DNA of 64,000 nt from positions 31,607 to 95,606 of the forward strand of contig CAZJHG010000001.1 in the NCBI GenBank assembly GCA_964545885.1. Direction: 5' to 3'. Shown piece by piece: positions 1-64,000 of this stretch. Made by a program: the position numbers and the translations under genes. The stretch comes from an uncultured Muribaculaceae bacterium (GTDB taxonomy: Bacteria; Bacillota_I; Bacilli_A; RF39; UBA660). Within the stretch, counting starts at the first letter, position 1; every line of letters begins with the position of its first letter. The notes beneath the pieces are model-generated. The model did not search any database, was not told the origin of the DNA, and worked only from the letters and a program-made list of their open reading frames with translations.

Positions 1-2
1 AT

Positions 3-890
3 GATAAATATTCAAAGATATTTATTACAGGAACTTTATGTATTGAAACTATAATTTTAATAGGAACATTACAAGTAATGATTCCTCTTATTCTTGTCTT
101 ATATTACGTAAAGAAAGAAAAAATAAACGAAGATATACTATTTATTCCAATATTCTATAGTTTATCTATATTTTTTATAAGTAATGAAATAATACGTACC
201 ATTATAGGTATTATACTAAGTATTGTATATACATATTTTTCTACTAAAAAAGAAAAAATTAATATTTATTTAATATTCTCATTTATAGCTTTAGTTTTAA
301 CTTGCTTATCTAGTGAATTAAACAGTATTCTTAGTTTTATACTATTCTTTATTTGGAGTATCATTCATTACTTTTATAGCAAAGAAAAAGAATTCTTTAA
401 ATTATCGTCAGTATTAAGTTTACTAGGTGTATATATAAGTTTATTAAATAATTTAAATGTCAATATGTGGTCCTCATATAGTCTAGGTATTTACATTAGT
501 TTAATGTTTATTACTAGATTTGTATTTAAAATAAAAAACGAGAATTTATATATACTAGAAAGTATTATAGTATGTCTAATTACATTTGTATCTTCATTTA
601 TTATTGGTGACGTAGTAGATGGATTACTTTTAATCTTTATTTTATTAATTCTAGCCATCTTATCTTATACCAAAAATTATAATAACTATTTATATGGTTA
701 CATAATAAGTATGATAGGATGTATAATAATATTATCTAGTGAATATTTAAAAGATATTCCTTGGTATGTATATATTCTCTTAATTGGACTATCATTAATT
801 ATTTTTGCATTATTTGATGAGAAGAAAAAGCAAAGTAAAAAAAATATTTCTTCATCTGACGAGCAAAAAAGCAACTCACAAACAAAGTGA
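3..890 (+). CDS. polytopic membrane protein, 5' end outside the window
   Basis: The frame of track ORF 78..890 stays open back to nt 3 with no stop. The sequence is very hydrophobic with multiple predicted TM segments and ends in TGA. Confidence 0.6.
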   Translation, partial: DKYSKIFITGTLCIETIILIGTLQVMIPLILVLYYVKKEKINEDILFIPIFYSLSIFFISNEIIRTIIGIILSIVYTYFSTKKEKINIYLIFSFIALVLTCLSSELNSILSFILFFIWSIIHYFYSKEKEFFKLSSVLSLLGVYISLLNNLNVNMWSSYSLGIYISLMFITRFVFKIKNENLYILESIIVCLITFVSSFIIGDVVDGLLLIFILLILAILSYTKNYNNYLYGYIISMIGCIIILSSEYLKDIPWYVYILLIGLSLIIFALFDEKKKQSKKNISSSDEQKSNSQTK

Positions 891-900
891 GTTGTTTTAT
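871..900 (+). terminator. intrinsic terminator
   Basis: GCAACTCAC / GTGAGTTGT 9-bp stem (one G-T pair), 7-nt loop, followed by TTTTAT. The stem overlaps the stop codon. Confidence 0.65.
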
Positions 901-1015
901 ATTATATTTAACTTTAGTAACTAGAATCTAATATTATTAGATTGATAATTTTGTAATACATATAAAATATAAATCATAAACTTAAAAAGAACATATAGTC
1001 TTGTTAAAATAAAAA

Positions 1016-1024
1016 TGCTATAAT
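1016..1024 (+). promoter_or_regulatory. extended -10 promoter element (TGcTATAAT)
   Basis: TGCTATAAT lies 26 nt upstream of the 1050 start codon. No good -35 was seen. Confidence 0.45.
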
Positions 1025-1049
1025 ATCTATAATAAAGTAGAGTGGTAGT

Positions 1050-2747
1050 ATGAAAAAAGTAAAAAAATATTTATTATTAGTTTTAATTTTATTAATTCCA
1101 ATAGTTACTAAAGCAAGTGATTATAAAGTAGATAACTACGATTTTATAGTTGATGTATCTGAAAAAAGAGAATATTCATATGAAGAAAATATAAATGTCA
1201 TTTTTGATGATAGTAATGTAATTGTTACAAAAGAATTAGATAAATCTATCAAAGATATCGATTTAAACACCAATTACATAATAGAGACCAAAACAAATAA
1301 GATATTAAAAATAGATGGTCAAAATAGCAAAAAAGATTTATATAATCTGAAGTATACATATAATCAAGAAGATTATGATAAAGATATATATGAAATTGAA
1401 TTAACAAATACTTGGAATGCAGAATTAAAAAATATTTCCTTTTACATAACATTAAATGAAGATTTCAACAAAAATAATGTGGATTTTTACTTAAATGGTA
1501 AAAAGATTAAAAATATAGATTTTGAAATAGATGGAACTACTATCAAAGGTACATATGAATCTTTAGATGAATATGATGTCTTATTAGTAAAAGTAGATTA
1601 TACAAAGCTATATTTTAATACAGCTACTGGGATAGCTACTATCGTCCCAATTATTCTAACAATAATTAGTGGTTTACTATGGTATTTATATGGAAAAGAT
1701 TTAAAATATAGCGAGTCAAAAGCAACCAACTTACCAAGTAATTTAACTCCATTAGACTTAGCACTTTTATATAATGGAATGGTAAAAGAAAGTGATTTAT
1801 TTAGTTTATTATTACACCTAGCTAATAACGGATATATCAAAATAATAGAAAATTCAAATAATGATTATACTATCAAAAGATTAAAAGAATATGATGGTAA
1901 AAATTATAAAGAAGCATTATTTCTTAAGTCTTTATTTCGTAAAAATTCAAATGTTACATTAAGTGAATACATAAAGATAATATCAGATACTGAAAATAAG
2001 GAAGGCAAACTTGAATTAGATAAAGCAATAACAAAAGAAAACATATATCAAAGATTTCAAAGAACTGAAAAAACAATCTTACCATTAGCAAATGATAAAG
2101 AAGAAAAAAACAAGTACTTTGAAAAAACTTCTGAAAGAAAAAAAGCTTACTTAATGTTAATATTAGCGACAATTTTGATATTATTAACATCAGTACCATT
2201 TATTGAAATAAACAAACTATATTTATTACCTATATCAGTAATATTTAGTATCATAACTTTATACGTATTAATGAGTTTTGTTGAAAATAGCGAATTTAAA
2301 TTAACTAAGAAAAATTTAATAACTCTTACAATTTTATCTTTAGTAGTTTTGATAATTATGTTGCTTCCAGCATTTAGAAGAAACCGTATATATATTATTA
2401 CTTTTTTCGTAAGTGCAATTTGTATAATAGCAATATTAGTTTTCTATAAATATATGCCAAAAAGAACTTTATATGGTACAAAGTTATTTGCTAGGGTAGA
2501 AGCATTTAAAAAATATATTTATGAAGATAACTATGAAGAATCTATATCTAAAGAAGAAAATTATTTACTAAATATTCTTCCGTATACATATGTTTTAGGA
2601 ATAGAAAATCATATTTTAAAGAAAATAAAAAAAGATAATATAACCCCTAAATATTATGAAATAAAAAGTGGATATACACCACAAAAATTTATTAATTCGC
2701 TATCAAGACTACAAGAGTTTATAAAAACTAAAAATGAAGACCGATAA
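1050..2747 (+). CDS. DUF2207-type membrane protein
   Basis: N-terminal signal peptide, an extracellular domain, a TM segment, a cytoplasmic LTPLDLALLYNG-type segment and C-terminal TM helices. This architecture is typical of DUF2207. RBS GAGTGG. Confidence 0.65.
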   Translation: MKKVKKYLLLVLILLIPIVTKASDYKVDNYDFIVDVSEKREYSYEENINVIFDDSNVIVTKELDKSIKDIDLNTNYIIETKTNKILKIDGQNSKKDLYNLKYTYNQEDYDKDIYEIELTNTWNAELKNISFYITLNEDFNKNNVDFYLNGKKIKNIDFEIDGTTIKGTYESLDEYDVLLVKVDYTKLYFNTATGIATIVPIILTIISGLLWYLYGKDLKYSESKATNLPSNLTPLDLALLYNGMVKESDLFSLLLHLANNGYIKIIENSNNDYTIKRLKEYDGKNYKEALFLKSLFRKNSNVTLSEYIKIISDTENKEGKLELDKAITKENIYQRFQRTEKTILPLANDKEEKNKYFEKTSERKKAYLMLILATILILLTSVPFIEINKLYLLPISVIFSIITLYVLMSFVENSEFKLTKKNLITLTILSLVVLIIMLLPAFRRNRIYIITFFVSAICIIAILVFYKYMPKRTLYGTKLFARVEAFKKYIYEDNYEESISKEENYLLNILPYTYVLGIENHILKKIKKDNITPKYYEIKSGYTPQKFINSLSRLQEFIKTKNEDR

Positions 2748-2763
2748 ATCTTCATTTTTTTTA
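2734..2763 (+). terminator. intrinsic terminator
   Basis: ATGAAGA / TCTTCAT stem, 8-nt loop, T8 run. Confidence 0.7.
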
Positions 2764-2826
2764 ATAATTTAAATCATCCTAGTATGATATAATTATTCTA
2801 GGATACCAATAATATTAGGAGGAACT

Positions 2827-3045
2827 ATGGAACCAACGATATCTCAAATAAAAGAATATTTAAGAGAAAAAAATATAGATATTTTTCAAGTATTAAACAT
2901 TGATATTACAAAAGATAGTAATAATTTCATATTTGGGTCTAATCATAATGAAGTTTATTATCAATATTACTTAGAACATAGTTTAGAAATAGGTGAATGG
3001 TTAGTTAGTAATTTAAGCATAGAAGAAAGCACTCTTTCTTATTAA
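2827..3045 (+). CDS. small hypothetical protein (72 aa)
   Basis: GGAGGA RBS 5 nt upstream and its own terminator downstream. Confidence 0.5.
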   Translation: MEPTISQIKEYLREKNIDIFQVLNIDITKDSNNFIFGSNHNEVYYQYYLEHSLEIGEWLVSNLSIEESTLSY

Positions 3046-3072
3046 CAGTATATTTTAGTATACTGTTTTTTT
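3045..3072 (+). terminator. intrinsic terminator
   Basis: ACAGTATA / TATACTGT 8-bp stem followed by a T run. Confidence 0.75.
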
Positions 3073-3145
3073 AAAATAAGCCTATACAAATTTGACAAAT
3101 TTAAGTATAATTATATATAGGGTAGAAAGATATGGAGGTACATCT

Positions 3146-4468
3146 ATGAACATAGTTATTCCAAAACCTGTAAATGAAATATTAAATGTTATAAATGAAA
3201 ATGGCTATGAAGCATATATAGTAGGTGGTGCAGTTCGTAATTGGGTTATGGATGTTAAACCATCTAATTATAATATTAGTACAAATGCCTCTATAGAAGA
3301 TATAAAAAAGGCCCTTAAAGATTATCAAACATTCTATTGTGGAGAAAATAATGCTAATTTGGGTATTGTTAATTCTAAATTTCCAATGGAAATATCTCAA
3401 TATCGTACAAAAGAAAATACTTTAGAAGCTGATTTAGCTTCAAGAGATTTTACTATGAATGCTTTAGCATATTCGGATGAAGACGGACTAATTGACTATA
3501 ATACAGGAGTTTTAGATATTAATAATAAGGTAATTAAAGTAAATGGTGAAGAAGATGAAGTATTCTATAATGATCCGTTAAGAATTTTAAGAGCAATTAG
3601 ATTATCTGCTGAGTATGGAATGAGAATTGATCCAGAAACTCAAGAATATATGGATGATAACCGCAATCTTTTAAAAGAAGTAGCACCAGAACGTATAAGA
3701 GATGAACTATGTAAATTATTAGTCGTTCCTAGATGTGATTTCTATATCAAAAAATATTTCGATATTTTCTTAGAAGTTTTACCGGAACTTGCTTTACTAG
3801 AAAGATTTAATCAAAATGATCCGCATCATATTTATGATGCTTTAGAACATACTTACGTAACACTTAAAGTTATTGAACCAAGACTAGACCTACGTTTAGC
3901 GGCTTTATTTCATGATATAGCTAAGCCATATACATATTGTAAAAAAGCCGATGGAACAGCTGAATATCCAAATCATAGTAAAAAAGGTGCTGACATAACA
4001 AGAGAAATTATGAATCGTTTAAAATTTAATAAAAAAATGATTCAAAAAGTAACAAGACTTGTTGAATTTCATGACTATGAACCACCAGAAAACGAAATGC
4101 GTATCAAGAACTTCTTATCTAACTTTGGTAGTGAAAATCTAGAAGATTTATTTAAGCTGAAGAAAGCAAACTTTTATGCTAAAAATCCAGCTTATACATC
4201 AGAATTAACTAAAATTGAAGATGCATACAATAAATTAAAGGGTATCACCAGAAAATCTTCTTTCTTAAAGAGAAACGAATTGAAGCTATCTGGCAAAGAT
4301 TTACTAGACTTAGGTGTAGAACAAGAATATATTGGTCAAGTATTAGATCAAATATATAATATGATTCTTGAAGGAAAACTAAAAAATAATAGAGATAAAC
4401 TAATAGATTATATAATAAATGATGTATTACCATCTGGGTATGATAATGAGTTATTTATTCAAGCATAA
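3146..4468 (+). CDS. cca: CCA-adding tRNA nucleotidyltransferase with HD domain
   Basis: GGAVRN nucleotidyltransferase motif, RILRAIRL, and an HD motif (LFHDIAKP). I place the start at ATG 3146, which sits 6 nt after GGAGGT, rather than at the track start 3092. Confidence 0.8.
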   Translation: MNIVIPKPVNEILNVINENGYEAYIVGGAVRNWVMDVKPSNYNISTNASIEDIKKALKDYQTFYCGENNANLGIVNSKFPMEISQYRTKENTLEADLASRDFTMNALAYSDEDGLIDYNTGVLDINNKVIKVNGEEDEVFYNDPLRILRAIRLSAEYGMRIDPETQEYMDDNRNLLKEVAPERIRDELCKLLVVPRCDFYIKKYFDIFLEVLPELALLERFNQNDPHHIYDALEHTYVTLKVIEPRLDLRLAALFHDIAKPYTYCKKADGTAEYPNHSKKGADITREIMNRLKFNKKMIQKVTRLVEFHDYEPPENEMRIKNFLSNFGSENLEDLFKLKKANFYAKNPAYTSELTKIEDAYNKLKGITRKSSFLKRNELKLSGKDLLDLGVEQEYIGQVLDQIYNMILEGKLKNNRDKLIDYIINDVLPSGYDNELFIQA

Positions 4469-4470
4469 CA

Positions 4471-4498
4471 AAAGTACTTTTTGCCAAAGTACTTTTTT
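4471..4498. terminator. bidirectional terminator between convergent genes
   Basis: Two copies of the self-complementary AAAGTACTTT separated by TTGCC form a 10-bp stem, flanked by an A run and a T run. Confidence 0.7.
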
Positions 4499-4907
4499 AA
4501 TTTAGGAAATCTTCAATTAATTGTTCGTCAGATATTTCGTTCATAGCTCCATCAATCATATCTTCTGTAGCATCTTTATAGTTATCAACTAGTGTACCAT
4601 CTTCATATTCGCTTACAATTATTTCTGTACCATCATTTAATTCGAATAAGTACTCGTATAGTAAATCACTTTCAGAAGTACATTTTTTAAACCATAATGA
4701 TTTACAATCAGTTATATCTTCATAAACATATTCTGTATATTTCTTAGCTAGTAAATCTGCATTTTTAAAATTGTATTTCTCTATTAAATATTCTTTTGCT
4801 TCAGATGCATGAATATCAACATATGCAGCATAACCGATAATAATCATAACTACTATTAATGCTAAAACGATAATTGTAATCAATATTTTTTTAATTACTT
4901 TAGACAT
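4497..4907 (-). CDS. membrane-anchored hypothetical protein
   Basis: Start at internal ATG 4907 (MSKVIKK...) preceded by GGGTGGA. One N-terminal TM segment followed by an acidic domain. Confidence 0.55.
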   Translation of the reverse strand: MSKVIKKILITIIVLALIVVMIIIGYAAYVDIHASEAKEYLIEKYNFKNADLLAKKYTEYVYEDITDCKSLWFKKCTSESDLLYEYLFELNDGTEIIVSEYEDGTLVDNYKDATEDMIDGAMNEISDEQLIEDFLN

Positions 4908-5006
4908 ATTTCCACCCTTCTTCAATACTTTGTATAGCCAAATTATAACATATAATTCTACACATTTTACTAATAAGTGGTATAATAATTGCAAGGAGGA
5001 TTTGTT

Positions 5007-5879
5007 ATGATAAAGAAATTTATATCAGAATTCATTGGAACACTACTATTAGTATTCTTTGGATGCGGAGCTGCTGTAGCACTTAACCAATACGTTGGAA
5101 GTATCTATACTGGTTCACTAGTATTTAATTTAGTTGCAATAGCTTTAGCATTTGGATTAGCATTAGTAGCAATAATTGCAATTTTCGGTAATATTTCTGG
5201 CGCTCATGTTAACCCAGCAGTTTCAATTGCTAGTTTAATTGATGGCAGAATATCTATCGGAGAATGCTGTTATTACATTGGAGCTCAATTATTAGGAGGA
5301 GTAGCTGGTGCTGGAATATTATCAATGATATTTGGCAGTGCTGAGTCATTAGGTGCAAACCTTTATGAAACTTCTAGTGCATTAGGTGCTATGGTTACTA
5401 CAAACGTAGCATTTATTGTAGAATTGATGCTAACATTCGTATTTGTTTTAGTGGTATTATCTGTTACTAAAAAAGAAAATAATTGTTCAGGGGTAATTAT
5501 TGGTTTAACATTAACATTAGTTCATATTTTTGGACTTCCATTTACTGGAACAAGTGTTAATCCAGCAAGAAGCCTTGGACCTGCATTATTAACAGGTGGT
5601 GTTGCTATGGAACAACTATGGTTATTTATACTTGCTCCAATGGTAGGTGGTGTATTAGCAGGACTTCTTTATAGATTTGTTCTTAATCTTGATGAAAAGA
5701 AAATAGCATACGTTGACGATGTAGAAGAAGAAATGTATGATGAAGATGAAGAAGAAGTTGAAGAAGAACCTAAGGTAGAGAAAGTTGTTGAAGAAAAACC
5801 AAAAAAGACAACTACTACAAAAAAAACATCATCAAAAACTACAACAAAAAAGGCAACAACTAAAACAGCAAAAGAATAG
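5007..5879 (+). CDS. MIP-family aquaporin with low-complexity C-terminal tail
   Basis: Two NPA boxes (HVNPAVS, SVNPARS) and six hydrophobic segments. Start at ATG 5007 after AGGAGGA. Confidence 0.85.
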   Translation: MIKKFISEFIGTLLLVFFGCGAAVALNQYVGSIYTGSLVFNLVAIALAFGLALVAIIAIFGNISGAHVNPAVSIASLIDGRISIGECCYYIGAQLLGGVAGAGILSMIFGSAESLGANLYETSSALGAMVTTNVAFIVELMLTFVFVLVVLSVTKKENNCSGVIIGLTLTLVHIFGLPFTGTSVNPARSLGPALLTGGVAMEQLWLFILAPMVGGVLAGLLYRFVLNLDEKKIAYVDDVEEEMYDEDEEEVEEEPKVEKVVEEKPKKTTTTKKTSSKTTTKKATTKTAKE

Positions 5880-5930
5880 TACTTATTCGTTATTGAAATT
5901 AATAATAAGTATTGAAAAAGTTTGTAAAAA

Positions 5931-5962
5931 AATACGTTCCATAGTTAGGAACGTATTTTTAT
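5931..5962. terminator. bidirectional terminator (aquaporin / hsp20)
   Basis: AATACGTTCC / GGAACGTATT 10-bp stem, 7-nt loop, T run on the right and A run on the left. Confidence 0.8.
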
Positions 5963-6000
5963 ATTGCTTTAAATAGTTTAAATAGTATTTTTTTACATTA

Positions 6001-6399
6001 TTAATCAATATTAATAACTTTCTTAGTTTCATTTTTAACGGTTTTAGGAATAATTACTTTTAAACAACCATTATTAAATTCTGCTTTTATAGAATCTTCA
6101 TCAATTTCTGCAAAGTTAAATGTTCTTGTGATTTTGCCAAAAAATCTTTCTCTTCTTATATATTTTCTATTACAATCAGTATTTTCGTTATCCATTGTTC
6201 TATCAGCTGTAATTGTTAACACCCCATCTTCACATACGATAGTAATATTTTTTTTATCATATCCAGGTACATCCATTTCAATGTTATAAGTGTCTTCAGT
6301 CTCATAAATATCGCATTTCATTTCGTTAGGCATTTTTTGTACTCTTCCTAAATCTTCAAAAATATCATCTAAATAAAAATTTCTTGGAATTAAACTCAT
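6001..6399 (-). CDS. hsp20: Hsp20/alpha-crystallin small heat-shock protein
   Basis: Alpha-crystallin-domain pattern (DIYETEDTYNIEMDVPGYDKKNITI ... GVLTI ... F..G.L.V.IPK). RBS GAAGGAAA. Confidence 0.85.
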   Translation of the reverse strand: MSLIPRNFYLDDIFEDLGRVQKMPNEMKCDIYETEDTYNIEMDVPGYDKKNITIVCEDGVLTITADRTMDNENTDCNRKYIRRERFFGKITRTFNFAEIDEDSIKAEFNNGCLKVIIPKTVKNETKKVINID

Positions 6400-6439
6400 T
6401 TAATTTTCCTTCTTTCTGTAAACAAGTATATCTCTTTAA

Positions 6440-6466
6440 TTAGCACTTGTCAATAAAGAGTGCTAA
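6440..6466. promoter_or_regulatory. CIRCE operator (HrcA binding site)
   Basis: TTAGCACTT-N9-GAGTGCTAA compared with the consensus TTAGCACTC-N9-GAGTGCTAA. It lies 41 nt upstream of the hsp20 start and directly abuts a minus-strand TATAAT. Confidence 0.85.
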
Positions 6467-6490
6467 TTATATATTTATTTTATGTTCTTT

Positions 6491-6520
6491 TTACATATTT
6501 ATACATTTTTTTGTTATAAT
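6491..6520 (+). promoter_or_regulatory. promoter of the dihydrouridine synthase gene
   Basis: TTACAT, 18-nt spacer, then TGtTATAAT (extended -10), 22 nt upstream of ATG 6543. Confidence 0.5.
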
Positions 6521-6542
6521 ACAAACGACTGAGGTGATTAGC

Positions 6543-7532
6543 ATGTGGAAAATAGGTAATGTAGAAATAAAAAATAAAATAGTACTAGCTCCTATGGCTG
6601 GAATATCAAACACATCATATCGTAAGATTATTAAGGAAATGGGAGCCGGTTTAATATACGCTGAGATGGTCAGTGATAAAGCAATTATGTATTCAAACGA
6701 AAAGACATTTGATTTATTAAAAATGGATGAAATGGAAAGACCTATCACACAACAAATATTTGGTAGTGACGTTGAATCATTTGTAACAGCCGCTAAAATA
6801 ATAGAGGAGAAAATGCACCCAGATATTATAGATATTAATATGGGATGCCCAGTTCCTAAAGTGGCAATTCGTGCTCAAGCTGGCAGTGCATTGTTAAAAA
6901 ATCCAGATAAAATTTATGAAATAGTAAAAGCTGTAGTCGAAAGTGTTTCAGTACCTGTAACTGTAAAAATAAGAAGTGGTTGGGATGAAAAACATATTAA
7001 TGCAGTAGAAGTTGCTCAAGTATGCGAAAAAGCAGGAGCCAAAGCTATTGCTATTCACGCTCGCACTCGTTCACAAGGTTATAGTGGTAAAGCAGATTGG
7101 TCTATTATAAAAAAAGTAAAAGAATCTGTATCCATTCCAGTAATAGGAAATGGTGATGTAACAACACCAGAATTAGCTAAAGAAATGTTAGATACTACAG
7201 GATGTGACGCAGTAATGATAGGTAGAGGAGTACTAGGTAATCCATGGCTAATCAAAGAATGTGTTGAATATTTAGAAAAAGGCACCAAGCCAGAACCAAC
7301 TTCGTTTATTGAAAAAGTAGATATGATGAAAAGACACTATAAGATGCTATTAGAAGACAAGTGTGAAAAAGCAGCATTGTTAGAAATAAGAAGTTTTATT
7401 ATATGGTACCTAAAAGGAATGCCTAAAAGCAAAGAAATTAAAAATCAAATTTGTCAAAGTAAAACTAGTGAAGAAATGTTTCGTATCATAGAAGATTACA
7501 AAAATTATTTATTAGAAGTATCTGAAAAATAA
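6543..7532 (+). CDS. dusB: tRNA-dihydrouridine synthase (DusB-like)
   Basis: [23 protein letters not shown] and the NMGCP motif. Start at ATG 6543 after GAGGTGA. The track extension back to 6447 covers the promoter and CIRCE. Confidence 0.85.
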
Positions 7533-7555
7533 CACCCTAAAGTGTTATTTTTTTA
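7528..7555 (+). terminator. intrinsic terminator
   Basis: AATAACAC / GTGTTATT stem followed by T6. It overlaps the convergent gene's stop codon. Confidence 0.65.
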
Positions 7556-8592
7556 TACATATCATTTTCGTATAGAACAACATTAGTATTTAACGTTATT
7601 CCGTATTTAGAAAGGATATCTAATATATTATATTGTGTAGCATTAAGTATAATGTCTTGAAGTATTTTTAAAGCTAATTCTTTATTTTTATGATATAAAA
7701 CATACAACTCAACAGCAATCAAATAAGGAATCTGATAAGAATTATCTTGCATTAAATTAGCTTCTAATAAATAACAAATATCATCCATATCAAAATCATG
7801 CATAGCAAGATACTCGAATAATTTTTTTTCATTCAGCTCTTTTTTATCATTAACTAGATTAAGTAGTCTATACTTATCTATTAAAATAGTTGCTTGAGAT
7901 TTTATTATAGTATGTAAATAGTTTCTCCTTTGGAATCCATCATTAAGTAATTGGTATTTATTAGCTATAAAATCACTCGCAAGTAATTCAAAAAATATGG
8001 CGGATGTTTCTCGTATAACATAATCATTTAAAAAATCAGGATTATAAAAAAAGTCTATACAATGTTCTAATTCATGAATTAAAATAGTGAATTTTGTTAT
8101 ATTAGAATGATTAGGTACAAATACAAATGCTTCACCAGTGCTTTTTAACATTAAGGTTTCCCCGTCAGTATCAGCATCCTTGTCAACAAACTTTAAATGA
8201 TCATCAGCTTCATCAGCAAACTCTTCAAATTGTGAATAAAAGAAATCACCTTGTAGTTGAAAAAAATCTTTAGCATTTTCCATAGTTTGTTCATCACTCA
8301 TACAAAATGGAGTATAGACAGTGTCAAAAGCTAATTCTTCTTGACATCTACCTAACGTAGCAAAATTATGGAAAATAGGGTAAAAAGGCTTATAAAAATG
8401 TAAATCTTCCGCATCATCTATCAATTTTTCATACAAAGAAATATCCGATTCCATAAATTTATTTTCTAGGCGATTTATGTATCCACTTAAGCAATGAATA
8501 TCTGAACTAACAACGGAATCTTCTTCGTACAATCGCAATGTATTAAGTATTAATTTTAAATCATTAATTTTTATATCGTAAGCTTTTTCCAT
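7537..8592 (-). CDS. short M3-like zinc metallopeptidase paralog 3 (HELEH)
   Basis: HELEH with a downstream ETSAIFFEL motif, matching the M3/PepF-type HExxH...E arrangement. RBS AAAGGAG. Its start overlaps the upstream gene's end by 29 nt. Confidence 0.6.
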   Translation of the reverse strand: MEKAYDIKINDLKLILNTLRLYEEDSVVSSDIHCLSGYINRLENKFMESDISLYEKLIDDAEDLHFYKPFYPIFHNFATLGRCQEELAFDTVYTPFCMSDEQTMENAKDFFQLQGDFFYSQFEEFADEADDHLKFVDKDADTDGETLMLKSTGEAFVFVPNHSNITKFTILIHELEHCIDFFYNPDFLNDYVIRETSAIFFELLASDFIANKYQLLNDGFQRRNYLHTIIKSQATILIDKYRLLNLVNDKKELNEKKLFEYLAMHDFDMDDICYLLEANLMQDNSYQIPYLIAVELYVLYHKNKELALKILQDIILNATQYNILDILSKYGITLNTNVVLYENDMYKKITL

Positions 8593-9703
8593 CTTTAAGC
8601 TCCTTTGCTTTATCCATCAGTATTTCTATGTAGCTATCAAAATGTTTACCAGGCTCTAATCCTAATTTTTTAATAAAACCTAAATATTCTTGATTACTTC
8701 TTTCCTCTTGCATAATTATTTTAAATAACAAGTCTAAAGCCTTATCGGGAAAACTTTGATAAATCAAGTATAATTCGATAGCTGTCAAATAAGATATTAT
8801 ATAATGCATTATATCTCTTATATATGTATTTAAAATATCAGTAGTTCCATATTTATCACATCCTACGCCAGAAAGATATTTTTTTACAGTCCTTTTACTA
8901 GTTAATTCTTTATATGTAAGTGCATTATACATATCTAGCTTAGTACAAATTAACTGAGCAGAGTAGAGATAATCATTTAAACATTCAATATTTATATTAA
9001 AACTATCTTTCTGTAAGTTTAAATTTTTTCCAATATAATCTATTCCTAGAAGTTCAAAAAACAAAGAATCAACTTCTATTAAACAATATTTTTCTATATC
9101 CCACATCGCCTCAGAGTTTAAAGAACAGGATATCCCGTGACCAAACTCATGTATTGCAGAAATATAATCTTGTGCTGTGTAATTATATCCAATTTCGAAG
9201 AAAGTAATATCAGTTTTGTAAATAGAATAGGTTTGACCAAATTCTTTCGCAGCATCTCCAATTTTTTTAAAATGTAATGTATGTTTAAAATTTTTAGCTA
9301 AAGTAGAATATGAGTCATTAAAGACACCATTAAATTGACCATAAAAATCTTTACTAGTTCTTAAGACTTTTCCAATGGTTGTATCGACTTTGCTTAATTC
9401 AGTTGGATTAATGATTAATCTAGTATTATAATCATTTAATAATCTTATATAGGGGCATGAATAACCATATTTATCTATAATATGTGAATCGCTATGTATC
9501 ATATCACCAAATGATGAAATTTCATAATTAACAGGCGTAAATCTTTGTTTACGTATCATTTCATAATATCTATCTATTACGCAAAGAATCGAATTAAGAG
9601 TACTTTGATATTGTAATGACTGCATTGGATCATTAGTAACTTCAACTAAAATTTCATATTGTTTTTTAAGCTTTTTTAAATAATTAATATCCCAATGTTG
9701 CAT
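8564..9703 (-). CDS. short M3-like zinc metallopeptidase paralog 2 (HEFGH)
   Basis: HEFGH with a downstream IEVDSLFFEL motif. It starts 2 nt after the upstream paralog's stop. Confidence 0.6.
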   Translation of the reverse strand: MQHWDINYLKKLKKQYEILVEVTNDPMQSLQYQSTLNSILCVIDRYYEMIRKQRFTPVNYEISSFGDMIHSDSHIIDKYGYSCPYIRLLNDYNTRLIINPTELSKVDTTIGKVLRTSKDFYGQFNGVFNDSYSTLAKNFKHTLHFKKIGDAAKEFGQTYSIYKTDITFFEIGYNYTAQDYISAIHEFGHGISCSLNSEAMWDIEKYCLIEVDSLFFELLGIDYIGKNLNLQKDSFNINIECLNDYLYSAQLICTKLDMYNALTYKELTSKRTVKKYLSGVGCDKYGTTDILNTYIRDIMHYIISYLTAIELYLIYQSFPDKALDLLFKIIMQEERSNQEYLGFIKKLGLEPGKHFDSYIEILMDKAKELKDGKSLRYKN

Positions 9704-9705
9704 AA

Positions 9706-10866
9706 CTAAATTCTTCTTTCTAATTTTTTATCAAAGCTATTTAAGATATTTCCTATCTCTCCATTTACATGTTTATTTAATTCAAAATTCTCTTTTACGT
9801 AAACAAGAATATCTTGATTAGCTGGATATTTTAGAAAACCTTTAAACAACTCTAATGCTTTCTTCTTATCTTTTTTATATATAGAGAAAAGTTCTAGTGC
9901 TACAATAAAGCTTATTACATAAACACCTTCTTCTTCTATTGTAGTAAGCAAGGTATTTTCAAAACATTCTTTATCCATAATATAATTATTTTTGATTGAT
10001 TTAAAGAATCCTTTTGACATAGTATAACTATGAGCAGACCATTCATTAACTAAAGGAGTATGTAATGTAAGAAATTCAGCATAGTTAATATATGTAACAC
10101 AAGTTGTATATAGGGCATAATCTTTTTCTAACTGAGTAAAATTACCATCGCTCTCATATATAGCAACTAATTCTGGAAATATTGCTGCAACTTCTAAAAA
10201 GAAGTCATTGCGTTCATCATAAGATACTTCCGGATTTATAATATTTTGAATAGCATGTCCATATTCATGAATCGTACAAGCATAGGTGTCTAGTGGAGTA
10301 GAATCATAAATAGTAATAAAATTTTTCTTAACACCATCTATAAAACAGGTGTTACCATCAGTTGCTTTAATTTCATTATCATCTCTATTTTTCAAAAATC
10401 TCAATGTACCATTTCTATCATTGTAAACAGATAAAAAATATTCAAATAATTCACTGTCAAATTTACTATAAAATTCATAAACTAAACTTAATGTTTTTTC
10501 ATGATTTATTGTCGCACCAGTTTGTAAAAAATAGAAATCTCCGTTCTTATCAATTTTTTCAAGTTCCTCAGAAATTCTATCAATTAATTCTAAATGATTT
10601 ACACACTCGTTAAAAAAAGCATTAATAATAGAGTAGTATCTTCCATATTCTAATCTTGAATCCAAAATATTAGCTAAAGACTGCTTCTTAGTAACATTAG
10701 GAACTGGAGAATTATTAAATAATCTATTAAATAACTTGTCAGTGACATCAGCTACTTTTTCTAAGTAAAGACGTTTTTTTAAGTCGGTCTCAGTAGCAAT
10801 TAATTCTTGTAATTTTTTTGCTTGATTGACAAATTCATCATATCCCCAAGTGTAAACCATAAACAT
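9706..10866 (-). CDS. short M3-like zinc metallopeptidase paralog 1 (HEYGH)
   Basis: HEYGHAIQ with a downstream FLEVAAIFPEL motif. The RBS AAGGGGA abuts ATG 10866, so the third codon, ATG 10860, may be the true start. Confidence 0.6.
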   Translation of the reverse strand: MFMVYTWGYDEFVNQAKKLQELIATETDLKKRLYLEKVADVTDKLFNRLFNNSPVPNVTKKQSLANILDSRLEYGRYYSIINAFFNECVNHLELIDRISEELEKIDKNGDFYFLQTGATINHEKTLSLVYEFYSKFDSELFEYFLSVYNDRNGTLRFLKNRDDNEIKATDGNTCFIDGVKKNFITIYDSTPLDTYACTIHEYGHAIQNIINPEVSYDERNDFFLEVAAIFPELVAIYESDGNFTQLEKDYALYTTCVTYINYAEFLTLHTPLVNEWSAHSYTMSKGFFKSIKNNYIMDKECFENTLLTTIEEEGVYVISFIVALELFSIYKKDKKKALELFKGFLKYPANQDILVYVKENFELNKHVNGEIGNILNSFDKKLERRI

Positions 10867-10932
10867 TCCCCTTAATTAATGAATTATGATAACACACATA
10901 TATATAAAGTTCAAATGAACATCAAAAAAATA

Positions 10933-10961
10933 TTGACTAAAAAAAATAAAAAGTATATACT
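10933..10961 (+). promoter_or_regulatory. near-consensus sigma-A type promoter facing into the ORF-poor spacer
   Basis: TTGACT, 17-nt spacer, then TATACT. Confidence 0.6.
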
Positions 10962-10967
10962 TATTAT

Positions 10968-11987
10968 AGTAAGGAGGTATACAGGAGACGAAATCATTTT
11001 AGTACCTGTAAAATATGGTTTAGGGCATAAACTTGAAAAATAGTGAAAATATAAAGAAATTTATATTTCGTTTGTGAAAAAGTATATAAAAAGCAAGTAT
11101 TAAAAAAGATAGCCCGCAAAGCTATCACAAAATTCATTACCGCAAATAATGAATTTACAACTTGTAACATGTGTATTTGCAGTACATTTGTATATTAGTA
11201 ATAGTTTACTAAGTCAACAAGTTTTCCAGCGTGAGAAATCATGACTGAAGAGGATATATGTTACCAATATATTCTATTCGTCGACTGTTAGTCGTTGAAT
11301 GGTTAAAAACTCATCCCCATTCGATCACTATTCAAGCAATTGAAGTATCAAATTACCATGATGGTGTTATTAATAGTTTGCATTTTCTATTTTTCCAAAA
11401 TGGATGATAACACTTTGATGAAAAAGATGGGTAGCTTTCATACTAGTCCAGATATTATTAAATTAATATCGCAAGTATGTTATGCATTTTTGATCATTTT
11501 TGTTGAAGTATCTTAAAACTACCTTATTTGAATTTAAATTATTATTCCTGGTGAAAAGCATATAGGAGATAATTTATTGGGATTTTAAGGCAAGTAGATT
11601 ATACGAAATAACAATCTGTCCGCGTTTAAAAAATTGGAGAGTCTTAAACTTGTCTTGCAAGAGAACCAAGCAATCCAAATGTTGAGTAAAAACCTTCTTG
11701 GTTAGCTGCTGAGTAGTAAGTTACAATATGCTATATCGTGAGCGCGCGTATAAATAAAATTTAGCGATGAATTGGAGAACTCTTATACAAAAGTATAGTT
11801 AAACGTGAATGTGTTAATATTACTTGGAATACAGGATGGTTGACGTCACTGTGTTTATGAAACTATCAAAATAGTATGTCAAACTCATTCAGCTATATGG
11901 GAGTTAATTTTAAAACGAACAAATGCAAAAAGAGTTGAAATACACTCGGAAAAGAACGATTAATGTTCTTTTTTTTTTGCTTTTTTT
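10968..11987 (+). ncRNA. candidate ~1-kb non-coding transcript of unknown class
   Basis: Bounded by the promoter at 10933 and the terminator at 11950. It has no ORF of 60 codons or more in any frame. The core from about 11105 to 11960 is visibly more G+C-rich than other spacers and contains several hairpins. No match to a known RNA class was recognised. Confidence 0.3.
11950..11987 (+). terminator. intrinsic terminator
   Basis: AAGAAC / GTTCTT stem (extendable by A-T pairs), 7-nt loop, T10 run, then GC and T7. Confidence 0.6.
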
Positions 11988-12051
11988 ATCACATTAGTCT
12001 ATTATTTTTATGATTTTTGACTTAATTTAACAGACATATAATTACAATATA

Positions 12052-12080
12052 TTGATTTAGAATGTGAAACGTTATAAAAT
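12052..12080 (+). promoter_or_regulatory. possible promoter of the FIST-ALDH operon
   Basis: TTGATT, 17-nt spacer, then TAAAAT. Weak. Confidence 0.3.
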
Positions 12081-12144
12081 TAAAATAAGGAGGATTATAA
12101 AAAATCCGAACTGAAAATTGCGCGAATAAGAAGGAGGAATTTAT

Positions 12145-13302
12145 TTGAAAGCAATGGTAGGATCAAGCATCCTTAGTAATAGCTATGAAGCAGGAGTAGA
12201 TACTGCAAAAAATTCTACAAAAGGACTAAAAGCCCCTAAAATAGGTCTATTATTTACTTCAATAAAATATGATCAAGATGAAGTAATAAAGGGTATTAAG
12301 TCTGTAAATCCAGAACTAAAAGTAATTGGATGTACTTCATCAGGAGCTATTATGACACCAGATGGAATTATCTCAGGTGAGAATGGATTCGCTGGTATGA
12401 TGGTATTAGAAGATAATGAATTAAACGTAGGAGTAGCTTCTTCTCCAAGAGGACAAGACCCAAGAATGACAGGTCGTAGAATAGCAAGAGAAGCTATGGA
12501 AAATGCTGGTAAAAAACATCCACCAGTTGCATTTGCTATGTTTGCATCACCAGCTGAAGAAGAATATTATTTAAAAGGTATTCAAGATGTAATCGGAGAA
12601 GTTCCAATGTTCGGTGGATCTGCAGCAGATGATGCAGTAGTAGGAGATTGGAAAGTATTCTGCGAAGATAAATCATTTAGCGATGGTTGTGCTGTAGCAC
12701 TATTCTATACAACGAAAGAAATTAAAAATGTATTTACAGGTGCATACAATGAAACCGATAACGTTGGTATTATCACAAAAGTTGAAGACGACCGTAAAAT
12801 CGTTGAAATTGATCATGTACCAGCACTAAAAAAATACGCTGAATGGACTGGCTTAAATGCTGATGAACTAATGGGCCAAAATCTTTTAGTAGCATCTATT
12901 CCTATGGCACTAGGTGTTAAAACTATCCAAGGGGATTTAACAGCTGTACGTCACCCAATGGTAGGAAATCCAGATTATTCATTTAATGTTGGAGCTAAAA
13001 TGGCTGAAAAAACTGCCGTAATTCAACTTGAAACAGATGTTGATGGATTAATTGAAGGAGCAGTAAAAACTATTAAAGAATTAAAAGATGACTTTAAACC
13101 AGCTGCTATGTTCTTAGTACATTGTGGTGGAAGAAAACTACACATTGGTGATAGAGTAGATGAAGACTTTGTTGCAATAAAAAATGCAGCAGGAGATACT
13201 CCATTCATTGTAGCATTCACATTTGGTGAATATGGTCAAAATAACCATTCAGGAGCAACTATTGGTGGATTATCATTATCATTTACAGGATTCTCTGAAT
13301 AG
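12145..13302 (+). CDS. stand-alone FIST (N+C) domain protein
   Basis: IGCTSSGAI and C-terminal FTFGEYGQ motifs typical of FIST_N/FIST_C. TTG start 7 nt after AAGGAGGA; the first ATG is poorly spaced from that RBS. Confidence 0.65.
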   Translation: MKAMVGSSILSNSYEAGVDTAKNSTKGLKAPKIGLLFTSIKYDQDEVIKGIKSVNPELKVIGCTSSGAIMTPDGIISGENGFAGMMVLEDNELNVGVASSPRGQDPRMTGRRIAREAMENAGKKHPPVAFAMFASPAEEEYYLKGIQDVIGEVPMFGGSAADDAVVGDWKVFCEDKSFSDGCAVALFYTTKEIKNVFTGAYNETDNVGIITKVEDDRKIVEIDHVPALKKYAEWTGLNADELMGQNLLVASIPMALGVKTIQGDLTAVRHPMVGNPDYSFNVGAKMAEKTAVIQLETDVDGLIEGAVKTIKELKDDFKPAAMFLVHCGGRKLHIGDRVDEDFVAIKNAAGDTPFIVAFTFGEYGQNNHSGATIGGLSLSFTGFSE

Positions 13303-13311
13303 GAGGTTAAT

Positions 13312-14751
13312 ATGGCAAAAAATTTAATTGGAAATAAATGGTTAGACTCAGCTGATGGTAAAGTCATTACAATAACAAATCCAGCTACTGGAGCAGTAAT
13401 AGATACTGTACCAGAAAGTACTCAAAAAGATTGTGATACAGCAGTTCAAGTTGCTAAAAAAGCTCAAAAATTGTGGGCAAAAAAATCTATACATGAACGT
13501 GCTGAAATATTAATGAAATTTGTTTCATTAGTCGAAAGAGATAAAGATATCCTAGCTAAATTACTTAGTGATGAAACAGGAAAACCAATTACTGAAGCTT
13601 ATGGTGAAATAGCTAATGTTTCAATAGGTATTCCAGCATTTTGTGAAAAAGCTAAACATGAATATGGAAATATGATTCCAGCTGGTCAAGAAAAAGGTAA
13701 TGAGAATACACTACAATATACAGTACAAGCTCCTTTGGGAGTTGTGGTAGCAATTATTCCATTCAACTTCCCAAGTGATTTGTTCTGTCAAAAAATACCA
13801 CCAGCATTATTAATGGGAAATTCAGTTATTATGAAACCGTCTCCACATAATCCATTAACATTAACTAAATATGCCGAATTACTTCTAGAAGCTGGAGTTG
13901 ATGAAGGAGTTATTAATGTAATTAATGGTACAGGTGGAGCTGCCGCTCAAGCGCTTGCTGCCAATCCGGGAGTAGCTTTAGTTAGTTTAACAGGTGCTAC
14001 TAAATCTGGTATGGAAACGATGAAAACATGTAGTAATAATTTAACACATATAATGTTGGAATTAGGTGGTAACGATGCATTTATTTTAGACAGAGATGGC
14101 GATGTTGATTTAGCAGTAGAAGAAACTATTTGGGGAAGATTCTACAATACTGGTCAAGTATGCTGCGCATCAAAACGTTTCTTAATTCATAACTCAGTAA
14201 AAAAAGAGTATATTAAGAAACTGAAAGATAGAATTTCAAAAATCAAAAGAGGTATGCCAAGTGATCCTACTGTTGAAATTGGATGCTTGGTAAGTGAACA
14301 AGCTGCTATTAGAGTAGAAGAACAAGTTAATCAAACTGTAGCAGAAGGTGCTACAATTGTTATGGGTGGTAAAAGAGATGGCGCTTTCTACGATCCAACA
14401 ATCCTTGATGGAGTAACTAAAAATATGGCTGTTGCCAAAGATTTAGAAATATTTGGACCTGTTGTTTCTATAATTGGCTTTGACGATATTAATGAAGCTA
14501 TTAAGATAGCTAACCAATCATCATTTGGTTTATGCGGTTGTATTATTTCACGTGATATGAATAATGCTCTTAAAGTTGCTAACCAATTAGAATGTGGTGG
14601 AGTAATAATTAATGGTGCTTCATTCTTCCGTTCATTTGAAATGCCATTTGGTGGATGGAAACATTCTGGTATTGGTAACGAAGGTGTTATGTCTACATTA
14701 AAAGAAATGTCTCGTACTAAAACTGTTATTCTAAAAAACATTTTAAAATAG
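13312..14751 (+). CDS. NAD(P)-dependent aldehyde dehydrogenase
   Basis: ELGGND and catalytic GQVCCA motifs, length about 480 aa. GGAGG RBS. It starts 9 nt after the FIST stop. Confidence 0.85.
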   Translation: MAKNLIGNKWLDSADGKVITITNPATGAVIDTVPESTQKDCDTAVQVAKKAQKLWAKKSIHERAEILMKFVSLVERDKDILAKLLSDETGKPITEAYGEIANVSIGIPAFCEKAKHEYGNMIPAGQEKGNENTLQYTVQAPLGVVVAIIPFNFPSDLFCQKIPPALLMGNSVIMKPSPHNPLTLTKYAELLLEAGVDEGVINVINGTGGAAAQALAANPGVALVSLTGATKSGMETMKTCSNNLTHIMLELGGNDAFILDRDGDVDLAVEETIWGRFYNTGQVCCASKRFLIHNSVKKEYIKKLKDRISKIKRGMPSDPTVEIGCLVSEQAAIRVEEQVNQTVAEGATIVMGGKRDGAFYDPTILDGVTKNMAVAKDLEIFGPVVSIIGFDDINEAIKIANQSSFGLCGCIISRDMNNALKVANQLECGGVIINGASFFRSFEMPFGGWKHSGIGNEGVMSTLKEMSRTKTVILKNILK

Positions 14752-14780
14752 AAAAACGATAACTAAAAAATATAGCAAAA

Positions 14781-14820
14781 AAGTTCTAAAGGTATTGACT
14801 TTTAGAACTTTTTATTTTTT
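14781..14820 (+). terminator. intrinsic terminator
   Basis: AAGTTCTAAA / TTTAGAACTT 10-bp stem, 10-nt loop, T-rich tail. Confidence 0.8.
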
Positions 14821-15134
14821 TAAAAAAAACGCTTTTTTTTAAAAATGTAAATTTTGCGAAAATCAATTTTTTTAAAAAAGTAAATATTTGTAAATCGAAC
14901 AATAAAAAAACTAAAAAAGCCCGCAAAGCTAGTGAATATAAGGAAAAAACGTTTTTTTGTTTTTAAAAAATAGTATAAACAAAAATCAAAAAATCCCTAA
15001 AAAACGGCAAAAACGAAAAAATCAAAATAATCAAAAAAACGATTTTTTGAAAAAAATTAAAAAGTTAAACTTCCTATTTTTTTCTATACCATTTATAATG
15101 GAATTAGGAAAAGGTAAAAGGAGAGTTTTTGAAT

Positions 15135-17459
15135 ATGGCAAAAAGTAGAGAAGAAATTTTCTCAAATTTACAAGTAGTAAAGAGAAACGGAAAAAAAGTT
15201 GATTTTAATCAAACAAAAATTGCAATTGCAATAAAAAAAGGGTTTGATGATGTAATTGAATCAACAATGGATGAAGAAACAGGAGTTGCAAAATACTCTG
15301 AAAAAGATATGCAAAAGATTTTTCAAGATGTATTAAACAGAATCGAAAAAGAATATGCTGACAAAGATAAAATTAAAATAGAAGAAATTCAAGACTTAAT
15401 AGAAACATCACTAAAAGCAAAAAAATATGATGAAGTATATGAAGCATTTGCTAATTACAGAGAAAGAAGAGCTCAATCAAGAGCAGCATTTACAGAAGAT
15501 AAAAGATCGCATAAATTCTTAAAAACATTAGAAGGTCTTGCTCTTAAGAGTGCTTCAGAAGATGATACAAAAAGAGAAAATGGTAACATAGATGGAAACT
15601 CAGCAATGGGAACAATGTTACAATTTGGTTCTAACGTATCAAAAGAATTTGCTAAAACATATTTAATGAAAAAGGCATATGCTGATGCTCATGACGAAGG
15701 AGATATCCATATTCATGATATGGACTTTGAAGCAATGGGTACAACAACATGCTTACAAATAGATTTAGAAAAATTATTTAAAGGTGGTTTCTCAACAGGA
15801 CATGGTTATCTAAGAGAACCAAATGATATTATGAGTTATTCTGCATTAGCAGCAATAGCTATTCAATCTAATCAAAATGATCAACATGGTGGACAAAGTA
15901 TTCCATTATTTGACTATTACTTAGCTCCAGGGGTTATTAAAACATTTAAAAAACAATTAAAAATGACAATTCAAGATTTACTAGATTATTCAGATTTTGC
16001 TTCATTTATAAATATGAAGACTGTTGAAGATGTAATTGGTAAATTATCTACTATCAATACTGAAGTAGAAGTATTTGAAAAATTTTACAAAGAAAATAAT
16101 TCATTAAAAAGACTATTTAAAATGGCTTTAGAAAAAGCTGTTGCTAAAACAGATAAAATTACTTATCAAGCTATGGAAGCATTTATTCATAATTTAAATA
16201 CAATGCATTCAAGAGCAGGAGCTCAAGTACCATTCTCAAGTGTTAACTTCGGAACAGATACTTCTCCTGAAGGAAGAATGATTATGAAAAATTATCTATT
16301 AGCTGTAGATGCTGGTTTAGGACATAGTGAAACACCTATCTTCCCAATTTCTATTTTTAAAGTAAAAGAAGGTGTAAACTATAATCCAGAAGATCCTAAC
16401 TATGATTTATTCAAATTATCATGCAAAGTATCAGCTAAGCGTTTATTCCCTAACTTTGAATTTATAGATGCACCATATAACCTACAATACTATGTTCCAG
16501 GTCGTCCTGAAACAGAAGTAGCTACAATGGGATGCCGTACAAGAGTTATGGGAAATGTAGTTGATCCTGATAAGGCAATTGCTCCAGGAAGAGGAAATTT
16601 ATCATTCACTACAATTAACTTACCTAGAATAGCTATTAGACATGGTATAGTAGGACCAAATGCTGGCGCTAAAAAAGCTGATATGAAAGGTTTCTATGAA
16701 GAGTTAGATGAAAAATTAGATTTATGTAGAGACCAATTACTTGAAAGATTCGATATTCAGTGCAAAAAAAGAGTATATAACTTTCCATTCCTAATGGGAC
16801 AAGGTAACTGGATTGACTCAGAAAAACTAAAACCTAATGACAAGCTAAAAAAAGTATTAAAACATGGTACTTTATCAATTGGATTTATTGGTTTGGCTGA
16901 AAGTTTAGTTGCATTAATTGGTGAACATCATGGTGAATCAGCAAAAGCTCAAAAACTAGGTTTAGAAATTATTGGTCATATGAGAGAAAAATGTGATGAA
17001 TATAGTCAAGAATACAAACTAAACTTCACTTGTTTAGGAACTCCTGCTGAAGGATTAAGCGGAAGATTTACTAGAATAGACAAAGCTATATATGGAAAAA
17101 TTAAAGGCGTAACAGATAGAGAATATTATACTAACTCATTCCATGTACCAGTTTATTACAATATATCAATAGCTAAAAAGATTAAAACAGAAGCTCCATA
17201 TCATGCTTTAACTAATGCAGGTCATATTAGTTATATTGAACTTGATGGAGACGTTACTGAAAATGTAGAAGCATTTGAATCAGTAGTAAGATTAATGAAA
17301 GAAGCTGGTATTGGTTATGGAGCAATTAACCACCCAGTGGACAGAGACCCAGTATGTGGCTATGTTGGTGTAATAAAAGATGTTTGTCCAGGTTGTGGTC
17401 GTCGTGAAGGAGACCCAATTCCTGCAGAATTACTTAAAAATTTAAATTTAAATAAATAG
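15135..17459 (+). CDS. nrdD: anaerobic ribonucleoside-triphosphate reductase large chain, lacking the glycyl-radical segment
   Basis: N-terminal ATP-cone (VVKRNGKKVDFNQTKI), class III RNR core, and a C-terminal Cys cluster (PVCGY...CPGCG). It stops at TAG before any RxxGY motif. The start is ATG 15135 or TTG 15129, after GGAGAG. Confidence 0.85.
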   Translation: MAKSREEIFSNLQVVKRNGKKVDFNQTKIAIAIKKGFDDVIESTMDEETGVAKYSEKDMQKIFQDVLNRIEKEYADKDKIKIEEIQDLIETSLKAKKYDEVYEAFANYRERRAQSRAAFTEDKRSHKFLKTLEGLALKSASEDDTKRENGNIDGNSAMGTMLQFGSNVSKEFAKTYLMKKAYADAHDEGDIHIHDMDFEAMGTTTCLQIDLEKLFKGGFSTGHGYLREPNDIMSYSALAAIAIQSNQNDQHGGQSIPLFDYYLAPGVIKTFKKQLKMTIQDLLDYSDFASFINMKTVEDVIGKLSTINTEVEVFEKFYKENNSLKRLFKMALEKAVAKTDKITYQAMEAFIHNLNTMHSRAGAQVPFSSVNFGTDTSPEGRMIMKNYLLAVDAGLGHSETPIFPISIFKVKEGVNYNPEDPNYDLFKLSCKVSAKRLFPNFEFIDAPYNLQYYVPGRPETEVATMGCRTRVMGNVVDPDKAIAPGRGNLSFTTINLPRIAIRHGIVGPNAGAKKADMKGFYEELDEKLDLCRDQLLERFDIQCKKRVYNFPFLMGQGNWIDSEKLKPNDKLKKVLKHGTLSIGFIGLAESLVALIGEHHGESAKAQKLGLEIIGHMREKCDEYSQEYKLNFTCLGTPAEGLSGRFTRIDKAIYGKIKGVTDREYYTNSFHVPVYYNISIAKKIKTEAPYHALTNAGHISYIELDGDVTENVEAFESVVRLMKEAGIGYGAINHPVDRDPVCGYVGVIKDVCPGCGRREGDPIPAELLKNLNLNK

Positions 17460-17482
17460 AGAAGTAGAAAGAGGTAAAAGGT

Positions 17483-17668
17483 ATGAAAACAGAAAAAATC
17501 GAAAAAACTGCTGAAACAAAAGTTGAAAGCAAAAAAATGGTTGGTGAAGGAGTAGGATTCGAAAGAATCAGAAGAATCACTGGTTATTTAGTAGGAACTG
17601 TTGAAAGATTCAACGACGGCAAAAGAGCAGAAGAAAGAGACAGAGTAAAACACACATTTGAAAAGTAG
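17483..17668 (+). CDS. separately encoded NrdD glycyl-radical domain (61 aa)
   Basis: FERIRRITGYLVGTVERFNDGKRAEERDRVKH parallels the NrdD C-terminus RRVCGYLG...FN.GK..E...RVKH. It has its own RBS (AGAGGTAAAAGG) and is in a different frame from nrdD. Confidence 0.75.
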   Translation: MKTEKIEKTAETKVESKKMVGEGVGFERIRRITGYLVGTVERFNDGKRAEERDRVKHTFEK

Positions 17669-17720
17669 TAGAAATAAACTACTATCTTTTGAAATCACAC
17701 ATATTAATAAGTCTAATTAA

Positions 17721-17746
17721 GATAGGATTCACTCCTATCTTTTTTC
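17721..17746 (+). terminator. intrinsic terminator
   Basis: GATAGGA / TCCTATC stem, 5-nt loop, T7 run. It lies inside the track's long version of the next ORF. Confidence 0.75.
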
Positions 17747-17781
17747 TATTTTATGTTATAATCAATACCGGAAGTGATTTA

Positions 17782-18891
17782 ATGAAATATTTAAAAGAAC
17801 ACAAAAAATTCACTATCTGTTATAGTATATTAATATTACTATCACTTATTGCAGTAATATTTACTTACAATAATCATTCATTTTATAAGCAAACTATTGC
17901 TAAAGTAACAGATACTAAAGAAGATCTAGTATCAACAGAAACTGTCACATATGGCTATACAGATAAAATATATAAACAAACTATTGAAGCAGTTATTCTA
18001 AATGGAACATATAAAGGAGAAAATATCATTATTGAAAACGAATATCATAACGGCGAAACTTATTCTCAAAAATATCAAAAAAATGATGAAATATTTATTT
18101 CTTTAAATGAAAGTCAATCTTCAATAAGAAATGCTCATATAGAAGGATATAAAAGAGATAAATACATAGTTATATTAATAGTATCCCTTATATTAGTAAT
18201 TGTCTTAGTAGGCCAATTAAAAGGATTCCTATCTATAATAAGCGTTATTGTAAATATAGTATTATTCAATATAATAGTATATCTTAATACTAAGAATATC
18301 TCCTTACCAATCCTATCCTACATAGGTAGTATAATATTCTCATGTATTTGCTTAAGTTTAGTGTCAGGCCTTAATAAAAAAACATTATCAGCTATAATAA
18401 GCAGTATACTAGGAGTAACAATTACTATGTTAATAACTTTAATAGTTATCAACATATCAAACTATAGTGGTATAAGATTTGAACAAATGGAACTACTAAC
18501 TAGACCATACGAAGGAATCTTTATATCAGAACTAATTCTAGGTGGTCTAGGAGCTATAATGGATATATCAATAAGCATTTCATCATCTTTACATGAACTC
18601 CTTGAAAAAGACACTAAAATAAGTAAAAAACAACTAATAAAATCAGGCTTCAATATAGGTAGAGATATAATGAGTACAATGATAAACGTTCTCTTCTTTA
18701 CTTACATATGTACCATTATTCCAAATTTAACTATATTATTTAGAAATGGAGTAAATATTAATACCTTAATGAAAGAATACATAACTTTAGAAATGACAAG
18801 AGCCCTAACAGGAGCTATAGGTATAGTAGTTACTATACCTATAGCCATCTACATAACAGTATTCCTATACAAAAGGAGGACTACTAAATGA
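17782..18891 (+). CDS. YibE/F-family membrane protein
   Basis: N-terminal TM segment, an extracellular domain, then about six TM helices. Start at ATG 17782, downstream of the terminator. ATGA overlap with the next gene. Confidence 0.6.
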   Translation: MKYLKEHKKFTICYSILILLSLIAVIFTYNNHSFYKQTIAKVTDTKEDLVSTETVTYGYTDKIYKQTIEAVILNGTYKGENIIIENEYHNGETYSQKYQKNDEIFISLNESQSSIRNAHIEGYKRDKYIVILIVSLILVIVLVGQLKGFLSIISVIVNIVLFNIIVYLNTKNISLPILSYIGSIIFSCICLSLVSGLNKKTLSAIISSILGVTITMLITLIVINISNYSGIRFEQMELLTRPYEGIFISELILGGLGAIMDISISISSSLHELLEKDTKISKKQLIKSGFNIGRDIMSTMINVLFFTYICTIIPNLTILFRNGVNINTLMKEYITLEMTRALTGAIGIVVTIPIAIYITVFLYKRRTTK

Positions 18892-19751
18892 TAAAAATAC
18901 TATCCCTAATACTATTAATATTACTACTTATAATAGGTGGTAAAAGAGGTTTAAAAACATATATAACAATATATCTTAATTTATTCTTACTATTTATATT
19001 AATCCTAATAGCAGGATGGAACTTCAATCCTATCATTCCAACTCTAGTAATATGTATAATAATAAGTATATTAATATTATTCTTCCTAAATGGAACAAAT
19101 AAAAAAACAATATCTTCATTTATATCAGTAATCATATTATTGATAATATTTACTATAATAACCTTTATCTTAAATAATAATATATATATCCAAGGATATC
19201 CAGAAGAAACAATAGACTCAATAGGATACTTAGTATATAATACTGGCCTAGACATGTTAACATTATCAAGTTGCATAATTATAATAGGACTTATAGGTAC
19301 TATAAACGATACTTCAATAGCAATATCATCTGCCTTATATGAAATAAATGATAATAATCCAAATCTATCTATAAAAGAATTATTCCTATCTGGAATGAAC
19401 ATAGGTAAAGACATATTAGGAACTACTACTAACACATTATTCTTTGCATTCTTAGGAGGATATATGACATTATTCATATATTTCCAAGATTTCCAATATA
19501 GTTTTTCTGCTATAATAAATTCTAAATTATTTGCAGTAGAATTCACTAGAATAATATTAGGTGGTATATCTTCATTCTTAATCATTCCATTAACATCTAT
19601 AATAACATCAATACTATGTAAATATAATAAGGAGGAACTTTATGAAAAAATTAAATATTATTTACGAAGACAAAGAACTACTAGTAGTAGAAAAAGAATC
19701 TCATCTACTAACAATAGCAACCGAAAAAAGAGAATCAAGAACTCTATATAA
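18888..19751 (+). CDS. YibE/F-family membrane protein
   Basis: Polytopic protein paired with the preceding gene. Its basic C-terminal tail overlaps the next gene by 110 nt. Confidence 0.6.
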   Translation: MIKILSLILLILLLIIGGKRGLKTYITIYLNLFLLFILILIAGWNFNPIIPTLVICIIISILILFFLNGTNKKTISSFISVIILLIIFTIITFILNNNIYIQGYPEETIDSIGYLVYNTGLDMLTLSSCIIIIGLIGTINDTSIAISSALYEINDNNPNLSIKELFLSGMNIGKDILGTTTNTLFFAFLGGYMTLFIYFQDFQYSFSAIINSKLFAVEFTRIILGGISSFLIIPLTSIITSILCKYNKEELYEKIKYYLRRQRTTSSRKRISSTNNSNRKKRIKNSI

Positions 19752-20292
19752 TGAAGCAAGTACTTATGTAAAAAAACAATACCCTAAAAATAAGGTATTT
19801 ATAGTTCATAGATTAGATAAAGATACATCAGGTATTGTAATTTTTGCTAAAAACCAAGATAAAAAAATATCTTTACAAAATAACTGGTCTAATGTAAAAA
19901 GAGAATATCTATGTATAGTAGAAGGTAAATTACCTAAACAGAAAGACACCTTAAAAAGTTATCTAGCTGAATCCAAAACTTTAGAAGTATATAGCACTAA
20001 AGATAAATCAAAAGGTAAATTAGCTATTACAGAATACGAAGTATTACAATCTAATAGTAAATACTCATTATTAAGAATAAATATTAAAACAGGAAGACGT
20101 AATCAAATAAGAGTTCAACTAAGTGATATAGGAAATCCTATCATAGGAGATAAAAAATATGGTAGTACATCTAATCCTTTAAAAAGACTAGGTCTTCATG
20201 CTAACTTAATAGAATACAAAGAAAAAGACAAACTATACCATTTTGAAACTAAATACCCAAAAGAATTTACTAAACTATTTAAGAATATTTAG
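19642..20292 (+). CDS. RluA-family pseudouridine synthase
   Basis: HRLDKDTSG catalytic motif and GRRNQIR. Strong AAGGAGGA RBS. Confidence 0.85.
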   Translation: MKKLNIIYEDKELLVVEKESHLLTIATEKRESRTLYNEASTYVKKQYPKNKVFIVHRLDKDTSGIVIFAKNQDKKISLQNNWSNVKREYLCIVEGKLPKQKDTLKSYLAESKTLEVYSTKDKSKGKLAITEYEVLQSNSKYSLLRINIKTGRRNQIRVQLSDIGNPIIGDKKYGSTSNPLKRLGLHANLIEYKEKDKLYHFETKYPKEFTKLFKNI

Positions 20293-20339
20293 TAAATTCT
20301 TTTTTTATGATATAATTTTCTAGATAATAAGGTGATAAT

Positions 20340-21062
20340 ATGCAAAATATATTTAATTTAATATTTGATAACATACTATTAGTAGGATTTATTTTAGCAG
20401 TATATCTAGTATATAAACAATATACTGATTTAAAAAATAGAACATCTTCTATGTTAGATTTATTTAATAAAACTTTATCTAAGTACCTAGAAGATAAATT
20501 TAATGCAGCCAAATCATTAGCTGAGGAATTAAAAAAAGAATATGGTCATGTTGATAAGTTAAATACTGAAATAGATCGTTTATTATATATAATAGATAAA
20601 TCAAGTGAGAAAACTATTAATAATTATGTAGAAACTAGTAATGCTCTTAATAAGTTTAAAATAGATAAAAAAATAGATGCTGAAAAATATCCTAGAATGC
20701 TTGAATTAAATAAAATAAAACTATTTACTGACGAGGAAATGGAATCTTTAGACAATGGTTTGGCTATTGCTAGAAAAGAGTATAATACAGAAGCATTTAG
20801 ATATAATGAAAAGGCTAGTTCATTTCCTATCCAATATTTAACCAAGTATTTAAAATTAAATAGTCAATATAGTATTTTTGACGCACTATCGAAGAAATAT
20901 TCGGATATGTACGAAGTATTTGAAGAGGAAGAACCGGAAATTAATTTCTTATCTTCTTTAAATTATGTTAAAGAAGATGATTTATCAAACGATTTACCAA
21001 AACTTAAGGAATCAAAAGAAAATGAAGTAATTGAAATATCATCATACGATCAAAAAAAATAA
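20340..21062 (+). CDS. lemA: LemA-family protein
   Basis: N-terminal TM segment plus a YP..L...AR.EYN...F.YN....FP pattern. Confidence 0.55.
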   Translation: MQNIFNLIFDNILLVGFILAVYLVYKQYTDLKNRTSSMLDLFNKTLSKYLEDKFNAAKSLAEELKKEYGHVDKLNTEIDRLLYIIDKSSEKTINNYVETSNALNKFKIDKKIDAEKYPRMLELNKIKLFTDEEMESLDNGLAIARKEYNTEAFRYNEKASSFPIQYLTKYLKLNSQYSIFDALSKKYSDMYEVFEEEEPEINFLSSLNYVKEDDLSNDLPKLKESKENEVIEISSYDQKK

Positions 21063-21082
21063 AATAAACAAGGAGGACCAAT

Positions 21083-21586
21083 ATGAAGAAAAATAAAAAA
21101 TACGACATTATAATATATGGTTCTCTTATTGGAGCAATTATATGCATTATATTCGGTTATGGTGATTATATATATTCATTAAAAGATGCTACTATTAGTT
21201 TTTCTAAAAAAGAACCTAGTATTTCAGAAGATACTATTATAGAAGAACCATCTATTATGCAATCTATAGATAAAAAAACTCTATTTAATGAATATTTATA
21301 TTCAATAAATGATCAAATTATAATAGATGATGTAATATCATTTGACATGCTTAATAGTTGGGATAACTATGAAGTACTAAGTATAACTTATGATGGAGAA
21401 ATATTAGAATCATATTATTCTTATTTAGTGGATATAAAGATAAGTAACAAGAATGCTACATTACCAACAGGTAAGAATAAAAGACTAAGTACAAATAATT
21501 ATATTGTAATAACTTTAAATTTTAATGTTGCATATAATAAAACTACTAATACCTACGTAGTAAAAAGCATAGACATCCCTGTATAA
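21083..21586 (+). CDS. membrane-anchored hypothetical protein
   Basis: AAGGAGGA RBS and a single N-terminal TM segment. Confidence 0.55.
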   Translation: MKKNKKYDIIIYGSLIGAIICIIFGYGDYIYSLKDATISFSKKEPSISEDTIIEEPSIMQSIDKKTLFNEYLYSINDQIIIDDVISFDMLNSWDNYEVLSITYDGEILESYYSYLVDIKISNKNATLPTGKNKRLSTNNYIVITLNFNVAYNKTTNTYVVKSIDIPV

Positions 21587-21593
21587 AGCAAAA

Positions 21594-21627
21594 AAATGCA
21601 AAAATTATAAAAAATTTGCATTTTTTT
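21594..21627 (+). terminator. intrinsic terminator
   Basis: AAATGCAAA / TTTGCATTT stem followed by a T run. Confidence 0.65.
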
Positions 21628-21628
21628 A

Positions 21629-21656
21629 TTGACATTAATATTAAGAATGTTATAAT
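21629..21656 (+). promoter_or_regulatory. consensus promoter of tRNA-Asn
   Basis: TTGACA, 16-nt spacer, then TGtTATAAT, 11 nt before the tRNA 5' end. Confidence 0.75.
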
Positions 21657-21667
21657 TAAAGAGCAAT

Positions 21668-21743
21668 GCCTGATTAGCTCAGTCGGTAGAGCGCACGGCT
21701 GTTAACCGTTAGGTCGCAGGTTCGAGTCCTGCATCAGGCGCCA
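21668..21743 (+). tRNA. tRNA-Asn (GTT), CCA encoded
   Basis: Hand-folded cloverleaf: acceptor GCCTGAT/ATCAGGC, anticodon loop CTGTTAA, T arm GCAGG-TTCGAGT-CCTGC, and a 3' GCCA end. Confidence 0.9.
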
Positions 21744-21754
21744 TTGTTAAAATA

Positions 21755-21781
21755 ACAGATTCATAAGAATCTGTTTTTTTT
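21755..21781 (+). terminator. intrinsic terminator
   Basis: ACAGATTC / GAATCTGT stem, ATAA loop, T8 run. Confidence 0.85.
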
Positions 21782-21885
21782 GTGATATTTTTTTAAATAT
21801 CAGAGCATTTTATTTTTGAAATCTTTAAATCAAATATCATACGTGGTATAATTACTACAATAATATAATAAAAGAGTGATGAAGT

Positions 21886-22116
21886 ATGAAAATGTTAAAT
21901 ATTAAAAAAACAAATATTATAATCGTTGCAATTATCTTTATTATTACTTTATTAGCTTTAGCAATTCCTGTTTCCACAGTTTCAAATTTAATAAATAAGA
22001 TTAATTTTAATGAAGAAAATACAGATGATGAATTAACAGATAACTGGGAACTAGAAATATTTTTTTATAATCCAGAAGTTGATGATGGTAAAACACCACT
22101 TACCGAATATAATTAG
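21886..22116 (+). CDS. signal-anchor N-terminal fragment of the large surface protein, ending at an in-frame TAG
   Basis: N-terminal TM/signal segment. It is in the same frame as 22279..26913, and I found no other stop between 22117 and 22278. Confidence 0.5.
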   Translation: MKMLNIKKTNIIIVAIIFIITLLALAIPVSTVSNLINKINFNEENTDDELTDNWELEIFFYNPEVDDGKTPLTEYN

Positions 22117-22278
22117 GAAGCTTTATCGCATGATGAAGAAAGAGATGTTATTATTCAAATAAATTATAAAAATTCTAATACAATTACTTCATATAAAAAA
22201 GGCGAGTTAAAAATAGTTATACCAAAATTACATTATCATAATGGTTATCTTTCGCCATCTGAAACTACAACTGGAACT

Positions 22279-25200
22279 TTGGAAGATGGTTTTGAGTGGA
22301 AATGGACTTATACTTTAAAAGATAGTATAATTCTTACAAATAATATAGATATTCAACCTCAAACTAATTTTGAAGGTAGTATTCAATTGTGTTTTCGCCC
22401 AGCGACAATGTATATAAAAAATGGCACAGTTCAACCTTTTAAGGTAAATTTTGAAACGAAATCTTATCTATTGTCTGAAAGCAATACAATTATATTTAAT
22501 TATACGTCAATAAGAAAAGAACAAACAGTTAGTATAAGCGGTAATAAATTAAAAGGATATGACCGATTACCTGAAGGTGCTGACGATTATGTTTGGGTTA
22601 GATGGCACTTAGACTTGAACTCTTGTGATGGAGTAAGAGGGATATATGTTAATGATGCAAGTACTTATCGTCCTATAAATGATGATTTTAAACTTTATTT
22701 TGTTTCACACATCCCAGAAGACGCAATTGTTCTTGATTCTAATTTGGAGGTTTCTGAAAATACAAATGGAGAAGCTAAAACTTATACTTATACTCATGGA
22801 TATTATTATGCAACACAAAGTATATACAGAATAAAAACAGATATAATTGTAGGTTATCCTAAAGAAAAATATCAAGAAGAGCAAATAGAATATAAAGTTG
22901 ATGTCTATGGAGTATATTGGGATGAAGAAGAGACAAGCCTTTTATGTAGTTCTAATAAAGTTGTAAATGGCAAGGATTATTTAATTGCTGGCTTTGGTAG
23001 ATTATATTGGCATCAAAAAAAAGATGGCTGGGCAGTAAGTTCTAACAAAGCAAAATTGAATTATTCATCAACCCAATACTCTAGTAATGTCGATGTTCGC
23101 TATACTGGTAAAAAAATGGATGTTGAATTAGCTGATGATATAATGGCAGTCTCAACTACTAATGGTCAATATAGAAAACTAACTGATGAAGAATATTACT
23201 TTACGGGACTTGAGTGGATTGGTGATGTAATTGTAAATTCAAACGATATTGTGATACAATCGTATCCTATGGAAGTTTGGGTTAGGTATGCTGGTGAAGA
23301 TAATTTTGTTTTATTTAGAAATGATTTAGAGGCTAATAAAGCCTATGCTGGTAACAATAGAATAAAATTTTCAGAAGAAAATAAAAAAGTAGTTGGTTGG
23401 AAGGTAATTATAAAAGATTTGGAAGAATCGATAATAGCTGGCAATGGTTATAATCATATAAATAGAATTAAAGTAAATATAAGCACAAATAACATTGCAG
23501 ATACTGGCTATGTTTATAATTTTACTTATCTTAAAGTTTTAACCAATGGTGAAATACAAAATCCCGCAACTATTGATAGTTATAGTAGTGAGATGATTGA
23601 AAATGGTATTGCAGCATACGATAGTGAAACATATAACGAATATTTGAACCGTTCAGTTGGTAAGGCAGAGATAATCGATGATATTATCCTTACAGCAATG
23701 AGGACGTATTCAACTAACAATGGTCAACTCTCTAATAATGTATCTAAAGAACAATTTGAAGGAAGTTTCGGAGTAAGTTCGAATTTTAATACTTCTAAAA
23801 GTACATACAATGATTTTACAGGGTTTACTTATTACTCCTTGCTACCAAATGGTATGAACTATGAATCGTTATCTAAAATGAATAATTTAGATGCTATAAA
23901 ATCATTAAAAACAAAATCAGGGATAACTTTAACAAAAGATTATATTTTAGAACATATTACAGTTGAAGCAAAAGAAAATTGGAATGGAACTGGAAGAACA
24001 AAGCTTGCAATTAAATATGATTTTTCAGATGACCCACTTGATTTTTCAACTTTCCAAACTACAAAAGGGAATGGCGACGAAAGTCTTGTAGATATAGTCT
24101 TTCCTTGCATATATGTAAATGTTTCTGTATCATATGATGCATATTTTGAATATGGTTCAACATATAATTTAGATATTTTATTATCTTTAAACGATAGAGA
24201 AAAAGACAATTTTTTTCCAGTTCACTATCAATCTAATGATATAAGTTTAAAAGAGTCCACTAAAACTGGCCCTAATGTAGTTTACGATACGTTAGATATA
24301 AACGAAAATAATCAAAATGAAATAATGTTAAAGCATACTACTAAAATGACAACTTCAAAATTATTATCTTCTCACCAAGATGTAACAACTTATGTTCAAA
24401 CAGAAGAAAATAACTATACAAAAGAAAATGCCACAACCTCAAATAATTCAACTTATAGATATAAATTAAGAGTACGAACAGGAACTACTAATATTACAAA
24501 TTTTACAATATACACCAATATAGAAGAAGCCCAATATTATAGAGAACATTGGAACGGTCAACTTACAAATATTGATACTTCATATGCTACTTCAAGCGGA
24601 TATAATGTTAAAATATATTATTCTGAAAAAAAGGATGCCGGAAGATTATCAGAAGATAATAGTTGGAAAGAATATACAGAAGATATTGATAAGACTAAAA
24701 TCAAATCATTAGCTTTTACATATTTAGATGAAAATGGAAAAAATGCAACAATTCCAGCAAACTCATTAACATATGTTGTAATTGAAATGAAATCTCCATC
24801 CAATGAAAATATAGCAACATTAGCTTATAATAATTGTTGGACAGAATGGAATGCAATTGATGCAACAACAAATCAAAAAATAGATTTCATAACAGGAATT
24901 AATTCAAATATTACAAAAGTTTATCTTCCTAGTTCAAAAACTACAACAGACATTAATATTTCATTAGAAAAGAAATGGGAAGACAATAACGATTCTTTAA
25001 AATTAAGACCATCTACAATAAAATATAAATTAATAAGTAATGAGAATTATAATGATTATGTAGAAATAACTTTAACAAAAAGAGATACTGATTTAAACAA
25101 TCAAAATATATGGAAAAGAGATATTGAATTACCAAAATATGATGAAGATGGTAAAGAAATTTCATACACAATTATTGAAGATACCATTCAATTAGATAAT

Positions 25201-26913
25201 AATTATAAATATGTTCCATCCCAAGATGAATATTTAATTACAAACACTCTATCAAAAGAATTAACAATTACAAAGAAATGGTTAGATAATAACAATAGTT
25301 ATTTAACAAGACCATCTAATGTAACAATAAAAGTATTACAGAATGATAAAGAATACAAGGACGTAGTTATAACAGGTAATTACAGTACTAATGAATGGTC
25401 AAATAATATAACGGTACCTGTATATGATAATGAAGGTAATGAATACGTTTATACTTTAAAAGAAGTAGAAGTAGATAATTATAAAAGTTCATATAATAAA
25501 GAAACATATACCTTTACAAATATATTATCTGGTGAAGAAAAAATAACAATTACTAAAAAATGGATAGATAATTCAAATCAATATAATACTCGACCATCCA
25601 ATATTAGTATAATTTTAAAGCAAAATAATCAAGAATTTAAAACAATAGTATTAAATGGAACTACTGATACATGGAAAAGCGAAGAAATAATAGTACCAAA
25701 ATATGATGAAAAAGGTATTAAATATCTTTACACTATAGAGGAGAAAACTATTAATCACTATGGAAACGTTGAATATGATCAAAATGAGTATTTAATAACT
25801 AATACATTAAAAGAAAACAGTATATTAACTATTACAAAGCATTGGATTGATGGAAGCAATGCATATAATACTCGTCCAGAAAATTTAAATATAACTTTAT
25901 TACAAAATGGAATAGAATATAAAAAAATTATATTAAGTGGAAATTCAGATATATGGACAACTAATATTGAAGTTCCTAAATATGATGATAATCAAGTAGA
26001 GTATAAATATACTATCCAAGAACAAATTCAAAATGTAGATAATGATTACACTGATATAGTTTACAGCCAAGATGAACTATCAGTAACCAATAAACTTAGT
26101 AAAGATACCAATCTAACTATTACAAAAAAATGGATAGATTATGACAATGAATATTTAACAAGACCAGACAAAATAATAATAAGTTTATTACAAAATAATC
26201 AAAAGTATAAGGAATTAGAATTATCTGGCAATGAAAATATTTGGGAATTAGTTGTTGAAAATGTCCCAGTTTATGATGAAAATGGTAAAAGATATTCATA
26301 TACAATAGAAGAATCAATTAATGATGTCTTAGAAAATTATGGCAAGATAACATATGATCAAACCAATCTAACAGTAACAAATGAATTAACAGAGAAACCA
26401 AAAGTAACATTATATTTTACAGTAAAAAATGGTTATACAGAAATTGGTAAAGATGAAGTTAAATTTGATGAAGATGGTTATAAAAAAGTTTTAGAAAAAT
26501 ATGGCTTAAATTCAGAACAAGAGTATATATATAGTATTGAACTAGAAAATACTGAAACAGGAGAAAAATATGAAGGAAATTTAAGTACTCAAGGTGTCTT
26601 AGAGTTTTTGGATTTACCATACGGAACATATCGTGCTATTAGAGGAGAAGATGAATATTTTGATTTCGTAAGTATGTTAAATATCGAAGATATTCCAGGT
26701 GTAACATTCATAGAAGAAGAAAATGGTGGAGTTATAAAAATAGAACCAACAGGTCAAAATATTATTTATGGTGTAAATATAGTAAATAAAATAGAAACGC
26801 CAGTTCAAAACCCAAATACCAAGAATGGAAAGTATAATTATATATCCATTATTATTCTTATTATATTAAGTAGTCTAATTACTTATTATTCATATAAAAA
26901 ATTAAACTATTAG
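22279..26913 (+). CDS. large cell-surface protein with five Cna-B-type repeats (frame open from 22117)
   Basis: Five TKKW.D..N....RP......L.QN......W....VP.YD..G....YT..E repeats, a prealbumin-like LPYGTY segment, and a C-terminal hydrophobic anchor with a KK tail. The track start is a TTG with no signal peptide. Confidence 0.75.
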   Translation: MEDGFEWKWTYTLKDSIILTNNIDIQPQTNFEGSIQLCFRPATMYIKNGTVQPFKVNFETKSYLLSESNTIIFNYTSIRKEQTVSISGNKLKGYDRLPEGADDYVWVRWHLDLNSCDGVRGIYVNDASTYRPINDDFKLYFVSHIPEDAIVLDSNLEVSENTNGEAKTYTYTHGYYYATQSIYRIKTDIIVGYPKEKYQEEQIEYKVDVYGVYWDEEETSLLCSSNKVVNGKDYLIAGFGRLYWHQKKDGWAVSSNKAKLNYSSTQYSSNVDVRYTGKKMDVELADDIMAVSTTNGQYRKLTDEEYYFTGLEWIGDVIVNSNDIVIQSYPMEVWVRYAGEDNFVLFRNDLEANKAYAGNNRIKFSEENKKVVGWKVIIKDLEESIIAGNGYNHINRIKVNISTNNIADTGYVYNFTYLKVLTNGEIQNPATIDSYSSEMIENGIAAYDSETYNEYLNRSVGKAEIIDDIILTAMRTYSTNNGQLSNNVSKEQFEGSFGVSSNFNTSKSTYNDFTGFTYYSLLPNGMNYESLSKMNNLDAIKSLKTKSGITLTKDYILEHITVEAKENWNGTGRTKLAIKYDFSDDPLDFSTFQTTKGNGDESLVDIVFPCIYVNVSVSYDAYFEYGSTYNLDILLSLNDREKDNFFPVHYQSNDISLKESTKTGPNVVYDTLDINENNQNEIMLKHTTKMTTSKLLSSHQDVTTYVQTEENNYTKENATTSNNSTYRYKLRVRTGTTNITNFTIYTNIEEAQYYREHWNGQLTNIDTSYATSSGYNVKIYYSEKKDAGRLSEDNSWKEYTEDIDKTKIKSLAFTYLDENGKNATIPANSLTYVVIEMKSPSNENIATLAYNNCWTEWNAIDATTNQKIDFITGINSNITKVYLPSSKTTTDINISLEKKWEDNNDSLKLRPSTIKYKLISNENYNDYVEITLTKRDTDLNNQNIWKRDIELPKYDEDGKEISYTIIEDTIQLDNNYKYVPSQDEYLITNTLSKELTITKKWLDNNNSYLTRPSNVTIKVLQNDKEYKDVVITGNYSTNEWSNNITVPVYDNEGNEYVYTLKEVEVDNYKSSYNKETYTFTNILSGEEKITITKKWIDNSNQYNTRPSNISIILKQNNQEFKTIVLNGTTDTWKSEEIIVPKYDEKGIKYLYTIEEKTINHYGNVEYDQNEYLITNTLKENSILTITKHWIDGSNAYNTRPENLNITLLQNGIEYKKIILSGNSDIWTTNIEVPKYDDNQVEYKYTIQEQIQNVDNDYTDIVYSQDELSVTNKLSKDTNLTITKKWIDYDNEYLTRPDKIIISLLQNNQKYKELELSGNENIWELVVENVPVYDENGKRYSYTIEESINDVLENYGKITYDQTNLTVTNELTEKPKVTLYFTVKNGYTEIGKDEVKFDEDGYKKVLEKYGLNSEQEYIYSIELENTETGEKYEGNLSTQGVLEFLDLPYGTYRAIRGEDEYFDFVSMLNIEDIPGVTFIEEENGGVIKIEPTGQNIIYGVNIVNKIETPVQNPNTKNGKYNYISIIILIILSSLITYYSYKKLNY
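24961..26400 (+). repeat. five tandem ~96-codon Cna-B-type coding repeats
   Basis: The repeats begin SLEKKWEDNN, LTITKKWLDNNN, KITITKKWIDNSN, ILTITKHWIDGSN and NLTITKKWIDYDN. Confidence 0.8.
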
Positions 26914-26915
26914 AA

Positions 26916-26950
26916 AAATAGAGTTAGTGTAATCTAAACTCTATTTTTTC
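26916..26950 (+). terminator. intrinsic terminator
   Basis: AAATAGAGTT / AACTCTATTT 10-bp stem followed by a T run. Confidence 0.75.
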
Positions 26951-27007
26951 TTTAAAATTAGCCTTAATCACCACATATATTTATGATATAATTAATTGGG
27001 TGATATT

Positions 27008-27415
27008 ATGGCAAAACAAGATACCAATTTAGATCATATAGAATTTGAAATTAAATGGGAAGGAAAACCAGCTGGCTTAATTGAAAGATTTTTGACTTCA
27101 ATTAATTTGAATTTTACAGATTATCAAATTACCAAAGATGAACTTATTATTAAAAGAGGATTTCTCTTTCAAAGAATAAATACAACAGAGTTATATATGT
27201 TAAAAGACCCTGACATAACAGTTAACTTATATCAGCGTTTAATCGGTGTTGGTTCTATATATGTAACTATTGATTCTTCGAGCAATGGCCATAGAGCAGG
27301 TGAAAGAATTGTTTTAAGAAATATTCGTGAATGTGAAAAAGTAAGAAAATTATTAAGAGATAGTATTGAAGATGATGTAATGGAAAGAAAGATTACATAC
27401 TTTGATAAAGTTTAA
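27008..27415 (+). CDS. bacterial PH (bPH_2/YdbT-like) domain protein without TM helices
   Basis: [29 protein letters not shown]...GVGSIYV pattern. Start at ATG 27008. Confidence 0.55.
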
Positions 27416-27429
27416 GAAAGTGTGATAAT

Positions 27430-28659
27430 ATGAACAATAATCAAGAGATAGGTAAACCAATAAAATATCAAATAGGTAATAATAGAAATGCTATTCCAGT
27501 ATTTGAGCAAAAACAACCAACTATAGTAGAACCACCAGTTCCAACATATCCAACATATCCAACATATCCAGAAGAAACTTTAGAAGAACCAATAGTAAAT
27601 GAACCTACTAATTATAATGAACAACCATTATATAAAGAATCTTCAATAGAACAAGTGTCTAATGACTCTTTTCAAGTACCAGAAGAACCAAGTATACCTG
27701 AAACTTTACCAACACAAGAATCTCCAGGTATATACAATGGCTTTGTAAGTATTTTAGATAGATATGGTCAAGAATTAACAAGTCGTGAATATGTAACAGA
27801 TCCATCAATAGGTAGAGATGAAGAAATAAAACAAGTAATAATGACTTTACTTACTCCAGAAAAAAGTGCTTTATTAGTTGGTAAAGCTGGTGTAGGTAAA
27901 ACTTCTATTGTCGAAGGTGTTTCATATCGTATTCAAAAGCATATGGTACCAAGAGCCTTAGAGGGATATAAAATATATAAATTAAATGTAACATCTTTAT
28001 TAGGAAAAACTGAATCTAATGGTCAAATAGAAAGTAGAGTAGACTTACTAGTAAAAGAATTAGCAGCTCGTCCTAAAACTATTCTTTTCTTAGATGAAAC
28101 TCATGTCTTAGTAAACAAAGATGGTGGTGAAGGTGGAATCGACTTTGCCAACATGTTTAAAGCTGGATTAGACCGTGGAGAAATAAAAATGATAGGTGCT
28201 ACTACTGACGAAGAATATGAACAATATATTTTAAGAGATCGTGCCTTCTTAAGACGTTTCCAAAAGATAGATGTAGCAGAAGCTGATCAAGCTACTTGTG
28301 TAAAAATATTAATGGGTACATATCCTAAGATAGAAAAGAAAACAGGAGTTCACTTTGAATATACAGATTATGTTATTGAAAGAATAATGACATTTATTGT
28401 GGATATGACAGATGAATATAAAAGAGTATATGAAATATCTTCAAGATATCCAGATATCTGTTTAACAATCGTATCAAATGCTTTCACATATGCGTTATTT
28501 GATAATGATAATGTATGTCGTATCAAACACGTTTACAAAGCAGTTTGTAATGCTAGAAATATTTATGAAGATGCTAAAAAGAAAGCGATAGAAAAGTTTA
28601 AAATAGATTTCTCAGACTTAATTCGCGAAGAGAATGTTAACTTAAATGAAACAGAATAG
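27430..28659 (+). CDS. Clp/Hsp100-like AAA+ ATPase with the D1 module only and a Pro-rich N-terminus
   Basis: [14 protein letters not shown], Walker [10 protein letters not shown], Walker B ILFLDETH, and GATT..EY...[11 protein letters not shown]. No Clp-N domain and no D2 module. Confidence 0.75.
27541..27567 (+). repeat. 3 x 9-bp in-frame tandem repeat (CCAACATAT, encoding PTY)
   Basis: Read directly from the sequence. Confidence 0.9.
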
Positions 28660-28686
28660 AAGTACGTGTAAATACTTCTATTTTTT
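28657..28686 (+). terminator. intrinsic terminator
   Basis: TAGAAGTA / TACTTCTA stem followed by T6. Confidence 0.8.
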
Positions 28687-28743
28687 AATAATTAAAAAAT
28701 ATTACACATGATATAATAAAATTATGATAGGAATGGTGAATTA

Positions 28744-29817
28744 ATGGAAAAAATTAAAGTATTTCAAATTGGTTGTGGAAAGATGAGTGTATACACAATG
28801 CGTTATGTATATGAACATGGAGCTACAATAGTGGGAGCAGTAGATATTAATCCTAATTTAATTGGAAAAGATATCGGTGAAGCAATGGGAACAGAACAAA
28901 AAAATGTTCTAATTGATTCTGTTGACAACTTAGAAGCCTACTTAAAAGCTTCAAAACCAGATATTGCTATAGTAACAACAATGAGTTTATTAGAAGATGT
29001 CAAAGATGTATTAAGAACATGTGCATCTTTAGGAATAAACGCTATAACTACTTGTGAAGAAGCATTCTTCGCTTCAAACTCTAATCCGACTGTATGGAAA
29101 GAATTAGATGTATTAGCTAGAGCTAATAAGTGTACAATCACAGGTTGTGGATATCAAGATATATTTTGGGGTAATTTAATTTCTGTTATAGCAGGAACAA
29201 CTCATAAAGTAGCTAAAATTAAAGGCTCTTCATCTTACAATGTTGAAGATTATGGTATAGCATTAGCAAAAGCTCATGGTGCAGGTTTAACATTAGAAGA
29301 ATTTGATAAGGAAGTAGCAGCTGCAGATAGAATGAGTGTTGAAGAAAGACAAGCAATAATAAATTCAGGAAACTTTGCTCCATCTTATATGTGGAATACG
29401 GTAGGATGGTTAGCAGACAAATTAAAATTACATATTACTAGTATGAAACAAGAATGTGTACCACAAACTAACAATGAAGATTTAGATTCTTCTACTTTAT
29501 GTATGAGTATTAAAGCTGGAGATGCTACTGGAATGAGTGCTGTAGTAACAGCCGAAACCGAAGAAGGAATTATCCTAGAAGCAGAATGTATTGGCAAGGT
29601 ATATGCTCCAGATGAATTTGATAAAAATGAATGGACAATCATTGGTGAACCAGAAACAACAGTTACAGTACAAAGACCAGCTACAGTAGAACTTACATGT
29701 GCAGATATAGTAAATAGAATACCTGATGTAATTAATGCTGAACCAGGCTTTATACCAACTAGTAAAATGCCAGAGCCAACATATAGGGTAAAACCATTAC
29801 ATGAATATTTAAAATAA
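28744..29817 (+). CDS. Rossmann-fold DapB-N-like oxidoreductase (amine/2,4-diaminopentanoate dehydrogenase-like)
   Basis: N-terminal IKVFQIGCGKMS dinucleotide-binding motif, about 357 aa. The family assignment is by resemblance only. Confidence 0.45.
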   Translation: MEKIKVFQIGCGKMSVYTMRYVYEHGATIVGAVDINPNLIGKDIGEAMGTEQKNVLIDSVDNLEAYLKASKPDIAIVTTMSLLEDVKDVLRTCASLGINAITTCEEAFFASNSNPTVWKELDVLARANKCTITGCGYQDIFWGNLISVIAGTTHKVAKIKGSSSYNVEDYGIALAKAHGAGLTLEEFDKEVAAADRMSVEERQAIINSGNFAPSYMWNTVGWLADKLKLHITSMKQECVPQTNNEDLDSSTLCMSIKAGDATGMSAVVTAETEEGIILEAECIGKVYAPDEFDKNEWTIIGEPETTVTVQRPATVELTCADIVNRIPDVINAEPGFIPTSKMPEPTYRVKPLHEYLK

Positions 29818-29870
29818 AATATCTAAAGAAATATTATTCAACTATTAATAATTTATTAATTAATAATAAA

Positions 29871-29907
29871 AATGCAATAAAAGTATAAAAATTATTGCAT
29901 TTTTTTA
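29871..29907 (+). terminator. intrinsic terminator
   Basis: AATGCAATAA / TTATTGCATT 10-bp stem followed by T7. Confidence 0.8.
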
Positions 29908-29976
29908 TTTCTCTATTTATAATGAAAATGACTTTTTTGCAAGAAAACTTACATTTGTATAATTACATGATGGGTA

Positions 29977-30000
29977 CTAGATAGAAATATCTGGTTTTTT
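29977..30000 (+). promoter_or_regulatory. terminator-like hairpin in the leader of the ABC operon (possible attenuator)
   Basis: CTAGATA-GAAA-TATCTGG (7 bp including one G-T pair, GAAA tetraloop) followed by T6. It lies between a TTGCAA...TATAAT promoter and ATG 30036. Confidence 0.4.
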
Positions 30001-30035
30001 GCGTTGTAAAAAGGTTAGGAAAGGAGTGTAAAAAA

Positions 30036-31013
30036 ATGTCTTTCATCAATGTTTCGCACATAAGTAAAACATTTAAAGTAGCCAAAAAACAATCAGGATT
30101 TAAAGCTACTTTAAAAAACTTTATTAAAAGAGAATATAAATATATAGATGCAATTAAAGATATCTCTTTTAATATCGAAGAAGGTAGTATAGTTGGTTAT
30201 ATAGGACAAAATGGTGCGGGAAAATCAACTACTATCAAAATTTTATCAGGAATTCTAATTCCAGATTCTGGTGAAGTAACAATCGATGGACTTACGCCTT
30301 GGAAAGATCGTAAAAAATACGTATCTGAAATAGGAGTAGTCTTTGGTCAGCGTTCTCAACTATGGTGGGATATCCCAGCAGATGATACTTTTAATTTATT
30401 AAAAGATATCTATAAGATAGAGAATACTAAGTTTGAGGAAAAAAAGAATTACCTTGTAAAATTATTAAACATTGAAGATATCATTCACGTTCCAGTAAGA
30501 CAATTAAGTCTTGGACAAAGAATGCGCTGTGAAATAGCTGCATCACTATTACATGAACCAAAGATATTGTTTCTTGATGAACCGACTATTGGCTTAGATG
30601 CCTTATCTAAACAAATAGTAAGAAACTTTATCAAAAAGATTAACAAAGAACAAAAAGTGACAGTTATACTAACCACTCACGATATGAATGACATCGAAGC
30701 CCTTGCCAAAAGAATTATAATGATTGGTAACGGCGAAGTCATCTATGATGGTACATTAAAAAATCTAAAACAAAAATACGACCATCATAAGTACATATCA
30801 GTAACAACAGGAACTAAATTAACAAAATTAAGAAAAAAAGGAATTATCACTCAAGAGAAAACAAACGATGGTTATAAATTCACCATCGACTCTAAAATCA
30901 TCGAAATATCTGACTTCTTAAATTATCTATCTACAAAAGTAGATATCAAAGACCTTGAAATAGATAATGAATCATTAGATAACATAATTATTAATCTATA
31001 CCAAACAATCTAA
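30036..31013 (+). CDS. ABC transporter ATP-binding protein
   Basis: Walker A GQNGAGKST, signature LSLGQRMR, Walker B ILFLDEP. Confidence 0.9.
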   Translation: MSFINVSHISKTFKVAKKQSGFKATLKNFIKREYKYIDAIKDISFNIEEGSIVGYIGQNGAGKSTTIKILSGILIPDSGEVTIDGLTPWKDRKKYVSEIGVVFGQRSQLWWDIPADDTFNLLKDIYKIENTKFEEKKNYLVKLLNIEDIIHVPVRQLSLGQRMRCEIAASLLHEPKILFLDEPTIGLDALSKQIVRNFIKKINKEQKVTVILTTHDMNDIEALAKRIIMIGNGEVIYDGTLKNLKQKYDHHKYISVTTGTKLTKLRKKGIITQEKTNDGYKFTIDSKIIEISDFLNYLSTKVDIKDLEIDNESLDNIIINLYQTI

Positions 31014-31816
31014 TGAAACAATATTTATCGTTTTTTAAATTAAAATTCGCAGTAGGATTACAATATAAAGCAGCAGCTTTAGCAGGTTTAGCAACTCAAA
31101 TGTTCTTTGGCTTAATATATATAATGGTATATATGGCTTTCTATAGTAGTGGAGATGCTAATGTTGACATCTCACTAGCTGAATTAATTCCATATCAATG
31201 GTTAAGCCAAGCTTTCTTATCTTTAATTTGGATTTGGCACAAAGACAATGAAATCTTAAGTATGATAAAAAATGGTAATGTTGCTTATGAATTATGTCGC
31301 CCTCAAAATTTATATTGGATGTGGTACATAAGAATTTTAGCTTCTAAATTATCAGCAGTCATACTAAGATGTATCCCATTACTAATAATTGCTTTCTTAT
31401 TGCCATATCCATACAAATTAACTTTACCAGCAAGTTTCAGCGCTTTGATATTCTTCATAGTTTCCCTTATTATTGCAACATTTCTAGTAACAGCATTAGT
31501 TACTTTGATGTATTTATTAATCTTTTATAGTGTTGATAGTAAAGGAGTAATGGGAATGTATTGTGGTATTGCTGAAATCTTATCTGGTCAAGTTATAGCT
31601 ATTCCATTATTTCCAAACTTTCTAAAAATAATAGCAACATTATTACCATTTGCATACATAAGTGATTTTTCATTCAGAATATATTCAGGTAACATAACAG
31701 GAACATCAATCTACCAAGGCTTATTTATTCAAATAACTTGGTTAATTATAATAGTAATTTTAGGTATAATATCTTCTAATAAAATCTTAAAAAGAGTATC
31801 AGTACAAGGTGGATAA
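31013..31816 (+). CDS. ABC-2 type transporter permease
   Basis: Six hydrophobic segments. TAATG overlap with the ATPase gene. Confidence 0.7.
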   Translation: MKQYLSFFKLKFAVGLQYKAAALAGLATQMFFGLIYIMVYMAFYSSGDANVDISLAELIPYQWLSQAFLSLIWIWHKDNEILSMIKNGNVAYELCRPQNLYWMWYIRILASKLSAVILRCIPLLIIAFLLPYPYKLTLPASFSALIFFIVSLIIATFLVTALVTLMYLLIFYSVDSKGVMGMYCGIAEILSGQVIAIPLFPNFLKIIATLLPFAYISDFSFRIYSGNITGTSIYQGLFIQITWLIIIVILGIISSNKILKRVSVQGG

Positions 31817-31821
31817 TCAAT

Positions 31822-32598
31822 ATGAAAATATATTTTGACTATCTTAAACTACACCTAAAATCTATTTTAGAATATAAACTATCTTTTATATTATCTTTAT
31901 GTTCCCAAATATTTGTCTTTTTCACTTATTATTTCTTAATAATTGCTTTATTTCAGAAATTTTCTAATCTCCAAGGATATAACCTATACGAAATTCTTTT
32001 AACATTTAGTATTATTCACTTCGGCTTTTCTATGAATGAAACTTTTGCTAGAGGAATAGATCAATTTGATTCTTTGATAATTGATGGTTCTTTCGATAGA
32101 CTTCTTTTAAGACCAAGAAACATTCTTCTCCAAGTAGTAGGATATCAAATTGATTATACTAAATTAGCTAGAGTAATCCAAAGCATCATTATTATGATAA
32201 TATCTCTAATTAAATTAGAAATAGAATGGTCGATTTTAAAAGTAATAACTCTTATGTTAATGTTACTAAGTAGTATAGCAATATTCTTTGGTATATTCTT
32301 ACTAGCTGCATCATATTGTTTCCTAACAGTTCAAGGTTTAGAAGTTAGAAATGTCTTTACAGATGGAGGTAAAAACGTAGCTCAATATCCAATAGGGATA
32401 TTTAATAAGTACTTTGTTAAAATATTTACATACATTATTCCATATGCTTTAGTAAATTACTATCCATTAATGTATTTCGTAGGTAAAGTAGATAAAGTAT
32501 ATTACGTTTTTCTACCTTCAATAGTATTATTATATTTAATTCCATGTTTCTTAGTATTTAATAAAGGTTCTAAAAATTATTTAAGTACAGGTTCATAA
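31822..32598 (+). CDS. ABC-2 type transporter permease
   Basis: Polytopic protein, the second permease of the same operon. Confidence 0.7.
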   Translation: MKIYFDYLKLHLKSILEYKLSFILSLCSQIFVFFTYYFLIIALFQKFSNLQGYNLYEILLTFSIIHFGFSMNETFARGIDQFDSLIIDGSFDRLLLRPRNILLQVVGYQIDYTKLARVIQSIIIMIISLIKLEIEWSILKVITLMLMLLSSIAIFFGIFLLAASYCFLTVQGLEVRNVFTDGGKNVAQYPIGIFNKYFVKIFTYIIPYALVNYYPLMYFVGKVDKVYYVFLPSIVLLYLIPCFLVFNKGSKNYLSTGS

Positions 32599-32630
32599 TA
32601 AAGAGCTCACAGCAATGTGAACTCTTTTAT
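32599..32630. terminator. bidirectional terminator
   Basis: AAGAGCTCACA-GCAA-TGTGAACTCTT (one mismatch, GCAA tetraloop), lying between convergent genes. Confidence 0.65.
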
Positions 32631-32631
32631 T

Positions 32632-33822
32632 CTATAAAAATCTTTCCCAATACTGAGTACCAGTCCCATTTACACTAGTATAGTATTTATCTATTTGTTC
32701 AGATATTAATTTCATTTTATTATATAAAGGAGTACCAGGAGTATAACAACTTCTTTTCGAGCTTCTTGTCATAATATCTTCAAATAGAGTAGCTCTATCT
32801 TCACGCCAGTTAGTTTGAGAGTAATTGCTTAAAAAATAAGAATTATTATCTTGAGTAGTTAAAAAATTTAAAGAAGTATCAAAACTACCATATTTATAAT
32901 TATCTGGATTTAATTCGTTCCAAATACTTTCTAAATTTTCTGGGTATATTTTTATTTTTAAATAAGCATCTATATAATGCATTATTTCATGATTCAAAGT
33001 TTTTTCAAAGAGTAAATCACTTTTTAGACTGATAATTACATTATCGGCAGACTGACTATCAGTTAAGCCAGCAATTCCACTATTAGGTATATCTTTAACT
33101 ACATATATTGTAAGTGGCATTCCAAAGTCTTTCATTTCTTTAAAGAATCCTTTTGGATATTTTTTCATTTCGGTTTCAATTCTTTTTAAGTATTCATTTA
33201 TTTCTTTATCATCAGTTAGTTTAGTAGGAGCATAATAACCAATTAAATAATCGCCCATCTCATTTCCATAAGCAATCTTAATTGAATATGTATCTTGGAT
33301 AGTATTTCTATAACTATTATTTACTTCCGCTTGAGTTACTGGAGTATCTTGCTTGGAATCTTCATTACCTTGATTATTATCATTATTATTATTATTATTA
33401 TTATTATTTTTATTACTTGTACTATTATTTTTATTATTACTATCTTCCTTAGAGTTATTTGTAGTACTAGATTGATTCTTACTAGGTTGTGAATTATTAG
33501 AAGAATTATTCTTATTATTAGAATCTTCTTTTTTATTATCATCTGTTACATCAGCATTACTTGAATTATCAGCATTCTCATTTTTATCAGTATCATCATC
33601 TATCATTATTGTATCCACTATAATAGTATTATCATCTATTTGTTTTTTACTATCTATATCGGTAATATCTCTATTATCATTATCAGTATTTTTAATTTCA
33701 TCTATAATTTCTTTCTTATAATAGAATTGTTTAGTTAGTAAAACACCATTAATAATACTACCTAGTAATAATAGAACTATCACTGTTAATTGAACAATCT
33801 TCTTATTCTTTTCATTATTCAT
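32632..33822 (-). CDS. membrane-anchored extracellular HExxH metallopeptidase-like protein with an Asn/Ser/Asp-rich linker
   Basis: Start at ATG 33822 (MNNEKNKK...), one N-terminal TM segment, a low-complexity region, and a C-terminal domain with HEIMH and a downstream EDRATLFED motif. Confidence 0.6.
   Translation of the reverse strand: MNNEKNKKIVQLTVIVLLLLGSIINGVLLTKQFYYKKEIIDEIKNTDNDNRDITDIDSKKQIDDNTIIVDTIMIDDDTDKNENADNSSNADVTDDNKKEDSNNKNNSSNNSQPSKNQSSTTNNSKEDSNNKNNSTSNKNNNNNNNNNDNNQGNEDSKQDTPVTQAEVNNSYRNTIQDTYSIKIAYGNEMGDYLIGYYAPTKLTDDKEINEYLKRIETEMKKYPKGFFKEMKDFGMPLTIYVVKDIPNSGIAGLTDSQSADNVIISLKSDLLFEKTLNHEIMHYIDAYLKIKIYPENLESIWNELNPDNYKYGSFDTSLNFLTTQDNNSYFLSNYSQTNWREDRATLFEDIMTRSSKRSCYTPGTPLYNKMKLISEQIDKYYTSVNGTGTQYWERFL
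33382..33408. repeat. (ATT)9 microsatellite encoding Asn9 on the minus strand
   Basis: Nine perfect ATT units read directly from the sequence. Confidence 0.95.
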
Positions 33823-33916
33823 AAAACTCACTACCTTATAATAGTATTTTATCAAAATATAGTATAATCGCACAATATCTTAATAGTAATAAAATAAACC
33901 AAATTAAAAAGGAAAG

Positions 33917-34549
33917 TTATCTTTCCATTTTTTTGTAAAATAATTTTATATAGATAATTAAATATGCCATAGATAAAGCAAATCCTGCTAATACATCGCT
34001 CGCATAATGAACTCCTAAATATATTCTACTTATACCAATTAATAGGGTTAATAAAGCTAACAAACTACAATATAGTATTTTTTTCTTCTTTTTCATCTTT
34101 TTATGAGCAATTATATAAATAAAAAATCCATAAAAAGCTAAGCTAACCATTGAATGCCCTGATGGAAAACTATAACCTTTTTCTACAATTAAATTTATAT
34201 CAATAGGCCTTTGTCTGGTAAATATTAGTTTCATTCCTTGGTTTAATAATGAACACATTAATACGTTTAGTCCTATAAAAAAACCATTCTTTCTGTTCTT
34301 AGAACAAGCCATTATAATAACAGTAGCAAATACAATAAACCAAGTGCTACATAGGAATGTTATGAATTTAAAAAAGTAGGTAAGTGGTTTACACCTAAAT
34401 TTTTCTATAAAGTTAAAAACAGTATTATCAAAAACATATATTTGATCCTGTAAAAGTAGTTCTACCAAAACTAAAAATATAACGATACTTAGAGAAAATA
34501 TAATAGGTTTCCAATATTTTCTTATTTTTTTATTCATCAAATTCACCAA
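33917..34549 (-). CDS. PAP2-family lipid phosphatase (BcrC/undecaprenyl-diphosphatase-like)
   Basis: KLIFTRQRP, SFPSGHS and SRIYLGVHYASDV motifs. Confidence 0.8.
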   Translation of the reverse strand: MVNLMNKKIRKYWKPIIFSLSIVIFLVLVELLLQDQIYVFDNTVFNFIEKFRCKPLTYFFKFITFLCSTWFIVFATVIIMACSKNRKNGFFIGLNVLMCSLLNQGMKLIFTRQRPIDINLIVEKGYSFPSGHSMVSLAFYGFFIYIIAHKKMKKKKKILYCSLLALLTLLIGISRIYLGVHYASDVLAGFALSMAYLIIYIKLFYKKMER

Positions 34550-35087
34550 AATATATTGTTATCATTTCTTTATATCTTTCAAGTAAATGTTGATTTGCAT
34601 TTTTCTTTTTGGCTATATTATATGTTTCTCTATATAAATATCTATTTTCATCTTTAGTTCCACCACTATTTTTCCAAATTTTATCCCCAATCTTTAAATA
34701 ATTTTCATAGTGTGATATTAAGTTATGTAGTTTATCTGCTAACATAATATTAATAACATTAACATCATAGTTATTTCTCATTCTTTTTACATAATCTTTT
34801 TTTCTATCAAACCATTTGGAAATACTTTTATCTTCGGATAGGTCGGATACCATATCGGCCACCAATGTACCAAATCTTTCTTCTATTTCTTCATATCCGT
34901 ATTCAGTATCATCAATAATATCGTGTAATAAAGCTGAAATCAAAACATCTTCAGTATCAACAAATTCTCTTAGCATTGAATAAATTACCATAGGATGAAA
35001 ACATTTATCTATATTTTCATTACGTCTTTTTTGTCCTTTATTGGCTTTTACCATAAAATGAATAGCTTCTTCAACTTTAGTATACAT
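34530..35087 (-). CDS. HD-domain (p)ppGpp hydrolase-like protein (small alarmone hydrolase type)
   Basis: HP....M, ALLHDIIDDT and EEIEERFG..VA..V..L resemble the RelA/SpoT hydrolase domain. Start at ATG 35087, 6 nt after AGGTGA. Confidence 0.65.
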   Translation of the reverse strand: MYTKVEEAIHFMVKANKGQKRRNENIDKCFHPMVIYSMLREFVDTEDVLISALLHDIIDDTEYGYEEIEERFGTLVADMVSDLSEDKSISKWFDRKKDYVKRMRNNYDVNVINIMLADKLHNLISHYENYLKIGDKIWKNSGGTKDENRYLYRETYNIAKKKNANQHLLERYKEMITIYFGEFDE

Positions 35088-35151
35088 AATTATCACCTAA
35101 ATTCTATTTTTCTATCCTACCTATATTTTATAGCAATCTTTTTATTTTGAC

Positions 35152-35181
35152 AAATAAAAAGAGATTAGATAGTGTCTAATC
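35152..35181 (-). terminator. intrinsic terminator
   Basis: On the minus strand, a GATTAGA / TCTAATC stem followed by a T-rich run. Confidence 0.6.
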
Positions 35182-35496
35182 CCCGTTTTCCATGACTTTT
35201 TCTAGTAGAACTTTTTCTTTAAAAGCACCTCTTTTATTAGCTTTCTTGATTCTTTTTTCTTCAATTTCTTCATAAGAAACACCTTTGTAATCTAAAATAG
35301 CTCTAATTACTTCTAGAATGTCTACCATTTCTTCAATATTTCCTGCTTCTAAGTATTCGCTAACTTCTTCTTGAAGTTTCTTATCTAGTTCTTTTATGTA
35401 TTCTTCATCACTTAATATTCTTGTAGTAGGTAGTTCATTATTTTTTAAAATAATATCCGGGATTCTATCTCTTACTAATTTATTATATATTCTCAT
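35176..35496 (-). CDS. MazG-like / PRA-PH-like nucleoside triphosphate pyrophosphohydrolase
   Basis: MRIYNKLVRDRIP...EE..E........EE..D..EV pattern, about 106 aa. Confidence 0.6.
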   Translation of the reverse strand: MRIYNKLVRDRIPDIILKNNELPTTRILSDEEYIKELDKKLQEEVSEYLEAGNIEEMVDILEVIRAILDYKGVSYEEIEEKRIKKANKRGAFKEKVLLEKVMENGD

Positions 35497-35499
35497 ATT

Positions 35500-36405
35500 T
35501 TATTCCTCAATTTCTTTCTTTTTGTTGCCTTTAATTAAAGTATTATTATTTTTTATATGATTTCCAATTACCTCAGAAATATCTGTTATGGTAACAAATG
35601 CCGATTCATCGTATTCTTCTACAATTCTTCTTAGTTCTGGAACTTCTACTCTTGTAAGTACACAATATAGCATAGCTTTTTCTCCGCTAATAAGCCCTTT
35701 ACCTTCTAGTAGTGTAACAGTTCTTCCGATTCTTTTATAGATTACTTCAGCCATCCCAAGGCCATCATTTGTAATTATTATAGCAGCTTTAGCTTTTTCA
35801 AATCCCTCATTAATTTCATCAATTACTTTTGATGTTATAAAGTAAGCAAGTAATGAGTAAAGGGCTCTATCTATTCCATAAAAATATCCAGCAACACTAA
35901 ATATTATAATATTACAAAATAGTACAAATTGACCTACAGATAAGTTAGTATTTTTACTTATTACAATTCCTAAAGATTCAGTACCATCTAAACAACCACC
36001 AGATTTTAGTACTAAGCCAACACCAATACCTAGTATTATACTTCCATAAATTGTTGCAAGTAGTATATTATTGATAACATGATTAATATGATGGAATGTT
36101 TCTAAAAACAATGAAAACACAACTATACTAACAATTGCTTTTACTAAAAATCTCCATCCCATATTTTTGTATCCTATATATAAAAAAGGTATATTAATAA
36201 TTACTATACATAAACTAAGTTTCCAATCAAGTACATAATTTAGTATCATACTTATTCCAGTAACTCCACCATCTAAGATTGAATTTGGTACTAAAATACC
36301 TTCTACGGCAAATGCCGCAATAGCTGCACCTAATATTATAAATATAAACTGTAATACTTCTTTTATAATAGGTGATTTTTTTACAACTTTTTTTATTCTT
36401 TCCAT
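35500..36405 (-). CDS. YitT-family membrane protein (with DUF2179 C-terminal domain)
   Basis: Five or six TM segments plus a C-terminal soluble domain (VTLLEGKG...LYCVLTR.E...L..IV). Strong GGGAGG RBS. Confidence 0.7.
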   Translation of the reverse strand: MERIKKVVKKSPIIKEVLQFIFIILGAAIAAFAVEGILVPNSILDGGVTGISMILNYVLDWKLSLCIVIINIPFLYIGYKNMGWRFLVKAIVSIVVFSLFLETFHHINHVINNILLATIYGSIILGIGVGLVLKSGGCLDGTESLGIVISKNTNLSVGQFVLFCNIIIFSVAGYFYGIDRALYSLLAYFITSKVIDEINEGFEKAKAAIIITNDGLGMAEVIYKRIGRTVTLLEGKGLISGEKAMLYCVLTRVEVPELRRIVEEYDESAFVTITDISEVIGNHIKNNNTLIKGNKKKEIEE

Positions 36406-36512
36406 TATAACCTCCCTTATTTATTACACTTAAATTATATCATATTTCTACCATTTTCTAAAGAACGAATACTATATATGTTATATTGAAGACAATAGAA
36501 AGGAGTATTGAT

Positions 36513-36929
36513 ATGGCTAAAAATATTTCTAAAAAAACAAAGGCAAAGGAGGTTAGTCCCAAGAAGAAAAATACAAATGAAGCAAGTATATTTCCGATAC
36601 TAGGAATAATAGTAGCTTTAACAGCAATGGCATTATTTTACTATAATGATATATCTCAAGTATTTAAGGCTTATATAACAGATCAAAATGAAGTAAAATT
36701 AATAATGGAATCTATAGGAACAGTATCAGCTAGTTTCGTTATAATAAATATAGTTGTTTTATTTATTGAATGGTGGTTATATAAATATAATCATAAAAAA
36801 TTATTATATATAGTAACTATTATTTCATTTTTATTAATTTGTAATGTACTATCAGCATATTTAAAAGTATTTTTTACACCATTTGTAGTTGGAGTATACT
36901 ATAGCATAAAGATAACAAAAAAATCCTAA
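36513..36929 (+). CDS. small membrane protein
   Basis: Start at ATG 36513 after AAAGGAG. Three or four TM segments. Confidence 0.5.
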   Translation: MAKNISKKTKAKEVSPKKKNTNEASIFPILGIIVALTAMALFYYNDISQVFKAYITDQNEVKLIMESIGTVSASFVIINIVVLFIEWWLYKYNHKKLLYIVTIISFLLICNVLSAYLKVFFTPFVVGVYYSIKITKKS

Positions 36930-38575
36930 TTATTTTTAGGATTTTTTCTATATTTACTTTGATTATTTAATTCTTGATAATACATAACAGTTTCTTTATC
37001 ATAGTATCTTATTTCACCGCTAGGTAACATCAGCATTCTTTCAATTCCGAGATTATCTACAAAGTCTACATTATGAGATACTACTAGCATAGTCCCTTCA
37101 TAGTCTTTAAAAGTTTTAGCTATCATTTCTTGTGTCTGCGGATCTAGATGATTAGTAGGTTCATCTAAGATTAATAGATTAGCTCCAGTTAATGCTAATT
37201 TAGCTAAAGCAACACGACTTCTTTCACCAGGAGATAATACCGATACTTTTTTATATACATCATCACCATGAAACAAGAAGTTGCCCAAAAAGCTTCTAAG
37301 TTCTTTAGTGCTTAATCCTGTACCTTCAAAGTTTTCTAATATTATTTTTTCATTGTCTAATAGTTCGTGTTCTTGAGCGTAGTAACCGATTTCGGTCTTA
37401 TCATTTATTACAATTTCCCCAAGTAAAGGTTTTAATTGACCTACAATTAATTTAAGTAGAGTAGACTTACCAACACCATTTTCTCCAACTATCAAGAATT
37501 TCTCTCCACGACCTAAGTCAAATGTTAAATCATCTATCAGAATATGTTCTTCATTATATCCAAATTTAACATTTTCACACTTAATAGGAACAACTCCAGA
37601 ATGGTGATTAATTTTTATTTTAAAATGAGCGACCTTTTGTTTTTGTTCTAAGACAACTTTAATTTCTTCAAGCCTTGCTAATTTTTTTTGTCTATCTTTA
37701 GCTATTTTAGCTTTCTTTTCATTACCACCAATATACTTAGCAATTATCTTTTTTAATTTTTCTTCTTCTTTTTCTTGTTTATCGTGTATTCTTTCTAATG
37801 TCTTTAATCTTTCATTACGTATTTTCATATATTTTTCATAATTACCAGGATATAATTCCATTTTATGTGTAGCTTTATCTACATAAAGTGTTTGTGTAGT
37901 AACTTGATCTAAAAAATCAATATCATGCGATATAACAAGTATTGTTCCATTATAATTTTTTAGATAATTAATAATATATTCTTTAGTATCTATATCCAAA
38001 TGGTTAGTAGGTTCATCAAGTAATAATATTTCTGGATTAGAGTAGAGTAATCTTGCAAAAGCAATTTTACTTTTTTGGCCACCAGATAAATTACATAATT
38101 GCATATCTAATAAATCACTATCTATATTCATCCCAGTAACTATCTTTAATAGTATATTTTCAGCACTATATACATCATAGTATTCTAACTTTTCTTGAAG
38201 TTTACCAATTCTTTTCATAATGAACTTTAACTTCTTTTCATCAGTCTCAATACTAGCTTCCGTATAAGCTTCACTTAGCTCTTGTTCTAACTTTTTAATT
38301 GGTCTCCCCTCAAGTAGATAATCAAATACTGATATTTCCATACTAGGAATTTCATCACTTATTACTTGTGGTAAGAAACCAATTCTAGTACCAGGTTTTA
38401 ATATAATACGTCCACTATCAGGTTCTAACTTGCCCATAATAAGTTTAAAGAATGTACTTTTACCAGCACCATTCATCCCTATAATACCAACTTTTTCATT
38501 ATCTTTTATTTGTAAGTTAACATCATCGAATATTTCTTGTACACCAAAAGACATAGTTAAATTTTTTATATTCAT
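36926..38575 (-). CDS. ABC-F family ATPase (two ABC domains, no TM segment)
   Basis: Two Walker A motifs (GMNGAGKST, GENGVGKST), two LSGG signatures, and a charged inter-domain linker. Confidence 0.9.
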   Translation of the reverse strand: MNIKNLTMSFGVQEIFDDVNLQIKDNEKVGIIGMNGAGKSTFFKLIMGKLEPDSGRIILKPGTRIGFLPQVISDEIPSMEISVFDYLLEGRPIKKLEQELSEAYTEASIETDEKKLKFIMKRIGKLQEKLEYYDVYSAENILLKIVTGMNIDSDLLDMQLCNLSGGQKSKIAFARLLYSNPEILLLDEPTNHLDIDTKEYIINYLKNYNGTILVISHDIDFLDQVTTQTLYVDKATHKMELYPGNYEKYMKIRNERLKTLERIHDKQEKEEEKLKKIIAKYIGGNEKKAKIAKDRQKKLARLEEIKVVLEQKQKVAHFKIKINHHSGVVPIKCENVKFGYNEEHILIDDLTFDLGRGEKFLIVGENGVGKSTLLKLIVGQLKPLLGEIVINDKTEIGYYAQEHELLDNEKIILENFEGTGLSTKELRSFLGNFLFHGDDVYKKVSVLSPGERSRVALAKLALTGANLLILDEPTNHLDPQTQEMIAKTFKDYEGTMLVVSHNVDFVDNLGIERMLMLPSGEIRYYDKETVMYYQELNNQSKYRKNPKNN

Positions 38576-38759
38576 GATATTTCACCTCGTTCTATATAAT
38601 ACCACAAAATGTAATAATAGAGTAGTTTCGGTATAATATACATAAATTGATAATGTATATTGCAGTAAATTAAAGTATACAAAGTTATCAAAAAAAGCAT
38701 AGATAAATTTAAGTAAGTGTTATATACTATATTAAGTAAAGTAGAGGAGTAGATGTATT

Positions 38760-39854
38760 GTGTATTGTCGAAATTGTGGTAATAATTTAAATCCAGGAGT
38801 AGCATTTTGCCCTAATTGTGGAACTAAAATAGTAAATGAAAATAGTGTTGCTGGAGGGATAAATGTAAATCCCAATATTCAAAATGTATCAACAGCTAAT
38901 TTTAATAATATGAACCAGAATCAACAAGGATTTAATCAATCATCAATGGGAAATGGATATCAACAAGTTCAATATCCACAGCAACCAGCTAAACCTAAAA
39001 AAAATAAATTATTAGTTATTATTCTAGCTATTATAATAGTAGGTTTTATTTCTATTGGTGCAATTTTTTATCTTTCATCAGCAAAATCAGAAAAGCTCGT
39101 TTGTAAATCAGATGAGGGGAATATTACCATCATGTATAATAAAAAGGGCAAAATAACAGCCTATTTAGCTAATGGTATAACTTATGATTTTGATGAGCAA
39201 AAAGAAGTCGCTGAAGAAATGGGAATAGATGATTATATAAAAGATTTTGATAATTGGTTTAAATCTAATACCTCAGGTTATTGTACTGTTGATGGGAAAA
39301 GAGTATCAAAGGAAACTAAGAAAGATAGCGATGAAAATAAAACCGACGATGAAAGTGCAAATAACAAAAAAGATAATGATAATAATGAAAATAAATTAGA
39401 TAAAGATGTTAAAGTTGTTGGAGATAATAAGTATGGTTACATTACTATTCCTAAGAATTGGTCAAATTTTTATGATATAGATGGTAATACATCATTACAA
39501 TATTCATATGCTAATGTATTTATTGTATCTTTAAATTATATTGAAAATAGTCAATATACTGCAAAGGAAATAGCTTCAAGTTACATGTACGAAAAACAAA
39601 ATTCAGCAGAAGTAACAGGAGTTACAGGTGCAACTGTACAAATAGGAAAAAACAAAGAATATACAGCATACCAAGTATATATGTATTATCCATCCGATGA
39701 AATATTCTTAGTTACTTATTGGTTTGAAGCTGAAGATGGAAATATTCATTATATAGCACTTGAAGGCCCAGGAGAATTAAGTGGAGTATCAATAACAGAT
39801 TATTTATATATTGTAGAAAGCTTTAGTTTGAAAAACGAAAATAGTCAGTTATAA
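38760..39854 (+). CDS. zinc-ribbon / TM / extracellular-domain protein
   Basis: YCRNCG...FCPNCG zinc ribbon, a Q/N-rich linker, one TM segment and a C-terminal domain. GTG start. Confidence 0.6.
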   Translation: MYCRNCGNNLNPGVAFCPNCGTKIVNENSVAGGINVNPNIQNVSTANFNNMNQNQQGFNQSSMGNGYQQVQYPQQPAKPKKNKLLVIILAIIIVGFISIGAIFYLSSAKSEKLVCKSDEGNITIMYNKKGKITAYLANGITYDFDEQKEVAEEMGIDDYIKDFDNWFKSNTSGYCTVDGKRVSKETKKDSDENKTDDESANNKKDNDNNENKLDKDVKVVGDNKYGYITIPKNWSNFYDIDGNTSLQYSYANVFIVSLNYIENSQYTAKEIASSYMYEKQNSAEVTGVTGATVQIGKNKEYTAYQVYMYYPSDEIFLVTYWFEAEDGNIHYIALEGPGELSGVSITDYLYIVESFSLKNENSQL

Positions 39855-39938
39855 AAAAACTACTAAATAAGTACAGTCTATTTTTTGATATGTTTTAAAT
39901 AAGATTTAAAGTTAGACAGCTTATAAAATATTTTAATT

Positions 39939-39985
39939 AAAGGATTGTATTCTGTAATTTACAAGAATACAATCCTTTTTATTTT
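39939..39985 (+). terminator. strong intrinsic terminator
   Basis: AAAGGATTGTATTCT / AGAATACAATCCTTT 15-bp stem followed by a T run. Confidence 0.85.
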
Positions 39986-40137
39986 AGAAAAAGACATATT
40001 AAACGTAAATTACATAGATAATAACTTAATAAAAAAATATTATACATAAATAATTTGTAAAAACATAATTGCTTTATGATGAAATAACGTAGTAATTTTT
40101 AAATAGTAAGTTGAAAATTCCAAAAAAAAGCAAGTAT

Positions 40138-40992
40138 TTACTTACTTGTTTTCTTTACATATTTTAATCTTAAATTGTGAGCAACTAATACATTATGCAT
40201 TAACTCATAAACAGTCATTGGACCAACTCCACCTGGAACAGGTGTAATATGGCTCGCAATCTTAGAAACATTTTCGTAATCAACATCACCATATAATTTC
40301 CCTCGAACTCTATTTATACCAACATCAATTACTACAGTATCTGGATTTATCATATTTTCTTTTAAGTATCCTGCTTTACCAACAGCAACTATGACTATAT
40401 CAGCATTCTTTGTATATACTTCAATGTCCTTTGTTTTGGAATGACATATTGTTACAGAAGCATTTCTATTAGTTAATAAATTTGCTAGTGGTTTACCAAC
40501 TAAAACACTTCTACCAATTACAACGATTTGTGAACCTTCAATTTTTATTTTGTATTCATCTAATAAATCGATGATTCCTTTAGGAGTACAAGGTACTAAT
40601 GAAGGCATACCTTGAACCAATCTACCAGCGTTAATAAAAGTTAAACCATCAACATCTTTATAAGAGTCAATAGTATTTTGGATTAAACTTGAATCAAGAT
40701 GTTTAGGTAGTGGCATTTGTACTAAAATACCATCAATAGTTTCATCCTTATTTAATTTTTTTATATACCTAACTAACTTGTCTTGTTCAATATCTTCTTT
40801 GAATGTTTTGTGTATAAATTTATACCCCAATTCATTTGCTAATTTTTCTTTTTGTTTTACATAAACATTACTAGCTTCATCATTACCAACTTGAATAACA
40901 GCTAGTCCCAACTGTGTTGGTATTTCTTTGATTTTTTCTTTTAATTCGGTAATCTTCTTGTCTCTTAGAAGCTTACCATTCATCTCTACCAT
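40138..40992 (-). CDS. folD: bifunctional methylene-THF dehydrogenase / methenyl-THF cyclohydrolase
   Basis: Typical FolD layout (GK.......K.....P.LAVI.VG.D.AS..YV..K, VVIGRS..VGKP, PGGVGPMT). Probable start at ATG 40992, 8 nt after AGAGGTGA; the track start 41004 is a GTG. Confidence 0.9.
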   Translation of the reverse strand: MVEMNGKLLRDKKITELKEKIKEIPTQLGLAVIQVGNDEASNVYVKQKEKLANELGYKFIHKTFKEDIEQDKLVRYIKKLNKDETIDGILVQMPLPKHLDSSLIQNTIDSYKDVDGLTFINAGRLVQGMPSLVPCTPKGIIDLLDEYKIKIEGSQIVVIGRSVLVGKPLANLLTNRNASVTICHSKTKDIEVYTKNADIVIVAVGKAGYLKENMINPDTVVIDVGINRVRGKLYGDVDYENVSKIASHITPVPGGVGPMTVYELMHNVLVAHNLRLKYVKKTSK

Positions 40993-41025
40993 TTTTTCAT
41001 TCACCTCTATAATAAAATTATACCA

Positions 41026-41052
41026 TAAAAAAAGAGATTTTTAACAATCTCT
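41026..41052 (-). terminator. intrinsic terminator
   Basis: On the minus strand, an AGAGATT / AATCTCT stem followed by T7. Confidence 0.65.
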
Positions 41053-41818
41053 ATTTTGTAATTCCAGCTGCTGTAAATGCACTTTCAACTTTTGTAGCTT
41101 CAACATATCCAGAAACTCCACCGATAACTTTATTGTTCTTAATTATTAATGTTAATGGTGTACCTGTTATATTATCTTTAGCAAATGTTTCCCAATCTCC
41201 ACTACCAGATAGACTTGATAAAGTATTGTAAGAATCACTATCAGTTATAGTATTTAAATTAAAATTAATGATTGTAGATAAATCAATATATCTTACAGTA
41301 ATATCGTAATCTTTAGCAACTTCAACCAAAATTGGAGCATAATATGAACAATATATACAACCTTGTCTAGCAATTAATAATACAATAGTTTCACTCTTAG
41401 ATTCAGTTTTAATATCACTTGCAGTTATAGTTTTAAAAGAACTTGTATCATAAGTATATTCAGTATCGCTAGTAGAAGTATCATTGCTTTCAGTTTCAGT
41501 TTTTGCAACACCATTATTGATTACACTTAACATAGTAATTAATGAAACTATTAAAGTAATTATTGTTAATATAAAAGTGTAATTTGATTTTTTTTCAATA
41601 TTAGTAATTCTTTCTTCCATAGTTATTTCTATATATTCATTTTCTTCTACATCATCATCTTCATCGTTAAAATCATCATCTAAAACTTTCTTTAATTTAT
41701 CTTTTTTAGTAGAAGTTGAGTTGTTTTTATTTGTTTCTTCAACTTCCTCAATTTCTTCGTTTTCGATTTCTTCAGTAGTATCTATTTCTTTCACAACTGT
41801 TTTTTTATTTTTTGCCAT
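41051..41818 (-). CDS. membrane-anchored thioredoxin-fold protein (CxxC)
   Basis: Acidic N-terminus, one TM segment, and a C-terminal domain with a GCIYC motif. GGGAGGA RBS. Confidence 0.6.
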   Translation of the reverse strand: MAKNKKTVVKEIDTTEEIENEEIEEVEETNKNNSTSTKKDKLKKVLDDDFNDEDDDVEENEYIEITMEERITNIEKKSNYTFILTIITLIVSLITMLSVINNGVAKTETESNDTSTSDTEYTYDTSSFKTITASDIKTESKSETIVLLIARQGCIYCSYYAPILVEVAKDYDITVRYIDLSTIINFNLNTITDSDSYNTLSSLSGSGDWETFAKDNITGTPLTLIIKNNKVIGGVSGYVEATKVESAFTAAGITK

Positions 41819-41939
41819 ATTTCTTATTCCTCCCTAACACAATTTTACAAGTATTTGCAACTAATTACAAGGAAAAAGCGAATTTTTACCTATATTTCAC
41901 CAGAAAATCAGTTATAATATAGTACACGAAGGTGAGAAT

Positions 41940-43112
41940 ATGTTAGGAACAATAATCGGTGATATAGTTGGTTCATTTTATGAAGTAGAGGAAATTAATG
42001 CTTTTAAAAATAATCCAGATAAGAAAAGAAGTTATGAAGAAAGAATAAAAATTTTAAATAGAGATGTTTCACTTTTTACTAAAGAATGCTCTTATACTGA
42101 TGATTCGGTTTTAACTATTGCTATCTCAACAGCTTTAACTGATGGTAAAGATTTTGAAGAAGTACTAAGAGAATATGGCTTAAAAGAAATAGCTTTAGGA
42201 GAAGATAAGTATGGTAGAAGCAGATTTGGCAGTGGCTTCGTCTCATGGCTAAAAGGCGAAAAAGAAGGAAACAGTTTCGGTAATGGTGCTTCAATGCGTA
42301 TTTCACCAATCGGCTATTATTATGATGATTTAAACTATGTTTTAAATATAAGTAAAGAAGCAACAATTCCATCTCATAATCACAAAGAAGCAATAAAGGG
42401 AGCTCAAGCAGTAGCATCAACTATCTATTTAGCCCGTAATGATTTTTCTAAGGAAGAAATAAAAGATTTTTTAGAATCACGTTTCGGTTATTTTATGAAT
42501 TTTGATTTAGAAGATTTACAAAGAAATTATAAATTTTCTTCTAAGACAATTAATAGTGTACCGCAAGCTATTTTCTGTTTCTTAGAATCAACCGATTTTG
42601 AAGATTGTCTAAGAAAAGCTATTTCAATAGGGGGAGATACTGATACTATCGCTGCCATTGCCGGAGGAATAGCTGAAAGTTTCTATGGTATTCCCGAAGA
42701 TTTAAAAAATAAGGCTTTATCTTATTTACCAGAAAATTATAAAAATCAAATAATAAAATTTTATTCTGTTTTAGAATTAAAAAAGCATCTTTTAAATTTG
42801 GAAATATGTCATGATGAGTTTTGGGAATATATGAGAAAAAACACCAAAAGAGTAAATCTTCCATTGAATAGTGGAGTTTGGGGAACATTCGTTGACCGCA
42901 AAATAGAAAATAATTCTCAGACTATTCGTATTCTAGTTCCACCATTAACAACAGAATTATCGTATAAAATAAATATTCATGAATATGCTCATGCTTATGA
43001 ATTGTTTAATCTTTTACAAAATGGTAATAATTTAGAAAGTCTTAATATTAAAGAGAGTGAAAACTTCGCTAAATCTAAAGAAAAAGAGTATCAATTAAAA
43101 AAAGTTTTATAG
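41940..43112 (+). CDS. ADP-ribosylglycohydrolase fused to a C-terminal HExxH domain
   Basis: SYTDDSVLT, GNGASMRISPIG and GGDTDTIAAIAGG motifs (DraG/ARH family), plus a roughly 105-aa extension containing HEYAH. Confidence 0.75.
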   Translation: MLGTIIGDIVGSFYEVEEINAFKNNPDKKRSYEERIKILNRDVSLFTKECSYTDDSVLTIAISTALTDGKDFEEVLREYGLKEIALGEDKYGRSRFGSGFVSWLKGEKEGNSFGNGASMRISPIGYYYDDLNYVLNISKEATIPSHNHKEAIKGAQAVASTIYLARNDFSKEEIKDFLESRFGYFMNFDLEDLQRNYKFSSKTINSVPQAIFCFLESTDFEDCLRKAISIGGDTDTIAAIAGGIAESFYGIPEDLKNKALSYLPENYKNQIIKFYSVLELKKHLLNLEICHDEFWEYMRKNTKRVNLPLNSGVWGTFVDRKIENNSQTIRILVPPLTTELSYKINIHEYAHAYELFNLLQNGNNLESLNIKESENFAKSKEKEYQLKKVL

Positions 43113-43128
43113 TGATTTATAAAACTTT

Positions 43129-44181
43129 TTATTTTACTGTTCCTTTAAAGTCATATAGCTTTTTACATAGTGGGTAAGCTCTTGTTCCGTTATGTACTTG
43201 AACATTATCTAAATCAGTATAAATATTTGGCGTTTTTATTCCCATCTTATTAAGTAACTCGGTATCATATTCTTTAAAAGCTGGACAAGGTAATATTGTT
43301 CCGTCATATTTTATAACTAATTTATCTAAGCCAGCTGTACATTTATGCTTATCATCACTTAGTAAAGGAATTCCAACTCTTAAAGACCCTTTAAATGAAG
43401 CTTTGCAATTTTCATATATAGTAGCAAATTCTTTTATTTCGTTTTCATTCATCATAAGTTCATCTTTATTAATTTCTCCTCGTCCTTGTGGTACAAAGTT
43501 AAGAAGACTTAAGTTTTTAATTTCAGCAATATTAAGAATCTCAATTAAATCAGGTAATTCTTTATAATTTAATTTCATTGGTACAAAGTGAACATCAGTA
43601 TCTAATCCCACAACAGCTGCTCTTATAATGGATTGTTCTACTTCTAAGAAGTGATTACTTCCCATTAAGTAATCATACGTTTCTCTTTCAGCACCTTGAA
43701 AATCAAATACAATTTTGTCTAATCCTAGTTCTTTTAAAATTTCCATTTCCTCGCGAGAAATCGCACTAAATGTTTTATTATTATATTGAGTATATATTTT
43801 CATTTCGTGTCTAACTATTTTATCCATTATTTCTGGTTGTAAGTTACGATGATGTATTTCAATTTGTTTTCTTAACACATCAATTTGATCTAGAGTCATC
43901 TGTTTATTTTTTTTAACACCACTAGTAAATAAAACAACTCTAATTCCTAAATCTTTACAGTACTTAATCATATCAAATAGGTTAGGGTGTAAAAAAGGTT
44001 CTCCTCCAGAAAAAGAAATTTCCTGTATCCCACCAATCTTCATAAAATGATTAATTACCTTAACAAAGTTTTCATAATTTATTATTGTATTTTTATCCAT
44101 TCCTGCACAAGAAGAACAAAATCTACAATTATTCGGACAAGTTTGAATAATTTCAAAGCATAAATCTTTTATCATAGACAT
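43129..44181 (-). CDS. radical SAM protein with a SPASM/twitch-like C-terminal Cys motif
   Basis: CPNNCRFC (CX3CX2C), GGEPF, and a C-terminal KCTAG...DGTILPCP motif. Confidence 0.7.
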   Translation of the reverse strand: MSMIKDLCFEIIQTCPNNCRFCSSCAGMDKNTIINYENFVKVINHFMKIGGIQEISFSGGEPFLHPNLFDMIKYCKDLGIRVVLFTSGVKKNKQMTLDQIDVLRKQIEIHHRNLQPEIMDKIVRHEMKIYTQYNNKTFSAISREEMEILKELGLDKIVFDFQGAERETYDYLMGSNHFLEVEQSIIRAAVVGLDTDVHFVPMKLNYKELPDLIEILNIAEIKNLSLLNFVPQGRGEINKDELMMNENEIKEFATIYENCKASFKGSLRVGIPLLSDDKHKCTAGLDKLVIKYDGTILPCPAFKEYDTELLNKMGIKTPNIYTDLDNVQVHNGTRAYPLCKKLYDFKGTVK

Positions 44182-44246
44182 CTCTCATTTCAAATAGTTA
44201 TTTTATCATACTAATTAATAAAATAGTAACAATGTTATTTTTATAA

Positions 44247-44271
44247 CAAAAAAACTAGTCTTTCGACTAGT
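44247..44271 (-). terminator. intrinsic terminator after tRNA-His
   Basis: On the minus strand, ACTAGTC-GAAA-GACTAGT followed by T7. Confidence 0.8.
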
Positions 44272-44282
44272 AATCTTCACAA

Positions 44283-44359
44283 TGGGGCGAGATGTGGGGA
44301 TCGAACCCACGCGTGCCAGAGCCACAATCTGGTGTGTTAACCACTTCACCAATCCCGCC
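44283..44359 (-). tRNA. tRNA-His (GTG) with encoded G-1 and CCA
   Basis: Hand fold: G-1 plus acceptor GCGGGAT/ATCTCGC, anticodon stem CCAGA/TCTGG with loop TTGTGGC, and T arm GTGGG-TTCGATC-CCCAC. Confidence 0.85.
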
Positions 44360-44448
44360 ATGCGTATACATAGAATAACAAATAATTGAAGAAAATGCAA
44401 GTATATATTATAATTAATTTGTAATAAAATTCACAAGGAGTGGTAAAT

Positions 44449-44679
44449 ATGTTAAATATTATGAACTATGTATTGGTAAAAATATCTTTTTGGGATCAAT
44501 TAAAAAGTGAAATATTGGGTATTTGGGATGCAATTAAAGACTTCTTGCTTATGATAAAAGAAATAACATATGATGTTGTTGCTAATGCAGTAGGAGCAGA
44601 CACTACTAATATGGTTTTAATAGGTATAGGAGTAGTTGCCGTAATGTTAATTTGTCTTGCGATTATAAATAAAAGATAA
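44449..44679 (+). CDS. small membrane protein (76 aa)
   Basis: Start at ATG 44449 after AAGGAG. C-terminal TM helix. Confidence 0.45.
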   Translation: MLNIMNYVLVKISFWDQLKSEILGIWDAIKDFLLMIKEITYDVVANAVGADTTNMVLIGIGVVAVMLICLAIINKR

Positions 44680-44710
44680 AGGAAAGCTGTTAAAACTTTC
44701 CTTTTCTTAT
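44678..44710. terminator. bidirectional terminator
   Basis: AAAGGAAAG / CTTTCCTTT 9-bp stem between convergent genes. Confidence 0.7.
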
Positions 44711-46881
44711 GCTCCTCTTTTTCTTGATTTGATTAAAGGTAAATCTTCTTGGTTTACACCAAAACTTATTGAACCAAAATCTCTATCTGCTTCTAAAGCT
44801 GTAAGGACTAATTTTGTACCAATCTTAATCTTTTTCTTAGATTTTCTACCAGCAAATGACAAGTAATTATCATTGTAATTGAATTTATCTCCTTCAATAT
44901 CTTCTGGATAAAGTCTACCAGTAATACCTTCATCAGTTTTTACAAACATTACTTTGCTATTTACATAAGTAACGTGAGCATTAAATTTTTCTCCAATATG
45001 ATTTTTCATATATTTTATCATTTCTAATTCATCAGCATCACGTTCAGCTTGATCAGCATTTCTTTCTTTTTTAGAAATATGTTGACAGAAATCATCCATC
45101 ATATCATAAAATTCATCAGCATCTTTAATACTAAATTTATTATCTCTTTGTAATCTTAAATTGTAATGTCCTCTTAAGTCAGCTGCTCTTCTAATTGGAC
45201 TTGTCCAATGTCCGTAAGTTGGAAGACCAAGTCCAAAGTGTCCAACATTTTCAACATCATATCTAGCTCGGTTCATTGAGCGAAGTATAATTTGAGCTGC
45301 AACGCTTCTTTCGTCCATATCATCAATCTGACGAAGTATTTGTTGAATAACTTTGCCATTAACAATATCATGAGTAGCTTTAACTCTAATACCACTCTTG
45401 TCAAGTAACTCAAATGCTTCTTCAACTCTTTCCTCATCTGGAGCTTCGTGAACACGAAGTGGAGAAGGGATAATCATATAATTTGCATAACATTCACCAG
45501 CAAGTAACATTAAATTTTCGATAATTTTTTCCGCTGTTTTTTGTTCTTTTTGTTTGAAACTTAAAGGATTTCTATCTTCGTCCATTTGTATTTCTAAATC
45601 ATTAGAGCCAAAATTAACATATCCACGTTTTTCTTTTATTTTTTCCATTTTTAAAGATAGTTGACGCATCATTTCTAAATCATCATAGAATTCTTCATAT
45701 CCTTCTGGCAAATCACCATCTTCAAATATTTTATTAACATCCTCATAAGTCATTGCTTTTCTTGAATTAATGATAGAATCAACAAAGTCATAATTCAGAA
45801 CTTCTCCTTGCGGAGTTATTTCCATAATACAACTAAACGTCAATCTATCAACATCTGGATTTAAAGAACAAATTCCATTTGATAATTTATGTGGTAGCAT
45901 CGGTATAACAGTATCAGCCATATAAACACTAGTACCTCTTTGTAATGCTTCTTCCCAAAGTTGCATACCAGGGTGTACATAATGTGTAACATCTGAAATA
46001 TGAACTCCTACAACATAATTACCTTTTTCATTAATTTCTATACTAACTGCATCGTCTCTATCTTTTGTGCTAGCACCATCAATAGTAAAAATTAATTTAT
46101 TCGTCAAATCCAAACGGCCAACTCTTTCTTCATCTAAAACTTCTGTCGGTATTGCATCTGCTTCCGCTAACGCTTGTTCCGAAAAGTCTATTACTATTTT
46201 ATTTTCTATTGCTATTATTTTTAAATCTGCATCAGGATCATCTTTATGTCCGATATTCTTTATAAATCCTGCATAGTAACATTTATTATCTGTAAGTTCG
46301 CTAATTTTAACGACTATTCTATCACCCTCAACTAATGGTTTCATTGACATCGCATTAATTTTAATAGGGTGAGATAAACGTGCATTAAATGGTCTTAAGT
46401 AATATTCTCCGTTTTCATCTTTATCAACTTCAACTACTACTAAACCATCTTTTCTTTTTATTATTTTATCTACTTTGCATATTATATGACCTTCACTCAT
46501 TTTTTTAGTAGGTTTTGCAACTACTATATCACCATCAAGTGCGTCATTTAAATCTTCTGTTTTTATTTTATATTTTTTACCATCATTTCCTTTGATAAAT
46601 CCTTCATCATGTTTATTAATACTAATAACACCTTGTATAAGTCCATTAGCATAAGGAAAAGAACTGATTAAATTACGTGATTTATCTATTAAGATTTTTC
46701 CTTCTATTTCTAACTCTTTTAATGCTTCCCTTAGCATATCAGCTTTGAAACCTTGTCTTGAACATAATTCACTTCTTAATTGATTAAATGAATATTTTTT
46801 ATATCTCTGACTAGGATTATCCAAATATTCCATTAATCTTTCTTTTAATTCATATAAATTTTTTTCTGCCCCATACTGCAT
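44707..46881 (-). CDS. rnr: ribonuclease R
   Basis: RNB-domain motifs (DGASTKDRDDAVS, HFGL....YTHFTSPIRR-like HWTSPIRR) and a C-terminal S1-like domain. GGAGGGG RBS. Confidence 0.9.
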   Translation of the reverse strand: MQYGAEKNLYELKERLMEYLDNPSQRYKKYSFNQLRSELCSRQGFKADMLREALKELEIEGKILIDKSRNLISSFPYANGLIQGVISINKHDEGFIKGNDGKKYKIKTEDLNDALDGDIVVAKPTKKMSEGHIICKVDKIIKRKDGLVVVEVDKDENGEYYLRPFNARLSHPIKINAMSMKPLVEGDRIVVKISELTDNKCYYAGFIKNIGHKDDPDADLKIIAIENKIVIDFSEQALAEADAIPTEVLDEERVGRLDLTNKLIFTIDGASTKDRDDAVSIEINEKGNYVVGVHISDVTHYVHPGMQLWEEALQRGTSVYMADTVIPMLPHKLSNGICSLNPDVDRLTFSCIMEITPQGEVLNYDFVDSIINSRKAMTYEDVNKIFEDGDLPEGYEEFYDDLEMMRQLSLKMEKIKEKRGYVNFGSNDLEIQMDEDRNPLSFKQKEQKTAEKIIENLMLLAGECYANYMIIPSPLRVHEAPDEERVEEAFELLDKSGIRVKATHDIVNGKVIQQILRQIDDMDERSVAAQIILRSMNRARYDVENVGHFGLGLPTYGHWTSPIRRAADLRGHYNLRLQRDNKFSIKDADEFYDMMDDFCQHISKKERNADQAERDADELEMIKYMKNHIGEKFNAHVTYVNSKVMFVKTDEGITGRLYPEDIEGDKFNYNDNYLSFAGRKSKKKIKIGTKLVLTALEADRDFGSISFGVNQEDLPLIKSRKRGA

Positions 46882-47048
46882 TTAATCCCCTCCATACCTT
46901 ACTTGTAACACAGAAGCTATTAAATGTAAATTATTAAAATCGTAATTTGATATAAAATTATTTTATAACTCTATTAAATGTATTTGTAGAATTTGACAAA
47001 TCAAGATAATAGGGGTATTCTAACAACAATTTAAGGGGGAGTTGAAAA

Positions 47049-47861
47049 ATGGAATTACAAAGAATTATGAATCTATTTTCAGATTTAATTATTATTATAA
47101 AAGACGAAAAAGGCCGTATTGTTTATCCTTCAGAACCAAATATAGTTGTATATGTGGATGAATTACAAAAAATAAACAATGATGAATTATATCACCCCGA
47201 AACAAAAAGAATATATAAGTCATTACAAGAATCTTATACTGATAATGGCCATACATACTATCTAACAAGATATATGGATATTACTGAGTACAAAAAAAGA
47301 GAACGAGAACTTCAAACTGATGAAACAACTGGCTTAACTATCAAAAAAGCAGCTTACGAAGAATTTAATAACTATATTAAACATGCTATTGAAAATGGCG
47401 AAGAATTTTCGACTATTATAGCTGATACAGACTTCTTTAAAAAAGTTAATGATACATATGGCCACTTGGCTGGTGATTATGTCCTAAGATATATCGCAGA
47501 TACTTTAACAAATCAAACCCGTCATTCAGAAGGACGTCCTAAAGATTTAGTTGGCCGTATTGGTGGTGAAGAATTCTTAATAGTTTTAAAGAATATTCCA
47601 GCTTCCATAACATTATCTAGAATGGATAGTATAAGAGAACGTATTGCTAACTCAACAATTAACTTTGAGGGTCAGAAAATTAATGTTACATGTAGTTTCG
47701 GTGTAGTTCATGTACCTAGTAAACAAATCAAACTAGTACCAAATAATCCTGATAAAATAGATTCTTTCCGTGCTCAAGTTCAACATGGCGCCGACCTAAG
47801 TCTATACAAAGCTAAAGAATCTGGAAGAAATAACGTCCAAATGAAAAGATTTACTATTTAA
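47049..47861 (+). CDS. GGDEF diguanylate cyclase with a small N-terminal sensor region
   Basis: GGEEF active site with an RPKD I-site 5 residues upstream, and DFFKKVND. Confidence 0.85.
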   Translation: MELQRIMNLFSDLIIIIKDEKGRIVYPSEPNIVVYVDELQKINNDELYHPETKRIYKSLQESYTDNGHTYYLTRYMDITEYKKRERELQTDETTGLTIKKAAYEEFNNYIKHAIENGEEFSTIIADTDFFKKVNDTYGHLAGDYVLRYIADTLTNQTRHSEGRPKDLVGRIGGEEFLIVLKNIPASITLSRMDSIRERIANSTINFEGQKINVTCSFGVVHVPSKQIKLVPNNPDKIDSFRAQVQHGADLSLYKAKESGRNNVQMKRFTI

Positions 47862-47869
47862 ACCACTTA

Positions 47870-47902
47870 TAAGAGTAGATAATTCCTACTCTTATTTTAT
47901 TT
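47870..47902 (+). terminator. intrinsic terminator
   Basis: TAAGAGTAG / CTACTCTTA 9-bp stem followed by a T-rich run. Confidence 0.75.
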
Positions 47903-47931
47903 CTTATGATAAAATTAAATAGGGTGGTAAT

Positions 47932-50322
47932 ATGTTCAAAAATAATCAAATAATAATAACATCTAATGTAAGTAAAAAGAACTTATTAAAGAAAAATAAT
48001 CAAGAATTATTAAATATAAAAATATACTCTTTACCAGAGTTTAATAAATTATTCTATTTTGATTACAACGAAGAAACAATCTATTACATAATGTCTAAAT
48101 ACAAAGTAAAATACGAAATAGCCAAAATATATCTAAACAATCTAACTTATATAGAAGATACCAACTATGATAATAATAAATTATCTTTTTTAGCTTCTCT
48201 AAAAAAAGAATTACTAAGTAATAAACTTCTTAAAGTAAACAAACTATTTATAAATACCTTAAAAAATAAAGACATAGTATTCTACAATTTACCTTCTACA
48301 AAAGAATTATCTTATTTAATAGAACTTCTAAAAAAAGATAATACAATTACTATTAAACAAGACAAACTAAATACTTATTCACATACTATTTATGAATTAC
48401 AAACTATTGAAGATGAAATAGAGTATATAGCTAATTCTATTTGTAATTTAATAAAACAAGGAATAAGTATTTCTAAAATATACCTAACTAACTTAAATGA
48501 TGAATATAAAAAACTTATAAAAAGAATATTTCCTATGTTTAACATTCCCTATACTTTAGATACAACTGAATCAATCTATGGTACTTTTATCTGTTCTAAA
48601 TTCTTAGAATTATATAATAACGATTTATCAATTACTATGGAACAATTAAAAGAATATGTTAATAACAAAGAATCAGAAGACATCTATAATAAGATTATCA
48701 ACATAATAAACAAATATACCTTCATCGAAGATAAAATTGAAATACTAGAAATGATTAAATACGACTTAAAAAATACAAAGTTATCTAAAAAAGACAATCC
48801 TAATTCTGTCCATGGAGTATCTTTAAAAGATACAATATTTGAAGATGATGACTACGTATTTACATTATCATTTAATCAAGGAATATTACCAAGTATTCAC
48901 AAAGACGAAGAATATTTAACTGATAAAGATAAACAAAACTTACCACTATCTTTAACAATAGATAAAAATATCCAAGAGAAACAAATTATCAAAGATAAAT
49001 TAAATTCTATCAAAAACCTTATCATTACATTTAAACATACTGCAAATGGAGAAGAATTTAATCTATCAAGTCTTAACGAAGTTTTAAACTATGAAGTAGT
49101 AACTATTACAACACAATCTCTAAATAACTCAGTCCTTTACAATAAAATAAAACTAACTTCCTTACTTGATGAATACTATAAATATGGTACTAAATCTAAC
49201 TTACTAAGTACTTTAAATACAAACTATCAAGATATCCCATATAATACATACAGTCATACATTTACAGGAATAAAAAAAGAAGATTTAAAAGAATTCTTAC
49301 ATGACAAGTTAACACTATCATATTCAAGTCTAGACAAATATTATCGTTGCCCATTTAGTTTCTATATCGGTAATATTCTAAAACTGAATATCTATGAAGA
49401 AACATTCTACCAATTAGTAGGTACATTATTTCATGCTATTTTAGAAAAATGTTTAACAGTAGAATCTAACTACGATGAATTATGGAACCAAGAACTAACT
49501 AACTTAAATCATGAATTTACTAACAAAGAAAAATTCTTCTTATCAAAATTAAAAGAAGAATTACTATTTATAATAGAAACAATTAAAAATCAAGAAAACT
49601 TTACTAACTTACATGATGAACTTCATGAAGAACGTATTTACACAAGTCTATCTGGTAACATGAACATAACATTCACCGGTATTATAGACAAGATAAAATA
49701 CAAAAAAGAAGAAAATCAAACTATAATAGCAATAATAGATTATAAAACAGGAAATCCTAATCTAGATTTAACTACAGTACCATACGGAATAGGTATGCAA
49801 TTACCAGTTTACCTATACTTGGCTAAAAATTCTAAAAAATTAACGAACATTAAAGTAGCAGGTTTCTATCTTCAAAAAGTTCTTAATAATGAAGTAACTG
49901 TTGATAAATCTCATACTTATGAACAACTAAAAAAGAAAAATTTACTATTACAAGGTTATTCAAACGAAGATCAATCTATCTTATCTGAGTTTGATAATTC
50001 ATACATGGATAGTAACGTTATAAAAAGTATGAAAACAAAAAAAGACTATTCATTCTATTCATATTGTAAAGTATTATCTAATAAAGAAATGGATTTAATT
50101 ACTAATATAGCTGAAAACAAAATAAATGAGGGAGCAGAAAGAATTAGTAATGCTGAATTTACCATCTCACCTAAAAAGATAGGTAAGACCAATTATGGAT
50201 GTACTCTATGTAAATTTAAAGATATCTGCTTTCATACCGCAGATGATATTGAAGAGCTAGAACCTCTTGATATAGACGACATCTTAGAAAGACCTAAAAA
50301 AGAAGAAAGAGGTGACGAATAA
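47932..50322 (+). CDS. addB: helicase-nuclease AddAB subunit B, compact form without Walker A
   Basis: C-terminal PD-(D/E)xK nuclease (IIDYKTG) and the 4-Cys cluster (YYRCPF ... GCTLCKFKDIC). TAATG overlap with addA. Confidence 0.75.
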   Translation: MFKNNQIIITSNVSKKNLLKKNNQELLNIKIYSLPEFNKLFYFDYNEETIYYIMSKYKVKYEIAKIYLNNLTYIEDTNYDNNKLSFLASLKKELLSNKLLKVNKLFINTLKNKDIVFYNLPSTKELSYLIELLKKDNTITIKQDKLNTYSHTIYELQTIEDEIEYIANSICNLIKQGISISKIYLTNLNDEYKKLIKRIFPMFNIPYTLDTTESIYGTFICSKFLELYNNDLSITMEQLKEYVNNKESEDIYNKIINIINKYTFIEDKIEILEMIKYDLKNTKLSKKDNPNSVHGVSLKDTIFEDDDYVFTLSFNQGILPSIHKDEEYLTDKDKQNLPLSLTIDKNIQEKQIIKDKLNSIKNLIITFKHTANGEEFNLSSLNEVLNYEVVTITTQSLNNSVLYNKIKLTSLLDEYYKYGTKSNLLSTLNTNYQDIPYNTYSHTFTGIKKEDLKEFLHDKLTLSYSSLDKYYRCPFSFYIGNILKLNIYEETFYQLVGTLFHAILEKCLTVESNYDELWNQELTNLNHEFTNKEKFFLSKLKEELLFIIETIKNQENFTNLHDELHEERIYTSLSGNMNITFTGIIDKIKYKKEENQTIIAIIDYKTGNPNLDLTTVPYGIGMQLPVYLYLAKNSKKLTNIKVAGFYLQKVLNNEVTVDKSHTYEQLKKKNLLLQGYSNEDQSILSEFDNSYMDSNVIKSMKTKKDYSFYSYCKVLSNKEMDLITNIAENKINEGAERISNAEFTISPKKIGKTNYGCTLCKFKDICFHTADDIEELEPLDIDDILERPKKEERGDE

Positions 50323-53300
50323 TGGCTTGGACACCTGAACAACAAAAAGCAATCGATGAAACTGGAACAAATATAATAGTTTCCGCTGGTGCCGGTTCTG
50401 GAAAAACCGCCGTACTTACAGCCCGTACCATGCGAATCCTAAATTCTGGCATCCACGTAAATGAACTTCTTATCTTAACATTTACCAAAGCTGCTGCCGG
50501 TGAAATGAAAGAACGTATCAGAAAATCTATAAAAAAAGGAATTCCTGATAATCCAGCTCTTGCTAAAGAACTAGAACTAATTGATCAAGCATACATAACT
50601 ACTTTTGATTCATTTGCTTTATCAGTCGTAAAAAAATATCACTATTTACTTAATATATCTAACGATATAGGTATTTCCGATGCTTCAATTATCGATATGC
50701 AAAAAATCAAAATAATGGATGAAGTATTTGACCAATACTATGAAAATCCAAGTGCTTCATTTTCTAAATTAATATATGATTTCTGCGTAAAAGATGACAA
50801 AGATTTAAAAGATGCTATTCTAAAAATTGCTACTAAAATAGATGCTTTTCCAAATCGTGATGAATATGTTGAAAACTACATGAATAATTATTTTAGTCAG
50901 TCATTTATTGAAGAATGTCTAACTGAGTACGAAACACTTCTTCAAGCTAAAACTACAGAAATTGACAAACTATCATATAAACTAACTATGTATACTGATG
51001 GTGACTATGCTGTAAAATTAACAGAAAGCTTAACACCATTACTTAACTGTAAAACTATTGATGAATTCTATAGTACAATTGGTTTAACTAAATTACCAAT
51101 GCTACCTCGTGGTAGTGATGATGATACAAAAGCTTCTCGTAATAAACTAAAATCTTCACTAGACGAACTAAAAGAAACAGTATCTAACTATGGCAACAAA
51201 GAAACTATCTTAGAATCTCTAAAAAGCATTAAAGAATATAGTAGTGTAATCATCTCAATAGTTAAAGATTATCTTACTTCTTTTCATAAATACAAAGAAG
51301 ATAATGGTATCTATGACTTCCAAGATATCGCCTTACTATCTATCAGAGTTCTAAAAGAAAATGAATCAGTTCGTAACGAACTAAGAGACACCTTTAAAGA
51401 AATAATGATTGACGAATATCAAGATACAAATGATATCCAAGAAACATTCATTGGTATGATAGAAAACCATAACACATACTGTGTTGGTGATATAAAACAA
51501 AGTATTTATCGTTTTCGTAACGCTAACCCATATATATTCAAAAATAAATATGATAACTATGCACTAGGTAATAATGGAATGAAAATTGACTTAGTAAAAA
51601 ACTTCCGTTCTAGAAGGGAAGTTCTATCAAACATTAACGAAGTATTTAATTTAGTTATGGACGATATAATAGGAGGAGCAGAATACCATGAATCACATCA
51701 AATGGTCTATGGTAATACATCATATATTGAAGAAGGTCTAACTGATTACAACTACGACTTTCAAATCCTAGAATATGATGATACAAAAGATAAAAAATAT
51801 TCTAAAGAAGAAATAGAAATCTTTGCTATCGCCAAAGATATCAAAGACAAAATATCTTCCAAATACCAAGTATTTAACAAAGACGACAAAGTATTAAGAG
51901 ACATTACCTATAATGACTTTGTTATCTTAATGGATAGAACAACAGATTTCGATCTATACAAAAAGATATTTGAATATGTAGGCATCCCTTTAACACTATA
52001 TAAAGACGACAAACTAAATAATTCAGACGATATCTATATTCTAAAAAACATCATCGACTACATCGTAAAAATTAACTTAAAAGAATTTGATACCGAATTC
52101 AAATATGACTACATAAGCATCGCTCGTAGCTACTTATTTGAACTAAGTGATGAAGAAATATTCAGTTCATTTAAAAATAACAACTTCAAAGACAACATCG
52201 TTTACGAAACATTCAAAGACTTAGCAAGTGATATAACATCAACCAGTGTTAGCACCTTACTAGAAAACATTATCAAAAAAACTAATATGTACGAAAAATT
52301 TATCAAAGTAGGTAATATTGATGCATCTATGATTCGTATCTCTAAATTATTTGATATTGCAAATAATCTAAGTAGTTTAGGCTATGATATATATACATTT
52401 AGAAACTACCTAAACGAACTACTCGATACTGACTATGACATGAAATATAGTGCAACCAGTGCTTCATCAAACTCAGTAAAAATAATGACTATCCATAAAT
52501 CAAAAGGACTAGAATATCATGTCTGCTACTATAGTGGCTTATACAAAGGATTCAACATCAGCGACTTAAAAGACAGATTCTTATTTGATAATAAATACGG
52601 CATAATAACTCCATATTTCAAAGAAGGAATTAATGAATCTATGATAAAATATCTCGTAAAATACCATTACTTAGAAGAAGAAGTTTCAGAAAAAATCCGT
52701 CTTTTCTATGTAGCATTAACTAGAGCCAAAGAAACAATGATTTTATTAACTCCAAAAGTAGAAGAAGAAATAAATGATTTAGATGAAAATAATACAATAG
52801 ACATAACACTTCGTCGCAAATATCGCTCATTTAGTCAAATAATGAACTCAGTAAAACATAATTTATTAAAATATTACAAAGAAATAAATATTGAAGATTT
52901 AGGTATAACAAAACAATATCTATATAACAATAAATCTCTAAATAAATTAGAATCTCTTAGTTCTGAAAAAATTATAGTAGAACCAATTCAAATAGAAGAA
53001 TCATCTTCAGTAACACAAGAACACTTCTCTAAAAACACCCATGAACTTATTACCAAAGAAATATCAAATAATATGAAATTTGGTCTAGAAGTTCATGAAA
53101 CATTAGAATATCTTGATTTCAAAAATCCTAATCTAGATTTAATAGAAAATCAATTTATTCGTCAAAAAGTAGCAAACTTTTTATCAAATCCATTACTAAA
53201 TGATATAGAAAATGCTAATATATATAAAGAATATGAATTTATATATACTAACGATACAACTGAATATCATGGTATAATTGATTTGATGATTGAATATGAA

Positions 53301-53459
53301 GATAAAATCAATATAATTGATTACAAACTAAATAATATAAAAGATGAAAATTACCTAAAACAATTATCAGGATATAAAACTTATATAAGCAGTTTAAGTA
53401 ACAAAGAAATAAACATCTATTTATATTCAATAATTAGTGGTACACTAGAAAAATTATAA
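50322..53459 (+). CDS. addA: helicase-nuclease AddAB subunit A (UvrD-type)
   Basis: AGAGSGKT, the DEYQDT helicase motif, and a C-terminal nuclease (GIIDLM...IIDYK). Confidence 0.9.
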   Translation: MAWTPEQQKAIDETGTNIIVSAGAGSGKTAVLTARTMRILNSGIHVNELLILTFTKAAAGEMKERIRKSIKKGIPDNPALAKELELIDQAYITTFDSFALSVVKKYHYLLNISNDIGISDASIIDMQKIKIMDEVFDQYYENPSASFSKLIYDFCVKDDKDLKDAILKIATKIDAFPNRDEYVENYMNNYFSQSFIEECLTEYETLLQAKTTEIDKLSYKLTMYTDGDYAVKLTESLTPLLNCKTIDEFYSTIGLTKLPMLPRGSDDDTKASRNKLKSSLDELKETVSNYGNKETILESLKSIKEYSSVIISIVKDYLTSFHKYKEDNGIYDFQDIALLSIRVLKENESVRNELRDTFKEIMIDEYQDTNDIQETFIGMIENHNTYCVGDIKQSIYRFRNANPYIFKNKYDNYALGNNGMKIDLVKNFRSRREVLSNINEVFNLVMDDIIGGAEYHESHQMVYGNTSYIEEGLTDYNYDFQILEYDDTKDKKYSKEEIEIFAIAKDIKDKISSKYQVFNKDDKVLRDITYNDFVILMDRTTDFDLYKKIFEYVGIPLTLYKDDKLNNSDDIYILKNIIDYIVKINLKEFDTEFKYDYISIARSYLFELSDEEIFSSFKNNNFKDNIVYETFKDLASDITSTSVSTLLENIIKKTNMYEKFIKVGNIDASMIRISKLFDIANNLSSLGYDIYTFRNYLNELLDTDYDMKYSATSASSNSVKIMTIHKSKGLEYHVCYYSGLYKGFNISDLKDRFLFDNKYGIITPYFKEGINESMIKYLVKYHYLEEEVSEKIRLFYVALTRAKETMILLTPKVEEEINDLDENNTIDITLRRKYRSFSQIMNSVKHNLLKYYKEINIEDLGITKQYLYNNKSLNKLESLSSEKIIVEPIQIEESSSVTQEHFSKNTHELITKEISNNMKFGLEVHETLEYLDFKNPNLDLIENQFIRQKVANFLSNPLLNDIENANIYKEYEFIYTNDTTEYHGIIDLMIEYEDKINIIDYKLNNIKDENYLKQLSGYKTYISSLSNKEINIYLYSIISGTLEKL

Positions 53460-53474
53460 TAAGGAGGTAAAAAT

Positions 53475-55112
53475 ATGCAAGAGCTAACAACAATGAAAAA
53501 AACAAAAGAAAAGATAGCATTAATTATTAATTCAGTAATAGATATAATAAAATATCCAGAACAACCAGCAAATAACTCTGCATATTTTTATCGAATTTCC
53601 GAAAAGAACAATTTTCTAATATATCTTTATTTATTTAAGTTATCAATTAATTCTAAAGAATATTTAGAAATGAAATATATTAATTATCTTAATAAGTTTA
53701 CTAGTTATCAACATTATGATTTAACACAAATAACCAATATACCATCTAATGATGAAATAGATTTGTTATTAAGCATAAAAGAAAAACTTGATTTATTAGA
53801 GTTTTATTATGATGAAAATGAGGAAAAGATTATCTTTTATGATAATACATATGTTAATTCAAGATGGTTTCTTTCTTTCATTACTTTGTTACTAGATAAT
53901 ACCAGAAATAATGATATGAAGGAAATAAATGTTTGTTATACAATTCCTAGTAGAGATACTTCTGTTCTAAGAAACAAAGAAGACTTAGATAATTTCTTAC
54001 AGAAATTCACATACTATAATATAAAAGTTAAAAGAACAGATAAAACAAAACAAGTACGTGAAAACAATATTTTGATAGTCAAGAATGCCGCTATAAACTA
54101 TTTAAAGCATTTAAAGCAATATAAACACGGACTAGAAAACGAAGAATCATATTTAATATTTTATAATTTATTAAAAAATGAATGTCGAAAAGAAGGCTTT
54201 GAACTATCTGAAGAAGAAAAAGAACTTTTAGATATTGAATCCAAAAAATTAGAAAAAATATATTCTATTATAGATGAAAACTTTTTTACTTATCAACTTA
54301 GCAAGCAAGTTCATATTATTGAAAATGTAGTATGGCAATCAAGCAATGATATAACGCTTTTAGAAAATATGAATACATCAATTGACAATTTAATAGACCT
54401 ATTTACAATTTTAAGATTAAATCAAAGAAGTGCATACGCTAAAATTAAGTCAGAACATAATATCAATGATATAAAAATCTTAATGCTTTTAATAACTAAT
54501 CAATTCTTATTAACATATTTAACAGATTCAGATGAGATAGATTATAGTTTATTAGATTTGTCTTCAATAAAACCAAAATATATGAATCATATATGTAATA
54601 ATCAAGAACAAGATATCAAATCAAGACTAAGAAGTTTTGATATGGAACTATCCCAAGCTAAAAGTATTTTAGAAAAATATAAAGAAGAGCGAAGTACTCT
54701 AAATAAAGAAGAACTAGGTCCAGAAAAGTATCAAAAAGAACTAGAACGTTGTGTAAGCAATATAAATAGAGAAAGTATAAAAATAGGTCGCTTAAATTCC
54801 AATATATCTGCATTATCACGTGAATATGAAGAACTAAAAAAACATCAAATAGAAAAATATCGTAATGTAGATTTATATAACTATAATCATTCTATAATAA
54901 GACATATATGTAACTCTATTTTAGGATGTAGTTATTATTTAAAAACAAGTAACAACAGCTCTTTATTTAATAACATTATTATATTTGAAGATTATGAAAA
55001 GACAGACAATTCTTTTTACTTAGAAGTAACTTTTAAAGAACTTTTAAAAATAAGTAGTCAATATTTACTAAATGGTATTATAGATCAGTATAATCTTCCT
55101 AAATTAGCATAG
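53475..55112 (+). CDS. hypothetical coiled-coil protein, paralog family member A
   Basis: Strong AAGGAGGT RBS 15 nt after addA. No catalytic motif recognised. C-terminal module shared with 61061.. and 62954.. Confidence 0.6.
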   Translation: MQELTTMKKTKEKIALIINSVIDIIKYPEQPANNSAYFYRISEKNNFLIYLYLFKLSINSKEYLEMKYINYLNKFTSYQHYDLTQITNIPSNDEIDLLLSIKEKLDLLEFYYDENEEKIIFYDNTYVNSRWFLSFITLLLDNTRNNDMKEINVCYTIPSRDTSVLRNKEDLDNFLQKFTYYNIKVKRTDKTKQVRENNILIVKNAAINYLKHLKQYKHGLENEESYLIFYNLLKNECRKEGFELSEEEKELLDIESKKLEKIYSIIDENFFTYQLSKQVHIIENVVWQSSNDITLLENMNTSIDNLIDLFTILRLNQRSAYAKIKSEHNINDIKILMLLITNQFLLTYLTDSDEIDYSLLDLSSIKPKYMNHICNNQEQDIKSRLRSFDMELSQAKSILEKYKEERSTLNKEELGPEKYQKELERCVSNINRESIKIGRLNSNISALSREYEELKKHQIEKYRNVDLYNYNHSIIRHICNSILGCSYYLKTSNNSSLFNNIIIFEDYEKTDNSFYLEVTFKELLKISSQYLLNGIIDQYNLPKLA

Positions 55113-55120
55113 GAGTTATT

Positions 55121-55570
55121 ATGAAAAAAATAAATATTTTACAATTATTAAATATAATAGTACCAATAATTTTATTTTGTATTTTATTATTTTCTAAAAT
55201 AAGTGAAACAGCAATATATATAATGGTTATGACCGTAATAATAGGATGGGTTATACCTTATACAGTATTGTTAGTAACAGGTTTATCAATGATACATAAT
55301 AAACAACCTAAATTAACACTAACATTTAATATAGTAGGTTCACTTTTAAGTATATTGTTAATTATTCTTTGTACATATTTATATGATAAGAATATGCTAA
55401 TATTAATAGTAGAATACAGTATAATATTATTACTAAATATTATAAATATAATATATTACATTAATTATCTTAAAAAAAATCCAAAATTAAATGCTAAAAA
55501 ATTAAAAAAGAAAAAAGAATCATTAGAAATAAAAGAGATAAAAGAAAAAAATAATGGTGCTATAGTGTAG
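55121..55570 (+). CDS. small polytopic membrane protein
   Basis: Four TM segments and a Lys-rich tail. Confidence 0.55.
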   Translation: MKKINILQLLNIIVPIILFCILLFSKISETAIYIMVMTVIIGWVIPYTVLLVTGLSMIHNKQPKLTLTFNIVGSLLSILLIILCTYLYDKNMLILIVEYSIILLLNIINIIYYINYLKKNPKLNAKKLKKKKESLEIKEIKEKNNGAIV

Positions 55571-55578
55571 GTGAAAGA

Positions 55579-56076
55579 ATGAAAAAAGTAAAAGAGTTAA
55601 CTTATAATAATGATGTGAAATTAACTAAGAAGAATTATCTCATAATGATAATACCTATTATTCTTGTTTTAATACTTATAATAGCAATAGCATTGTTTGT
55701 TGCTAATACTAATAGTAGTTCTTACAAACTAAAAAAATATTTAGAAGAGCATGGATATTTATGTAATAACAAAACTTGTTTAATCCAAAAGGATAGTAAC
55801 ACATATACTTTTGATTATATAGACATAGTATTTTCAGTAGATAATGACAACTACCATCTAACGATAAGTAAACAAAGTCCAATATTAGAAATTAAAAGTA
55901 ATGAATATATTTGTAATTATCAAAAAGATGAATATGAAATATTTACATTAGTTGACAACTCATTTGTTTATGATAAACAATGTTCAAAATACTTAGAAGA
56001 TATCAATAATAATATTGAAAAGTATAAATCTATTGTCAACAATTCTGGTATAGATGTAAACACTTTAGATAAATAA
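55579..56076 (+). CDS. membrane-anchored hypothetical protein
   Basis: One TM segment followed by a Cys-containing extracellular domain. Confidence 0.55.
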   Translation: MKKVKELTYNNDVKLTKKNYLIMIIPIILVLILIIAIALFVANTNSSSYKLKKYLEEHGYLCNNKTCLIQKDSNTYTFDYIDIVFSVDNDNYHLTISKQSPILEIKSNEYICNYQKDEYEIFTLVDNSFVYDKQCSKYLEDINNNIEKYKSIVNNSGIDVNTLDK

Positions 56077-56080
56077 TTGT

Positions 56081-56117
56081 AAACATTCACAAAATTTAAA
56101 TTAGTGAATGTTTTTTT
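56081..56117 (+). terminator. intrinsic terminator ending the addBA-containing unit
   Basis: AAACATTCAC / GTGAATGTTT 10-bp stem followed by a T run. Confidence 0.8.
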
Positions 56118-56147
56118 ATGCTAAAATCAAATTAGGAGAATTGTAAT

Positions 56148-56819
56148 ATGAAGAAGTTCAAAAAAATATTAGCTTTATTGCTTATGACATTATTATTAAC
56201 CAATTGTGGTGAAGAAAAATTAGAATTAAATCAAGAAGTAACACTAACTGGTAAAGTAACAGTAAAAGAAGTAACTGAAAATAACGAAACAACCAAAGTT
56301 AGTTATTTTGAATTGGATGAACCAATTGTTATAGATGGCGAAAAAATTTATAAAATAGAGCTAGATTATGACAAAGAAATAAAAAACAATTCAGAACTAT
56401 CAATTACTGGAACAATTACTAATAATGATAACTCATCTTTATCATTCGCAGTATCTGATATTGATGATATTTTATCTTATATAAATACATTTAGTAATGA
56501 AGATTTTTCAATGACAATACCAGCCAGTTTAATAAAAATAAGTACAATAAAAAGAATTGATAATGGATTTATTATATACAGCACATCTAATATGGCCAAC
56601 GGAGGCGAAGTATTTAGAATTATTTCTGTAACAAATGATGAATTTAAAAAGCTTAATAAGAATGAAACTAAATACATTGAAAAAATAACATCTACCAAAG
56701 AAAAAACAGTCATAATCCAGTATCCAAGTACAATTGAGTACACTGATGAAAATTTCGCTGATTATGAAACTATTGCTAACAGTATTAACACAATCAAGGA
56801 TAACGTAAGACTAAAATAA
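56148..56819 (+). CDS. putative lipoprotein
   Basis: Signal peptide ending LLLTNC. The Asn at position -1 makes this an atypical lipobox. Confidence 0.55.
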   Translation: MKKFKKILALLLMTLLLTNCGEEKLELNQEVTLTGKVTVKEVTENNETTKVSYFELDEPIVIDGEKIYKIELDYDKEIKNNSELSITGTITNNDNSSLSFAVSDIDDILSYINTFSNEDFSMTIPASLIKISTIKRIDNGFIIYSTSNMANGGEVFRIISVTNDEFKKLNKNETKYIEKITSTKEKTVIIQYPSTIEYTDENFADYETIANSINTIKDNVRLK

Positions 56820-56843
56820 AAGAAAGCAAGGACACATTCCTTG

Positions 56844-57581
56844 CTAACTTTCTATCATAGAACAATTTTTTAATTTAAAAGTTCCTCCAATATTACAAGA
56901 AATAGTAATATCAGCATTTCCTGTATAATTGAAATCATCATCCCAAATTATTGTAAAGTAAGTACCAACACTACCATCTTTTTTATAGTTGTTTTTACTT
57001 TCGTATAATTTATATTTATCTCCGTCAGTAACCATATAACCACTAATTACAAACTCGTTAGATAAAACAGATTTTATATTATTAATTAAATCTTTAAATT
57101 CCATAGTTGTAACAGATTTGTAATTAATGGTATCTTTACTTACCTTAGATAATTTAAAATAACCAGTACTTAAATCTATAGAACCAACAAAGTTAACAAA
57201 GTCTCCTTTTTTAATATCTAATTTATCTTTATTAATATTTCCAATTAAGGTAAATTCCTTATTATCATCAGTAAATTCTATCATAGCATTATTATCTTTT
57301 ATAGTAATTTTTTTCACATAAGCACTACTCATATACCAAACTCCACTTTTATTAGTAGTGTAGGTAAGTAAGTAACTTTGTGTAATTTTTATTGAACTAC
57401 CTAATTTAGCTTCAATAATATCTATATTATTAACATCGCTAACGTCAATCTCAGTCGTCGGTTTAACTTTTTCAATATTCTGTTTATCTATTATTTTATT
57501 CCACATAACTACGCTAATTGTCATTAAGGCTAAGGATAAAATAACTATCAATGGCACAATATTCTTTTTTATTGTATTCAT
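56844..57581 (-). CDS. membrane-anchored hypothetical protein
   Basis: Start at ATG 57581 after GGGTGA. One N-terminal TM segment. Confidence 0.55.
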   Translation of the reverse strand: MNTIKKNIVPLIVILSLALMTISVVMWNKIIDKQNIEKVKPTTEIDVSDVNNIDIIEAKLGSSIKITQSYLLTYTTNKSGVWYMSSAYVKKITIKDNNAMIEFTDDNKEFTLIGNINKDKLDIKKGDFVNFVGSIDLSTGYFKLSKVSKDTINYKSVTTMEFKDLINNIKSVLSNEFVISGYMVTDGDKYKLYESKNNYKKDGSVGTYFTIIWDDDFNYTGNADITISCNIGGTFKLKNCSMIES

Positions 57582-57686
57582 AAAATCACCCTGTAACTCC
57601 ATTATATAATAATTTTTAATAATAAAATACTGGTAAATTTATAATATTTATAATAAAATTAATAAAGTGTTTTAAGGAGAATCAAT

Positions 57687-58091
57687 ATGGAAAACGAAAA
57701 AATGTATAAAGAACTTAAAGATTATGTCGAAACTTCAGCAGGATTTATAAAACATAACAATATGCATATTGAAAAAATAAGTAAAGAGAGCTGTACTATG
57801 TATATTGAATTATCAGAAGACTCTCTAAATCCTAATAATACAGCACATGGTGGCTTAATATTTGGCTTAGCTGATACTACAATGGGACTACTTGCTCGTA
57901 CAACAGGAAGAAATGTTGTAACAATCAATTCTCAAATAGATTATTTAAAACCTTGTAAAGGAAAGAGAATTACTTGTACATCAGAGATATTAAAAGTAGG
58001 TAAAACAACTGCTGTATATAGAGCATCAATATATAATGACGATAATATTTTAGCGGCTTCAGTAACTGGAACATACTTTTTTATTTCATAA
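57687..58091 (+). CDS. PaaI-family hotdog thioesterase
   Basis: HGGLIFGLADTTMG motif, about 134 aa. Confidence 0.8.
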   Translation: MENEKMYKELKDYVETSAGFIKHNNMHIEKISKESCTMYIELSEDSLNPNNTAHGGLIFGLADTTMGLLARTTGRNVVTINSQIDYLKPCKGKRITCTSEILKVGKTTAVYRASIYNDDNILAASVTGTYFFIS

Positions 58092-58099
58092 GATATTTT

Positions 58100-58122
58100 A
58101 GATATTTTATAATATCTTTTTT
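58100..58122 (+). terminator. intrinsic terminator (A/T-only stem)
   Basis: AGATATT / AATATCT stem followed by T6. Confidence 0.45.
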
Positions 58123-58181
58123 CTTTGCTCTTGACTTTATATATAAATCAATTAAAATAAACTCTCGAAAGAGGCTATATT

Positions 58182-59069
58182 ATGGGAAAGATAAGAAGAT
58201 TAACTATATATTCTAGTAAGATTCGTAATTCAAAAAAAATCTTAGTATATTCTGATTTACATCTTGGTTTTAAAGATAGTAGTAATATAAAAGATATCTT
58301 TAATTCTCCAGAATTATCTCCTAATGCCTATGATTATATTTTAATTCCCGGAGATTTAGTTCATTGTGGAAAAAGATTGGAAGACAAATTTATTGAAGAA
58401 TATGTATTACACAATTTATCTTTATTAACAGGTAATACTAAAACTTTTATAAGTATTGGCAATCATGATCAATATAGGCGATTAGGTTTTGAAAGATGGG
58501 CACCATATGATAAAAGCAATGTTATTCCTCATTTTAATAAGCTACCTAATATAGAGGTTTTAGATATAAATAAGAAAGTAACAGAAAATACTATAGAATT
58601 TAGTGCCATAAATAATAGTGCATATTATTATCTTGATAATCATGAAAGTACTAAAGCATTTGAAAAAGAATATAATTTATCTACAAGTAGAATAAAATTT
58701 AGTAAGGATAATTTTAGTATTTTATTAACTCATGATCCGAAATCAATTTATCGTTTAAGTAAAGAAAATTCTACTTGTTTTGTTCCAGAAACTGACCTAG
58801 TAGTTAGCGGTCATATGCACAATGGACTTACTCCTAACTTTATCCAAAACAGATTAAATGGTTATGGATTTTTATCCCCAGACTATACAATGTTTCCCGA
58901 AATAGCATATGGAATAAAAGAAGTTGGAGGTACTTTGTTCTTAATTAATGGTGCAGTAAATAGCTTTGTTGAAGTACCAATCATAAATGAAATATTCGGT
59001 TTTAATTGTACAATTTTAGAACTTCACCCAAAAGAACGAACTAAAAAGTTAACATATACGTACAAATAG
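58182..59069 (+). CDS. calcineurin-like metallophosphoesterase
   Basis: SDLHLG, GDLVH, GNHD and GHMHNG motifs. Confidence 0.8.
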   Translation: MGKIRRLTIYSSKIRNSKKILVYSDLHLGFKDSSNIKDIFNSPELSPNAYDYILIPGDLVHCGKRLEDKFIEEYVLHNLSLLTGNTKTFISIGNHDQYRRLGFERWAPYDKSNVIPHFNKLPNIEVLDINKKVTENTIEFSAINNSAYYYLDNHESTKAFEKEYNLSTSRIKFSKDNFSILLTHDPKSIYRLSKENSTCFVPETDLVVSGHMHNGLTPNFIQNRLNGYGFLSPDYTMFPEIAYGIKEVGGTLFLINGAVNSFVEVPIINEIFGFNCTILELHPKERTKKLTYTYK

Positions 59070-59082
59070 GTTAAAAAAAGAC

Positions 59083-59979
59083 CTATTTTTTTAAGTCTTC
59101 TAATATCATTTCTATTAATCTATTTGTTCCAAAGCTATGGTATGAATTTTTTAAAGTAATCATCGCAAAATTTTTAGAAGGAATTTGAGGTACTGTATTA
59201 ACTTCAAAAACTAATCCTTCATCAATGTCTTTTTGGGCAAACTCTTTTGTAACTAAGCCAACGCCTAAACCGATTCTAACAAAATCTTCTAATAAAGTAG
59301 CACTAGCGATTTCTAATTTCGTTGTAATTTCTATATCGTTATCTTTACAAAACTTATCAAAAGCTTCACGAGTCGTCGATGGCTTTTTTTGTAATAGAAT
59401 TGGATAATCATTTAGTTTGTCTAAAGCTATTGTTTTATTTTTTAACTCTCCAAAATAATCTGATGCTATAAAACATTGATGTAAAGTTCCAAGTCTCTTT
59501 GTTTCTAAAGCATCATCTTCTACAAGTTCTTCTTTTGCAATAAGAATATCTAAAGTACCATCCTTCAACATATTTCTCATAACTTTGCTAGGATCTGTAA
59601 AAACTTGAATAGCTACATTAGGATATTCCTTATGAAATTTATCTAAATATTTAAGTAAAAATACTCTAGCTAATGCTGTACTAACCCCAACTCTTACAAT
59701 ACCAGTTTCTAGTTTTTTTAAGTTAGAAAATTGTATTTCAGCATTGTGAAAGCAATTCATAGCTTGCTTAACATTATTATATATTTCTTTACCATTCTCA
59801 GTTAACACTACACCACGTTTTGTACGTATAAATAATTCTCCTCCAAGCTGATTCTCTAATGTTTTAATCTGTTTAGTAACAGCTGGCTGACTAATCATTA
59901 ATTCTTGACTAGCTTTTGTAATATTTCCGGTATTAGCAACAACATAGAAAATTCTATATAATTCAAAATTCACATTCAT
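59083..59979 (-). CDS. LysR-family transcriptional regulator
   Basis: N-terminal HTH (FYVVANTGNITKASQELMISQPAVTKQIKTLE). Start at ATG 59979 after GGAGGT. Confidence 0.85.
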   Translation of the reverse strand: MNVNFELYRIFYVVANTGNITKASQELMISQPAVTKQIKTLENQLGGELFIRTKRGVVLTENGKEIYNNVKQAMNCFHNAEIQFSNLKKLETGIVRVGVSTALARVFLLKYLDKFHKEYPNVAIQVFTDPSKVMRNMLKDGTLDILIAKEELVEDDALETKRLGTLHQCFIASDYFGELKNKTIALDKLNDYPILLQKKPSTTREAFDKFCKDNDIEITTKLEIASATLLEDFVRIGLGVGLVTKEFAQKDIDEGLVFEVNTVPQIPSKNFAMITLKNSYHSFGTNRLIEMILEDLKK

Positions 59980-60079
59980 ATCATAACCTCCAGTTATCTC
60001 AAGCATAATAATAATATATTTTAATTATAATATATTTCGTCATATAATACAAATTAAAAGAAAAAGAGGAGAAGTTTAT

Positions 60080-60952
60080 ATGATAGAAAAAATTGATGAT
60101 TTACACACGCATAGTATCCATTCAGATGGTTCTAATACCCCAGAAGAATTAATTAAATTAGCAGTTAAAAAAAATATTACAAACTTTGCACTAACAGATC
60201 ATGATAATATAGAAGGTTCAAAGGAATTAGTAAGATTAACTAATTATGGCATTAATATTTATAGCGGTGTTGAATTAACTATAAAATACACTCAAGGAAG
60301 AATGCACTTACTAGGATACAATATTGATTTATATGATGAAGAACTAAACAGAGTACTTAAAGAAATAAAAGAAATTTCAATATATAATGTTCTTTTATAT
60401 TTAAAGTGTTTAAAGACAGATTATGGAATATCTTTTCCTCAACAAGAAATAGATATTTTAGTTAATTCTAAGGGTAACATTGGTCGCCCTCAAATAGCAA
60501 TATTACTAGTAAAATATGGTTATTGCCAAACAGTAGATGAAGCATTTGATAATTACTTAAAAGCTATCTATGAAAAAGCTCGTAAGGTAAAAAAGGGAAT
60601 CTCTTTAGAAGAAGGTATTAATTTAATACATCAAGCAGGAGGAGTAGCCATCTTAGCTCATCCCAATAGTATCTTATATTCATACAAAGAATTCTCTGAT
60701 ATCTTGCCAAAGTTTGTTGATAAAGGACTAGATGGCTTAGAAACAAAACATTATAAATTGAGTACTGATGAGCAAAAATTCTACCATACCCAAGCCTTAA
60801 AATATGATTTATTAGAAAGTGGTGGTACCGATTATCATGGTATTCAAATAAAACCTGATGTTGAATTAGGAACAGGTAAAAATAATAATGTCCACATACC
60901 AGAAAATACTTTATCATTAACTAAAAAAATAAAAAGTAGATACCTGATATAA
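60080..60952 (+). CDS. PHP-domain phosphoesterase (TrpH/YciV-like)
   Basis: DLHTHSIHSDGS, TDHD, ILAHP and GTDYHG motifs. Confidence 0.8.
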   Translation: MIEKIDDLHTHSIHSDGSNTPEELIKLAVKKNITNFALTDHDNIEGSKELVRLTNYGINIYSGVELTIKYTQGRMHLLGYNIDLYDEELNRVLKEIKEISIYNVLLYLKCLKTDYGISFPQQEIDILVNSKGNIGRPQIAILLVKYGYCQTVDEAFDNYLKAIYEKARKVKKGISLEEGINLIHQAGGVAILAHPNSILYSYKEFSDILPKFVDKGLDGLETKHYKLSTDEQKFYHTQALKYDLLESGGTDYHGIQIKPDVELGTGKNNNVHIPENTLSLTKKIKSRYLI

Positions 60953-61060
60953 TAGTATATCCGTATTTTTCTGATATATTAACAAAACATATTTGTAGTT
61001 TTTTGTATTCTCTTATGTTATAATAATTAAAGAAAATATAGTAGGAGAGTAGGTGGGAGA

Positions 61061-62593
61061 ATGCCAATAAAAGAACTAAAATGTATAGAAATATTAATTC
61101 GTTTCTTAACTAAAAAAAGTAGTTTAAAAGATGAAATCTCCTCTGAATTTGAAGATTCTTCAATATTTGAAGAAACTAAAACCAACCTATTTAACCTAAT
61201 ATCCATAAATGATTTAATAGAAAATTTTAATTTAAATCAACAATTCTCTTTAAAATTATTTCTTGAACAGGGAGTTATTCCTGGTTTGTATGATGAAAAA
61301 ACTTTTATTCCCGAAGAAGATATAAGATATATTAATGACTATAAAAAGTTTTATACCTATTTAATAGAAGCTTTAAAAGAAGGTAACTATTTATTTGATG
61401 AGTCCAATAACATATTTGTGTCTAGTGAAAAATTGGAAACAACAATTCCTCAAGTGTGGTTATATCGCCTTTCTCAAGCAGTCAAAAGAAATAAATATGA
61501 AAGAATGTATTTCTATAACAAAAATAAAGAAAATCATATAACTGATAAAAATGATTTATTAGCATATATGCAACATACTAAAACATTTTTAGTTGAATTA
61601 AATTCAAGTAACCCTAATGCTGATTATAAACTTGAATTTGCAGCTGCAGAAGCCAAAACAAATAATATAATCAAAGATAAAAACGAAAAAAAAGTTTCCG
61701 ATATTATAGAAACATTTAAAGAGCAAATATCTCCAGAATATCAAGCTACTATTAGTAAATATAAATTATCTGATGCTTTCTTTATAATTAGTAAGGCAGA
61801 GCGTCTAGGCAGAAAATTTTATGGTGAAACCCTTGAAACTCAACAAAGATATTTAAATAGTTGGATGTTAGAGTTTATTAATTGCAATAAGAAAGCTAAT
61901 CAAGAAGCCCAAAAATTTTCTTTAATAGCTAGTACAACTAATATTCATGGTTATGATTTAAAAGACATTAATGAACAATCAGCAATAATTGGTCTTATAA
62001 ACTTATATTTTGGCTTATTTGAATCTCTAGGTCTAGACTTGGAAACTGTATCATTAGCTGATTTTAAAATAGATGATTATATTAGTGAAAATCACAAAGA
62101 AGACTTAATTACGTTAAATGCTCTTATAAAAGAGATTAATAGTCATAACAATGTAAAAAAACAAATATATACTAGAATAGAAAAAGTAAACTCTGAAGTA
62201 GCTTCTTTAAATCAAATAAAAGACAAAGAAGAACTTAGTAGAAAAAAGACTGAAAGAGAATCTTTAATAAAGTTACTGAGTGGTCAAGAAGCCTTAGAAG
62301 AAGAACTAAATACCAAGAGAAATATCTTACAAGAGAAAGTAAGAATAGCTAAACAAAACTCAGTAGAAAGTATTGCTTTCGATAATGATTTAATAATTAA
62401 ACTATTAATAAAATGTACAAAAGAAGGAAGAGTATATTTTAAAAATGGAACAAATCAAGTAATATTTGAATTATATGGTAATGATATAGGAAGAGTATTA
62501 TTTAAAGCTTCAATAAATATAGAAAAAATGATTTTGTTTATAGAAAATAATAATTATAAAATAGATGATTTATCTCACAACAAATGGCTATAA
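61061..62593 (+). CDS. hypothetical coiled-coil protein, paralog family member B
   Basis: Good RBS (GGTGGGAG). Central and C-terminal segments align by eye with 53475..55112. Confidence 0.6.
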   Translation: MPIKELKCIEILIRFLTKKSSLKDEISSEFEDSSIFEETKTNLFNLISINDLIENFNLNQQFSLKLFLEQGVIPGLYDEKTFIPEEDIRYINDYKKFYTYLIEALKEGNYLFDESNNIFVSSEKLETTIPQVWLYRLSQAVKRNKYERMYFYNKNKENHITDKNDLLAYMQHTKTFLVELNSSNPNADYKLEFAAAEAKTNNIIKDKNEKKVSDIIETFKEQISPEYQATISKYKLSDAFFIISKAERLGRKFYGETLETQQRYLNSWMLEFINCNKKANQEAQKFSLIASTTNIHGYDLKDINEQSAIIGLINLYFGLFESLGLDLETVSLADFKIDDYISENHKEDLITLNALIKEINSHNNVKKQIYTRIEKVNSEVASLNQIKDKEELSRKKTERESLIKLLSGQEALEEELNTKRNILQEKVRIAKQNSVESIAFDNDLIIKLLIKCTKEGRVYFKNGTNQVIFELYGNDIGRVLFKASINIEKMILFIENNNYKIDDLSHNKWL

Positions 62594-62608
62594 ACCATTT
62601 GTTTTTTT
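62580..62608 (+). terminator. intrinsic terminator
   Basis: ACAAATGG / CCATTTGT stem followed by T6. Confidence 0.7.
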
Positions 62609-62635
62609 ATGATATAATTATAAAAGGTGATATAA

Positions 62636-62896
62636 ATGGGACTAACTATAAAAAATAAAACAAGTTACCAACTAGGAAATAATTTAACAGAATTTTTCTC
62701 TATACCATTAGAAGAACCAATTCAAAATGATGAGTATAGAAGATTAAAAGACGATATATATAAACTAGATATTGATATAGAAGAAAAAGCTAATATTATT
62801 AATAAGATTAATTCATTAAATCAAACAAAAAATGCATTTGAAAGGAAAAAAGTTTTACAAGAGATTGAAAATTTCTGTAATGAGTATGATATATAA
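62636..62896 (+). CDS. small hypothetical protein (86 aa)
   Basis: AAAGGTGA RBS. Helical and charged. Confidence 0.45.
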   Translation: MGLTIKNKTSYQLGNNLTEFFSIPLEEPIQNDEYRRLKDDIYKLDIDIEEKANIINKINSLNQTKNAFERKKVLQEIENFCNEYDI

Positions 62897-62953
62897 TCTT
62901 GTAATTATAATTTTTTAATTATATAATAAGCCCAAGTTAAAGAAGGGATAACG

Positions 62954-64000
62954 ATGTCTTCAAATAAATTATCCACAGCCGAACAATTTATTTCAAGTAA
63001 TATTTTATTTTGTAATGCCTTAAAAAATGAAAATAAAGTATATCTTGATTCTAATATTAAAATAGAATTAATTCTTTATTATTTAACTCTTAATAAAGAC
63101 TATATTAAACAATTATTAGGCGAAGATGATATTATAATATCATTAATAGAAACTCAAGATTTTATTCTAGATGATAATTCAATTATATTTAATGGTATAT
63201 CTTTTAATTTAGAATATTTAATTAATCTTGTTTCTAAAATTGAAGAATCCAAGCGCTCATCCAGAAAAATTATATTTTTAAATCATAAACAAGAAACAAA
63301 AATACATCAGCCTATAAAAAAGTCTCAAGTAATTCAAATGTCTGATGTTAATCGTCGTATATTTTATAATGCTCTAGAAAAAGAAAAAATGTTTGAAAGA
63401 ACTCTTTCAGTTAATGAAGAAAATATAAGTTACCTAAAAAATATTAAACGAGATTTTAAAGACCTAATGGAAGATATTATTACAAAAGCTATATTTTCTA
63501 ATTTAGATAATTATGATAGAAAATATATAAAAATTATTTCAGCATATTTAAATCTTTATCCATTTACTACATATTTAAAAGATAGAGAAAATATACCATA
63601 CAGTAGTTTAAATCTTAATCAAAATGAAATAATTATAAAAAGAACAACCTATAATGATAATCGTATCACTGAGTTGGAAAGAAAAATCAAACTATTAATT
63701 GAACAACAATCATTTTTGGAACGTCAAATAGAAAAGTACGAGGCAGACGAAACAGTAAGTAATAGAATATTAACTACAACAGAACAACAATTATATAGTG
63801 TAGAAAAAGAAAAACTATCATCCTTTATTGATTTATACAATTTAAGACATACACCAGAAATATATAATGAAAACTTATTAACAAGTATTGCTAGGTGCTA
63901 TGAAAATGGTTATATATTAATTAATAGATTCCTACAAAATCCAATTATTAAGTTATTTTATATAAAGAAAGATTATGTAAGTTTCTATAGTGCTATGCGC
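62954..64000 (+). CDS. hypothetical coiled-coil protein, paralog family member C (3' end outside the window)
   Basis: ATG 62954 after GAAGGGA. 349 codons remain open to the window end. It is absent from the ORF track because no stop codon is reached. Confidence 0.6.
   Translation, partial: MSSNKLSTAEQFISSNILFCNALKNENKVYLDSNIKIELILYYLTLNKDYIKQLLGEDDIIISLIETQDFILDDNSIIFNGISFNLEYLINLVSKIEESKRSSRKIIFLNHKQETKIHQPIKKSQVIQMSDVNRRIFYNALEKEKMFERTLSVNEENISYLKNIKRDFKDLMEDIITKAIFSNLDNYDRKYIKIISAYLNLYPFTTYLKDRENIPYSSLNLNQNEIIIKRTTYNDNRITELERKIKLLIEQQSFLERQIEKYEADETVSNRILTTTEQQLYSVEKEKLSSFIDLYNLRHTPEIYNENLLTSIARCYENGYILINRFLQNPIIKLFYIKKDYVSFYSAMR

Follow-up and report, generated by a model that had tools for sequence, protein, structure and literature searches.

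Large ornate bacterial RNAs of unknown function number only a handful, and each of them has opened a line of work. The latest such advance concerned OLE, ROOL and GOLLD, which were shown to be RNA-only multimers, with all three forming homo-oligomers by cryo-EM (PMC12286853). The OLE homodimer includes a symmetric kissing loop whose loop tetranucleotide covaries between palindromes; ROOL assembles into an octameric cage bridged by kissing loops, and its internal linker is poorly conserved; and GOLLD multimerizes via self-interacting kissing loops, with a change of the central GC to CG in one of them (PMC12286853). Variants of OLE also occur in RF39 bacteria (PMC11332333). These hosts are common, uncultured members of the human and animal gut communities and have very small genomes. 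GOLLD is typically found in prophages or beside tRNAs. In HIV-1, the hairpin loop of the dimerization element DIS carries a 6-nt palindrome, GCGCGC or GUGCAC depending on the subtype, and loop-loop kissing nucleates RNA homodimers. In Bacillus mRNAs such as cryIIIA, STAB-SD elements place a strong GGAGG near the 5' end, which is not used for translation start.

Here, we examined a 1,278-nt spacer (10867-12144) in the window, i.e., the whole 64,000-nt stretch of DNA that was analysed. An earlier note, made from the letters of this stretch alone, had proposed that the spacer encodes a structured ncRNA of about 1 kb, and this proposal is supported by a conserved unit that lacks a conserved ORF and shows massive compensatory covariation on the + strand. 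As that note had observed, the spacer is the longest in the window (the runners-up, of 692 and 525 nt, each come with a tRNA), contains no ORF of at least 60 codons (the longest on either strand is 58 aa) and has a G+C content of 0.28, above the 0.11-0.25 of most other spacers. The corresponding values are 0.30 for the predicted RNA, 0.31 for 11105-11960 and 0.273 for coding sequence. The 1.25-1.3 kb gap was likewise left empty by independent gene callers on four further contigs. We consider it likely that the spacer holds a stand-alone gene, whose transcription we infer, for a new class of ~1,010-nt structured RNA that is stable and probably self-associating (Table 1). At ~1 kb, this would be the largest structured non-ribosomal bacterial ncRNA gene known to us; it is longer than OLE, ROOL and GOLLD, and its covariation is unusually clean.

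Table 1 Features of the predicted RNA gene, with positions counted from the first letter of the window
Feature	Position	Strand	Description
Predicted RNA	10968..11978	+	~1,010 nt; homologues 933-1,071 nt
Sigma-70-type promoter	10933..10961	+	-35 TTGACT 10933-10938, 17-nt spacer, -10 TATACT 10956-10961
Shine-Dalgarno-like boxes	10971-10978; 10983-10988	+	AAGGAGGT and AGGAGA, respectively; 5'-terminal
UUUGUG strand	11071..11076	+	Conserved; complementary to CGCAAA 11115-11120 of hairpin A; candidate pseudoknot
Hairpin A	11108..11126	+	Stem GAUAGC/GCUAUC; 7-nt loop CCGCAAA 11114-11120
Hairpin B	11130..11154	+	Loop CCGCAAA 11139-11145; 6/6 pairs with compensatory changes
Hairpin 3	11167..11191	+	Loop UUUGCAG 11176-11182; 99-100% paired, 3 compensatory pairs
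Three more 5'-domain helices	11195..11275	+	11195-11212, 11227-11247, 11251-11275; 96-100% paired
Long hairpin	11289..11330	+	13-14 bp; 97% paired, 9 compensatory pairs
GNRA-capped hairpin	11331..11344	+	UUCAA-GCAA-UUGAA; 4/4 pairs compensatory
Branched stem	11357..11420	+	12/15 pairs with compensatory changes
Closing long-range helix, 5' strand	11433..11447	+	Pairs with 11892-11905; closes the 3' half
Long-range helices, 5' strands	11472..11487	+	Pair with 11809-11826; 96-98% paired
Variable domain	11495..11618	+	Nested helices; 87-98% paired; nearly every pair compensatory
Most conserved core domain	11618..11809	+	Model R1; alignment A4
Self-complementary element UCUUGCAAGA	11653..11662	+	Loop UGCA 11656-11659; candidate second symmetric kissing site
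Palindrome hairpin	11732..11752	+	Stem UAUA(U)C/GUAUA; 10-nt loop, GUGA + GCGCGC (11742-11747)
19-mer UUAGCGAUGAAUUGGAGAA	11761..11779	+	Invariant in full-length alignment; one substitution in L009
Hairpin UAUAC-AAAA-GUAUA	11784..11797	+	100% paired; invariant across full-length alignment (26 sequences)
3'-domain hairpin ACUAU-CAAA-AUAGU	11862..11875	+	98% paired; nearly invariant
Closing helix, 3' strand, and tail	11892..11926	+	Strand 11892-11905; conserved tail ACAAAUGCA to 11926
Intrinsic terminator	11950..11979	+	AAAAGAAC-GAUUAAU-GUUCUUUU, then U-run

The predicted gene has the make-up of an independent bacterial ncRNA gene, with a conserved promoter and an intrinsic terminator around a covarying non-coding body, and in relatives the promoter, the 5' GGAGG box, the body and the terminator are conserved together as a unit. 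The promoter, which had been picked out by eye, is the best promoter-like site of the region (10/12 matches) and is nearly invariant in homologues; across 25 homologues, conservation of the -35 box is at least 90% and the -10 box reads either TATACT or TATAAT. Transcription of the + strand would start near 10968, judging from the spacing to this strong sigma-70-type promoter, and would end near 11978 at the intrinsic terminator. The terminator claimed for this position proved real: its hairpin (11950-11972, with U's to ~11979) folds at -7.7 kcal/mol, is conserved and shows compensatory changes in 6/8 pairs, although it fell short of the at least three G-C pairs that our terminator scan required. 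The two Shine-Dalgarno-like boxes at the 5' end are, as suspected, not followed by a conserved start codon; the GGAGG is kept in all homologues, and the ATGs downstream come and go. By analogy with STAB-SD elements, we propose that these boxes act as a 5' stabiliser: the exposed GGAGG would probably bind the 16S rRNA 3' end or the 30S subunit, and a 5' end bound in this way would be shielded from 5' exonuclease, resulting in a long-lived, abundant RNA. Unlike in STAB-SD elements, the box heads a non-coding RNA, for which the stabilising role is putative.

The RNA is conserved over ~1,010 nt in at least 27 distinct sequences (counted at 97% identity; 10 clades at 80%) from relatives of Candidatus Coprovivens (GTDB order RF39, family CAG-1000), and it was found in every sufficiently complete relative locus. 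Its identity among relatives is 56-90%, with the four-fold sites of the neighbouring gene saturated; compared with the window copy, the RNA is 66-90% identical, versus 47-61% for the four-fold sites of the adjacent FIST gene. The RNA region evolves slower than the synonymous sites next to it, and 258 columns of the alignment are invariant. The gene occurs as one copy, in strict synteny between dusB and nrdD; an HExxH M3-like peptidase gene lies upstream of it, and downstream are the FIST/NosP-like, ALDH and NrdD genes. For the upstream paralogues, PADLOC, Pfam, NCBIfam and PDB gave no defence or RNA-related function, only the HExxH, M3-like signature. A DusB protein search for distant syntenic loci added four further contigs, all with the RNA; each of its 120 best clusters had an identity of at least 77%, and none came from beyond the clade. 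The known range is narrow and comprises one RF39 lineage and one syntenic position. The retention of a 1-kb RNA gene in a very small genome implies an important role.

The consensus fold of the RNA consists of 190 base pairs, 96 of which show compensatory changes. The results showed that 96.4% of cells were paired, versus 32-46% with the partners slid, and that the covariation score was 0.381, versus at most 0.10 in controls; the observed value was reached by 0/500 shuffles. A lack of conservation or covariation, named in the earlier note as the outcome that would speak against a structured RNA, did not occur. Folded as a single sequence, the RNA reaches a minimum free energy of -228.5 kcal/mol, with z = -3.6 relative to 60 dinucleotide shuffles, and the covariation is much stronger evidence of structure than this value. 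Both the G-U share of paired cells (13.7%) and the alignment folding energy (-123.5 kcal/mol on the + strand versus -43.1 kcal/mol on the - strand) place the RNA on the + strand. According to our model, the RNA would have three parts: a 5' hairpin domain, a pseudoknotted centre and a 3' half closed by long-range helices. This global fold is provisional, because local alternatives to some of the long-range helices are supported just as well.

In the 5' domain, the two adjacent hairpins with identical loops that had been seen in the single sequence (hairpins A and B) hold in the alignment. The stem of hairpin A covaries (AGC/GCU, AGU/ACU, GAC/GUC and UGG/CCA), and the local fold of both hairpins has a z of -7.2. 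The UUUGUG/CGCAAA helix is 94% paired with one compensatory pair (ribosum-scored RNAalifold, A2 columns 173-178/223-228). The loop of hairpin 3 is complementary to the GCAAA loops and is a candidate loop-loop partner of hairpin B; the hairpin B loop is UUUGCAG in one clade, and the loop identities of hairpins B and 3 are swapped in the L008 clade. The CGCAAA and UUUGC(R) loops and strands of this domain could pair mutually. The three helices that follow contain 6, 5 and 8 compensatory pairs, respectively. In the centre, the loop strand of the long hairpin (11310-11316) forms a pseudoknot with 11425-11431, which is 96.7% paired with 3 compensatory pairs. The GNRA-capped hairpin, also noticed beforehand, stands with covariation, and its loop is GCAA or GAAA in most homologues. 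The branched stem contains 16 near-invariant nucleotides (11374-11389), which read UAGUUUGCAUUUUCUA in the window and UAGUUAGCAUUUUCUA in the consensus.

The 3' half would hold a variable, expandable domain together with a very conserved core. Its closing helix is 96-100% paired, with changes that are mostly one-sided (G-U to A-U) and 1-2 compensatory pairs, and local pairing of 11439-11443 with 11477-11481 is an equally good alternative. Tandem-repeat expansions were observed in or next to the variable domain, namely ~14 copies of a 45-nt unit in L009 and ~6 copies of a 23-nt unit in L089. The core alignment (A4) includes 29 sequences with a mean column identity of 78%, and the core covariance model (R1) has 191 positions and 50 bp. 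The 19-mer of this core served to fish homologues.

The core contains two self-complementary loops. The 6-mer in the loop of the palindrome hairpin has eight variants (GCGCGC, GUGCGC, GAGCUC, GGAUCC, ACGCGU, UCGCGA, GUGCAC and UCGCGU) and is fully self-complementary in 28/29 sequences of the core alignment; all three of its self-pairs have changed on both sides, and they are 98.8% paired. Mismatched 6-mers are UCGCGU in the 29-sequence alignment and a second UCGCGU as well as GUGCUC outside it. Each palindrome occurs once per RNA, and because there is no second copy, it has no partner inside the RNA. An intramolecular extension of the hairpin stem, considered as a rival to self-pairing, failed in the alignment test. 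The second element is CUUGCAAG in most homologues, CUUCGAAG in L125 and UUUCGAAA in the L008 clade, always self-complementary, and its loop switches from UGCA to UCGA on evidence from two lineages. The RNA shares with the homo-oligomeric ornate RNAs, a functional kind and not a homology family, loops that covary and stay self-complementary at adjacent nucleotides. The same covariation reasoning was validated by cryo-EM for the OLE L9.3 and GOLLD L21a kissing loops (PMC12286853). The loop signatures indirectly suggest pairing between copies of the RNA, and we propose the palindrome hairpin as a site of kissing-loop self-association. The GCGCGC and UCUUGCAAGA of the core would then make symmetric kissing contacts between RNA copies, and the RNA may work as a homodimer or as a higher homo-oligomer, either alone or together with proteins. 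This textbook palindromic-loop signature yields a specific testable prediction, that is, palindrome-dependent self-assembly. The self-complementary loops, which the first reading of the sequence had missed, are the most informative feature of the RNA.

Two distinct two-fold contacts would make closed dihedral assemblies possible, and not just dimers. We tentatively suggest, as a view that is somewhat less probable than its opposite, that this undescribed RNA class, confined to uncultured gut symbionts of RF39 with reduced genomes, forms an RNA-only multimer through two independent kissing sites, which would be the fourth natural example after OLE, ROOL and GOLLD. The variable, repeat-expandable domain is a possible cargo or linker of such an RNA-only particle.

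In kind, the spacer RNA belongs with the few orphan ornate RNAs, and its resemblances to the individual members differ. Like OLE, it is large, highly conserved and built of many helices, comes from anaerobic Bacillota and has a transcription unit of its own, and both share the palindrome covariation signature; it differs from OLE in length (~1,010 versus ~600 nt), in matching no OLE model and in having no oapA-like small membrane-protein gene among the neighbouring genes checked. With GOLLD, a very large ornate RNA (~800 nt), it has in common that one part varies and the 3' part is conserved, and its UGCA to UCGA change is the same kind of switch as that of the GOLLD loop. In contrast to GOLLD, it sits in the chromosome as a single, syntenic copy; neither a viral homologue nor a match to the Rfam model was found. 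ROOL is likewise a large ornate RNA of gut, rumen and Bacillota or Tenericutes-like hosts, and its internal linker resembles the variable, expandable domain; the spacer RNA, however, has almost double the length of ROOL, does not match its Rfam model and lacks an association with phages or tRNAs. Two of its loop variants, GCGCGC and GUGCAC, also coincide with the palindromes of the HIV-1 DIS, which is evolutionarily unrelated, belongs to a viral genome and has a 9-nt loop, whereas the loop here has 10 nt with the palindrome flush with the 3' side of the stem.

Other explanations for the spacer were also considered. Its G+C resembles that of coding sequence and the window copy contains short ORFs of 31-58 aa, as would a decayed protein gene or a small-protein mRNA. 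Such an origin is scarcely credible, since each of the six frames contains 26-40 stop codons, no ORF of at least 25 aa common to the homologues was found, the indel lengths among homologues are not multiples of three, and the region is conserved above synonymous sites with substitutions that are compensatory within helices. Remnants of a protein gene, the other outcome foreseen as adverse to an RNA, appeared neither in the six-frame translation nor in the analysis of ORF conservation. A divergent or degenerate ROOL, GOLLD or ORF-less group II intron would be of similar size and ornateness and would fit AT-rich Bacillota hosts, but this is highly improbable. No Rfam 15 family matched the spacer at the gathering threshold in a search of the 64-kb window; at E <= 10, 10700-12300 and nine homologous loci gave only chance matches (sau-41, GAIT and similar) far below threshold, which argues against OLE, ROOL, GOLLD and group II introns alike. 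Furthermore, ARAGORN detected no tRNA or tmRNA in the region, in the spacer or beside it, blastn of the spacer against phage and plasmid records gave no match, and three conserved-motif scans of IMG/VR returned 66 loci that were all chance matches by nhmmer, with no element. Single-copy, strict synteny and a promoter and terminator in place of intron boundaries also stand against a mobile origin. A group II intron as such was rejected on the lack of an Rfam intron-model match and of a long ORF, and on the promoter and terminator bounds. Neither Rfam 15 nor the searchable literature on large or ornate RNAs, RF39 and Coprovivens describes anything related; an unindexed description may exist.

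The position of the RNA, upstream of and co-oriented with the FIST gene in nearly all loci and with its terminator ending 110-170 nt before that gene, would also suit a giant cis-regulatory leader, either riboswitch-like or an attenuator, acting via the terminator on the downstream FIST (NosP-like)/aldehyde dehydrogenase genes. We regard this as very unlikely. The linker between the folded body and the terminator varies from 0 to ~70 nt among homologues, so that there is no sign of a conserved antiterminator, the stretch from the terminator to the FIST gene contains promoter-like sites, and no riboswitch family of Rfam matched in the window and region. L089, the most divergent homologue, has the RNA without the FIST gene; conversely, the FIST-ALDH pair is present without the RNA in ~70 other lineages. 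When the core model was run against 70 more distant FIST loci plus the window, it hit only the window copy; in these distant loci the FIST-ALDH pair sits in another neighbourhood, from which the absence of the RNA from those genomes does not follow. We also know of no leader that approaches 1 kb in length. The evidence of structure and conservation fits equally well a large structured RNA that acts as a monomer, such as a ribozyme or a protein scaffold, in which long invariant stretches like the 19-mer could form a catalytic or protein-binding core and the self-complementary loops serve another purpose. This is unlikely, because a monomer gives no reason for a loop 6-mer that has eight variants and yet stays self-complementary, and a protein site would keep sequence, not symmetry. 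The self-associating RNA is the reading that we prefer.

Some local elements proposed from the single sequence fared differently among the homologues. For the CGACT/AGTCG hairpin (11282-11294), only 60% of cells are paired, and the AACCAAG/CTTGGTT stem, whose true coordinates (11664-11670 and 11697-11703) are one base off those first given, shows pairing in 73% of cells and lacks compensatory changes. Both stems were rejected for want of covariation. The repeated 9-mer AATTGGAGA is not invariant in its first copy, but its second copy (11770-11778) is.

The spacer at 10867-12144 almost certainly contains a genuine gene, which encodes a large structured RNA of a new class and is predicted to run from about 10968 to 11978 on the + strand (~1,010 nt). 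At 1,278 nt the spacer exceeds every other one in the 64-kb window; the two that come next (692 and 525 nt) each contain a tRNA. The earlier note had described the spacer as G+C-elevated, devoid of ORFs of 60 codons or more, and equipped with its own promoter and terminator, and these points held. The longest ORF on either strand encodes 58 aa, and each of the six frames contains 26-40 stop codons. The G+C content is 0.28 (0.31 at 11105-11960), compared with 0.273 in coding sequence and 0.11-0.25 in most other window spacers. TTGACT-17-TATACT (10933-10961) is the top promoter-like site of the region, and its -35 and -10 boxes, as well as UAUAGUAAGGAGGUAUACAG around the predicted start, are conserved in homologues. 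The terminator (a hairpin of -7.7 kcal/mol followed by ten U's) is also conserved, with a compensatory change from GAAC/GUUC to GAAU/AUUC; it was not caught by a simple scan because its stem has just two G-C pairs.

To compare relatives, loci were fetched via the downstream FIST protein, with one genome per species. The closest loci (FIST 70-94% identical) came from MAGs named Candidatus Coprovivens or "uncultured Bacilli/Tenericutes/Erysipelotrichaceae"; Coprovivens belongs to GTDB order RF39, family CAG-1000 (PMC8035907). Blastn and nhmmer showed that ~10924-11977 is conserved in all closest loci holding sequence upstream of FIST; among incomplete loci, L007 retains the 3' end only and L006 is truncated immediately upstream of FIST. 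Scanning metagenomes once for an invariant 19-mer yielded ~28 additional copies, and the RNA is also present on four contigs found by way of DusB. The homologues comprise 27 distinct sequences (97% identity) in 10 clades (80%), with lengths of 933-1,071 nt and a lowest pairwise identity of 56%. Identity to the window is 66-90% across the RNA region but only 47-61%, a level of saturation, at four-fold degenerate sites in the neighbouring FIST gene, which indicates that purifying selection acts on the spacer. Repeat expansions were also seen: the homologue at L009 (8868-9502) has a ~700-nt insertion in which a 45-nt unit (GGUGAAAUAG...GGAUACAUAAACA) is repeated in tandem ~14 times; the insertion separates the 5' half from the conserved core and lies in or beside the variable domain. 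In L089, the most divergent homologue (267-kb contig, no FIST gene downstream), a 23-nt unit is repeated in tandem ~6 times immediately 5' of the core (997-1132; the locus encodes the RNA on its - strand).

The RNA folds at -228.5 kcal/mol as a single sequence (z = -3.6), and of the 190 pairs that RNAalifold predicted from 26 sequences, 96 show compensatory double changes. Counted on the alignment, 96.4% of the cells are paired, compared with 32-46% after the partners are shifted by 1-3 columns; both sides are changed in 536 cells versus 67-120 in these controls, and the covariation score is 0.381 versus 0.10 or less. The observed values were not reached by any of 500 shuffles. The + strand is taken as the RNA because the folding energy of the alignment is -123.5 kcal/mol there, against -43.1 kcal/mol on the - strand, with G-U making up 13.7% of paired cells. 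The ribosum-scored fold contains 38 helices mapped to window coordinates. Of the local structures picked out in the earlier note, both CCGCAAA hairpins and the one capped by GNRA are conserved among homologues, whereas two further stems are not. The global fold is provisional, since the long-range helices have an equally compatible local alternative. The conserved GGCUUUCAUAC takes part in both this local pairing and the first long-range helix, which are mutually exclusive and each fully compatible with the alignment; the two could be alternative conformations or an artefact of clade-linked substitutions.

Features of the RNA and of the genes upstream of it
Feature	Coordinates	Strand	Remarks
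Second self-complementary element	11653-11662	+	UCUUGCAAGA; CUUCGAAG in one lineage, UUUCGAAA in another; self-complementary throughout
Pseudoknot	11310-11316 / 11425-11431	+	96.7% paired, three compensatory pairs
Long-range helices	11433-11447/11892-11905 and 11472-11477/11821-11826	+	local alternative 11439-11443/11477-11481 equally compatible
Paralogue array, three ORFs	7537-8592, 8564-9703, 9706-10866	-	no Pfam match (array spans 7537-10866)
DusB mechanical ORF	6447-7532	+	361 aa, TTG start; ~30 codons beyond homologues (327-332 aa)

The hairpin at 11732-11752 combines a stem that does not vary with a loop of 10 nt, whose final six nucleotides read GCGCGC in the window and GUGCGC, GAGCUC, GGAUCC, ACGCGU, UCGCGA, GUGCAC or UCGCGU in homologues. 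In 28 of 29 sequences this 6-mer is self-complementary over its whole length, with G-U counted as a pair; scored as three "pairs" without an intervening loop, 3/3 have both partners changed, and 98.8% of cells are paired. Neighbouring nucleotides of one chain cannot pair with each other, the only intramolecular alternative breaks one pair in 12/28 sequences without compensatory change, and no further copy of the 6-mer occurs in any homologue, which leaves pairing between two RNA copies as the sole base-pairing explanation. We regard palindrome-mediated self-association of the RNA as moderately probable. The same argument has been made for symmetric kissing loops in OLE (GGCC/GAUC/AGCU) and GOLLD (GC/CG), where cryo-EM bore it out (PMC12286853). 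Two CGCAAA loops of the 5' domain lie opposite a UUUGUG strand (11071-11076) and a loop reading UUUGCAG (11176-11182), and the L008 clade has swapped loop identities between hairpin B (11130-11154) and hairpin 3 (11167-11191), which suggests a conserved loop-loop contact, intra- or intermolecular.

A pseudogene or small-protein mRNA fits the data poorly: no ORF of at least 25 aa is common to the homologues, indels in the RNA region are mostly not multiples of three, and independent gene callers predict nothing in the corresponding 1.25-1.3 kb gap of other assemblies. ATGs 3' of the 5' GGAGG box come and go, and across the homologues the box has neither a conserved start codon nor a conserved internal complement. 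STAB-SD elements of Bacillus mRNAs are 5' stabilisers, and by analogy we infer that this box may be one too. A cis-leader, which would end in a regulated terminator, is likewise a poor fit, because the linker between the conserved body and the terminator varies in sequence and length (0 to ~70 nt), which argues for a plain terminator.

The Rfam search proposed in the earlier note was run: at the gathering threshold, Rfam 15 found two tRNAs and no other family in the whole window, and at E <= 10 it gave no credible match in the RNA region and nine homologous loci. OLE, ROOL, GOLLD, HEARO, raiA, group I/II introns, RNase P, tmRNA and riboswitches are excluded as far as covariance models see, and a divergent ROOL, GOLLD or intron fits the data poorly. 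OLE variants are known from RF39 bacteria (PMC11332333), but the present RNA is ~400 nt longer, falls outside the OLE model and has no adjoining oapA-like gene. ARAGORN detected no tRNA-like gene in the region, BLAST gave no match of the spacer to phage or plasmid records, three motif scans of IMG/VR contigs found no copy, and no description of the RNA was found in the searched literature. Biochemically, it may act as a scaffold, cage, ribozyme or RNP.

The conserved gene order is dusB, 0-3 opposite-strand paralogues, the RNA (one copy per locus, one in the window), FIST (NosP-like), aldehyde dehydrogenase and nrdD. Neither the paralogues nor FIST is an obligate partner, because some RNA-bearing genomes lack the former and L089 lacks the latter; the FIST-ALDH pair also occurs without the RNA in ~70 other lineages, in a different neighbourhood. 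The paralogues are HExxH proteins, weakly M3-peptidase-like; the one adjoining the RNA carries an HEYGH zinc-protease motif and weakly matches the M3 oligoendopeptidase C-terminus. They evolve unusually fast, with an identity of only 25-64% between genomes in which the flanking genes reach 80-97%. The true DusB start probably lies downstream of the TTG. The AT-rich spacer upstream of nrdD (14752-15128), alignable at 65-75% identity in most relatives and with no Rfam family at the gathering threshold, may hold regulatory sites. Directly 3' of nrdD, a 61-aa ORF (17483-17668, +; 79-93% identical in relatives) encodes an apparent glycyl-radical C-terminal segment (RRITGYLVG), so that the anaerobic ribonucleotide reductase appears split over two ORFs; this conserved ORF explains the G+C-rich "spacer" at 17460-17688.

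Follow-up and report, generated by a model that had tools for sequence, protein, structure and literature searches.

A predicted split anaerobic ribonucleotide reductase with its glycyl-radical loop on a separate 61-residue protein

Two adjacent genes for complementary pieces of NrdD

The window analyzed here is a stretch of 64,000 nucleotides from an uncultured Muribaculaceae bacterium (placed by GTDB in RF39, UBA660; assembly GCA_964545885.1, contig CAZJHG010000001.1). Its forward strand carries two adjacent genes related to nrdD, the gene for the catalytic chain of the anaerobic (class III) ribonucleotide reductase (RNR), an oxygen-sensitive enzyme that makes DNA precursors. The unit is bounded at its 5′ side by a terminator-like hairpin (14778..14813, + strand) which ends the upstream aldehyde dehydrogenase unit, and a second terminator-like hairpin with a T-run (17719..17751, +) marks the end of the two genes. 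No terminator was found between them at the locus, and the large and small genes are presumably co-transcribed.

The large gene (15135..17459, +) encodes the NrdD body, 774 amino acids from an ATG at 15135 to a TAG stop at 17457-17459. The first-pass annotation had given this ORF 776 codons, a length that holds from an alternative TTG start at 15129; the ATG is nevertheless the likely start, with the Shine-Dalgarno (SD) sequence AAGGAGAG (15120..15127, +) 7 nt upstream of it. The product matches positions 3-711 of the 746 in NCBIfam model PRK07111 (1018.8 bits, cut-off 764) and Pfam PF13597 (619.6 bits), and aligns to residues 9-708 of Prevotella copri NrdD (PDB 8P23; E 9.8e-172). It contains an ATP-cone, a 10-stranded barrel and a predicted Zn ribbon. 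The ATP-cone (15171..15473, +; residues 15-115 in the TTG numbering used for the large chain; Pfam PF03477, E 2.3e-13) and the predicted catalytic Cys are intact in the sequence alignment. The latter is the finger-loop Cys469 in MGCRTRV (codon 16533..16535, +), which in the alignment lies opposite the thiyl-radical Cys of the P. copri enzyme, for which Cys416 has been named (PMC11226230). Cys208 in TTTCLQ, the partner Cys on the first barrel strand, also aligns to a conserved P. copri NrdD position.

Near its end, the large chain carries the Zn-ribbon segment DRDPVCGYVGVIKDVCPGCG (17340..17399, +; residues 738-757), again aligned to P. copri NrdD. It reads D-x-x-C...C-x-x-C (Asp740, Cys743, Cys753 and Cys756), the canonical first Cys being Asp740; Asp at this position is common to fused relatives in the clade. 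The chain then runs from ...DPVCGYVGVIKDVCPGCG into a 19-residue tail, RREGDPIPAELLKNLNLNK (17400..17456, +). Fused relatives have a colinear linker/strand, R-x-E-x-D-G-V-K-F-E-R-I. A scan of the large ORF for the RxxGY motif found none, leaving a large chain without a glycyl-radical loop. The ORF thus ends as originally described, 19 residues past its Cys cluster and without the radical motif.

The missing piece lies immediately downstream. A 23-nt intercistronic spacer (17460..17482, +) holds the SD AAAGAGGT (17468-17475), placed 7 nt ahead of the ATG at 17483 that opens a 61-codon gene (17483..17668, +). The encoded protein, which includes ...FERIRRITGYLVGTVERFNDGKRAEERDRVKHTFEK, consists of a Lys/Glu-rich leader (residues 1-19) and a conserved core (residues 20-57), VGEGVGFERIRRITGYLVGTVERFNDGKRAEERDRVKH. 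Within the core, Gly34 (codon GGT, 17582..17584, +) corresponds to Gly711 of P. copri NrdD (PMC11226230) and is predicted to carry the radical. The small ORF matches PRK07111 at positions 710-744 of 746 (E 7.7e-12), the Pfam NRDD family (PF13597) at positions 533-562 of 562 (32 bits, cut-off 26.2) and P. copri NrdD at residues 707-739, which bears out its earlier identification as the NrdD C-terminus. The large and small ORFs are exactly complementary pieces of NrdD, a correspondence far beyond chance, and judged by sequence the two chains together appear to supply all parts of the family. The ‘glycyl radical domain’ itself is divided by the fission, which separates the Zn ribbon from the glycine loop. 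Automated annotation calls the small gene ‘hypothetical’, and the large gene could be mistaken in annotation for a truncated one.

The ORFs do not share a frame. A second stop, TAA 17475-17477, stands in the large frame five codons past the first, and TAG 17465-17467 prevents the small frame from extending upstream. With differing frames and extra stops, neither a single indel nor stop read-through fuses the ORFs. The first-pass annotation was therefore right to place the 61-residue ORF 23 nt downstream, in another frame and behind an SD-like sequence of its own, and to hold that, with two stops between the frames, no single sequencing error would restore a fusion.

Conservation, distribution and origin of the split

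Among relatives in the genus, both ORFs are kept in 20 of 20 loci, which come from 20 sister species and independent assemblies. The spacers range from 15 to 83 nt, relative frames 0, +1 and +2 all occur, and the large ORF stops at TAA or TAG; the SD AAAGAGGT and the small-ORF ATG are conserved, and the leader of the small protein is 19-25 amino acids long. The two-ORF layout seen in the window thus recurs in close relatives, with a spacing that varies; no contiguous nrdD was found at the locus among the 20. Within the genus, dN/dS is 0.08 for the small ORF (0.05 for its core), 0.11 for the large-chain tail and 0.13 for the large-chain body. Purifying selection acts strongly on the small ORF as a reading frame of its own, and the split layout is not an artefact.

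The layout extends well beyond the genus. The family comprises 82 split and 21 fused forms in the 103 genomes with a match, and among one-per-species genomes 75 of the best 80 loci are split. Carriers include Oscillospiraceae and Lachnospiraceae (gut Clostridia), Desulfovibrionaceae and others, with cultured isolates such as Acutalibacter caecimuris M00118 among them. At least 7,982 small proteins are present in the protein collection. Relatives of the small gene also occur on phage contigs, with no large chain within 3.5 kb in 74 of 80 such loci.

A tree of the 103 large chains requires at least seven changes between split and fused forms, at least three of them forced by well-supported branches; a single clean origin of the split is unsupported by this tree. 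Because a 9-residue segment, GEGVxhE[KR][LI], flanks the break on both sides in the family consensus, closing the large chain and reappearing where the conserved part of the small chain begins, the split probably arose by short tandem duplication. The duplicated segment scores 29 in the consensus, a value reached by 15 of 3000 shuffles. The suggestion is one about the family consensus: in the window's own sequences the duplication is not significant (1987 of 3000 shuffles reach the score), and the signal is weak at the nucleotide level.

No class I or II RNR (PF02867) was found in 16 genomes of the genus, and in 8 of these 16 the split NrdD is the only NrdD. Since the genus has no class I/II RNR and the split form is often its sole NrdD, a working two-chain enzyme is to be expected. 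A second NrdD occurs in a few congeners. The source assembly, which is 66% complete, likewise contains part of another NrdD (49% identical), and in this genome the split enzyme need not be the sole NrdD. The activase NrdG is present on another contig of the assembly (G000:C18:21311-21757; TIGR02491, 163.4 bits, cut-off 126.1) and does not adjoin the locus, as had been remarked from the window. The gene next after the small one is nrdG in 61 of 80 cellular loci; in the source genome nrdG is unlinked.

A proposed two-chain enzyme and competing explanations

These features make it very probable that the locus encodes a naturally split class III RNR, in which the small chain is the regular radical-bearing subunit and not an optional spare part. 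The first gene would provide the catalytic body, with its ATP-cone, an alpha/beta barrel bearing the thiyl-radical Cys, and the Zn ribbon. The second gene, which has an SD and ATG of its own for translation, would yield a 61-residue chain corresponding to roughly the last 35 residues of an ordinary NrdD, with a buried glycine loop (Gly34), a short helix and a C-terminal tail. In the proposed assembly, the glycine loop of the small chain is inserted into the large-chain barrel. By the known chemistry of the family, the unlinked NrdG and S-adenosylmethionine would then convert Gly34 to a glycyl radical, which would in turn start catalysis via Cys469. The earlier suggestion of a genuine split with a trans-acting, obligatory subunit thus gains support from conservation, selection, distribution and the RNR census.

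AlphaFold2 was applied, with an alignment of 98 rows, to a natural relative (L085) whose two ORFs are in frame, TAG being read as Q. The body was modelled with a mean pLDDT of 83.8, and its fold matches 8P2S and 8P27 (TM 0.88-0.92). Residues 769-816, including the glycine loop, fell below 50. The low value says nothing about the split, since the C-terminus of a naturally fused control (L140), modelled with the same alignment, was also below 50.

Other accounts of the locus can be weighed against the two-chain enzyme. The source is a metagenome-assembled genome, 66% complete and in 99 contigs, a state in which one might suspect that the locus is an nrdD pseudogene in decay, or that a contiguous nrdD was broken up by an assembly or sequencing error. 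However, independent assemblies from 20 species of the genus show the same two-ORF layout, as do about 80 family genomes and cultured isolates, and a pseudogene would be at odds with dN/dS values of 0.05-0.13 on all parts, with the conserved SD and ATG, and with a split NrdD that is the sole RNR of eight congeners. This reading is already contradicted and barely credible. It is also very unlikely that a single chain is restored by programmed frameshifting, stop read-through or split-intein trans-splicing. Such recoding might be imagined in some species where the ORFs are in frame with a single TAG or TAA between them, yet among close relatives the relative frame takes all three values and the spacer changes length, each small ORF starts from an SD and ATG of its own, and the large frame of the window meets its second stop within five codons of the first. 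The tail of 19 amino acids and the leader of 19-25 are too short for intein halves, and no Pfam intein match was obtained. Read-through, frameshifting and split inteins were rejected on these grounds.

A different role for the small protein would be that of an optional, GrcA-like spare part for a full-length NrdD encoded elsewhere, or of a consumable cartridge swapped after oxygen damage; the truncated large ORF would then not by itself be the partner in a fixed complex. GrcA (YfiD) plays the spare-part role for pyruvate formate-lyase (PMC8683613, PMC13450708), a second NrdD occurs in the source assembly and a few congeners, and the small-gene relatives on phage contigs mostly stand alone. Against this, eight congeners have neither a second NrdD nor a class I/II RNR, the large chain lacks a glycine loop that a spare could replace, and the two genes lie side by side and have been kept as a pair; such a role is quite unlikely. 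An unlikely extension of the two-chain enzyme would make the small chain a freely exchangeable, consumable ‘radical cartridge’. Oxygen would cleave it at Gly34 so that only a 7-kDa peptide has to be replaced, and phages would carry the small gene of about 180 nt alone, with neither large chain nor NrdG, to re-arm the large chain of the host during infection.

Relation to known reductases and spare-part proteins

In textbook class III RNRs the radical glycine is on the catalytic chain itself (alpha2 with the activase NrdG), and in class I RNRs the radical is on a separate subunit. A conserved two-chain form would make the anaerobic RNR formally resemble class I. The closest solved structure of the canonical single-chain system is that of P. 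copri NrdD (8P23); others are from phage T4 (1H78) and S. thermophilus (9D3X). Like these, the predicted split enzyme has the ATP-cone, barrel, finger-loop Cys, Zn ribbon and glycine loop (RRITGYLVGT...RVKH), with NrdG in the genome. It differs in that a break in the chain parts the glycine loop from the Zn ribbon, placing the radical glycine on a separate 61-residue protein with its own start. Moreover, a 19-residue tail and a 19-residue leader are added at the break, and the first Zn-ligand Cys is Asp.

The parallel with GrcA/YfiD drawn in the first-pass annotation stands as an analogy. Both are small stand-alone proteins that comprise little more than a glycyl-radical loop, have a disordered N-terminus and would need a large barrel protein as their partner in trans. 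Homology is another matter: GrcA is homologous to the C-terminus of pyruvate formate-lyase (PF01228), whereas the small chain is homologous to that of NrdD, and a Pfam search of the small ORF (E ≤ 0.1) gave no PF01228 match, NRDD being the sole match. GrcA also coexists with a loop-bearing formate-lyase as a repair part, in contrast to the small chain, whose partner body has no loop at all and which would be a regular part of the enzyme. According to a 2026 review, formate lyases are the only glycyl-radical enzyme class with known spare-part proteins (PMC13450708).

Natural fission of an RNR catalytic subunit has precedents in the other classes. In phage Aeh1, the class I gene nrdA is split by a homing endonuclease. 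Another example is the split class II RNR NrdJa/NrdJb of Pseudomonas aeruginosa (Crona et al., 2015, as cited in PMC9669993). In these systems, as would be the case here, the chains are separately translated and reassemble, and the C-terminal piece bears an element essential for function. They belong to other RNR classes and are split at other positions, and the piece split off is a large domain (IscU-like plus a Zn finger in NrdJb), not the radical-bearing loop. A full-text literature search found no description of a split NrdD, and none of the Pfam and NCBIfam models describes the split small chain.

The small chain would give NrdG a natural substrate of 61 residues. This would open a long-standing question to direct test, namely how the activase gains access to the buried glycine loop. 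Clostridia of the human and animal gut and small-genome Bacilli commonly carry the split form, and genome content suggests that there it can be the only source of dNTPs. Cultured carriers, for instance A. caecimuris, make the split NrdD experimentally tractable.

Two complementary pieces of NrdD

On sequence evidence, the locus encodes a real two-chain class III (anaerobic) ribonucleotide reductase (RNR), conserved, widespread and apparently undescribed. A full-text literature search found no description of a split NrdD, and no model for the small protein exists in Pfam or NCBIfam (June 2026). The small chain is very probably the regular radical subunit. As the first-pass annotation had it, the large ORF ends at TAG 17457-17459, 19 residues beyond ...DPVCGYVGVIKDVCPGCG, and its whole translation holds no glycyl-radical motif. 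A 23-nt spacer carrying AAAGAGGT (17468-17475) leads to a small ORF of 61 codons, which opens at ATG 17483 in another frame and encodes MKTEKIEKTAETKVESKKMVGEGVGFERIRRITGYLVGTVERFNDGKRAEERDRVKHTFEK. The two stops said to part the frames are also present: reading on in the large frame reaches another stop at 17475-17477, and TAG 17465-17467 blocks the small frame on its upstream side, so neither a single indel nor a single read-through would suffice for fusion. The annotated length of 776 codons holds from TTG 15129, where the mechanical ORF call opens, but the chain probably starts at ATG 15135 (774 aa) because the spacing of its Shine-Dalgarno (SD) sequence, AAGGAGAG at 15120-15127, 7 nt before the ATG, fits that codon. 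A terminator-like hairpin lies 3′ of the small ORF (17719-17741, + strand) and none lies between the two ORFs. Another precedes nrdD (14778-14813), with a leader of about 300 nt (14814-15119) between it and the nrdD SD.

Profile searches show the two products to be exact complements within NrdD. On NCBIfam PRK07111 (746 positions), the large ORF matches positions 3-711 (1018.8 bits) and the small ORF 710-744 (E 7.7e-12); on Pfam NRDD (562 positions), they cover 1-531 and 533-562, respectively. In a comparison with solved structures, the large ORF aligned with residues 9-708 of Prevotella copri NrdD (8P23; E 9.8e-172) and small-ORF residues 26-58 with 707-739. The counterpart of small-chain Gly34 (codon 17582-17584) is Gly711 as numbered in the paper; the deposited chain has 4 additional residues. 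The 'glycyl radical domain' of the P. copri enzyme (residues 676-739) comprises, in order, a structural Zn site, a buried glycine loop, a short helix and a tail (PMC11226230). The split falls inside this domain: the large chain keeps the Zn ribbon, and the glycine loop lies past the break. The large chain also retains an intact ATP-cone (residues 15-115), the finger-loop Cys (Cys469 in MGCRTRV) and the Cys of the first strand. Apart from the Zn site, the locus agrees with class III RNRs in every sequence feature tested but one: its glycine loop sits on a separate polypeptide. Asp740 (17346-17348) replaces the first Cys of the canonical Zn site CxxC...CxxC, which reads DRDPVCG...CPGCG; since fused and split clade members share this Asp, the substitution has no connection with the split. 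Metal ligation may be through Asp/Cys3 or may involve His735.

Conservation and distribution

Because the window lies in a metagenome-assembled genome that is 66% complete, the decisive check for an artefact is to compare relatives. Of 24 other species in the genus, 21 have the small protein, in each case as an open frame of 61-77 codons. The large ORF stops 17-19 residues past CPGCG in every one of the 20 genus loci dissected (TAA in 13, TAG in 7), and AAAGAGGT and the ATG of the small ORF are retained across genus loci. The first-pass annotation had proposed looking for the same layout with conserved spacing; the layout recurs in all 20 loci, but the spacer varies from 15 to 83 nt and the relative frame (0, +1 or +2) differs by species. 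Pairwise comparisons, pooled, give the small ORF a dN/dS of 0.08 (codons 20-61, 0.05; leader, 0.18), in line with its conservation as an independent frame; the value is 0.11 in the large-chain tail and 0.13 across 305 codons of the large body.

Assembly error and pseudogene decay are ruled out by the conserved two-ORF layout, the variable spacers and frames, the retained SD and ATG, the low dN/dS and the placement of a hairpin only after the small ORF. The same layout, spacer, frame and selection data argue against frameshifting, stop read-through and intein ligation as routes to a single product. Membership of the GrcA/YfiD family is likewise rejected, as the small chain has no PF01228 match and its partner, unlike that of GrcA/YfiD, lacks a glycine loop of its own. 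Among RNRs, one of the nearest precedents for fission is nrdA of phage Aeh1. The other is the split class II NrdJa/NrdJb (cited in PMC9669993).

In an order-level sample of 200 genomes (about 99 genera, nearly all from one family of small-genome Bacilli), 103 gave matches. These lay in open frames of 54-78 codons in 82 genomes (split) and ended a 454-814-codon frame in 21 (fused), the fused sequence reading ...CPGCGR(T/R)E(S/E)DGVKFERIRRITGY... Scanning one genome per species yielded over 580 relatives, and of the 80 best, 75 are split. They are labelled Oscillospiraceae, Lachnospiraceae, Acutalibacteraceae, Desulfovibrionaceae, Succinatimonas and 'Bacilli/Tenericutes' MAGs, and include the isolates Acutalibacter caecimuris M00118 and 'Bacterium 1XD42-1'. 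At least 7,982 clusters of small proteins of this type occur in a protein collection; those that have a name are called 'hypothetical protein' or 'anaerobic ribonucleoside-triphosphate reductase'. Large-chain tails in many other genera end Cys-rich (...NCGC, ...DCCK, ...CDCR, ...SCNC; L058-L076, L081-L117), as do some small chains (...TCSCGK, ...ECGCSCNE or ...KCCK; L059, L060, L016, L072), and in clostridial large tails a conserved ELRKKYPxxPxFxGxE is present instead. Neither the Cys-rich ends nor this motif occurs in the window's genus.

Activation and cellular role

NrdG, the radical-SAM activase, takes H from the C-terminal glycine of NrdD with S-adenosylmethionine; the mobile glycyl radical domain exits the barrel for activation, and during catalysis the glycine loop is buried beside the finger-loop Cys (PMC4493059, PMC11226230). 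In the two-chain enzyme, the 61-aa chain would bind the large chain and bring Gly34 to Cys469, the unlinked NrdG would activate the small chain, and the conserved tail and leader may help keep the chains together. In an AlphaFold2 model of a natural in-frame relative, the body resembled P. copri NrdD (TM 0.88-0.92) and the glycine loop had pLDDT <50; the C-terminus of a naturally fused control was likewise below 50, so the low value does not bear on the split.

Among 80 cellular loci (L077-L156), nrdG lies directly 3′ of the small gene in 61, in the order large chain, small chain, nrdG. It is unlinked in the window's genus, in keeping with the annotated lack of an adjoining activase, and the genome's own copy was found on another contig (C18:21311-21757, 163 bits). 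No class I/II catalytic subunit (PF02867) was detected in this genome or 15 congeners, and control genomes were detected. The split NrdD is also the sole NrdD in eight congeners, among them genomes 90-96% complete, which leaves these eight no recognisable de novo dNTP source other than the two-chain enzyme. A second NrdD occurs in a few other congeners, fused in some (G001:C3, 729 aa), and in the window's own assembly (C92:1703-2620; L022:1141-2421), where it is 49% identical and runs off a 2.6-kb contig. In one congener (G004:C96), a 1210-codon open frame matches the NrdD profile in two pieces, which could reflect an inserted element.

Origin of the split and phage copies

Position-by-position logos read R-x-E-x-D-G-V-K-F-E-R-I-R-R-I-T-G-Y for fused proteins, R-[RHK]-[EAD]-G-E-[GASP]-[VI]-[SP]-h-E-[KR]-[LIV]-... 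for the large-chain tail and ...V-G-E-G-V-G-F-E-R-I-R-R-I-T-G-Y for the small chain. Tail and fused sequence are colinear as far as 'FERI', and the same nine residues begin the conserved region of the small chain; the two consensus 9-mers score 29 (BLOSUM62), matched by 15 of 3000 shuffles. Because these residues stand on both sides of the break, we read the split as a short tandem duplication across it, a stop, an SD and an ATG having arisen between the copies. Within the window's genus the tail copy is eroded (GDPIPAELL) and the duplication is not significant by itself in the shuffle test. A maximum-likelihood tree of 103 large chains places a Clostridia-type clade apart from a Bacilli-family clade and needs at least seven split/fused changes, with starred branches forcing at least three, which indicates fission or re-fusion more than once, or horizontal gene movement.

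Relatives also occur on viral contigs. In the best 80 such loci (L157-L236; e.g., L158:3501-3650 and L180:3501-3620), the core is 60-90% identical to the small chain; in 74, no NrdD large chain lies within 3.5 kb, and a clear NrdG match (E ≤ 1e-38) is that close in only 3 of the 80. The two loci annotated are phage contexts, one with a terminase small subunit and an exonuclease, the other with an endolysin and NinB. A PAPS reductase is also among the neighbours across these two loci.
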